Below, in pieces: positions 1 to 64,000 of a DNA stretch of 64,000 nucleotides. A program made the translations under genes and the position numbers. Location: contig OZ320321.1 in NCBI GenBank assembly GCA_976226885.1, positions 51,894,001-51,958,000 on the forward strand, given 5' to 3'. The notes beneath the pieces were generated by a model, which saw nothing but the letters and a program-made list of their open reading frames with translations, was not told where the DNA came from and made no database searches. Numbering within the stretch: the stretch's first letter is position 1; each line of letters starts with the position of its first letter. The stretch is from Iphione sp. A-MEVVRFRX5. Taxonomy: Eukaryota.

Positions 1-13740: not shown

Positions 13741-16700
13741 TTGTACCAATGCAAGAGGCACCCGTGTCAGATGACCTTTCAGTCACCTAGTTAAAAATTA
13801 AATTCTATAGAAATGACGCACGAATCGAATCTGTCCTTATTGTCCTCCACGGTCGCAGAATGGAACGAGACAGGTCGCTTGCTTTCATCATCATGCCCAG
13901 ATTAGGATCTGTCGACTCCGATTTCAGAATCAGAATCCCCCGCCGGCTTTTTCCTTCATGACGCGGGCCGGATGATTAATGTGTGTGTTCCTCACAAGGT
14001 GGCCCCACAGTCAAAGACGCTGACAATTGGCCGGGGACGGGCGGTTCAAACAGCATTCTCTTTGCCACCGTCTGACCTGGGATTGGGCACCGCCGTCATC
14101 AGACCTTCCGTCCGATTCAAAGGCGCCGTCCTAGGAACACGCCTGCCACCCCGGGCTGCACATGGCCACATGCTACACGGATGCTTTTCAAGTGCTCCCT
14201 TTACGTTGTGCTCATTGCTGTCCTTCAGCTCGTATAATGGACCCAGGTGCAGATACTAGGCAGGAAACAGGAGGAAACGTAGCTAGACATTACTGAAGGG
14301 AGAAAGAAAGTCAACAGAATTTTAGACGTAAAAATATACATATATTTTTCACATTTAACTCATGTGGGGAATAACTTTGATGATTCATATAAAGCTCTCT
14401 AAAGAGGTAGGTGCTTAGTGAAATATCCATCCAATAGGACTACACGTCACAATGCTTACTCAGAGTATATTTTCAAAGAACAAACGAAAGGACGGCGAGA
14501 ATGAAGATAAGCAAGAACAAAATGGTTAACTCCAGACCAACACAACGGAGGCATACTGCAAAGTAGTTTTCAAAATATAAAGTGGGGTTATGTAGCCGCC
14601 CTTTATATTTTTGACACTTCTTGAATACCAGAAAGGTAGGCCTATGTGTCCGCGCCGCACCGCAACAGCAGTGTAAGCGTTTAAACGATTTATTCAATGT
14701 CCTGACCTGTTGTTAAAGTATTCTTCGTCAAAAAGGGCAACAGAAAATATATGCAAATGTCATTTTGAAAGAACGGTTCCGTGTCGTCAACCGACATTTC
14801 GCAATTTAAAAAAAGAACGAATCAAACAAGCCAGGAGTATTATCATCTATGAACCTTCTCATGTAAAATTTTATTCGAACACAAGGCCTAATCGCGAATG
14901 GCTGGATTTGAACGCCATGCCTCGTGACCTAGCACGGTGAAGAAATGGAAATGATGTTAAAACTCTTATCAGTGTTTAAAATTACACTGAACAAATCTCA
15001 AGAAAGAGTACAAGTAAACGAGGAAACTCCCTGTAAATCGATGGCAAGCACACAGCGGTTCGTAACCGGAACAGGAAGTGAAATGGGCGCACACAACTCA
15101 TGCCTACTAGGGTGTTTTGTATGTAGACGTGAATTCCTTTTTTCTCATTAAATTTTGGTTGTCCCTGTTCTTTTGCTGAAAGCTTCTTATTTCAAAACCA
15201 AGCTTATTGACCGTTCCGTTTCCATTAACTGCCATGTCAGACTAATCGATATCGCACTTCATACTCAATTTGCCGTGTATTTTTGACAATCACAATAAAC
15301 AATGTACGGCTCCTCATGTGCAGTATAAACCTCTGGAGCATACGTCCAATTTTTTTTTTTGGAAAACGCTGCGCCTTTAGGGGCTTCACAAATTGTGTTT
15401 ACCCGAGAGCCTCTGTATCAGGGCGCCTTCATCCGCACGCTATGCAACTGTCGCTCCCATCACCTGCCTTATATTCCTAATGCCAGTTATCATCCAGTCC
15501 TACGAATCTTAATCAGGACAGTGTCAGTCAAGCAAAGGCTTTACAAAGCGATTAAGCCGCCAGCCACCCTCTAAGTGCATGTCTACTTAGCTCTTTCTAT
15601 ATGAATATACGGTAGAGTAGAATTTCCCATTCTGGACAATCCTGCAATCAGGATATCGTATATTCTGTGCAGGTAAGATCCAGAATAAGCTTACATATAA
15701 TTTCGTCTAATATCTCCTGCTACTGAAGAAAACCCCAATCATGGAGGTGTTTGCCTCTGTCCCTTTGACATCTAACCAAGAGGGATGTTACGGAAAGTAG
15801 TTCTACATATCTATCTCACTGTAATCAAATTGGGATATTTTCCGAAATAAAACAAACTCTTAAAGAACAGAGGTGGCATTTCCATGGGAAAACCCTCTCT
15901 TTTCTAAAACCTCGCTGTGTAGGCATTGTCATTGAGAATCAAGTGATGTTACAATAGCGAGGGGTTACTGTGTACTGTGTTACACTTGACTATGACTACT
16001 GTTGATAACAGGATGGAACATTAAAATATTCCTTGAGCCATTCGTTCTTAAGAATATTTCTAGCGTGTAGGTCGTCCCATGTATTTCTTCTCAATTTACG
16101 GTTCTTGCGGCAGATGGAGATGACACAATCAACGTTATACAATTTACTTAGTTTAACAATGTTCAATTAGTACCTGAAACTTTCCTCATTTTCCTAATTA
16201 TCTGTTACGCATTGACCTTATACAGTGCATAAGGCATGTAGTTTCCTATTTACAGTTCGACAGGCTGTCTACATCCGCGGCCGTAAGCCGACAACCTGGA
16301 AGTGATATATTCAACGTCCTACCGCCAAGGAAGCCAACCATTTGCCACTTAGATTGCTGCATCTGCTGTTCACCTGCTGCCAGGTCGCCTTCTTTACTGC
16401 TTTCGAAGGGCCTGTTTCCTTTCTGATACCGTGGTCTCTTTCGGTGTTGACTAATGTCTCGCTCGCCTTGACTGCATGCTGTCGAAGGTGTGGAAAGTCG
16501 AGGGTGCTGATGCCTTGGCTTGTGCTACTTTAAGAGGCTGCATGTCCGTCTGTCCCATTGACCTTAACTGGTCATTCCTGCTGCTACTTGTCCCTGCTAC
16601 ATCCTTTGCCTCCCCCTAATGATAGTCTCTATGCTTGTACGGTGTCTGTATTGGTGATACCTTTGAGAAGAACAGATTATATTTGCTACATGTTAAAAGA

Positions 16701-18184
16701 AGTCCATAATAGAGACGCCTCTCAATTGGGGTCAGATCGGGTAGGAACAACCAAGGGTGCCCGAAAAAGAGACTTCCCACTGTATTACCCATATCTGCAG
16801 TTGTCCTCATTGTCAAAGCAGTATTTATTTTGTAAGGACACCTTCGACCGCATTGCGACCGAGTGTAAATATTTAAAGTGGGCAGAACATTGGGGACTGA
16901 TATTGTTCTTGAAAGCAGTATTCTCGAATAGGCAATGTCCAGAAAGACCCTGTGTTTGAGCAGCGCACCAGCGGAAGCTTTCGTCAAGAGATCGCCTGAG
17001 TAGCCCTGCTGTGACACCTGTTGCTCCGATGTGTCTGGAGAAAGAAGTCCGAGCATCCTGTTTTAAGGGACTACCCAAGTGAGATGCCAACCGTTGACAG
17101 GTTTCAGAAATGCAGTACCCTGCTTCGGTGTATTCAAATGGGAAACATCTGTGGTATCGACATTATCATGATTACGACTCAATATAAATACAAAATTGAC
17201 TGGGCTTTTCACATAATGTCTTCGTGCCTATTTGTGGTGCTTTTTTCCCCTTCATTTGGTCTAATATGTCAGCGACCCCCGCCAACAGCTCATGTCACAT
17301 TTGGTTGATCCAAGACTATTCCATATTAATGTCAGCATTTTTGGCATCTCACCGATGCGATCCCTTTAACACATCCGATGTGTTAGCGGTAATGGTAGAG
17401 CCTTAGGTGTCCGCCCAACGCCTAAGATAACACAATGAAAGCCCCTCGAGGACATCAGCCTTCTGCAGATAGCCACTCGAATTGACCTCAGTGGTTCTCG
17501 CATCACACAGTGGGTTCACCACTCGGCAAGAAATGGAATTTCCTCTCAAAGACTGACACATTTGCTGTCATGTTTGTGTTTGGTAGGGACTGGCTTCCTA
17601 CGGATAATGCCATGTCCCTCCTGGGAATCCTAATTATCAAGTCTGGGGGCCTGAAACCTAATAAAACCATCACCAGGATGTCCGCTCTTCAATTATTATG
17701 CAGCTTAATGGGGCTTCCATTTTGAATTAGATCATGACACTGCCCCCCCCTTGCTCCCTATTGGTAAATGATTCCCGGCCGCTTTTTGAAAACCTGCCTG
17801 ATCTTGACCATGCAGAAATGTGTTTCGAAACGGGAGGTAGAATTGTGTTTCGAAATGGGAGGTACAGCACGTTCACATCAGTGAGCTGTCTTTTCGTTTT
17901 GTTCGTTCTAGATGTAGGTGTCAGGGCCTTTGTGTGGTTCGTCTTGTAAATCAGACGGGGTGTGTATTTGGCCTGACAGTCATCCATATTATGTTCCTTT
18001 ATCCGAGGTCTCTATTACTTTATATGGGACGTTTCTATTATTGACAATGTCGGGCACACATTAAATATGGAAGCCATATGCAGCCTATTCTCCGTGCCTT
18101 TACTGGAAGGGAGTATCAACTATATCAACTAAGGCTGTGCAAATAATCGTCTGCTTTGTTGGTAGCTATTGCATTCTGACAATT

Positions 18185-18512
18185 TAGGCCTAAAAAAAGT
18201 TCCGTGTTTCTGGTAACATGGTGAAAAATTGAAGGGTTGGTCGGTAGGTGGTATTTTTATATTTTTCTTTTTTTTAAAAATGTTAATTAATACTCAAACT
18301 AACAAATGTATAAGATCAGTTCTACTGCTTATATTTTAATGAAATATATATCAAACAAAAGCTAGTGAGCGGAGGAACACAATAGTACATTGTGTACGTC
18401 TCTATCATTATTCAGTAAGGAGATATTTACAAAACCAAAAAAGAACTGTTCCATTGGCACTAAAACATGGGTCGGTCGGATTACCAGAAACAGATATTTT
18501 TTTATTAGGCCT
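18185..18512. mobile_element. MITE (~330 bp) with terminal inverted repeats
   Basis: Left TAGGCCTAAAAAAA..TGTTTCTGGTAA, right TTACCAGAAACA..TTTTTTATTAGGCCT; related copies elsewhere in the window. Confidence 0.75.
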
Positions 18513-20099
18513 CAGGTACAAATGTGCCAATTATACTGTCATTCTATCATGTGATACTCCGTATCTGTAATACATGTAAAGTGGAAAGTCTCTAATCAGG
18601 ACACTCCCGGTTGTTTCCAAAACTGTCTGTAATTAAGACAATTTTCTCTTAATATACATGTGTAATAAATAGGATCTGTTCTTTTTCAAGTATAACTGAT
18701 ATATGATTGTAGAAACATACGGGCTCTTCTCGAGCGGATGTACGTCACGCCGTTATGTAATTTATTGAGAACTACCCGTTAAACGATCTGTGGTATGCCT
18801 TTTCGTTATTACAGAAAATTATTTGGCCTACATAAGATAATGTATCTAATAACCGGTAAGTAAAGGACCAAACGTTTACAAATCATCACTTGCATCTTCA
18901 TCTCTAAAACACTAAATTTGTTATTGTTTTTTATATGCTGAAAGCAAATTAACGCCCACTATCCATGTACCCGTGTCTCTGTGTTGTGTGTTTACTGTGT
19001 TCATTTCTAGCAAAAAGAATAACAGCAGGAGTATTTCCATGCACGAGTGTAGGGTGGAGCATGGTAGACTATAGCCCAGATTCCATGTGTCCGGATGAAT
19101 CTGAGATTGTCTGGAAATTTGGTTGATTTTCCAGGCAATCACAGATGGACATAAAGGCCCAGTTTTCATGTACGTATACCTGGATTTTATCTCTTGTCCT
19201 TTTTGTGAGTGTGTGGAAATTTATACATAGATGTGAAAATGGCGAGTTTTTGTGGAAATTGTGATTGTGTACAGATTTGTGAAAATTGGAGCAAATCAAT
19301 GGAATTTGTGCATTTTTATGCAAATTATATGTAAATTAGGTATTTTTGTTCATCATCTAACATAATGTTGGACATAATGTTGGACAGTTTTCTTTAGCCT
19401 TGGCCTGGGAATAACCACCATTTTTATGCTACTAGTGAGTCCAGAATCCAGAGAAATTTATGGACTAGTTTTCCAACCCCTGAACACCTCAAGCCCCATG
19501 ACCTGCACACATAGAAACAGCCTCGTACTCAGTCTTCAGATCATTTTTCTTTCCACACCACATACTCCGGACTCATCCATACACATAGAAACCGGGGCTA
19601 TATTTTGAGGATGTTACATTGTAAATTACACATTCCATTGAGATCCGTGCTACCTGTATACATGTTCTGAATGGGAAATATGGTTATCTACTGAGTATGA
19701 ATATGCTACATGGACACACATGAGCACCGACATAATTGTGTGGAGACTATTCATGGTGCTCCACGGCTGTACAAACTACACAGGTACATGAATAGACCTA
19801 CATATTTACACAACCCGACAACATTAACACATTCAACCACGATTAGCTATACCAACACCAGATATTATCATGTCCCTGTTATTTTCATAGTCGGAAGCTA
19901 AAGCCATTTTCAGTTCTGTACTCTGCCGTTTTCCTGTATATAAACATATGGAGGTAAGGCATCGTAGATATAACGCTGACATGTAAATACGTGTGCATAA
20001 GCGTGTCGCTTGGCGTAATCCTGGTCAACTTGGCGCCGTGTGTTGGGACGGTGACTGGTAATAGTAAAACGTTGTTCAAATATGAGTCCTGGTGGCAGT

Positions 20100-20717
20100 T
20101 GTCGGAACAGGTCTGTGCTTAGGGAATTCCGCGAGCCTCGGCAGACAGGTCTATTGAGCACGCGGTGGCGGTGGCGGCGGCGGCGGTGCGCCTTGTCCAG
20201 CGCACTCACACCTGTTGAAGCACGGTCGCGTAAAGCAGGACCGGTGTAGGAGACGCCAGTGGCATTGGTGTGGTTCCTGGTGGGAGGAGGAGGAGGAGGA
20301 GAGCCATCGAAGCCGCCTTGACGGATGAGTGCCGCTCTGCCAGCCGGCAGCAACAGCATCAGTTGTCGGGAGACGGCCCGTCGGAAGGCTGGGCGCGCCG
20401 CTCACTCCTCTTCTTTCCCCACCTCGGGCTGGTCCTCTGCATTTTGTTGCTCACATGCGCTGAAGGCCTTGATGTGCGGCCCTGCGTGGACTGACAACTC
20501 ACCGAGGAGCAATCGAAATACGTGTTTATGTACACCGAAGTCAGCATGGAGCCAACGTAGTCTTGCCCTTTGAGGACACAGGAACGTTTGAAGACCACTC
20601 CACCTATTGGAACGGACACTGTGTTCTAACCCTGTCGTGCCACCCAAGGGACGTAAGCACCACTCTAGCAAACCCATCTCTGTAACGCACCCTTGAGGAC
20701 GTGCGTACGGCTCGGGC
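20100..20717 (+). promoter_or_regulatory. GC/CpG-rich promoter/5' leader region of the host gene (exon 1a)
   Basis: Local GC and CpG enrichment, (GGC)n at ~20161-20187 and (GGA)n at ~20283-20302, directly upstream of the first in-frame ATG; TSS not locatable. Confidence 0.45.
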
Positions 20718-21052
20718 ATGGAAAAGCATACCATAGCATTACCAGAATGGGCACAGAAAGTGCGCCGTCGGTCATTTTGTAGTAGCCCGACACGTCTCAC
20801 TGCCGACTCGCGTAAAAGCTCGCTGGGCGAACCGCCGCGCAGCGACGAGCGGCGACCAAGCGCTGAGCACCTCCTTCCCAAGGGTTTGTCCGTCGATGCG
20901 GGGAGCGGCATCCGCCGTCCATCCATCTGCATCACCATCCCGGACAGCTTTTCGCTGAGTCGTCGCGCTTCCATCGATGACGGCTGCCCGTCGCCGCGGT
21001 CGCCGCGATCGCCACGATCGCCGCGCTCACCGAGCAGGTCCGATAGTCAGAG
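20718..21052 (+). CDS. First coding exon 1a (111 aa, Ser/Arg/Pro-rich N-terminus) of the BAIAP3/Munc13-4-like gene
   Basis: ggcATGg start with in-frame TGA at 20694; donor AG|GTGAGC at 21052/21053, phase 2; joins in frame to exon 60373 giving ...SDSQ-R-VQESDG. Confidence 0.7.
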
Positions 21053-23769
21053 GTGAGCCGCTCGTATGTCCACAAGGCTCGATTTATTTTACGTGCATAG
21101 ATTGTGTCTTTATTCAGCAAGCTATCAACATGTACCACGTAAAACCTTTGTTCAGTTCTAAAAATTGGGTAAGGTGTGTCCTACTCCGATATCATAATTT
21201 CATATCCTATGCACTTAAGTATACCTTCCACCCTCGGCCCTCTGTTACCGTAGGTCGTGATGAACCGTAACAATTGGTATTATACACGCACCACACTTGC
21301 TAGATGATATAACAATGTCAATATTTTGTGTCAGAAGTTTTATCACGTAATGAAATGAAACCGGTCTGTTGCACGTAAATTCACCGCTCCTGAATTCCCT
21401 AGCCCCCTCAAAGTGTCGCCCACGCAGACTGATGAGGTTGTTCGTTGTCTTTTTCCCTCGCGCCTCTGTCGGTTCGCTTAGATCGTATCAGTTGTAAGTA
21501 TAATTAAAATCATCCAACTGGAGCAAAAATGTGGCAAGAGTCGTCAGCTTTGGTTCAGAACGATGTACATTTTCCCCATGGAATACCATGTTATGGGTTG
21601 GTGCGGCGCAGCGTAACGACCGACTATCCCCCGACAAGAAACTCAGCTTACCACAGATCCGTTAAAACATGGTAATGGGTGAATATTAATGATTTTCAGC
21701 ATTGCTGGTGGGGAGCATGATGGGGATGGGGTTTGCGGTCTGACCAGTAGCATGGTTAATTCCTTCTTCTGTGTTGAATGTCGGTTATAATCAGTTGGAG
21801 AACTACGCTCAATATAACAGCTATATAATGGCCACATAACCTACAGTTTATCTTCCACGTCAGAACATTCACACAGGAGGAGGTCACCTATTTATTATTG
21901 CGTAGAAACTATCGACATGTTAACCACAGCTTGTTGACAGCAGACATTAATATTGAGGCAGATGGCTGTATAATTTGGCAATCTTTCATGCAATTTATAA
22001 GAAAGTGAGAACGTGAGTGGTCTATGCTAAATATCATGTAGGCCTGAAAAATTATCCAAGCTCTTTTTGGTTGTATATATGGAAGTGTACTCAATTAAAA
22101 CCATGCCATCTTAACACACGAATAGCGAATTCACAATTAGTCTTGAAATCAATGATGTAATCCTGTGCATGCATATCCAGCCCATGAGGCATTTGCACCA
22201 TCACATCTGCGAGAAATGTTTTCAGGGCATGCATGCATTATACTTTAGGAATAGATTTGTTTCTTCCTACTTCACAGAGTAGGTATATTGGGTGGCCCAA
22301 TTTGACGACAGAATATAGTTCTCCTCGAATGCTATATACAGTGGATGAACCACACAGATCAGTAGATACTTTTCTCCTCTTTTTATAAATGACAGATGGT
22401 GTATATACATGCATATATATCATCTGCCATTTATAAAAAGAGGTCAGCACCAGTATATATTATGATGCATGGCCATGAATGCCGTGCTACCGTAGAGCGA
22501 ATTGACGCTTTGGAGATGGCGAGTAATGATAAGTATCAAGGTATCGAGGGAAATAAAGGCATCTGAAACAAGCTGACTGAAGCTGCAGTATGCCTGACAG
22601 GCTCGCCAGAACCTCTGCATTAGGCCTAGGCCTCGTGACTTAGCACGGCTCTGGTGGGGGTCTTAGTGCGAGAGTCCACTGCGCCAGTCTGAAACTCTAC
22701 TTCCCTCCATTTATTATTCGATGTTCTTTACCGCCGTATGCGAGCAACAGCCACCCAATCGCCAACCTCTAGTTCTATCAGACGGGAAAACACTTCAGGG
22801 ACATACGTCTGGGAAATTATTTGAATCTGCTGCGCTAAATGGGGAGGTCTGAGTGGCTGTAACACTGATACTGCCTGTTATCAGCTATAATACTGCCTGC
22901 ATGACATCCATTTGCTTTTGCTTCTAGGAAGAGATGAACTCACCGCATGAGGTGACACTTTCCATATTCATGCGGTAACTAATCCGTGTGGACTATGTGT
23001 GCTGTGTGCGTGTTCTTAATAGAATGGGCAGGTCCGACCTACGTGTGTGCATGTTTATAACATATTTTGGTTAGAACAACCAACGGATGGCTGGACACAT
23101 CTTAAGCGATGCAGTTGATAACCATCAACCAATATTTTGGTTAATTTTAACCAAATCGTGTTTTGAGTAAAGCCTGGTCTCCTATGCGGGTCTTAACGGT
23201 AGTTCCTGTCCACAAGTCTGTGGAGCTATTCTTACCTACCATAGATAGCAGCCCCAGCCTCTATTAAAACATCATCAGACAAAGCTGCTCCCATAGAGTT
23301 TCCTTAAAATATGGATCCGCCAAACTGACTATATTCGGTGCATCTAGACTAGGAGGGATATTGTTTTTCCTCAGGTGGAGGTATTGGGAAGGTCTTTCGC
23401 TTGAGGACATGAACAAGTATAGATTTTTCTACGGTATTTCCCAGTATAGGTGAGAAAGGGTCAATAATAGCCTGGTGAGTGGCACGTGGGGGGTCTCATC
23501 TTGTATTTGTCTATCTTCCGCCTGTTATCGATAAATACAAGCTCGTATCATGCTGGAGGAGAAGACTCGGCGACAAGATGAGAGGAAAATGTGATACATA
23601 TATAAATAGTTGTTAGTATCGATGGAAACTGATAATATGATAGCTGTGAGTGTACACTTGCAATTTAGGACTTATTAGTAAAACACATTTATGCGTTTAT
23701 GATGAATGTATATGACGTGATTGGGGTGAAGTGTGTCTTACTTTTTACCGCCTCTATGGGTCATATGTT

Positions 23770-25047
23770 AGTCAAAGTCAAAGAATGTTTATTCACAAGC
23801 TCTTTAGGCCAAAGCCCGAGGCCTTACAGTGAACATAAATAAAGAAAAGAAAAAGTAGAAACAAAAGAATGCATGTTGCATTAATAATGGAACAGTTTCT
23901 TTATACATTGTCGAAATGTATTCATCACTGATATCTGTCGTTGCCTGTACGTCAGGTTGTTCCACATCGTCATCCCTTTATAAATGAAGCTATTCCTCAT
24001 TAATACTCGATTTGGCTTTGGTATCTTCAAGCATCCTACATTCCTTGCTGGCCGTGTCCTCTTCACCTCTAGTTCGTTGATTCTTACCAGCCTGTGTATC
24101 AAACAGACAGTTTTTATGTTAGTAACAACATTTAGAGACGGTAATTTCAATCTTTGTCGCAGAGATAATGCTGAGATTGAGAAGGTGCGTGGATTCCCTA
24201 TTATTGTTCTTTTTAAAGCATTATTAAAGTCAATCTGAACTTCTAGCTGCAATTTCTTAGAGGCCCCTTGAACGAAGACCAGGCCATAGTGAAATATTGG
24301 TAAGACGAATGACTGGAATAATTGAACTCGGTATTTAAAGGGTAGTTGGCACGTAATTCTGGCTAAGCTATAGCTTCTCATTCTCACTCTTTTCCGTATT
24401 AGTTGAATATGGCTTTTCCAGCTTAGGTTACCATCTATCTGATATCCTAAGAACGATGCACAACTCACCTGGCGGATTTTTGAACCAGCAAGTACTAAAT
24501 CAAGATCATAGTCCATCGACTTACCAAATGGTAGATATTCAGTTTTTTTGGGGTTTATACACAACCCATTCTCTTCACTCCAATTCCAGATGTCCTTTAA
24601 GCCTCTTTTTAATTTGAGCTGCAATGCCATTATATTGCTTGCGGCAGTGTAGATGGTTATGTCGTCGGCATACATTAAGCATTTTGTGACTATTAAACTG
24701 TTTGGAATATCATTTACCATTACTGAAAAGAGCAGGGGCCCCAAGACACTGCCTTGGGGCACTCCATATTTAACTGGTACTATACTTGACTTGTGATTAT
24801 TACATTTAACAAACTGTTTCCTATTAGATAAGTATGACTTTAAGAAATTTAAACGTGACATGCCTATGGATAAACGATTTAATTTATTAAACAAGATTCC
24901 ATGATTTATAGTATCGAAAGCCTTCGACATATCCACCAACACTGCCCCAAAATGCGCTTGGCGGTCGAGAGCTTCATATGCCTCCTTTAGAAACAGTGCC
25001 AATGCAGTCTCAGTACCCTTCCCTTTACGTAACATCGAGTGTGGCAA
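23770..25047 (-). mobile_element. 5'-truncated non-LTR retrotransposon (CR1/L2/Crack group), intronic and antisense to the host gene
   Basis: RT ORF plus short 3'UTR; minus-strand AATAAA (23788-23793) followed by (TTTGAC)2 tail. Confidence 0.9.
23881..25047 (-). CDS. LINE ORF2 reverse transcriptase, C-terminal 388 aa (5'-truncated, no internal stops)
   Basis: KGKGTETAL, VDMSKAFDTINH, YGVPQGSVLGPLLF, YADD, FLGYQID, SFIYKGMTMWNNL motifs; no endonuclease domain and no ATG start. Confidence 0.9.
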   Translation of the reverse strand: MPHSMLRKGKGTETALALFLKEAYEALDRQAHFGAVLVDMSKAFDTINHGILFNKLNRLSIGMSRLNFLKSYLSNRKQFVKCNNHKSSIVPVKYGVPQGSVLGPLLFSVMVNDIPNSLIVTKCLMYADDITIYTAASNIMALQLKLKRGLKDIWNWSEENGLCINPKKTEYLPFGKSMDYDLDLVLAGSKIRQVSCASFLGYQIDGNLSWKSHIQLIRKRVRMRSYSLARITCQLPFKYRVQLFQSFVLPIFHYGLVFVQGASKKLQLEVQIDFNNALKRTIIGNPRTFSISALSLRQRLKLPSLNVVTNIKTVCLIHRLVRINELEVKRTRPARNVGCLKIPKPNRVLMRNSFIYKGMTMWNNLTYRQRQISVMNTFRQCIKKLFHY

Positions 25048-25723
25048 TGTGTCTTATTTCTTATGCGAAAGCTGCGGGAAAACCAAGATCAACTGAATAT
25101 TGTTATTGCACAGGTTCTCCTTAACCAAACATTCACAATGAAATGTTCTTCACGTCTTCGTTTGTAACGTAATTTCCTCTCTATTCAGGTGGTTATAACA
25201 TATAGGTATCATCGACTCGGATTACTAATGAATGTCTGTACCGTTTCCTGCCTTCACAGGCACAGGTCAGGTCAATAATAAGTGTCCCCTTTTTAAGCAT
25301 GGTTTAGAAGCGTGGGACATATCAGGCTGGAAATCTTTTTGCATTAACAAAAACAGAATGAACCTACGTTCTTGTGTTGACAAAAAAGAACAAATCATTC
25401 AGAGTGCATATTGTGCTGCAAGGTTAGCTCAGGCCCGACCGCATGCTCATTTTTTTCTGCAAAGTTCCTTTGTTGTTTTGGACAAAGCAGGACATGGAAC
25501 TACACCATCTGAAGCTCAGACAAGCAAAGCCATTTATTGTATTTTCAGAGCTACATTTACATACAACCAGGCGTGACAACTGTCACATACATCGCATCAG
25601 ATTCCTGGATTTCGATAAACATTCTATCTCCTTTCTTACCCAGTATTACAAACACATTTATCACACTATAATAACATATTGTCTCTCTCGTGATCTTCAT
25701 GATATCAGTAAGTAGTTCTGGTA

Positions 25724-25982
25724 CCGGGTCTATTCATAACTTCTCCATCACCATTGTTTGACCGATAAATACCTCTTAACAATATAACAATATGTAAGCA
25801 TACCTGACACCTCCACATGGATAGAACACCTGATTAAACACTTCATGCAATACCATATTGGCTTGTATTGATCACGAAACAAAAGCATTTATATATTTGC
25901 TAACAATGAACACTGAACACTTGCTTGATCAAAATATGAGGGGGAAGGCTGGAGAGCTAACCAGTGGTTTACCAGTGGTACA
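25724..25982 (+). repeat. Local direct duplication, copy 1 (259 bp; empty site for the solo LTR)
   Basis: Aligns end to end with 26629-27076 once the 185-bp insert and 4-bp TSD are removed. Confidence 0.9.
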
Positions 25983-26628
25983 CTTCTCCCCCCCCCCCTT
26001 CTTATAAGCTTTGTCTGCAAAGCTTGGATACTTCCATCTCTTAATCATGTAAGCAGTTTCCTCTCTTACATGGAGCATGCCTATCCAACTATGTGCCATT
26101 ACCCCAGTCTCTGGAAGGTAAACCCACTGTCTGGACATTCAATCTCCTCCACTAGATCATACAATTAAGTGTAATGCCAGTATAGCCGCAAGAACGTAAT
26201 GAATCACAGCACTTAAGAGACTTAACAGAAGGAGGAAATGGTAACCATGGAGCATGATGAGAGGCGGCCTTCGCCACCTTTCCAGGAGTCCTCAACTCTG
26301 GCCGGTTCACCGACAGGATTTCAGCCTTCCATGAACTGCGAGAAGGTCCATCAGAAGCTGATGGAGGAATTGATTGGCAACGAAGATCTGATCAAAAGAG
26401 AGTCAAAATGACTGACGATCTGATTAAGCATCTGAACCTGAGTGCCGAGTATGTGCTGAATTGATAGGAATTGGTTGATTGAAAGAGATTTTTGGGTTGC
26501 ACAACCCTTAAGAGTCTTGATTTTCTACCATGACACAAGTCAGGGAGAAGATCCTACCCTGGCACAGTCAGGCAGTCGACACTTGAGAAGGAAGAGGCAT
26601 GGCATCTGGAGGAGCAGAAACAATCACT

Positions 26629-27076
26629 CCGGGTCTATTCATAACTTCTCCATCACCATTGTTTGACCGATAAATACCTCTTAACAATATAACAATAAGC
26701 AAGCACACCTGACGCCTCCACATTGATAGAAGACCTAAGTAAACACTTCATGCAATTCCATATTGGCTTGTATTAATCACTAATCAAAAGCATTTATATT
26801 GTTCGCCCCGATCAAAGAAACATGACTCGCCAATAAAATTTGATGAAGTTTATTGCTGAATCACACTAATGACAACGAGGCTCCGCCCGGCCCGCCTTTT
26901 ATACAGAATTGTAACTCCAGGTGGAGCCCCTCTTAAGATTAACTCCGGTAGACCAGTGGCTCCGCACTGGGGGAGCCCGCAACAATATGTTTGCTAACAA
27001 TGAACACTGAACAATCGCTTGATCAAAATATGATGGGGAGGGCTGAAGAGCTAACCAATGGTTCACCACCGGTACA
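26629..27076 (+). repeat. Local direct duplication, copy 2 (carries solo LTR)
   Basis: 448 bp = 259 + 185 + 4; first 69 bp identical to copy 1. Confidence 0.9.
26800..26984 (-). mobile_element. Solo LTR (185 bp), probably Ty3/Gypsy type
   Basis: TGTT...AACA termini; ATAT TSD (26796-26799 / 26985-26988); on the - strand TATAAAA (26903-26897) upstream of AATAAA (26854-26849); absent from the duplicate copy. Confidence 0.8.
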
Positions 27077-29868
27077 ATATCCTACGAATGACAGGTCATG
27101 CATATGTACCTTCTATACATGATTTGACTTTTAGGTCTAAATCCTTGGGGAATGTGTGCAGGATTGGATGAAGTCCTCTACATGCCAAGATGCAGAATAT
27201 AGACACAAAGTGTACTTGGCAAAACAATTCTTCTGTGATTAACGACAACTTGAATAAAAGAAAACATGATACCTAGAGAAAGAATCTGAATGGCCCATAT
27301 TGATTCCGAAAAGAACACTGCTGGTTTATTTGGGTCTTAGATGATTCAATGTCCATCCTGAATAGCATTGATCTCAGTGATATCATTATCTCTTTATCAG
27401 CGTTGTCATCATTGTCTCCCTTGACGGACGGTGACTGGAAGCTGAGAAGACTTATCCCTCTCATTTGGTAATGCCTTCATTTGTCTTAGTCCTACTCCTG
27501 GCTCATGATGATTAAAAAGTCTCGTTCTCTTGTTGCCTCTGATGTGCTGTCAACAGTTGTATACTCTGTCACACATTGTCCTTGGTTTTGGAGTTTATAT
27601 TCTTAAGTCTTTCGTAGCACAGACTGGATGTTATCCAACCCTTGTGGTCGCTGACATGGACATACAATGTAGAGGGAGCAGTCCACGTCCCCTCCAAACT
27701 ATCTACGTCTCGCATATAGACCGCAGTGAAAGAGGGACAAAACCGCTTGTTCATGTACCATTACAGCCAAATAGTGCTCACTTTCCCCAGTACCAATAGC
27801 GATCCTACTGAAGAGTACTCAATTATAGATGAGCATCACAGGTCAAATCCTCTTTAAGGCTAAATTTCCATTTGCACATGGCCTGCGTGAGGTATGTATC
27901 ATGTAGTAACTGTATTTTATTTGGAATACACATATATACATGAATACATTTCCATATCAGCATGAGGTGTGTAGCATGCAACATGTCCACATGCTCCGTA
28001 TTTGAAGAATGGGACTTGTCCCATCCTGCTGTGAACCTGACATGTGTTTCAGGTGTGTTTTTTGGAAAGAATCATTGCTAACAGATGTGTAAAATGTAAA
28101 CATGTGTTGATTGATATCATGCAAACAGTCATTATCAGATTTAAAAGGATTAAGACAAACACATGAACCAACATGGCTACACACTCATACATGCATATGA
28201 ACACCCAGTCTGTAACCTTCTGTTCTCCTCAAAGGACAGCCAGGGACGTAGTGCGATCAAAATCCAGGGATTGGGGTGGTGTTGGATAATGGTTGAGGAC
28301 TTGCCGACTGTCGCTGAATTTGATCGTTTCCGGGGCAGGGAGGGGGAACACCTCTAAAACCCTACACTCTCAAGCCCCCCGTGAAAGTAGACCACCTCTC
28401 CAGGGCATCTGAAGGAAAGTATAGTGTCACTGAGCTTGCCTAGCCATCCCCAGTTGAATCAAATCCATAGACATCTTCAACTTCTAGCTAAAATTCTTAG
28501 CTTTCTTACGATCTCCAGAGGGATAGCAGCTCATCCGCTTTCCTTGCTGATGCATCTGACCTGAGCCCGTTGGCTTTCCACTTCTGATGGTAATAGACAT
28601 TGCTGTGATCTCATCTCTTGAATATCCATATTTTAGGAAATGTTATAGCGGCAAATCTTGACACTCCATTTGCTTATAGAATAGCGGTTAAAGGCCTATT
28701 GGTGTTTAAACCGATTTCTCAATATTCTATGCTGCTTCTGAAAAAAACAACACAATGGTAATTACGCATATGCAGTGGTACGGGACATTAGTATTTATGT
28801 TTATCGATAAATCATTCTGTTAATCAATAGAAGTAATCTATTTTTAATTCTATCTTTTCCTGTCAGACTTTCAAAGGCAGGAACTTTGTCTTCGGTTGAA
28901 TAACGTGCTAATAGCCCCAAGTCACCTTATCTGTACTTCTGACAATACGTTTAGTGTTCTGTAAAGTCAAAATGGGACTTCTTTTCAATGTGCAAAAACG
29001 TGAATCACAAAACAAGAGCTATACTGACAAAATGATTTAATATTTATCAGTAGCAACGAACATTCAAAATCTAAATGTAGTCGAAACCTCGGAGTGAAAA
29101 GACACAGCTATCAGTAAACTGACAGTGGTACCATGTTTATAACATGGCTCGTCCGTATCTAGTAAAAGGTTACTTAAACAATGTAAGACTGCATTTTCTC
29201 ATTTTTCTTCAGCTTTGCGCTGTACACTTTCGATTCGGCCGATGAGATGTATGTGCATGGAGTCGTGACAGTGCAGGTACCGAGCGTATATCGATTGCAT
29301 ATCGATCTGTCATCAATAGCAAAACATGCGTTGTCACCAATGCGCCCCTACCGGGCAGTATTGATGAGTGACCCCCTTCTTCAGGTACATTTCGACGAGT
29401 ATTTATATATGAACGTGATGGCATTAGCTGTATATCTCTATAGAGAGGCAGATTGCTGAGAAGGAGGATGTTTGCGAAAATGCGATAGCTACAAATAATT
29501 AATTTCCTTGCCGGCACAGAATGAACAGTACTTTGCATTTCTAAATGGAAGGCTCAAGGCACGATGCAGGCATTTGTTGTGCAGCATGGCTTGGCCACAT
29601 TCGTGATCGTAGTTGAATGTACAATGTATAAGAAAATGCTTTGGAAATGCAGCACGTTTTATTGTTAAAGGTCAATTGGATGCACCGTTGATGTGTAGAG
29701 CTGCTGGCGGTTCGGTTTATTTTCGGCTTAAGTTCTAGAAAACTAAATCTCCAAAAGCTAGGCGGGAATCGGAGTCCAATCATTGCTATAGTCATAACGC
29801 ATTTCCGATATCTAAGAAGAGATACATTGAAAACAAATTATTTAGGCGACTGGATTTAGAACATGTAA

Positions 29869-30101
29869 GGGGTCATTCACATGTAACCGTACGGAAAATA
29901 CATCTACAGGTCTGGAGATGTACCAACCTCCTCCTGGGCGTGTATATCAATTGCTTACATATGTTAACCAGATGTTTTTAACCATGACTTCCTACGAAAA
30001 CGGATCCATATCCATACAAAATCCGTCCTGGGCAGGTTTGGAAAGCATGTCTTCAGATCCATACACGTAGACAAATACATGTACGTGTACATGTGAAGGC
30101 T
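29869..30101. mobile_element. PIF/Harbinger-like MITE
   Basis: Imperfect TIRs GGGGTCATTCACATGTA / TACATGTGAAGGCT flanked by TAA/TTA. Confidence 0.45.
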
Positions 30102-30305
30102 TTAATTGATTACTTAATTGATTAATTGATTAGAACAGATATCTACGGACCCGTACACACAAGAAAATATGGATACATATATATTGCCCCTTACTCAGTT
30201 AAGTCATTAGGTGACTGTTTTCTTTCATTGACACCTCTGCCTGTTCGATATAGAATTCCTTTGCTTACTAAGGAAGTATCCATACCCAACCATGATTAAA
30301 TCTCA

Positions 30306-30620
30306 TTAAGGTGAAACAAAATATCTGCTTCCGATAACGTGCCGCTAAAATATAGGGTCGGTAGGTAGGTGGTATTTCTATATTTCTTTAATTTCAATGT
30401 CAATTGGTACTCAAAGCAACAAATGTATATAGCAATATCGCTTCTACTGTTTAGAAACATACATCATACGAAAGCTAGTTGTCTGAGAAACAATTTGGTG
30501 TATTGTATGTTTGTAGCTTTATTCAAGTCTAAGATGTTGGCAAAAGAAATATAACACTAAAACCCACAATGTAGGGTCAGTCGGGTTACTGGAAACACAG
30601 ATAATCTTTTCACTAGGCAT
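30306..30620. mobile_element. MITE, diverged copy of the 18185 family
   Basis: AAAATATAGGGTCGGTAGG near the left end; AATGTAGGGTCAGTCGGGTTACTGGAAACA...TAGGC at the right end. Confidence 0.65.
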
Positions 30621-33164
30621 AATGCTGACACCAAGAAGACAAAATCACTCTCTGTTAGACTCTTGTGTTTTAGTTCTAGTGTGTTTTTTCAGTGGAGAAA
30701 AATAAGCTTTCCCAGCACTTAAAATCACTCTCATGAGAATGCTAAAGAAATCAATAAGGCACCTCCCGAAGAGGGTCGACTGTAGCCTCGGCATCAGTCT
30801 GCCATGGCTTTGTCCTGCAGGAAGCGCCTCTACTCATCGCAGTCAAATTAATCCTACCGCGGGCTAAATTATTTGTCACCGTCTTGATTCATGGTCATCG
30901 CCGTACAAGGTTTATCTAAGATCACCACCTGGTTTTTATTAGGGACTTTTCTCTTTCATCATGCAGTTTTTGTCCCCCTTCCTCCTTATCACTACGTCTT
31001 CCGCGGCCAGACACATTTCTGCTATCACAAACACCATAAATACCGCCCGTGCTGAAGGCAAGGGGAACACATTGTTTTGAACCTTAATCTATCATCTGGT
31101 CATGTGTAGCTCGGGACACAAAATGCATTTTTAGGTTGTTTTCCAGGCACTTCACCTGACTGATATGCCGAGGAAATATCCACTCCTTCATTTGCTGGTT
31201 ACAAATTGAACCGCATACTTGCTCCATATCCCATCGTTGCCTACCAGGCACTCTGCAATATATTTAACACTTCTACATTCGTAAGAACGGAGGCACAAAG
31301 CAATTATAGGACGTCTCTGTCGATTTTGAAATGACAGAATATTCACTCTTCGCCCCATACGAATGAAAATAGGTTCAAGGGTTGAATACACAACACTTGC
31401 GACTGTCTAGATACTGCTTTCTGGATATTGTTATAAACCATTTCGAATCCAAACAAAGGGGCTGCAAGTATACTTTGCAGGATTTTTCAACGCGTCACGA
31501 GTGGTTAATCAACGCATACCCCTCGAATGCCTTTCCCAGGGTACGATCTCATTTTTCGAAGCTCATATTTAATCCCCTTTTCAGAATGGCCTGATATGAC
31601 GAATATTGCTCTACTTTCGCGCGCGTGTGTGTTTGCGGATGTCCAATATTCGCATTTACGTCGCTATAGTTCTTCTAGATGGTCTGACCGAGTTCAGCTC
31701 TGGGAGTCAATCGACCTGCTGGTCGTGCAGGCTGCCGTGTGCGACTAAAGGTTACCTTAATATTGTCCGTGCACACAGCCCGTGGCGGCCGGTGTGGCTG
31801 GAGGAGATGCTGCGGGCGGGGACGGATGATAGAGGGCCACGTAATTTGCCAGCATGCAAACACCCATCAATGCCTCCTCCTAGGGACCGGAAGGCTTAAT
31901 GCAGACGGTAGATAGCTCACCACAGTCTTAAATTAAATAGGATGGGCAATTTAAGACACACAAGGATAAGGTGGGAGGGAATCAAATGTGAATGTGCATT
32001 TAAATTGTTGAAAGCATTGCCATGGCGACGTCAGTCTTTTCTCCGTCGTTGGGGTTTATTTTGTCGAACTAGCGAAGACGGCCGAAGCGGTTGCATTATA
32101 GCACGTAGTTTGGTAATTCACCAGAATTTACTTATACCCCAAGGTGTGCTGATCCCCACTATTCCTAACTAAGTGTACGAATTACTACGCAGAAGAGTAC
32201 GAAGTATTGGTCTTGGGCCCCCTGACGGTGCTTAACATGGACATTTCGGTCTTATCCTTTCTGACCTCCCATTATTTGAAAGAATAACATGGAAATAGAC
32301 GATTTTATTGAGAAATTAAAAGCGGTGCTCGCGGCTAACCTCCAGGGGAAGCCAACCTTCCGCTTCATCGATGACATCATATCTCACCTCGGACACAGGT
32401 TGCTCCTTTTAGTCCCACCAGCAGTTGCCTAGGTATGACGGTCACATCTAAGTCTGTGAGTCAAATGGCGGATTCTAAACGGCGCAAGATAACCGTCATG
32501 AATCACGACACTCATACTGGTACATGTATATACGCAAAGGAGTATTCAGTTGGGGAATGACCGACCGAATCGTCCTAATACATATATTTCTATACGTTTC
32601 ATACATACCGCTCAGACACCTGTTTAACCATAACTCAATAACATAAATGCATAAAACTGTGCAATGTTTTCCAGTCTATTTCTAGAGAATGATAAAGGAT
32701 TTTTTTTAATTAAAACGTATTGCGACAAATTCTCTGGGACCTTTCTGGTCGTATTCCCTTCGGTTTCATGGGGGTATTGATTCCGCAAAGCCTATGCTAC
32801 ATTCGTCTGCATAAGTTTTGATGCCGACCAACATCCAACCTGCGCCGATTGGAACCTGACGCGCAGAGCCGATGTATAATGGTTTCCCTCTTGGGAGCCG
32901 GTTGTCTAGGCGATTGTCCGAGATCCCCATGTGCATTTTCCATCGAAGCGACGCTGGCGGAAGAGACTCCATCTGGCGACTGTCTGTGGCACTAATGCGC
33001 CTAATTACCTAAGGACATTAGGCTCGCATTGAACGGACACTTTGATAGGGTCTTTAAAGTCTGGAGCCTCCAGCCACTCCTTCACGACGAGCCTCTATGT
33101 CCCGCCGTCTTCCACACTTACCATGGTCACGCTAATGAAAGGACCGTCACGGGACTGTAAGGGT

Positions 33165-33307
33165 CATTACAAGCAACACCGAGTGGAGATCAACAATATT
33201 TATTACAATAAACGATCACAGAGCAGTCATCAAAAAATAGTCGACAAAAATTGGCAATAATTCTCACAATAAAAGACAAGTTAAAATCGTTGTTAAAAGT
33301 GAGTCAA
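33165..33307 (-). repeat. Split direct repeat B2 (143 bp, 3' terminus)
   Basis: Identical to 33488-33630. Confidence 0.97.
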
Positions 33308-33396
33308 TGTGACTAGAGGTGACTAGCAATATAAGGTCTGTTGATGACTAGTAAAAGGTAAGAAAAGTCTTTGTTGATGTAGTGGTGGGTGGGTGG

Positions 33397-33492
33397 CTGT
33401 TGCGACGAGGAACGACGACTGAATGTCCATAAATAGCCTCGGTGCCTCGCAATGAACGCCAATGAGCACGCATGCCCATTGGACACCCATTA
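33397..33492 (-). repeat. Split direct repeat A2 (96 bp)
   Basis: Identical to 37673-37768. Confidence 0.97.
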
Positions 33493-33630
33493 CAAGCAAC
33501 ACCGAGTGGAGATCAACAATATTTATTACAATAAACGATCACAGAGCAGTCATCAAAAAATAGTCGACAAAAATTGGCAATAATTCTCACAATAAAAGAC
33601 AAGTTAAAATCGTTGTTAAAAGTGAGTCAA
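33488..33630 (-). repeat. Split direct repeat B1 (143 bp)
   Basis: Begins at the YR stop codon; overlaps A2 by CATTA. Confidence 0.97.
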
Positions 33631-34592
33631 GTGCCAAGGGGATGTGATATGGCGGCAGTAACTTGCTTGGACGACACTTGTGGCAAGTACGCTCTGACCG
33701 CGTGCGACCGCCAATCCCCCCTCTTCATCAGGGTATGTAGGGGGGTGCCGGCGCGTAGGGCGGCTTGGGCGCCCCCTCGCCTGAGAGCATGCAAGGTGGG
33801 TCGGGGGCCGCTGGGCTGTGCCTGTTGAAGGGCCGCCGACCAGAGGCGACGGGCGACGCGGATCGGTATGGCGTCCTTCTCGTTTGGAAACGTGCAGAAC
33901 GGGTCGTCGGAGCGCCATGTAGAGTTGTCTCGACCGGCCTGCTGGAACGCTTGAGTGTAAGAGATGCCCTGTAACGTCAAAGGGGCATGAATGGTGATCT
34001 CCTTGGTGAGATTCTGCCGCGTCTTCGACCACCGGATGGCGATTCGCAACTGATCACCATCCACCACAACATCACGTTTTCGAAGATGATATCTCGGGTT
34101 AAAACCCCCCACCGTGGGCGGGAAGAGGTTGGATTGCCTCAATAGGGACAGGAATAGCAGCACCACCCCAAGGGCAACCTGTCGGCCGATGGCGGAGTGA
34201 CCTAGGGCGGCTACTACCCGGCTGAGGCAGTCAGGCGTGACCGTAGGCGGGTCCCGATGGGGCTGCGGGGTAATTCGAAGAGCCCTAATGGCATTCTTCA
34301 CCTGTCGACTGTCCCATGCATTCGTATCACGCGCGAGGTCTGCGTAGTGGGCCTTTATCTGAGAAATGTTGTTGGCGACCGAAGGTGGGGCGATCCGTGT
34401 CGCCAACGACTCAATGTAAGCACAGATGTCCCTAACTCGGGGCCGGGCAGGGTCGAAGTCATAGCGTTTGGCGAATTCGTCAAACCTCCTGACCGCGGAG
34501 AGACGATTGGCGCGTGTCCCCGGTCTCACGGCCTGGGTCTGCCGGATCTCAGCTTTTCGCAGAAGAGCATCATACTCAGGATCTGAAATACA
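33627..34592 (-). CDS. Tyrosine recombinase (ORF3) of the Ngaro element; open frame begins right after the RT/RH stop, true start unresolved
   Basis: Catalytic R (LLRQSNL), K (WSKT), HxxR (LHALRR), W (GDWRS), Y (VRAY); the only Met is near the C-terminus; the track start at 34529 is GTG. Confidence 0.93.
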   Translation of the reverse strand, partial: CISDPEYDALLRKAEIRQTQAVRPGTRANRLSAVRRFDEFAKRYDFDPARPRVRDICAYIESLATRIAPPSVANNISQIKAHYADLARDTNAWDSRQVKNAIRALRITPQPHRDPPTVTPDCLSRVVAALGHSAIGRQVALGVVLLFLSLLRQSNLFPPTVGGFNPRYHLRKRDVVVDGDQLRIAIRWSKTRQNLTKEITIHAPLTLQGISYTQAFQQAGRDNSTWRSDDPFCTFPNEKDAIPIRVARRLWSAALQQAQPSGPRPTLHALRRGGAQAALRAGTPLHTLMKRGDWRSHAVRAYLPQVSSKQVTAAISHPLGT

Positions 34593-36575
34593 TCATAAAT
34601 ATGGTGCGTAGTTGTGTGCCCAAGCTGACGGTGATACGGTATATAATGCATAGTGTTGGACGATTACTTTGGCTGCAGCGGCCTCACTGGACGAATTCCC
34701 CGCGCGACTCAATGCGTCCGCTACCTGCATTTGTACACCTGGAACGTGCTGGGTCCTGATCTCGATCCCCGTGCTGGCGGCGTGCATCCAGAGGGCGCGT
34801 GCACAGGCGTTTATTACGTGATCGCGCCCCCTGCCGTGGTTGAAAACATCAACGGTAGGCTTGTTGTCACATCTGAGGAGAACGATGTCCCCCGCGCTCA
34901 TACGTGAGGCAAATGTGCGTACGGCGAGTAGGCAATTAATCGCCTCTAATTGGCTGATATGGTGTGCCTGTGCCATTGCCTTCGGCCATATGTATGTGTA
35001 TGCGAGGGTCCCATCTGTGGCTCCTGCGCCGGTCAGGCAGGCGTCGGCTTCTATGACCACGTTATGGGGAAGCGGTACGAGGAAAGATCTACAGTTTCCC
35101 TGCTCACTGTAGAGGCGAAGCCATCTCAGGTCTGCTCTTACGCTGGTGTCAATGATGACTTGGTCTTGATTTGCCTGTCTTATCGCATCTAGGAGCCGAC
35201 ACATATATAATCTGGCAGGAGACACTATCTTCGCCAGGTGATTGACTTTGCCAGCTATACTCCTAGCCTCTCGAATGGTAATGACATCCTTTTCTGCTGC
35301 ATCGGCAAAATGTCTGACATATGAGTGGACCTTTTCTTCTGGGATTGATAGCTGTGCCTTCTCCATGTCAAAGAGAACTCCAAGCCACTTTACCTGATAT
35401 GACGGGGGTTGTAGCTTGGAGCTCGCCACAGTAAGCCCCATCGCTGCCAGCTGTTGTTGGACCACGTTGAAGTCACTATTCGGGTCGCGATCCGGAGGCG
35501 TGACTATCAAGATGTCGTCCAAGTACATCAGGGTCTTTATTCCCATGGCATCGAAGTGTCTTACCAGGAAGTCAGCTACTCTCTGCATACAGAGCGCGGA
35601 GCATCTCGCTCCAAAAGGGAGCGCTGTGTCGACATAATATGCGCCATGCGTGTAGATGCCCAGCAATGGCCAGTCACCTGGACATGTTCTGAAATGTCTA
35701 TATGCTCGCTTTATATCCACCACAGCGAGCATGGGGGGCTGACCGATCTGGAGGATGGCGTCGACCGCATCACTGACTGTAGGTAGAGAGTGTTCGTATG
35801 TGACACCTGAAATAGTGTTCTTTTCCACATACTTGTTGACGTTAGCCTCATGAGGATAAGATAAGTCAACAATCACGCGCCTAGAGCCATCAGATTTTGC
35901 GCGAGTCATTAGAGGGGCAACGCTGAACCATGGCTCGAAGGGCGGAGCATCGAATGGTCCCAGCAATGCTCCATCTTGACATTCAGTACTGACATAGTCC
36001 CTTATAGCCGTAGGGTATGCTCTAGCTGATGGATGATTATCAACATGTGCATTACAGAGAGGTGGGCCTCCATAGCCCAATGGGAAGCCGTAACGCACAC
36101 CGGTCAATACGAAATCATCGTGTGGGTGTCCAGTGCTCCTGCTCTGCCATTGTTGGAACGGCAGGTTACTTTCGATCGGAATCCTTGCTGCCTGGGAATT
36201 GGCTAGTCCCGTGGCGGCCACTACATCGTAGATATAGGCCATCCTCGGAGGGAGGAGATGGGTAGATGCTGGCCAGGTGTGACAGCGGTTCTCTGCGAGG
36301 GCATACTGCGGCAGCTGTATGATTCTGCCGGTGTCCTGTGGTGATAGCGGGCAATCAAACATGCTAGAGTAGCCAGCTGGTGTGGGTTCCTCTGTATGTG
36401 CAGCGTTTGAGCAGTGATCGTGTCCTGATCGCGACTGAAAAACATGGCAACTGTCCATCGTGACGATCGGGGAGAGGTCGAGGGACAATAAGGGTAGGTC
36501 GGCGACACATGGAGTCGAAGTAGGCACGGGTGATGGTGTATTTTCACCCACATCACAAACAATCAGTTTTTTAAC
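34593..36575 (-). CDS. Reverse transcriptase-RNase H (ORF2) of the Ngaro element
   Basis: GPFDAPPF, VIVDLSYP, VDIKRAYR, LPFG, YLDD; RNase H EADAC, LEA, CDN, ADALSR; frame open from 36575, first ATG at 36458 (track start 36551 is GTG). Confidence 0.95.
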   Translation of the reverse strand, partial: VKKLIVCDVGENTPSPVPTSTPCVADLPLLSLDLSPIVTMDSCHVFQSRSGHDHCSNAAHTEEPTPAGYSSMFDCPLSPQDTGRIIQLPQYALAENRCHTWPASTHLLPPRMAYIYDVVAATGLANSQAARIPIESNLPFQQWQSRSTGHPHDDFVLTGVRYGFPLGYGGPPLCNAHVDNHPSARAYPTAIRDYVSTECQDGALLGPFDAPPFEPWFSVAPLMTRAKSDGSRRVIVDLSYPHEANVNKYVEKNTISGVTYEHSLPTVSDAVDAILQIGQPPMLAVVDIKRAYRHFRTCPGDWPLLGIYTHGAYYVDTALPFGARCSALCMQRVADFLVRHFDAMGIKTLMYLDDILIVTPPDRDPNSDFNVVQQQLAAMGLTVASSKLQPPSYQVKWLGVLFDMEKAQLSIPEEKVHSYVRHFADAAEKDVITIREARSIAGKVNHLAKIVSPARLYMCRLLDAIRQANQDQVIIDTSVRADLRWLRLYSEQGNCRSFLVPLPHNVVIEADACLTGAGATDGTLAYTYIWPKAMAQAHHISQLEAINCLLAVRTFASRMSAGDIVLLRCDNKPTVDVFNHGRGRDHVINACARALWMHAASTGIEIRTQHVPGVQMQVADALSRAGNSSSEAAAAKVIVQHYALYTVSPSAWAHNYAPYL

Positions 36576-37663
36576 TCACGATTCTCTGGTTGGTTGTTGT
36601 TGTCTGTGCGTTCCTTCTTCCTCCAGCGAGGCTCGGCTGGCTTGTCGGGCTTCGGCTGTAGCTGGTGCTCGTTGTCCTTCACCTTCATGCGGGTTTTCCT
36701 GGCACAGGCTGTTGCCGCATGTTGGCAATCGCGATTGCCGACGCCGTACCAACATACGGCGCACCTGTGCCAGAAAGTGAGGGGTCCATCGGGATGCCCG
36801 TCAAATTCCTTGCAACCTGTGGTGTTGAACTGTGGGCATGGGTGTCTGCGTTGTTCATCAGATAAGTTGCCCCTGACGAGGGACAGTCTTGTACGAAGTC
36901 GGTGGATCGCCTCCTCTGCAAACCAGGTGATTTTGTGCTGGTGAATTTGGTCGAACGTCGTAAGCGACCATGTCCTGACCGCGGTCCAATTCCCTTGTGT
37001 GGCATCCTCGCATATCTCAGTGATATGCGTAAGGTATCGGCGCAATTCATAGTCCATGGGGAATTCGTCCAGGGCCCTATTGCACAGTGCTAACACATAT
37101 TCAGGGAGAGTAAGATCGTCGATCGAAGGTCGCTGTTTGACCACAACCGCCAGGTCCCTCGGCAATGAGACGAAGGGGCGCCAGCGCTTGTGCACGTCAT
37201 GTGTAACTGGGTCAGGGTATGCCTTACCGTGGGTGCGTCCGAAAGAGATGTTGTCTCGGTGTTGCCTACGGTATCCTGTATCTTCATAACGTCTCCAGTC
37301 GTTGGTATCCTCGTTAAATGACCGTCTGTCCCCGCTGTTGTACCTTGGCCTAGGCGCACGGTGCTGCGTTGCTGGGGTAGAGTGCACTGGTGGACGGTCA
37401 AAAACATCGCTGTCCAACCATGACCGAGGTGGCGGGGTCGAGCTGACTGTGTGGCCACCGGTGGCCGTAGCACGCTTCTTTCCCCCCAGCTTGACCACGG
37501 CTGAGCGGACTTTAGTTTTCTTCTTCTTCTTCTTCCGTTCTTTTTCCGGACTCTCCTGCTTCTGCAGGAGAATTGCCATACAATCCTCCATCCGCTTCAT
37601 CCTTATAAGGACGTCCGAGAGCTCGGTAGGCGGATTTTCGGGTTGGGAATCGGAAGACGACAT
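36563..37663 (-). CDS. Gag-like ORF1 (366 aa) of the Ngaro element
   Basis: ATG at 37663, 10 nt after A1; Lys-run putative NLS (KERKKKKKKTK); C-terminal Cys/His cluster CPQFNTTGC...HRCAVC...HAATAC typical of DIRS/Ngaro Gag. Confidence 0.85.
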   Translation of the reverse strand: MSSSDSQPENPPTELSDVLIRMKRMEDCMAILLQKQESPEKERKKKKKKTKVRSAVVKLGGKKRATATGGHTVSSTPPPRSWLDSDVFDRPPVHSTPATQHRAPRPRYNSGDRRSFNEDTNDWRRYEDTGYRRQHRDNISFGRTHGKAYPDPVTHDVHKRWRPFVSLPRDLAVVVKQRPSIDDLTLPEYVLALCNRALDEFPMDYELRRYLTHITEICEDATQGNWTAVRTWSLTTFDQIHQHKITWFAEEAIHRLRTRLSLVRGNLSDEQRRHPCPQFNTTGCKEFDGHPDGPLTFWHRCAVCWYGVGNRDCQHAATACARKTRMKVKDNEHQLQPKPDKPAEPRWRKKERTDNNNQPENRELKN

Positions 37664-37672
37664 ATCCAGTAC

Positions 37673-37768
37673 CTGTTGCGACGAGGAACGACGACTGAAT
37701 GTCCATAAATAGCCTCGGTGCCTCGCAATGAACGCCAATGAGCACGCATGCCCATTGGACACCCATTA
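37673..37768 (-). repeat. Split direct repeat A1 (96 bp, 5' terminus)
   Basis: Identical to 33397-33492. Confidence 0.97.
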
Positions 37769-40764
37769 TGCGGGACTGAAACTTCCCTCCTCGTTACCCT
37801 CTCGCCTGGAAACTGCCAATGTAGCTTTACGAATCTGCCACGCGAGCTGGGCCACACATTACCCGCAGGCGATAGACCGACATTGTCGTCAGTATCACGC
37901 ATGTTCACTATACAAGACCGCCAAGCACACACGGCGACGCACCTCGATGTGAGCATTTGCACGAGAGAGACATCTATGAATCTTAATGAATGGCAGGCAG
38001 TCCCTTCATAATACACGATGTAAGTAAGAGCAGAGAAAGAGTTTGAATGGTGTAAGGCAAGGGTTCACTAGTATTTCCTAAACACTCATCTCGGATACAT
38101 AATACATGTAAGTGTGACAAAAGCGATAACTGATGGGCTAAAATGCAATTAAGTCGAGAGCACGGGGAAGCGAATGGCCGCGAAGCTGAAAGCATACACG
38201 ATATCATCCACTTTCCCCAATGTTAGCCATTCCACGTTTTGTCACATTTAACTGGGTCAAGCATATGTGTACGTACACTTAAATAATCATGTACTAGAGA
38301 AAAGCCAAGAGGCTTTGTGAGTCCCGATCAATTTTCGTATAGCAGGTTGACTTAAACAATGTGGGATGTAACGTGCGTTTGCTAGCTGGAGCCCAATGAA
38401 AAGAGAAAGAAAAAAAAGAGCGATAACCTGCCTACACTTGGTCCTTCGCATGGGGCATAGGTACGCATAATTCCGAAGATGTAGCCTTTAAATTATGTCT
38501 GTGTAGTCATTGCAGCTACACGCTTGTGATAGATGATGAACACACAGTCGGAGGCACACCGGACATCATTCCCAGGGTCCATTGCGGTGCATCAGCAAAT
38601 GGAGACGCCAGGGGGTCGAGATACAAACACGCTTGTTCCGCGTGCCCTGCCCAGGAGCTTGTCATATGATGTTATACGAGAGGTCGTTTTACCGAATGAA
38701 TTTGGTTAGTCGGGTGTTAACCAACAATGGCTTGTGGGGGGTACCATTGAAAGGATCGCATCGCACGATATACGTTCTAACGTATTTCCAACAGCGGAGA
38801 CCTATGTAAATGGGAAGTGCAGGTCTTCTGTAGACGATAAATTGATTATCAAAGGTCCACGCACATCTGGACTTGATGGCATTTTCTGTGTGTCTGTATA
38901 ACGGACGTCGTTTACTTGTATCTACTACCTTGATATCACCACCACCACCTTAGCATGCGTACATACTGACACGGTTTATTGCTTATACACGGATTGGCAA
39001 CTTTTCTTGCTGATATATTGATTGATATGATGATTGATCAACACAGCAGAGAGTTGAGGGGTCAAAGTCACACAGAAACCTTTATTACATAAGAGAACAA
39101 AATTAATCAGAGAGATTGTTGATGACACACGTCATGAATTCGAATAGCGCAATGTAGCTAAACGGCGGCTGATGGTTGCTTGGCGAGTTGACAACATATA
39201 TCACAATAAATATACTATATATTAGTTGTATATCGTCAAAGAACAGGATGCTGTTTGTATTCTTTATGGTAGCACACCAATAAGCCTACATTTAACAGAT
39301 ACGTGACCATGCAGAACGTTATATCTCGTTTCGTGGAAATTCACTGAATGCAAACAAGAGATGCCCAACTGTCCAAAGTCTACCTGATCTATATTAGCCG
39401 GTATGAACTCTTGCATATATCCATCAATGACTTATACAGGACTTAGAACACAGCAAATAAATGGCAGGTACATGCATGAAACACCTCCATCATTGCCCAC
39501 TGCCATGGTGACTCAGCAGAGTCAGATTTATCATTGAGCACCTAAGGACAAATCAGGTGATGGGTCAACATCAACTGAGTTTTGCCTACTCACATGCTGG
39601 GGTCACATGGCCATAATTATTCAACCTAGGGTGTTCATATAGTAATTTGGACCTGGAGCAAGTCCCCCCTTGTCCGGGATAGATGACGCACAGTTTGCCG
39701 CAAAATGTCAAAACACGCCACATATCTGCCTCCAGCTGTAGGTGGAAATTCGTGACTCCTGGTCACAACTACTGGAACTTATAAGAGCAATCATGAGTCT
39801 AGTTAACACGGCAAGTGCAGGAGAGTGTGGAGATGCTATAGCTTCAGCTTAGTACTCGCCCACATATGCCCAGGAAGATTATTCCATGGACCCACCCGCT
39901 ATACCTCATCAAGATAGTGAAGTGCCATGATCGGAGTTTTCTGACACTGCCCCTCTGCAAGAGACGCCTTGCCTTGTTTAAGTCTTAGTCATCTCTGGTA
40001 GAAGTCTCAGGTGCATCTGTCGGTGAATCGCCAACAGACATTATTTGTTAACGAGTTCCTCAATTCTGACTACACCCAGTCTGTCTTGCAGATCTCTTGC
40101 AGAGCATCTAAACAATTCATCATTCGAAGTAAGGAGAGTGGCTGTACCCAATTGCAGTATGTATGGACGAGATACATCAATCAAATGTCCATATGTGCAT
40201 GTTTTCACAGATGTGGCACGCCATGTTTTCACTGGGTTTTGTTCAGACTAATCGTAGCAACAGGATTATTTCGATGTGGCAATGCACCATGCCTCACCCA
40301 CCATGTTTGGTGCCACTGTGTTTTTAGATTAGAACATGTCCCAATTTTCATGGCTGTGCCAATCTGTTTGGCCATAGAAGTACATGAAACAGGGCTCAGA
40401 CCAGGCCCAGTCCAGTGATACATCCGAAAAGAGTACCTAATTTTCATATCATTTGAATATAAATCACATTAGTATGTACATTTCTGCACAGTTCCACACA
40501 TTTCTGCATAATTTCACGTTTAATGTGACTAATCAAGACATTGCTGAGAAGAAAACATAATCTCAAGTTTTATGGCACAGTTTCATAGTGGCGAGTGGTG
40601 TCGGGATGATTGGTTCTTTGTGAAGTGGATTGATGAGCCATGTATGTTTGGTAAATTCATTGAGCATAGGGAGTCTAGACTCCTCCTGGAGAACTGTGAC
40701 AGGCATATAAACGTCTACGAGTTATGCTTCCTTATTCTTCTAGTAACTGCACTCAACGACAGAC

Positions 40765-40765
<1 letters not shown>

Positions 40766-40808
<43 letters not shown>
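40766..40808. repeat. (GA)n microsatellite
   Basis: Near-perfect GA run. Confidence 0.92.
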
Positions 40809-40811
<3 letters not shown>

Positions 40812-43800
40812 AAACCCTGTGCCATGGAAAAATGGACACCATAACACACCCTCTCCATTTTTCCAGTGAAAACACAGTGACGTGACGACAGTTTTGCATA
40901 ACACTTCACAGTGTCACAATTACATGCTTCCATGAAAATTAAGCCTTATTAACCACAATTGCCGCAGAAGCAACGATGAGAGCATTAAAATTATCACCAC
41001 TTTAAAGGAAAGAAGGAGAGAATATTTGACTTTCTTGTCTATCTGATATTGCTCTTGTCCTCTGAAAAAGGTTTTGGAGTGAAGGGATAATGTTGAGCAA
41101 CGGAGTTAGTCGAGTGAGAAGATAATCAATTCACCAATGATGAAGACCACATTTTGGTCGAAACTTCTGACAATTAAAGCCAACTTGACAGACTATGTTG
41201 TTGTGTTAGTACTTCCACACGCTTACTACGTAATTTATATATAATACATGTTTGTCTTACTCTGCTTCCTTATATAGATAAATTGATGCGGAGCACCATG
41301 ACAGAATTCGCTAGATCTTTCTTTTCAAATCTCTGTCTTCCTATGGTGGATATAAAACATATTCTAAAGACCTACAAGGGGGCCATCTCTCATTACTGGG
41401 ACAAGCCATTCCCGGGAGGGAATGCGGTGGCCAGCACAGACGCAACTTGTATAAATTGTGTGACGCTGTGATTGTCAGTGATTATCATAATCTGCTGAGA
41501 CCTTTAGAGGTAGACCTGTGCGTGGAAGGATTCTCATCAAGTAAGAAACAGGCACAGACCTCCTGTTGGAGGTGGGAGAGGGGCAAGGGCACTCCAGGAC
41601 TCACGTCCTGGAGTGCCACTCCATCTACCCCGGAGGGATTCCATGAGATCACTACAATAGGAAACTGTAGCCATGTGAAACTAATTATTTGAAGATGGAA
41701 CGTTGCTCTCCGAAAAGGTGTCCTTGTATACGGCTATTTCTTCTTTTGGGGGAATCTAATTCACTGCAATAACACAACCTACAGTTTACAAATTTAAACA
41801 TAAGAAAGACGCTTCCCATTGCTTCATGCTTTACCAGTTTGGTTTGGAGACTGAGATACATGTATTGAGATATTGAGATATTTGTGCAGGTCTTAACGTA
41901 ATTTTGTTCCTCTGCACCCAGTGTTTCTAATAACTTCTTAGCAACAGGTTCTACCATATCAATGATCACATAACCCTTCTCTCTATTTGTGCCATTTCGG
42001 ATCAGATTTGATGCTAATATATTTCAGGAGAAAAGGAAAATTCATGTATCTGCGCCACTCTCTCGGCTGTGGAAATCCTAAGGAATGCAGTAGGAGGGAA
42101 TAATTCAATGTGCTGACAACCCAAACATTTTGTTGCACTACTACTAGAAGTCTTAAGTGTCCTCACACTCCTTTCTTTGAAAAGGGGGCACCCTATAACC
42201 CATCATATTTCGTTTTAGGTAAATTATAGTTAGGGAATACCTCTTGCCTGTGTCCGTCTGCTTAATGGCTCTTTTGGATGAAACAGAGAGTCGGTCCGCA
42301 TCTATTAAAACCCTTACCTCCAATGTAAGTAAAGGGTTATGTTACTTTCCTGCTTGGGCATCTCTTCAGAGTAGCAGCCAGTGCATGATAGAGTGCCTCA
42401 GGTGTTTTTAGATAATTTTTATTCAAGAAGTAGCGAAGCCTCGCAAACCTTGAGTTTTGTGGTAAGGACCCATAAGGAACGGTTCTTGTCGAATATATTA
42501 GCATTCACAATACATTCTTGTGTGCTCACCATTCTATAAAAGACAGGCAGGACGGGAGAGGTCATTAGATTACTTTACAGGATACTGGCTTCCTGCCCCC
42601 TTGAAGCGCAGTTCTATGACCTCCCCGAACAAAGAATCATTTCACAGGCCCCATCCTTTACTTCCCGAACATCACTCAAGCCCCTGGCAGAGGCAATAGC
42701 CACTGGTTGCTATCTGATTGAAAGGGAACTTCAGTGGCTGCTTGTTAAAGGTCTACACCATTTACTCAAGGGGTTGGAGCAACTTGTAAGGTACGTGCCG
42801 CCTAAAATAGGGATAATAGAGATAAAGCATGGCAGAGGTGGTAAACTGGCCCGTCCATAGGCTGACGAGAGTAAAGAAAAAAGTCTTTGCGAAAAAAGTA
42901 AAACATCCATTTGTTAAGGACGTGCTGAACAACACCATCACCTTGAATTCATTTTCTATATAATTCTCAATGTTTCTGTCGAGCAGGCTGAGCTTTAGAT
43001 AAAAAGAAGGTATGAGATACTATGACCTCAGCTTTCATCATATGGATTTGAATTATTCAGTAGAAGAGATGGTGTATCAGTGCAACAGTGTCCATCCAAC
43101 AAGGAAGGAATTCTCATGAAAATGTTTCCTTTTGTTGCTACATTAGACACATCCTCGATAAAATATCATTGTCGCTAATAATTGCTATCCACACACACAT
43201 AGACAGTAAGATGTATAAGTAACTAGGCATTCTCTATGCTACTTGCTATCTAGGATCCAGTCTAATCATATGGGACATCTCGACCATTCGCTCAGGGAAC
43301 TGATCGCACTGTGTAACGTGACCGCGCTCAGCTTCAAAGAGCTGGAGGTTAACGGGCGTGGGAGGTGATGTTGGATGTGCCGTTCAGCCGAGAATAAGCT
43401 GGCGGGCTCGCCTCGTTGCGGCTCAGGATGCAGAAAGCGAAAGGGATAGAGAAGGACCTTCCGGCCTGTTTAAACAGGGGGTGTCAACTATTCTGGTGAT
43501 GCGTTATTGCCTATTTTAATTCAGCGCGAAACGTTATCTATCCCTCTAAATAAGCGAGAAGCGTTATGAAGCATTTACTGGTGAAGCGTTATCAAAGAAT
43601 TTATTCTTGGTGAAGCATTAATTGGTCTACATTTAAGAGTTATGGATGGTTTGAATTCTTGGTGAATCATTATTGGGTACCCCCTGACCCCCCCTGTGTT
43701 TAAGCAGAAACACCAACAGTACCAGCAATATTGCCAGCAATCATCGGAGATATCTCCCGAGAGAACGTCAAAAGCACGCGAGTTCAGATTGCGTTTAGAG

Positions 43801-46800
43801 AACGTTTTTCCCCTCACTTGTTTTATTCAGTCATGCGCTTCTTAAAAAGAATCAATGTTTCACACTCGACATTCCGGCTTTTCTCTTTCAAAGCAGGGAC
43901 ACGTCCATATGCCCTTACCTTTCTGCAACAGTCACTGACCGTGGATTGAATGCACAGGGGGTGTAATCTGAGAGGAGGAGAGTGTGGGCTCCCCACCTGC
44001 CCCCAACTCGCTGCGAGTCATATGGATGGTTCGACCTCAGACAGACCTGCCCTCTAGCTCTCAGTGCAGTCACGCTAGAATATAGAGGTGATTGTTTGGG
44101 TATCCTGAACAGCTGCAACAGAACTTAGATGTAGAGCCACGGAATACGAGGTAACCACATTTGTCACAGGCTTTATTATCGAGAGGCTTCCCTTTTGGGA
44201 ATAGCATCAGCATGGGTCCCCCATTTTTAATACGTTTTCTTTAAGCTTTAATTTATTTTTCTTATATGTTAGAAGTAAACCACACTGATATAACATCGAT
44301 TAAAAAGCCTCTGAAAATTATACTGAAGATTGCTCTTTGGATAATGTCAGTATGACGGCATACAACAGTTTCAGTGCACAGACCATGATACTGGAGCTGT
44401 TCGAGACCAGAACGCCAGGCACCAAATACAGCTGGTATATCTCGTTCTCGAAATGATCCTTTTCAGGTTTCTCTTAAAACCTAATGTTACGGCTTCTCCC
44501 AGGCGCTCAAATATCACCAAAAGTAGTTATTTCGCTTCTTATATTGAACATCGCTTGACCTTGACCTTCTATGTGAAGGACACACTCATCAGCTCAGTTT
44601 GTGCTCTTTGTTCAAGGAAGTAGTGGTCAGAAAAATAAATCCAGCGCCGACGTTTGACACGATGATGCCCGGAGCGACCTATTTTGATGAAGGGGAGGGG
44701 GGTTGGCTTCGGGGTTGTGAATATAGCACACTAGTGTCACGTAGCCTGGCTTATATGTAGCCATGACATGCATACGTGACATGAAATTGATTTGATAATT
44801 ACTCAGCGTATCGTGTTTTGCTTATGTCTTCTGCCAATAACTGCACCGTCTTTTTCCCCAATAGCCACTCGGCACCTAATCATATCCATATGAATATGAT
44901 TCTTTTTGAAAATTGATAGTCCTCGTTCACTTACGTTACTGTATGTGACGTCCCCCTATCAACGAAACTAGTTTAGATAGCCCTGTGGCTTCGACTTAGT
45001 GACTGAATGGAATTTCCTGCAGTCATTCTTTTCCAGAGGGTGGGGACATTGGAGAAAGTTAACAAAATCGGACCAAGCAGGGTTAAAGCTAGTGTGGCGC
45101 TGTTATCTCGATTTATTTTGTGCATTAGCAATCGTAACTGGCAGTTTCATAGCGCTCCATGGCCATTGTTCCCCAAATATTGTAATTTGGGAAGGAGTTA
45201 TGAATATTTCAATTTGGATCCCTACAACTGTAGGCTACTTTATTCGGGCTTTGGGTTGTAAGGGAATGAGCGTTTCCATGGAATATGGGGAGAAATCTGA
45301 CCTTTGTTTAATACAAGCTTGATGATTTGTTCATTGTCTGCAATAAAGTCACGTGGTTTTACTGGACCCGAATACACGCTTGATTGTCGGACTGGATCTT
45401 TTATTTGCAGCAATATTGAGTCTGAAAAACTGCAGGCTCTCCTAAAACCATATTGTGTGCTCCCATGAAAGCGAGTACTGGAAGCCATCTGCTCCAGTAC
45501 ACCGCCTATAAAGAAGTTACTGCTCACATCACATAATCTAGTAAGAATGCTAACAACTAGCTGCTGGCTTGCAGGACCTTTACAGGTAGAGGAATGGTAA
45601 TTCAAAAACAATTATAGAAACCTCATTTCTCTGGCCAATACGAAACCAAAATTGCTTATTGGTGCAATGCTGTTCTCGCCTTCTGAACATTGCCTTGCAG
45701 CGTATGAGAACTAATTTATTTACGCAAGCATAGATGTCACACTTTCGCTATTGTCTAGGAATCGTCCATACCTATGAATATATTCTGACCATGCCAAATA
45801 TTTCATATGTATATTGGGTTCTATAAGTTCTTACTTTCAGGTAGCATCGAACGATTTACCCAAGTGGATGAAACCAATGTTTGCAAATGTCTGCGGGATA
45901 GTTTGTTTATTAAGAAAATTCTGACTTTGTTTGAACCACATTACACCGCATATTAACACAGTTTCTTAAAGTATGGTAAAATAATGCTCTCATAGCATTC
46001 CTCCATAGTTGCTCAAGCGGTATTGTTAGGTAAGGTGGCAGTTGCACAAGGCAACAAGTGTCAAGTATTACCTTTAAACGCGTAGTACTTAATGTCAAGC
46101 CAGGCAATAATAAGAGCATGCCCTCGGAAAATAGCGCCATCAGAAATTCTGCCACGACCATATTGTACGATTACCATATGGCTCCATCTCACTCTTTCTC
46201 CTTCGCTATTACATTGCCCCGACCCATCCTTTCTCTATAATTCCCTGGAATTACCGGAAACACCGTGGCGCCTGCTTCAACTTTGCAATTTGTCCCATGA
46301 ATTTCTCTGATATTTGCTGCAATCTGATAATTTCTTTATAGAATTCCATTAAAACTACTGCAACTCAGTTTTTCTCGTAATTTTCCTTGAAAATCCTTGC
46401 AACTCAGTATATTCACCTGAAATTGCCTTTTGCTCCACTCATCTTATATATCTGGATCTTCCCTTGTGTCTCCCTGCATCTTTCTGTGCCTCTTGGTACC
46501 ATACTGAAAGGTGCAAGGTAATCATGGCATACCATTCGCAAATAGCACAAACGTTTCTTTTGTGCATAAAAATATGTCGTGTTGTTTTTTATGCCAATCA
46601 AAATAGCTGACTTGTGTTTGCCCTAGTTTACAAACCCTACCGATCACAATTTCAGCGCTTTCTAGATTTACGTTTACATCTGCACTAGATACCCTGGATA
46701 TATACGACGTTGATTCGTATTATGTCATGATAAGGCTAGGTTTGGTAGTACCATTTTCTATCTAAATCACATACTTTGTCGTTTAATACTGTAGCGTCAA

Positions 46801-47427
46801 CTTCTTAAGAAAGACATGCCTCAGGTTTAAGATAACAGGGTTTATTAACAATCAGAACGTAATTTGAACAGTATAGAGAGCAAGACTCTGACTGACTCCC
46901 AGTGAAGAGATCCTCCCACTTATATAACTTGACTCAAATCCCCGCGTTCTGCATGCACTACTGTGCCGCACGCACTACTGTGCCACGTGCCACATGCTGC
47001 ACACTGCATGCCACACACAGCATGCCACACCAGCCACTTGGTGGATACACAAAAATACAATTCTATATACCGTATTAAATTTTAAAAAGAAAAATGAAAG
47101 GAAACCGATGAAAACAAGGCCAGTCTTTTTTTTATATTTGGTCTGGTACCAGGTCGGAGTTTGCTGTAAAGGTCTACAAGTAAGGAGACGTAACGAATTC
47201 ACTGCTTCGTTAAGTGAAGATGTCATACTGGAGCACACTACCTGATTGCGACGAGGTTACTGGTTTACTCCGAGGTAATCTGCTTAAGGAGTCGACAGGC
47301 GTGTAGGGCACATATGAAGAGTAGCAATATAATTGTATTCGTTTGAACGTAGGTTACACGCCTGCTCAGAGATGTTCTTCTGTGACGATGTAGTTACATT
47401 GTGTACACACGGTGACTTTATGCGGCT

Positions 47428-47716
47428 TAGGCCCCGACAACGTCTCTGTTTCCGGTAACATGTTGAAAAATATAGGGTCGTTAGGCAGATGGTCCTTTCT
47501 AAACTTTTATTTGCCACTTTAAATAGAGCCTAAAAACAATAAACGTGTCCATTAAAATCCGAGACTAACACTTCAATTGCTTGCAAAGGAGTGTTGCATA
47601 AGTCTGTAGCTCTATTTGTTCTCTCGATATGGAGAAAACAATTATGAGATACAAAAATACAACAAGCAAAAATGTAGGGTCAGTCGGGTTACCAGAAACA
47701 AAGAAATTTAGGCCTA
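47428..47716. mobile_element. MITE, copy of the 18185 family
   Basis: TAGGCCCC..TGTTTCCGGTAACATG...GTAGGGTCAGTCGGGTTACCAGAAACA..TAGGCCTA. Confidence 0.72.
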
Positions 47717-50700
47717 AAAACATTCGAGTTACCCAAGACTCTCAGTCTCTATCTCCAAGACTAAAGCTTACAAAACAGGTAAGCTTAATAAACTTCACCA
47801 AGGACAGTCCAGTAGAAAAGGAAACACATATTTATGTTTACGTTCGGATCCGAAAACTTTACGGTGAATATATCGACATGCCTTCCTACATGCCCTTTTT
47901 CAGTGGTATTCCCGGAGGCTACGTATAAAACGAGATAATGTAGTTTGAATAAATTTCCGAGTCGCCAGGATCAATCACTTGTCTGATCAGACGTGTAAAT
48001 GGCTGGGTAATTACCTTAATTGCAATTAACGTTGAGTATTTCCGTCGTGTGAGTTAATGAATTCGATGGCTGCTTTGATCATTATGGTCCTTATTTTGTC
48101 TCACTCATTACTTCCTGGCTCCATGGAAACAAAACATCTGCTTGGCCTTCCTTTACTGAGGTCATAAAGATATAAAACAGAAGAAAACTAAAAAGGCAAT
48201 GTTTTGTGGGCATTTGTGCCTCGACGATGCATAAAATATTCAAACTAATCGTTTCTGTCAACTAGTTCTCAACCAAAGTTGGCTAATTAGTTCTTTCAAC
48301 AATGAGCCATCAGCACTTGGAATAATCATCCACTAACAACCCAGGGAAGCGGATATATAGGACAGGGAACGCATAGACCACGAAGGGCTACAAAATGGCC
48401 AGAGTAACTTCTTTAACGGTTTATGTAACGTGCACCACACAAAATTCTACAGATCAATACAGAGGAAACGGCACGCCTGGCCTACAGTTCATCTAATGAT
48501 TCTCATGAAGTTCTGAGGATATCTAATTTGCTCATATACTTCGCCCATCACACGAATTTCTAGAACTATATTGCAGGTAAACAGGGTCCAAGAACGCGTA
48601 AACTTTGAACACATATGCTCATTGCAGGATTTAGAAATGTGTTTGCTCAAAGCGTGGTCGTCATTTCGTTCCTGTTCGCTAGGATATTTGATTGTGGCCT
48701 GCGGATATGAAAAACGTTTTCACAACCGCTGCCACCCATAGGTTAATAGACTCCTGCGGATACCCAGAGGGAGGAGACGCTGCCATTAATGATCCTTTTT
48801 GTGTCCTCAAGAGTCACTTTGCGACGTGCGCTGCATACAATGTAGGTGACGACTGAAAAATGATTGTTTTATACAGGCTTCAGTGAACAAGATCAAAACG
48901 GAAGCGATGCGTTATTAGCGGGACCGACCGGATTGATGTTTACGTTCATGAAAACCTTTTATAACATCTGGAGGGCTAATTTGACGAAGATGAGCTTATT
49001 GAAATGTGAAACTTCTAACACTCTAACGGGAGTGTGGTCCTCATTGTAATGATTTTTCCTCACGATGGAACCATAACATTTTATGCATTTTGAACGCTCC
49101 CTGCCTGAACGATAACAAAACCTTGTGCAAGCCACACCTTTTCAGTCACACTTGTAGCGGCGTATACTCATTATATGCAACTGTCGGGAATTTTAAAGTT
49201 TCTGAACTAACCTATGTGAAATTGCTTATGTGCAGAATAAGAGTCACTATGGTAACAGAGGGTAAACTTTCAGGCTGGCCAGAGTGATAGCTCTCTTGTC
49301 GATGGAATTAGACGGTAGTCAGTTGGCTGGCAGCAATGTTCTCCCACTGTCCTTCCCAGTAACTACACTTCCGTCATAAGTATACTCTATCGCCGGTTTG
49401 ACGTAGTCACTACTGCCAGGTTAACAGACAAAAGTAAGGATATTAATCAGGGTAATAGAACGCACAGTCTGCCTTAGTGCAGTCAAGACTGCAGTCTTTT
49501 TAGCCAGCAATTTTGTGCGAAATGTATAACACGTATATTTAAGCAGTCCTAGAGGTAGACTTCTGCCATTTCTTTCCAGCGTTTCACAGAAAAAGGTGGT
49601 AAGGTAGTAATTATGCTAATCTTATTCCCTCTACATCCGCACGAACATATAAGAAACACGGTCAAAGTAAATATATACAATAGCAACTCACCCTGTGGGC
49701 ACCTCAACTAGAAGGTCAGTTCAGAACTAAAGGCAGCGTTGGGGATGGTCTCAGTGTATTATTTCCTATAGTATAATTAACTCAGGGAACAGGGCAATGT
49801 AAAGATAACGGTCAAAGCCTGAGTCCCATTTGTCATTTTAGTTCTTGCTCGTACTTATGCAGAACGGAGATTAGTACAGTGGTATGTGGTATATAGTGGT
49901 TTTTAAAATACTCTTTTTTAATGTGAAGGATGATGGATCAAGGCGACCAACAAGTGATGTGTAACACTATGTGCTCGCCATTGACGCTTCGTGCCTAAGT
50001 CTTCAGGCTTCTACGGAAGCCTGCAGCACCACCTGACGGAGGCACTTGAGCATCGCGGCCACACTTACAGCCAATTAGCCAGGTGTGCCATTCAGAGCGT
50101 GAGGCGCCTGTCACCGCAATCCGGCGCCTCAGTATGTGCCTGTCCATTTCGGCCAATGGCCAGGGTCGTCGAGTGAAGGCTTCTATTTCCAGCTGCACAG
50201 CCTGCATCCAATGCTGCTCACCACACACGCAATAGCAACGGTTAGATCCGATCCACTTCCTCCCTGCGTTTGCAATAATTGGCATTCACGTTGCTCCTGT
50301 ATTTGCGGTGGGCTGTTGTGGAATAGCCAGCAATATCTGTAGCGTGGGGGATTTCCTTTTCTGGTTCTCTTTTTATTGACAGGCATTCCGTAAGAAAGCT
50401 GTATTCATTAATTACTTGCCAGTGCATTCATCTTCATTAAAATGGTTGTAATAACGTTTTGCAGTTGTAGGGATGAATATATTTAAGACTATAAACTAGA
50501 TAGATACCTAACACAGCTACATAGTCTGTGATTCCAAAATTCACAAATTTATGCACATAAAGTACCAACGAGTGTGTCGTTAAAGAACGTATGCAGCCTG
50601 AACACTAATACAATTCCGGCTTTAATATTGAAAAGAAAAAATATTCAATCTGAATGGTGGTTGTCACGTTTACATTCTAAAATAACCATCGTGTTACTCT

Positions 50701-53700
50701 GGTGTCCTAATTTAGATATATGTATTTTCATGCCTTCCATAAAAAACAATGATGTATCATTTGGCAGGAAGAACAACCGTTCACACGGATAATGGAATCG
50801 GAATGAAGGGAGATCTTGAAAGGAATATAGCTATTATCAATCCAATGCAACATGAACACAATCATGTCATATTTTTACTATTCTTTGAACATATTTTGCT
50901 GAATCAAGTTCAATTGGAACTGGCCGTTGCCTTAAAGACCGTCATTGATAAATGATGTAACAATTTTTACGCCTTTGAGGTAGCTACACGATTAACTGAT
51001 TTACTTTTGGGGGAAAATAGAATGTGAACGATAAGAAACTTGTCAGGTGTTATGTGGATAGCGAAAAAGCACTGTCTAGACGAAAACAGAGACGCCCAGG
51101 GTCCAGTAAACAGAGACCCTCGAAGGGAACTTTACCTGTAGAGTCCATGAAATACACATCTTGCATTGTGTCTATCTATAGCATGTATTGATTCCATCGT
51201 TTTCTAGCTATCATGAGTCGGCTAGACTTTATTCACAAAGTTTCATGTAAAAAAACACAACTCATTATTTTCCTGCGTAATGCAAGCTTGGCCATTGTAG
51301 TCGTGGCATGAAATTTCCGTATTCGTGCTATATTTTCGGTCCTCTAGCACATCAACATTCGTAAAGCTACGAAGAAACTGGAAGACATGACGATTGGTTT
51401 GAACACGTCATTAAACCGGTTCTAATGGATAAACTAAAAGCGTTTTTCTCGTAAGCAATACTGAGTACTGAATACTGAGTAATATAAAAAGCTCTATAAG
51501 GACATCGTTATACATTCTGTATTTCTTCTTTTACCAACAACCTAGTTGCCGATTTGATAAATCTCTGGTCTTTTAGACCACTGTGTATGGAGTGCCTTTG
51601 GAACCCTCTTTATGTGGAGATGAACATCTGTCTGGTAATAGACCTATTATTTAGTGGCAGTGTAACATCTGTAGCATCACACTGCTAGAGAGCACATCCA
51701 GTATCATTACCAATACAGTCAATGAAGGCATGTGCAGCAGTAGTGCATGTCTCAATGATAGAGGAGACCCTTAGGGGCTCCTACACTCTCTTGGCTTTCG
51801 CATAGCATGGTGAGACCTCAGGGCCATTGTTTAGTGTTCCAGGTCTCTGAACACTATATATTAATAACCCAAGGTTCAGCTGCTTTCAAAAGTATACGCT
51901 GGCGATCTAACGGATAAGACTGTTTCGTGCGGGTAAAAAGTCCACCAGGATACAGTTATTCTCTCACGAGTCTTGCCTAAACACTTCCCTGGACACAAAC
52001 CTTATCGGTAGACGGATGCTGCGGTGGCAGTGTTCAGTGATACATGATTCGTTTGTTAAAAATAGTGTAGCACCGTTGCACACAATCATAATTCGCAGGG
52101 CTTCATACTGTTGTATCATACTGTTTTTGTTGTACACAAGTGCTGGTATTCATTGCCCCTGGCTCTCCCTAGAAGGACGGTATTTTTTTTACAGTATGAA
52201 GGATATGCAGAACACATTCATGATCTACTGATGGCCAATCGCAGGTTGTCGGCTATATATTCATGCGACGAGAGTAATACACAAGCAAGGCACGGATAAC
52301 CGCCTGAATGGTTAATTCAGCAAGTACGGATCACGTGCCGACATAAAACGAGATTTCTTTCCGGTTACCAGGGTAACGGAAGGAAATCTACAAGCATCCG
52401 TTATGAAGCTCTTGGCATCCGTAATCCTAATCCATAGAACAATGAAGCAGAACCATGCGCCCCCCCCCCCCGCCACAATGGAGCGTATCTGGCGAAAGCA
52501 TACAAACAGCGCTGGATAGAAACGAGAATACGCGAGACTAGCGCGGAGCAAACTGCTCAATAAAGACGACAGTGAAATCTAACTAAGTTGTGTTATTCGC
52601 AACGCAAGCAGCGTAAATGTCCGTCACAGTTACAGTTGATAGTGATGCAGAAGCAAGCATGTGAACGTTAAGGCTGGTATAAAAAAAACGGAGGTAAATG
52701 TCATGGCAGTGGTTTATACTATACAACAGCCATGTTAATATGGACGCTACTGCACCTGCAAACAAATGTGGGAACCGTTTCACACTGCGGCAGCTCAGGC
52801 ATTCGCCACAACCTCATGGAGGTAACCTCGTAGAAGACAGTTGATGGTGCAGCGAAGTACAGTCAATGTGTCAATAAAAAGTTTATATATATATTTATTG
52901 ACAGACTTAAGTTCATTTGTCTTTAAAGCTGCTAGTTCTATTAGTCCAAAATTTCACTTAGTGACTATGGGTCATTTAAGAGCTTTCAAGTAATGGAATC
53001 TGCTGGTGTTACCTACATAATGCGGATTATTATTTAATGTAATTATAATATTAGCTACATTATTTATATAAATTGGATGTTCGTTACCATGCAAATAATG
53101 TATCTAATCGATTCTGCATATGTTGATAATTTAAAAAAACCATGGCTAACGATTTGTTTTGAACCCAAGAAAGACAATCCCCGATTTACTAAAATCGCCT
53201 CCATGTGCCTGCGGGAGAACATGTAGGTTTATAGAACTCACTTGATGGAATCACGTTTGAAAGGTACCCAGGGAGGGAAATACAAATACGGCCAAATTAC
53301 ACTTTAGTTTTTACATCGGTTACCCTCTTGACAAGCTGAGTGAGTTTCAATGATCAGAGTCAATACACTTTTGGAGCCGAGTGAAAAAGGATGCATGTTG
53401 CTGCTTGGAGTTTTTTCCATTCATGTACTCTGTCCTTTGTCTCTGGTCGCATATTATGCCTCCTTGGCACTTGGCACTAGAACGACTCATTCAAATGCAT
53501 TCGAAATGAGAAAAATGTCGCTAAGTGGCACTTTCTTTCGCTCTCTGCTGTAAATGCTTTGACTATTTCTTCGTATTTACTAAACTTGTGACCAAATGTA
53601 TTCAGTTACATGTATTCTCAATGTCAACTATTTGCTACACTTTTTTGCTCTTGATTTATTGCACTTTTTCCACGCGTGCCTTTTAAAAGACGAACTTCCC

Positions 53701-54403
53701 GCGTCTTGCCCATGTCAGTGGTGCAGACAGTGCGCACTGCTCGGCTGGATTTAGAAATAAAAGCATACAGTCTGACACAATGTATATTGAAGAGATGACA
53801 GTCGTGTGCTATGCGGTGTCTGCGCACACATGTTGATTTCTGTTGCTTTATGCCGTCCTGTTTGCAATTATCCAATCCAGACGACTTCTTAATTAACGTA
53901 CGATTTCATATAGATACAGGCAAGACTCCATCAAGCAAAATATGAAGTTCAGCTGTGTTCTATTTTTTATGGCATCATTGAGTCGCTCATGCAACGTATC
54001 AAGAGGTCTAATGAAAATGCTTAGATTAGAAAGCATTCTCTCACTGGTTTCGTGGTGGAGGCGCTTCTCATCGTGGGTGCTAATATTTTATTGACTAATG
54101 CTTCCGGACTAACACATATTCGAAAGACTCCACAGTCACAGACGCCTTTTCTACGACCGTTAATGCACGTAACCTGTCAGACCAGACACTGTTGGAAAAC
54201 TGTGACTCTATATTCCTGTAGCGCATGAGTTTGTACAAACATCATCTAAGGTTAGAGTTACAACAGGTAGCTTGTTACTGGCTGCCCTTTTAACTTCGCA
54301 GTTTTATTGAAATTACGCGTTTTTTGTCCATTTGGTTATAAAATAGGGAATGTTCACGAAAGACGCAAGTTGTGTACGACTGCACGTCCTCAAGAAGAAT
54401 TCT

Positions 54404-55100
54404 TTTGAATGGACTGTGGTGAGTACATGTAGGTAAGCAGCCCTCTTGAATGAACCATGGTGAGTACATGTAGGTAGGCGGCCCTCTTGAATGGACTGTG
54501 GTGAGTACATGTAGGTAGGCGGCCCTCTTGAATGGACTGTGGTGAGTACATGTAGGTAGGCGGCCCTCTTGAATGAACCGCGGTGAGTACATGTAGGTAG
54601 GCGGCCCTCTTGAATGGACTGTGGTGAGTACATGTAGGTAAGCAGCCCTCTTGAATGAACCGTGGTGAGTACATGTAGGTAGGCAGCCCTCTTGAATGGA
54701 CTGTGGTGAGTACATGTAGGTAGGCGGCCCTCTTGAATGAACCGCGGTGAGTACATGTAGGTAGGCAGCCCTCTTGAATGGACTGTGGTGAGTACATGTA
54801 GGTAAGCAGCCCTCTTGAATGAACCGTGGTGAGTACATGTAGGTAGGCGGCCCTCTTGAATGGACTGTGGCGAGTACATGTAGGTAAGCAGCCCTCTTGA
54901 ATGAACCATGGTGAGTACATGTAGGTAAGCAGCTCTCTTGAATGGACCGTGGTGAGTACATGTAGGTAGGCAGCACTCTTGAATGTACCGTGGTGAGTAC
55001 ATGTAGGTAAGCAGCTCTCTTGAATGGACTGTGGCGAGTACATGCAGGTAAGCAGCTCTCTTGAATGGACCGTGGTGAGTACCTATAGGTAGGCAGCCCT
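54404..55100. repeat. Minisatellite, 17 x 41 bp
   Basis: Unit TTGAATGRACYRTGGTGAGTACATGTAGGTARGCRGCCCTC; GAGTAC recurs every 41 nt from 54421 to 55077. Confidence 0.97.
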
Positions 55101-58100
55101 GTTTTGGTTTTTGCAGTACCTAATTACTGAAGTGCTGTACTGTATGCACACTATGAATGGAAGACTTTCATGGTGTCTTGAGGATATATGGAAGGAAACC
55201 AAAACTGAATCCATTTTTGATATGCAGAAGTATATTGTAAAATGCTGACTGAACATTATATGGAGGCACAGGGGTTGAATCTAGTTATTTGTATATTTAT
55301 AATATCCTATTGAAAGTTCAGATGTAGTCCTCGAGAAAAGAGCTCCAGGAGAGCCTTGTGACTATATAAACATACAAGTATAATATTCCAGGTAAATATC
55401 ATTCTCTTAGGTAATTGCTCGTTATCAGCTTGAAAGATTAACAAACACGTCCTCAAATAGGAATGCGCAAGTTGGCCACGGCATAGGTTGATCATCATGA
55501 TGATTACCCTATCGTTGAGTGGCAAAAATGGGTCTAAAGCTGCTAAGCATACAATAGATTTAGTTATGTTACTCTCATATGTAATTCATGCATGTTCCAG
55601 ATTATACTCTGTGAAAACAGTACTAATGCAGAGGTGCATGTAATTCATAAAGCTATTAATCAGTCAAAAGAAACAAGTGAAGGATGGACAATATCGGTTT
55701 GTCAACGACCAGAGTTTGTCGTCTGGATTACGTCCAGAGGGGGGTCATATTTCTGTCATCACTGCTGTCACTGAGGGTCACATCGCGCTACGACTTGGCG
55801 CTCGTTTCCTGCTGTTAGTCCTGTTTCTCAAGTTCGTAATCGCTGGGGATATCATAGATCTCACCTGGAACCTGCATATTCCTCGGGATTGGCCTCTCGG
55901 TGGTGGTAGTGGTTGGGCTTAGGGCGACCGCAGTGCTGGCGTCGAATTACCGACCGGTAATACGAATCATCTTTAAGAATAGTTATCTTGGTGTACGAGA
56001 TCATTCCAAGGGTCCAAGATGATAAAGCAACGTCTATGCAGTGGCCCCATCTTTTGATATTTGTCCCTATAATTATGTTTTGTTACATATCATGAGCTTT
56101 ACTGCTGGCTTTATTTCGAGATCATTTGATGTAACCTCATTACTGGTCCTTGTGAAAGGGTACAGTTTGGTAATATTCTCGTTTGTTTCTATAGTCTGCT
56201 AAATATATGCAAATCGCCACGTTTTTTTCAGTTTAGGGTGGTTTGTGATTACAGCTCACATGAACGTTTAAGATCTATCACAATGGTACAACAGATAAGT
56301 GTGATGTATAGGAGCATATTATGTCAGAAGAAAAACTCGGGTTCAAATCACGTGTCACCATGCTCCGAATTTCTTCTGTGTCAAATCGAAATGGCATAGG
56401 AAATCTTGTTCATTTTTCAGAGGGGAAAACTACTGTGTGGGTTATATGATGGCGGGATCGGACACGGCGACGTGTATCATTGTCTCGAGTTTCGCTCTGA
56501 ATGATTTTGTAATATTTAAGCCCTCTCATTCAGTGCGTGGCATTACGTCTGAATGGCGTATTGTTAACGTGCTGTCGATTACATGGCCGCTGAGGTATGG
56601 CCCCATTAGACCATTGTGACTTGAGGGGCGAACTCCTTGATTATGACGAGGTAGATATCGACACAGAAACACGAGACAGCAATATCGTGTGTCGCCCAGG
56701 TGTCCACAATGAAATGGGTACGGAATATTCATGCAGGGGAGGGATAGAAAAGCTCAACGGCCATGATTGATATGGCGAAACAAACCTGACTTGAGATAAG
56801 TGATCACCTACTCACACACAGTGAATGTTCACTGGGGCACGCATGTAACACCCTCTCTACGCACATTTCTATTGGAGATCAGGAGAGTACATTATTCCTA
56901 CAGTCCCCAAATTGCTGACGATTCCCTTCCATCCCTGATCTTGTACATTGCGGGTTTATTGCTTGACCCCTACAAATACTGCATAGGCATTTGACCCTTT
57001 TGATACAAATATATCCCCACAATGCCTGATGGGACCATCAAAAGCGCCACTGCTATAACCCTCCTCCCAGCGATGGACTAACAGACTGGACCCCAAACGC
57101 AGGTCCATTTAAGAACCCAACAGTGGCGAGAGCCTCAACAGGACAGATATGCCTGCAGCAGAAGTGACCTGAAGTGACCTCGAGGTCCCCCAACATCCGC
57201 CCCCTGGTGAGGAGGGGTGTAAGTAGAGTGAACTAGATTGAGTAAAGAGATAAACCCGCACAGGGCCATGAACATACATCAAATAACATCACCAGCCAGA
57301 TGGGAATGGATGGGGAACAGCCCGTATGGGTGTTGGCACAGTTGCCTGGCGGTCTTGCACTGGACTGACGCTGCAGTAAAGATATTTTGTATACTATAAG
57401 GGATGCAATACTTATATGATAAACACAAGGGACTAAATGAGAATCCCTTTTTTACAGGCATAGTTAGAGACTTTTTGAGAGCCTTTTGATTTAATAATTT
57501 ATTGTGTCATTATCTTGAATGGTTTACAATATACATGTAGGACCAAAAGGCTGGATTATGGACTGTTGGAAAGGGAAATAACCACCAACGAAAGAGAAAT
57601 GATAGGGAAATTTCGGACATAGAGTCCAACACAACCATCTCCCAAATTTGTCAACTATGTTCATTAGCAGCATTGAGAACGTTAGTTGATTTAGTTACAA
57701 ATGGACGTAGACAGACAACAGTATATGTACGTGCTGGAAGCTGTGTTTTGAAAGCAAGAAGGTTGACCTAAAGGAGAAATATAATAAACAATACCTCCTT
57801 TTTAGCATAGAATAAAAGCGTGATATGAAACTAAACTTAAAATGGGGTGATCAGGAATACGAGATATCTTGGCAGAAAAAGTATGTTCCTTTTCCTCGTG
57901 ATATATATGTTACTCACATGAAATTGCAGTTTTTCTAAATTGATAACATATTTTTCCTCTTTGATTGAAATATGGTTTCAGACATGTAAGTATATGCAAA
58001 GAAACGATCATGTATGTTTAGGAAGAGAGAACGAGCGAGCTTTAGCGACAAAGACCCAAATTAAGCCATATTGAGGTAGTAGAGCGGTGAACGCCATTAG

Positions 58101-59592
58101 TGGTTCCCTTTTTCCTGCCGTCAGTTGTTGGTCATTTATCCCCTCATTTGTTAGGCGCCACGATGATTTATATATGCTGCCTCGAGTCGGCTAGATTGGG
58201 TCGGCATCATTAGCACTGGTATGGGTGTCGCGTCATCATGTCATTGAAAGGTATATAAGGTATCGTCAGATTTTAATTGAAATTGCTAGATTACAAGACA
58301 TACGTCTTCAAAAACCCCCTTACCCCTGAACGCGACATTTCTGCCTAATCATTTCTGTGAATCTGCATGCAATATTTGATAGGCCGGTAGTCTTGCTATG
58401 TATCATCCATTACGAGACGGTTCTGTCTCTTACTAATCACCTGGAGATATATTCATCTTACGTTTTGCGCACCTTTCCAGTGTTCGATGCACTCTATGAT
58501 CCATTTCCCTACCGTCTGACATCTACGAAAGGAGTCATTCTTCCATTACAGCCTATTCTGAATAGCTTGGCAAATCGAAGGAATATAATAGATCATTTGA
58601 TATACATATGTATATCGGCTATCACGCTAGGAAATACTTACGTCAAAGATGACAGACTACATCTGATGATTTTCCGCCACGCAAATCAATCTCAAATTGA
58701 CCATACATTCCTTCAAGGTGAGACTTCTGGAATTGCTGTTCTGACTGCTTGTTAGTATAGTGGATATTCTTAAAGCCGTAGACAAACAAAGCTCCCCCTC
58801 GAAAGAATATTTATGGAGGATGTCTGGACAGTGCACGTAAGTTGCTGCAGACACTGTAGATCGGTCAACTAAGAGGAAGGACAAAATGCTCCCCAATACG
58901 TTTGTTTTAATTCCCTGTAACTGGTTTACTAGTGAAACTACAAAGGATACATCTCCAAATATTAAAACTGACAAACGGGAAGATAATTCTTATCGATACT
59001 CGTCCATCGATTCAGAGATTTGAGAGCTGAGACTTTCCAAGTATAAGTTAAAATCAGGTTATGTCTTGATGGTGACTGGCCTCATCACGTAACCCTTGAA
59101 TAATTCTGCATCAGCAGGTCAGTGAACGGCGATATGTTTCGGAAGGGTTGGGATTATTATAGTATACATTTTTGTTTACTTGGAATGTGATTTCTCGGTC
59201 TACTTGTGTCTTGAACCTCCCTACCCAGCCATAGTAAACATCTTCCACTCTCATGTGTGTTTAAATGTCTAGTGTGATTTATTAGTCTTTTGTGTTTATT
59301 CTCTGTACCAAGTCATTGTACTTCTATTCTACTGCAAGTGAATGTTTGTTTGAATGTCGAGTGCGATTTCTTAGTCTAATTTTTGTCCTTAAATCGCCAT
59401 ACTTAGCCATCGTATATCTGTTCAATACTATAAGATCATTTCGTTTAAATTATGAGCGTAATTCATTAGTCTAACTCGCGTCTTTAGCCCCGCGAGCTAG
59501 TCGTAGGGAATCCATTCTATTGCAGGAGATTGTTCCTGTTTGGACACTGAGGGTGATTTCTTGGTTCATCTCAGCTCGCACCATCAAAGACC

Positions 59593-59681
59593 ATGTTGCT
59601 ATGGGCACGAGTTGACAATGCCATTGGGAGGCAGTTGCCAGAACGGAATCAGGATACTGGGAGAAAGGCCAAATCTCACCG
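59593..59681 (+). CDS. Alternative first coding exon 1b (29 aa) of the BAIAP3/Munc13-4-like gene
   Basis: Acceptor TTCTATTGCAG| at 59525, accATG at 59593, MLLWARVDNAIGRQLPERNQDTGRKAKSH, phase-2 donor CCG|GTACCT (weak); in frame with exon 60373. Confidence 0.55.
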
Positions 59682-60372
59682 GTACCTAAATGACAAGGCG
59701 TCTAGATAAATAAGGATCACTGAGCCAAAGTGCGCCATCACTGCAGGAGGGATAGTACCTCGCGATTCAATCAGGATCCAAAATCAAACGAGCTGGTCGT
59801 TAGATAACCTAGAAACGCTACCCCTCAAAAAACGAAATGTTGGGCGATCATCAGGGGGTAAAACGTCATATTGTTCACCTCTGAACTAATTTCTCTTGTT
59901 ATTTTCTTCAATGTCCCATTAATGTCTCCAAGATTGAATTTCATATATTGCGTTCTTGCACGCTGTCCCCTTGCCTTAACGCCCCTAGGCCGATGTCGGT
60001 GTGAGCGGGAAAAAGGCAAAACGAGGCATTCTCGCCACAGGTTTCACTGGCGAGAAAACGGACATTAAGTGGGCATGGTGACAGCGATTTTGAACTCAGC
60101 GTGGAAGTGCCCCTGTTTATTACATCCGACTTTACCGGCGATATTGACATGACATCATATGATATTACTTATTCATTTGGATGGACTTGTCCTGTTGATT
60201 AAAGTATCCGTCATCGACGACTTATTGGTTCACTCCGATTACGCTCCATCCTTTTCTTCTGAATATTCTAGCTTGGCAGAGTTCACTGAAGTGAAATACT
60301 CGTTGGTTTATACTATTCTGTTGTCCTGTTCGAAATGATAACACATTTACATTCTTTTTTTTTCTTCTGCAG

Positions 60373-60460
60373 GGTGCAGGAATCGGACGGAAACTTCTTC
60401 GAGAGTTTTACTGCACTGGCGTGGAAACAAGAAAATCGACGAAGGCGAGCTACAAGTGAG
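60373..60460 (+). CDS. BAIAP3: Shared internal coding exon, BAI1-associated protein 3 / Munc13-4 (unc-13-4)-like
   Basis: Strong acceptor TTTTTTTTCTTCTGCAG| and donor GAG|GTAAGT; encodes VQESDGNFFESFTALAWKQENRRRRATSE. I recall the DG.FFE.F motif from invertebrate BAIAP3/staccato N-termini; exon structure is solid, family call is from memory and unverified. Confidence 0.65.
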
Positions 60461-63400
60461 GTAAGTAATTAGGAGCACGTGTTTAATCGTGAAACAAGTT
60501 CATTCTATAGGCGATTTCTTCAGGAGACGTTCTCAAACAGTTTGGGAAATGTCACTGGTGTTGGATGATTCACTGGGACCACGACATGAATAAAAAAAAC
60601 TCCCATCGTCGCAAAGGAAATAAAGCACTTGATTTTACTTTCCAGCTTCCTGAAGTGTAATGACACGTGCCAAATGTCAGGTGAAAACGCAATGTTCCAG
60701 AAAGCAATCAAGTACTGTGGAGACATTGTCTTTCAAAGTGCCTTCAATTTCTAAGATGACGAACGTCCTCCATTGGGTGTTATTACTGAAACAGCATGAA
60801 AGGCATGTTCTCATAAGACGTGTCAGACATGTACCTACTATTTTCTCGTCCCGGGAGATGCAGTGTAGCAAATAGAAGTGTATGAATGCATTTCCTCGGT
60901 GCATTTGTCTTTATTGAGGGATTGTAAACAATATAAATATTTCAAACTGAAATATTGTTAGAACAGAGTTACATGTGTGTATACATGAGGCCAAGACAGT
61001 ACCCAAGCAGCTCGTTTTAATTTCCATTCCATTGTCTTTCACTGGAGACGAATCCTTAGAAACTTAAAATCACCGAAATAGTACAACGCACAAGATGGTA
61101 GTACAATGTCCCTTTGCCAATTCTCATAAAAAATCATGATGCATACTCAATCTACACTCTAGTAGGACCCTTATCATGAAAAGGCATAAGGAAAGTCAAC
61201 ATGAAATGTAAATTATTTATGTTCATTACTATAACTGAGCTCGAAAATAGAATCTGTCCATTGGAGGCCATCAATCCGATATAGTACTGGTGGCTATTGT
61301 ACATGTATAATGTAAAAACGTTATTGCTGAGTCAGCTCTCACTCCCAAAAAGGTTGTTGATAGGCTGGTATTGGAAACAGGAGTTTCTGCGATTTAGACA
61401 CAACTAAATAATAGATTACATTTTCATGGATAACTTTCTGTAGGTTTTTAGAATTATTTGAATTGCGTTTCGGATTTATATATATATTTGTATTACTTTA
61501 AAAGTAAAGTGACATTTTTTTAGCATTTAATAAGCACACTCAACTTTTCTTCCGTGCAGATATTTCTGAAATGCAGAAAGTTTTGAAATTTTGTTACATT
61601 AGAGGATAAGTTTCACTTGAAAATTGAGGAAAGTATAGATCTAAGGATGGTGAGTATTTTGATCTGAAAATAATTTATGAACAAATAAATTACAGGATTA
61701 TGATAAAATGCTTCTGGATGCGTATAGATATGGAATAGGTATACCATTGATATGAATTTCAAAGAAAACAGAACAACAGTTTATCTTCTAGATATATTGA
61801 AAGAGGCCTCATATGTTAAGTATTGTGAGTAATTACTGCCTGTGCCCAGTCCTCAAGTAACTGGAAGTAGAACTCGCATGAGCTCTGGTGCACTCTGATC
61901 TTTTATTGAAAAAAGTGGTCACGGAAGGTTCATTGCACTCACTGTAGCAGTCTTCATAAAAATAAAAATCCTACTTATCTCTTATAAACTGTGTGCTCAC
62001 AATGTAAAATAAAAAAACCGTCGTATTTTCTTCGCCAGCGAATAAAAACACGCTGTATGTTCTAGGCATCCTGCACCTGTGTCAACCCGTTTCCATAGAA
62101 AGGAGTCACAGGTGTGGCAGTCTACAGATACGAGCAAGAAAAGTTCGGTCCGGACACATCGACGCCTTTCCTGCCAGCAGCGATTTGGCGTCATTCAGTG
62201 CAGTTCCCGAAATTAAATGCTAGAATCGTGCAGCCATTGATGATGTCGTCGCAATGACAGGGAAAGAATCATTAAGATCGCCTGATATGATATACATGTC
62301 TGGATGCAACGACATTACTTGCATCGGAACCTCTGTCGAGATTTGACGTTATTCATGTTCGCATTCAGGTGCCGTAACGTGCACATGCCCATTCCGGTAG
62401 GCGGCCTCGGAAGCATGCGCCTGATATTTGGGTGTCACCTCGAAAGGAAACCTATGCACAGAACTGTGTACACGCTGTCTAATATGGTTCCCTCTGACAC
62501 TGTCGTACAGGAAAGCCGGCCACAGGAAGCCCTCGAATTCAACCCGCCTGGGATCTCTTGATGTTGTTATTCGAGGTATTGAAGTGTGCAATCTGTAATC
62601 TCCTACGGGGAAACCATTTCATTAGATCGGGGGCCCTGATGTCACGGTAGCACAGTGTCGAATGCCTTTCATGGCGATGAAGGCGGTTCGAGATGGGGGA
62701 TTAGTAGGCGTAGGGACGGATCAACCAGGTATAGCGACCGCGTGTGCCCTTGCTGTGAAGTTCCTTGATACCCATTGAGCGCATGAAATGTTAAGCATGA
62801 CCTCAATCAGCGAGGATGTCGTGACAAATTAATGATTGAAGACTGGTAGTCATTCATTGTTGTGCGGAAGAAAGCGGTTTGTCAATACGGAATATTGATA
62901 GTGATCAGACATGACATGTTGTTCACTTTTAACCGCCTTTTAGTCCGGTGCCATTTCGTGGTTCCTTGAACGTGGAACACCTATCTAGTTCTCAACCAGT
63001 GTCATGAACTCGACACTATAAGAGCAAGATCAAATTTGGAAGGGTCATAGAGAGGCCAAAGAAAGCCGCGTCGTATTGGACACTCATCAGTAAGTGCGTG
63101 ACACATTTTATGCATAGATGGACCGATACTGACAAACTCTTACCAGGCTTATAAGCCTCTTAGACCAAATACACTGTCTCAGTTTTGGTGGACAGGCACG
63201 CTGGCAAGGCTACACCGTGGGAGAAAAGAATGGCCGGGGAAACTCGTCCATCACGATACATTTCCGATTTGCTGCTACTGGCTCTCGCGGCGCACGCGCA
63301 GGCGCACGCGACTTGCTAATCGGATCACTTGATGAGGTAGTGAGCATTCAGTCACGGACCTGTCTAAAGATGGCGCTGTCAGCTGCCAGCCTACGTCACG

Positions 63401-64000
63401 TCCGGTTGACGATTCAGGTCACTAGACGAAGGATGCTCCTGACTCGAGCAAGGGTCGGGAGAGGGCTAAGATTTTCAATTTAACTCTTGTCAAATCTTTT
63501 ATGAAAGTTTCTCCTGCGGAAGTGTGGTCAGCAAATGCTCGCATTGCTCGCTACTTTCCAGTGTCCCGATATATCAGGAAATATACAATTACTCCACCCA
63601 ACCCCAAACGCACGTACTCCAACAGAGACACAGCCGTCTGTGTACTTTGGAAATGGCTCTAAGTTGCTCCTAATGTAACCAGTTTTGATTGCTGACATTT
63701 CGGTATCATGGACTACGTTACAGGTCGAAAGTCAGTTTGGGCGGCTTCAAAATGTCGCTCGTGGCGAAATAATCAGCTGTCTTAAGTGCTAGTTCCAATT
63801 TGCCCTCCCCTTTGCATATAAGAAAATGCTTCCCTATTCTGAGTGAAACGACGCAATCAGTCTACTGGCCATTGCACAGCGGACTTCCAAGACATCGCCT
63901 CAAATGATATGCAGAATATCGCTCGTGGATCCATTCAAACAGCGCAATCTGCATTCCGCATCCTACTGACTTATTAGCAGATGGGAAGCCTAATTAACGT

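Follow-up and report, generated by a model that had tools for sequence, protein, structure and literature searches.

A phase-conserved A_AAA_AAC heptamer at the gag/pol junction of a Ngaro-like retrotransposon: probable -1 frameshifting to Gag-Pol and a recombinase predicted from a spliced RNA

Ngaro retrotransposons share an A1-[gag, RT/RH, YR]-B1 A2 B2 layout, and the available portions of two accounts of them (PMC8547959, PMC3783388) contain neither a gag/pol recoding signal nor a spliced recombinase. Overlaps between ORFs are usually absent from Ngaro elements (PMC3266345), and a review, in the lines quoted in PMC13003380, places a probable Ngaro frameshift at pol/YR and not at gag/pol. 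How the start-less second and third ORFs of YR (tyrosine recombinase) retrotransposons are translated appears unsettled, this guessed pol/YR frameshift being the sole statement found. Here we describe an element with the same layout in a 64,000-nt stretch of contig OZ320321.1 from Iphione sp. A-MEVVRFRX5 (the window), whose family offers exact, testable signals for both the pol and the YR ORFs and for which a probable frameshift is placed at gag/pol instead.

Layout of the element and of its gag/pol junction

The window element is an intact Ngaro-like retrotransposon (DIRS order), with the following components.

37673..37768, minus strand: split direct repeat A1, 96 nt, 100% identical to A2
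36563..37663, minus strand: gag-like ORF, 366 aa, with a basic cluster in its N-terminal part and a Cys/His-rich C-terminal part
34593..36575, minus strand: pol ORF, 660 codons stop to stop, with an RT domain (RVT_1, E 1.3e-13) and a probable RNase H
33627..34582, minus strand: tyrosine recombinase exon (Phage_integrase, E 0.0045, under the curated cut-off)
33488..33630, minus strand: split direct repeat B1, 143 nt, 100% identical to B2
33397..33492, minus strand: split direct repeat A2, pairing with A1
33165..33307, minus strand: split direct repeat B2, pairing with B1

The repeats follow the Ngaro order A1 ... B1 A2 B2, the A repeat measuring about 90-130 nt in most 6-kb relatives, and gag, RT/RH and tyrosine recombinase lie in that order on a single strand, as expected of Ngaro. 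No Dam adenine methyltransferase match was found at E 0.1 in the window pol or in 24 aligned pol proteins; the lack of such a match, and of an integrase or protease ORF, is shared with Ngaro elements (PMC8547959, PMC3783388). The gag-like ORF matched nothing in Pfam, and Gag matched nothing in the protein collection when searched at near lengths. The nearest solved structures for the window pol are Ty3-type RT/RNase H entries. No Pfam RNase H match was obtained for this protein or the 24 aligned ones, and four acidic motifs picked out by eye stand in the order expected of RNase H. In the recombinase, R, HxxR, W and Y motifs were identified by eye. Searches of viral contigs yielded no relative, and Rfam returned one chance-level match (E 0.47).

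Three features define the junction between gag and pol.

36576..36578, minus strand: TGA closing the -1 frame upstream and bounding a 10-nt overlap
36566..36572, minus strand: slippery heptamer A_AAA_AAC in gag phase
36563..36565, minus strand: gag stop TGA, adjoining the heptamer on its 3' side

On the minus strand the junction reads CGT GAG TTA AAA AAC TGA. A sequence-only reading of this DNA had placed A_AAA_AAC (36572-36566) directly before the gag stop and taken the RT frame to be the -1 frame opening at 36575; both placements proved correct, with the stop at 36565-36563 and the opening behind the TGA at 36578-36576. Because this TGA shuts the -1 frame, any shift is confined to the 10-nt overlap, inside which the X_XXY_YYZ heptamer of a canonical -1 signal lies in zero-frame phase. 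On mammalian ribosomes A_AAA_AAC ranks with the heptamers most prone to shifting. It is also the gag-pro slippery site of MMTV. The proposed Gag-RT-RH fusion of about 1,020 aa agrees with a predicted length of 366 + 657 = 1,023 aa, by arithmetic.

Conservation of the heptamer and the route to Gag-Pol

Among relatives, the heptamer's conservation, a check that the sequence-only reading had proposed, was found to be nearly complete: 81/82 clean -1-overlap copies, every one from a single host genome, carry A_AAA_AAC (78) or A_AAA_AAT (3) in phase. When copies were grouped into families delimited at <80% RT identity, the in-phase heptamer occurred in 68/69 families, at a median pairwise RT identity of 49%, and a set of 30 additional loci of the same genome, more remote in relationship, held 18 copies with a -1 overlap, 16 of which also have it. 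Elsewhere in gag, in-phase A_AAA_AA[C/T] occupies 3/20,739 codon positions, versus 68/69 families at the junction; on these counts its presence there is beyond chance. The codon preceding the heptamer encodes 8 different residues while its final base is always A, and the heptamer's Lys codon is always AAA, against a gag background of 30%. A major-codon share of at least 0.95 was reached by 0/69 other near-invariant columns in pol and 0/28 in the gag core. From codon usage, then, the constraint on the heptamer is one at the nucleotide level, beyond protein coding needs. The gag stop is found 0, 3, 6 or 15 nt 3' of the heptamer (42, 11, 1 and 27 copies, respectively). Of 105 clean copies, 23 have no open -1 overlap; 22 of these keep the A run, as judged by eye, and look decayed. 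Pol homologues in the protein collection (120 listed of 188) have their starts annotated at the first ATG, so that the junction is not visible in them.

The heptamer is also an A6 run, and three genomic copies (L081, L084 and L090) possess a seventh A together with a fused gag-pol frame, which indicates that the run gains bases at some stage. An RNA polymerase adding one A in some transcripts might bring pol into the gag frame. Such slippage needs no fixed phase, yet in an unbiased count of A runs of at least 6, 81/82 within overlaps lie in one phase, versus 3/22 elsewhere in gag; 80/82 of the overlap runs have a length of exactly 6, and C or T invariably occupies the 3' base. Six A residues are short for slippage by RNA polymerase II, and the covarying structure 3' of the heptamer, described below, suits a ribosomal pause. 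Transcriptional slippage consequently seems extremely unlikely.

Two features of the -1 frame downstream of the heptamer bear on where pol might begin.

36465..36518, minus strand: peptide motifs STP and SPI, encoded in the -1 frame ahead of pol's first ATG
36456..36458, minus strand: first in-frame pol ATG, not conserved

The ATG at 36458 had been named as a strong-context start that could serve the RT on a separate RNA. Its context is indeed strong (A at -3, G at +4), and the ATG is not conserved. Some in-frame ATG precedes the RT core in 43/69 families, so that independent production of pol, whether on its own subgenomic RNA or by ribosomes that reinitiate past the gag stop, with the heptamer incidental, has some basis. 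These ATGs are nevertheless scattered in position and absent in 26/69 families, and conserved peptide motifs precede the ATG. STP was detected within 50 codons in the pol frame of 19/21 clade members, compared with 1/21 and 0/21 in the other frames, and synonymous codons of the STP and SPI motifs vary, their third positions being free. The stretch of -1 frame from heptamer to ATG is, by this pattern, kept as protein. Independent pol production, which also leaves the heptamer's nucleotide-level constraint unexplained, is thus very unlikely.

Given that constraint and the lack of any ATG before the RT core in 26/69 families, -1 frameshifting is the likely route to pol, as the sequence-only reading had proposed; phase conservation of the heptamer, the unconserved ATG and the conserved -1 peptide upstream of it all point the same way. 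We assign a probability of roughly 0.88 to the reading in which a -1 frameshift at the heptamer yields a predicted 1,023-aa Gag-RT-RNase H protein and YR is translated from a spliced second RNA. Most ribosomes on unspliced RNA would end at the TGA to give the 366-aa Gag; the minority that moved back by one base at A_AAA_AAC would continue into pol. The shift itself and its frequency, like the structure stimulating the window copy and the splice, are what we infer from these data.

RNA structure downstream of the heptamer

Ribosomes would be expected to pause at an RNA structure beginning 5-10 nt downstream of the heptamer, and one candidate was identified in the window copy.

36528..36556, minus strand: candidate stimulatory hairpin with two exclusive pairings, weak in the window copy

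The stem GTGATG (36556-36551)/CATCAC (36535-36530) put forward by the sequence-only reading is present 9 nt past the heptamer and is no more stable than shuffled sequences; the alternative pairing GGGTGA (36549-36544)/TCACCC (36533-36528), also proposed, is present and excludes the first. The hairpin's minimum free energy is -8.6 kcal/mol (z -0.03; 90/200 shuffles equally good). The GTGATG/CATCAC stem accounts for -4.8 to -7.2 kcal/mol, at a pair probability of about 0.36 versus 0.63 for the alternative. Folding the window's downstream region at five lengths gave z values between -0.6 and +0.5, and a possible second stem with 36505-36501 gave z -1.3.

Comparison across relatives revealed clade-level signals, the clades being named from a quick tree of own-genome copies that served no other use. 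Family-wide, the folding z dips only at the junction (mean -1.21 at offset -10 and -0.95 at offset 0). Pairing of each sequence's own arms versus swapped arms supported the hairpin in the window's clade (p 0.0006; shifted controls negative), within which the window copy ranks 10th of 21. In a sister clade both stems of a pseudoknot were supported (p 0.0001 each; shifted controls negative), in test windows picked after the sequences had been viewed, and in alignment A1 a one-column slide matches the stem-1 covariation score (0.194 vs 0.185). For the window's clade the swap test did not support a pseudoknot (p 0.65), and for two further clades its signal of structure was weak or absent (p 0.04-0.27). 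A pseudoknot search returned mean z values of -1.57 in the sister clade (n=22), -0.67 in near relatives (n=20) and -0.59 in the others (n=26). By its covariation, the sister clade has an H-type pseudoknot. For the proposed checks on stem conservation and pseudoknots, the outcome was a clade-level hairpin signal and a sister-clade pseudoknot, with no pseudoknot signal in the window's own clade. The sequence, frames, conservation and covariation are direct observations; the pausing structure would be a pseudoknot in the sister clade and probably a simpler, weaker hairpin in the window copy, where the adjacent stop codon perhaps aids the pause.

The recombinase exon and comparison with known systems

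The window's YR frame opens only 3 codons before a predicted acceptor and has no Met until near the C-terminus, and a matching donor was identified within gag.

37223..37228, minus strand: predicted phase-1 5' splice site (G|GTAAG) within gag, following codon 145, with 37228 as the exon's last base
34582..34590, minus strand: predicted phase-1 3' splice site (TTTCAG|A) where the recombinase starts, with 34582 as the exon's first base
34583..37227, minus strand: predicted intron, 2,645 nt, containing gag's 3' part together with the frameshift site and the whole of pol

The predicted donor is GGT in 67/67 aligned families (2/69 gapped), followed by AAG in 54 or AGG in 13, and the acceptor AG occurs at the exact position in 86/89 loci and in 29/30 of the closest YR copies. 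The conserved GT and AG ends match in phase, and the spliced frame is open, predicted at 463 aa with one terminal stop. A phase-1 splice from gag codon 146 to the recombinase start would take out the remainder of gag along with the whole of pol, giving a 463-aa GagN-recombinase, and these features suggest that a separate, spliced RNA encodes the recombinase. Among 20 recombinase loci that looked like orphans, none proved to be a genomic copy lacking the intron. A donor where repeat A1 ends (37673), combined with an ATG farther upstream at 37706, suits the frame of the window copy; it is not conserved and was rejected.

The same donor could in principle be joined to a second acceptor before pol, and phase-1 acceptor-like sites scoring >5 do occur in the spacer of 13/68 families, versus 1/68 for each other phase. 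These 13 sites are spread over ~480 nt and none scores >10, whereas the recombinase acceptors, which formed the matrix training set, score a median of 16; the spacers of the 68 families thus showed no conserved acceptor that could serve a pol RNA of its own, and the conserved heptamer would be skipped. Pol production by alternative splicing accordingly has a very slender likelihood. The recombinase itself might arise without splicing, through a second ribosomal frameshift at the pol/YR overlap, as proposed for Ngaro (Poulter and Butler 2015). In keeping with the review as quoted, 45/93 loci have a YR frame that overlaps pol's 3' end in -1; across loci, decayed copies included, its frame relative to pol varies (-1 in 47/93, +1 in 37/93, 0 in 9/93), and in the window YR shares the frame of pol, separated from it by a TGA that lacks the CTA context. 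The constant feature is instead a phase-1 CAG with a pyrimidine-rich lead (86/89), matched by the phase-1 donor. We consider a pol/YR frameshift improbable.

In more distant Ngaro-like relatives from other assemblies, an in-frame TGA-CTA(G/T) was found at the gag end in 10/12 (TGA-CTAG 7/12, TGA-CTAT 3/12), and in 8 of these 10 pol continues in the gag frame immediately past the stop. UGA-CUAG is a stop-codon readthrough context (PMC4132726); it is common to these distant relatives and is not the mechanism of the window element, and 0/30 own-genome loci found with a readthrough-group query carry the TGA-CTA signal. As the distant relatives keep gag and pol in frame via TGA-CTA(G/T), Gag-Pol fusion by recoding seems to be the conserved end. 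Taken together, these findings make a retrovirus-like three-product plan probable for Ngaro-like elements: Gag by termination; Gag-Pol by recoding, through an A_AAA_AAC -1 shift with clade-specific hairpins or pseudoknots in one lineage and UGA-CUA readthrough in another; and GagN-recombinase from an env-like spliced RNA, the Gag N-terminus supplying nuclear import, particle loading or target choice. In Cafeteria, ORF1 seems to set Ngaro integration preference (PMC8547959); a GagN-recombinase fusion, if true, would provide a mechanism, a link that we draw ourselves. The family also provides a single -1 cassette in about 70 natural versions, among which one clade has a covarying pseudoknot and the stop takes four different distances. 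If the plan holds, Pol and YR entries in databases have wrong N-termini wherever translation was assumed to begin at the first ATG.

With regard to described systems, a retroviral env-type spliced subgenomic RNA similarly uses one intron to drop most of gag-pol and join a 3' ORF to the 5' start codon; unlike that case, the window's 3' ORF is a recombinase that would keep 145 Gag residues N-terminally. For the frameshift cassette, MMTV gag-pro is one parallel. Retroviral and LTR-retrotransposon -1 cassettes, the latter known from animal LTR elements (PMC5009743), show the same X_XXY_YYZ heptamer type, short spacer and 3' hairpin or H-type pseudoknot, and likewise control the ratio of Gag to Gag-Pol. 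In contrast to these cassettes, the host element is of the tyrosine-recombinase type and has no LTRs, no protease and no DDE integrase; in most cases its stop adjoins the heptamer, and the 3' structure varies by clade.

An Ngaro-like element with three open frames

The heptamer described below is carried by an element of 4.6 kb on the minus strand, the components of which are as follows.

Features of the element (window positions)
37768-37673, minus strand: repeat A1 of a split direct repeat
37663-36563, minus strand: gag-like ORF, 366 aa
36575-34593, minus strand: pol ORF, 660 codons, with an RVT_1 match (E 1.3e-13)
34592-33627, minus strand: tyrosine-recombinase (YR) ORF, with a Phage_integrase match below the cut-off (E 0.0045)
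33630-33165, minus strand: repeats B1, A2 and B2

Because the A and B repeat pairs are both 100% identical and the gag, pol and YR frames are all open, insertion was probably recent. Repeat A, as seen in the window (37768-37690) and in relatives, contains an inverted CCAAT-like pair (GGCCAAT...ATTGG) and, about 25-35 nt before its end, an initiator-like TCAGT/TCACT, which we take to be a probable promoter. Among the 6-kb relatives compared, a conserved CCACCCACCC-like tract lies directly 3' of A2 in nearly all families (window 33396-33385, minus strand); it may signal priming or strand transfer during reverse transcription. The window also holds dispersed direct repeats unrelated to the element (25724-27076), one of 171 nt at 93% identity and one of 92 nt at 89%.

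A slippery heptamer at the gag/pol junction

The sequence-only reading had proposed a -1 frameshift signal at the end of gag, and the heptamer A_AAA_AAC (36572-36566), the reading frames and both candidate stems were recovered exactly where it put them. We regard this signal as real and, from comparison of related copies, very likely functional. A gag search of the host genome returned at least 151 matches, of which 145 loci were examined; the matches set aside were a fragment, a tandem neighbour, three near-duplicates and one that was not listed. Of the 145, 10 lacked a downstream pol and 135 had both ORFs, with gag and RT cores free of stops in 105 (“clean” copies). In 82 of these, including the window's copy, pol is at -1 to gag and the overlap is open. 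The heptamer is in phase in 81 of the 82, as A_AAA_AAC (78) or A_AAA_AAT (3), the single exception (L082) having an out-of-phase A7 run. Thinning to below 80% RT identity left the in-phase heptamer in 68 of 69 families, whose pairwise RT identity has a median of 49% and a minimum of 36%. An A run is visible by eye in 22 of the remaining 23 clean copies. In three copies (L081, L084 and L090) the slippery run has a seventh A and gag and pol form a single frame of 957-1,079 codons, reflecting either mutation or assembly error. A search of the same genome with a distant RT query identified 30 further loci (39-46% identity), comprising 18 with a -1 overlap (heptamer inside it in 16), seven without overlap and five without a long upstream ORF. 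More broadly, the genome holds several hundred Ngaro-like families, mostly low-copy, highly divergent and often intact, with at least about 150 matches per search.

Codon usage at the site indicates constraint on its nucleotides. The codon preceding the heptamer is CCA, TCA, GCA, ACA, GTA, TTA, CAA or AAA, thus encoding eight residues with a third base that is always A, compared with A at 21% of four-fold third positions in gag; the heptamer's Lys codon is AAA in every case (30% in gag), and in-phase A_AAA_AA[C/T] occurs at only 3 of the 20,739 gag codon positions outside the site. Shared ancestry was controlled for with near-invariant columns of pol (n=69) and the gag core (n=28), in which the major-codon share had medians of 0.47 and 0.58, respectively, and a maximum of 0.82. 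Polymerase slippage on the A run is argued against by a frame-blind count: since the runs share one phase in 81 of 82 copies (3 of 22 elsewhere in gag), a ribosomal event is favoured. The portion of PMC5009743 covered counts A_AAA_AAC as one of the heptamers that shift most readily on mammalian ribosomes, and does not contain the term “DIRS”.

Initiation of pol independently of gag, including the RT start at a separate ATG raised as a refuting case in the sequence-only reading, is unlikely, given that 26 of the 69 families lack any in-frame ATG before the RT core. Further, 19 of the 21 members of the window's clade encode an STP motif in the -1 frame no more than 50 codons from the site (1/21 and 0/21 in the other two frames); it mostly precedes the first Met, and all synonymous codons are used. 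No conserved acceptor before pol was found among 68 families, phase-1 sites being present in 13, weak, scattered and none above 10 in score. The conserved STP and SPI motifs of the Gag-Pol linker (window 36518-36465) resemble proline-directed kinase sites; S-T-P is also a Polo-box docking motif.

Predicted RNA structure 3' of the heptamer

The two stems suggested from the sequence, GTGATG/CATCAC (36556-36530) and the alternative GGGTGA/TCACCC (36549-36528), are present, but the hairpin has no special stability in the window's copy (-8.6 kcal/mol, z -0.03). Pair probabilities there are ~0.36 for the stem that follows a spacer of the usual 9 nt and ~0.63 for the alternative, which begins 16 nt past the heptamer. 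Across 68 families, folding z-scores in 50-nt windows were -1.21, -0.95 and -0.71 at offsets -10, 0 and +10, compared with -0.62 to +0.28 elsewhere, such that the dip occurs at the junction only.

Among four clades from a quick tree of own-genome copies, the sister clade (28 members; gag stop mostly 15 nt past the heptamer) is predicted to form an H-type pseudoknot, in which the two halves of stem 1 span roughly +5 to +17 and +27 to +39, and bases +19 to +26 of the loop pair downstream as stem 2. In windows picked after viewing the sequences, own partners paired better than swapped ones, with z -7.4 for stem 1 and z -5.6 for stem 2 (p 0.0001); the shifted controls gave p 0.10-0.80. When 25 members were aligned without gaps, stem 1 had 64.6% paired cells versus 58.5% shuffled (0/500 shuffles) and 19 double changes versus 9.5 (1/500), yet a one-column slide scores similarly for covariation. 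By the swap test, the window's clade has a hairpin signal (p 0.0006; the window's copy ranking 10th of 21) and no second-stem signal (p 0.65); the signal in the two other clades is weak or negative. The family as a whole thus gives support to a structural stimulator, but not to the exact stem originally named.

A predicted spliced recombinase and comparison with known elements

A pol/YR frameshift was reportedly called probable by Poulter and Butler in 2015. Such a ribosomal frameshift does not fit as the source of the recombinase, because YR keeps no constant frame with respect to pol: of 93 loci, decayed copies included, 47 have it at -1, 37 at +1 and 9 at 0. The attribution to these authors is as quoted in part of PMC13003380. 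At the predicted YR acceptor (first exon base 34582), an AG lies precisely one base into the first conserved YR codon in 86 of 89 cases, with C before it in 83, downstream of a tract rich in pyrimidines and poor in G. Seven different codons, all ending in A, occur just before that codon, and 29 of the closest 30 YR copies have the AG. The putative phase-1 donor in gag (last exon base 37228) is GGT in 67/67 aligned families (2 gapped), whereas GGT makes up 24% of Gly codons in the background; the next triplet is AAG in 54 and AGG in 13. The first donor scan used preset weights. In 17 selected further families, GGT AA[T/C] was found in 17/17 at a similar distance. The predicted intron (37227-34583; 2,645 nt) would yield a spliced frame of 463 aa. 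In 56 of 61 cases, the Gag portion that this frame would keep carries a cluster of basic residues (at least 5 K/R per 8). Six internally deleted copies (L246, L250, L251, L254, L037 and L125) have lost much of pol and kept YR and its acceptor, and are possible non-autonomous derivatives.

A metagenome scan yielded 21 loci (23-41% RT identity), 12 with a long upstream ORF ending in TGA-CTAG (7), TGA-CTAT (3), or TGA-TATA or TGA-CTCC (the rest); nine of these 12 have pol in frame immediately after this single stop. UGA-CUAG is an experimentally demonstrated readthrough context (part of PMC4132726). The best donor is phase 1 in 12/12 of these ORFs, 575-791 nt before the stop (window: 665 nt), and the top-scoring acceptor close to the start of YR is likewise phase 1 in 14/15 of those relatives. 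With phase-1 donors and acceptors in both groups, the predicted splice plan appears to span own-genome and other-assembly elements, which differ in their predicted type of gag/pol recoding. No -1 gag/pol example was found at the DNA level among the other-assembly relatives; a database protein (P0095), a fused Gag-Pol with FKKR between its parts, provides a weak hint.

Among the papers searched, including the portions covered of PMC3783388, PMC8547959, PMC3266345, PMC6681497, PMC9210276 and PMC13003380, we found none that describes readthrough, splicing of the recombinase or a frameshift signal between gag and pol in Ngaro or DIRS elements. Specialist papers may mention a gag/pol frameshift. 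Compared by layout, the element agrees with the Ngaro definition as set out in parts of PMC8547959 and PMC3783388. The -1 frameshift is a known mechanism, here predicted in an element class for which no description of it was found in the papers searched; to it are added, as predictions from sequence, a heptamer under family-wide constraint, a pseudoknot clade, a readthrough alternative and a spliced recombinase.
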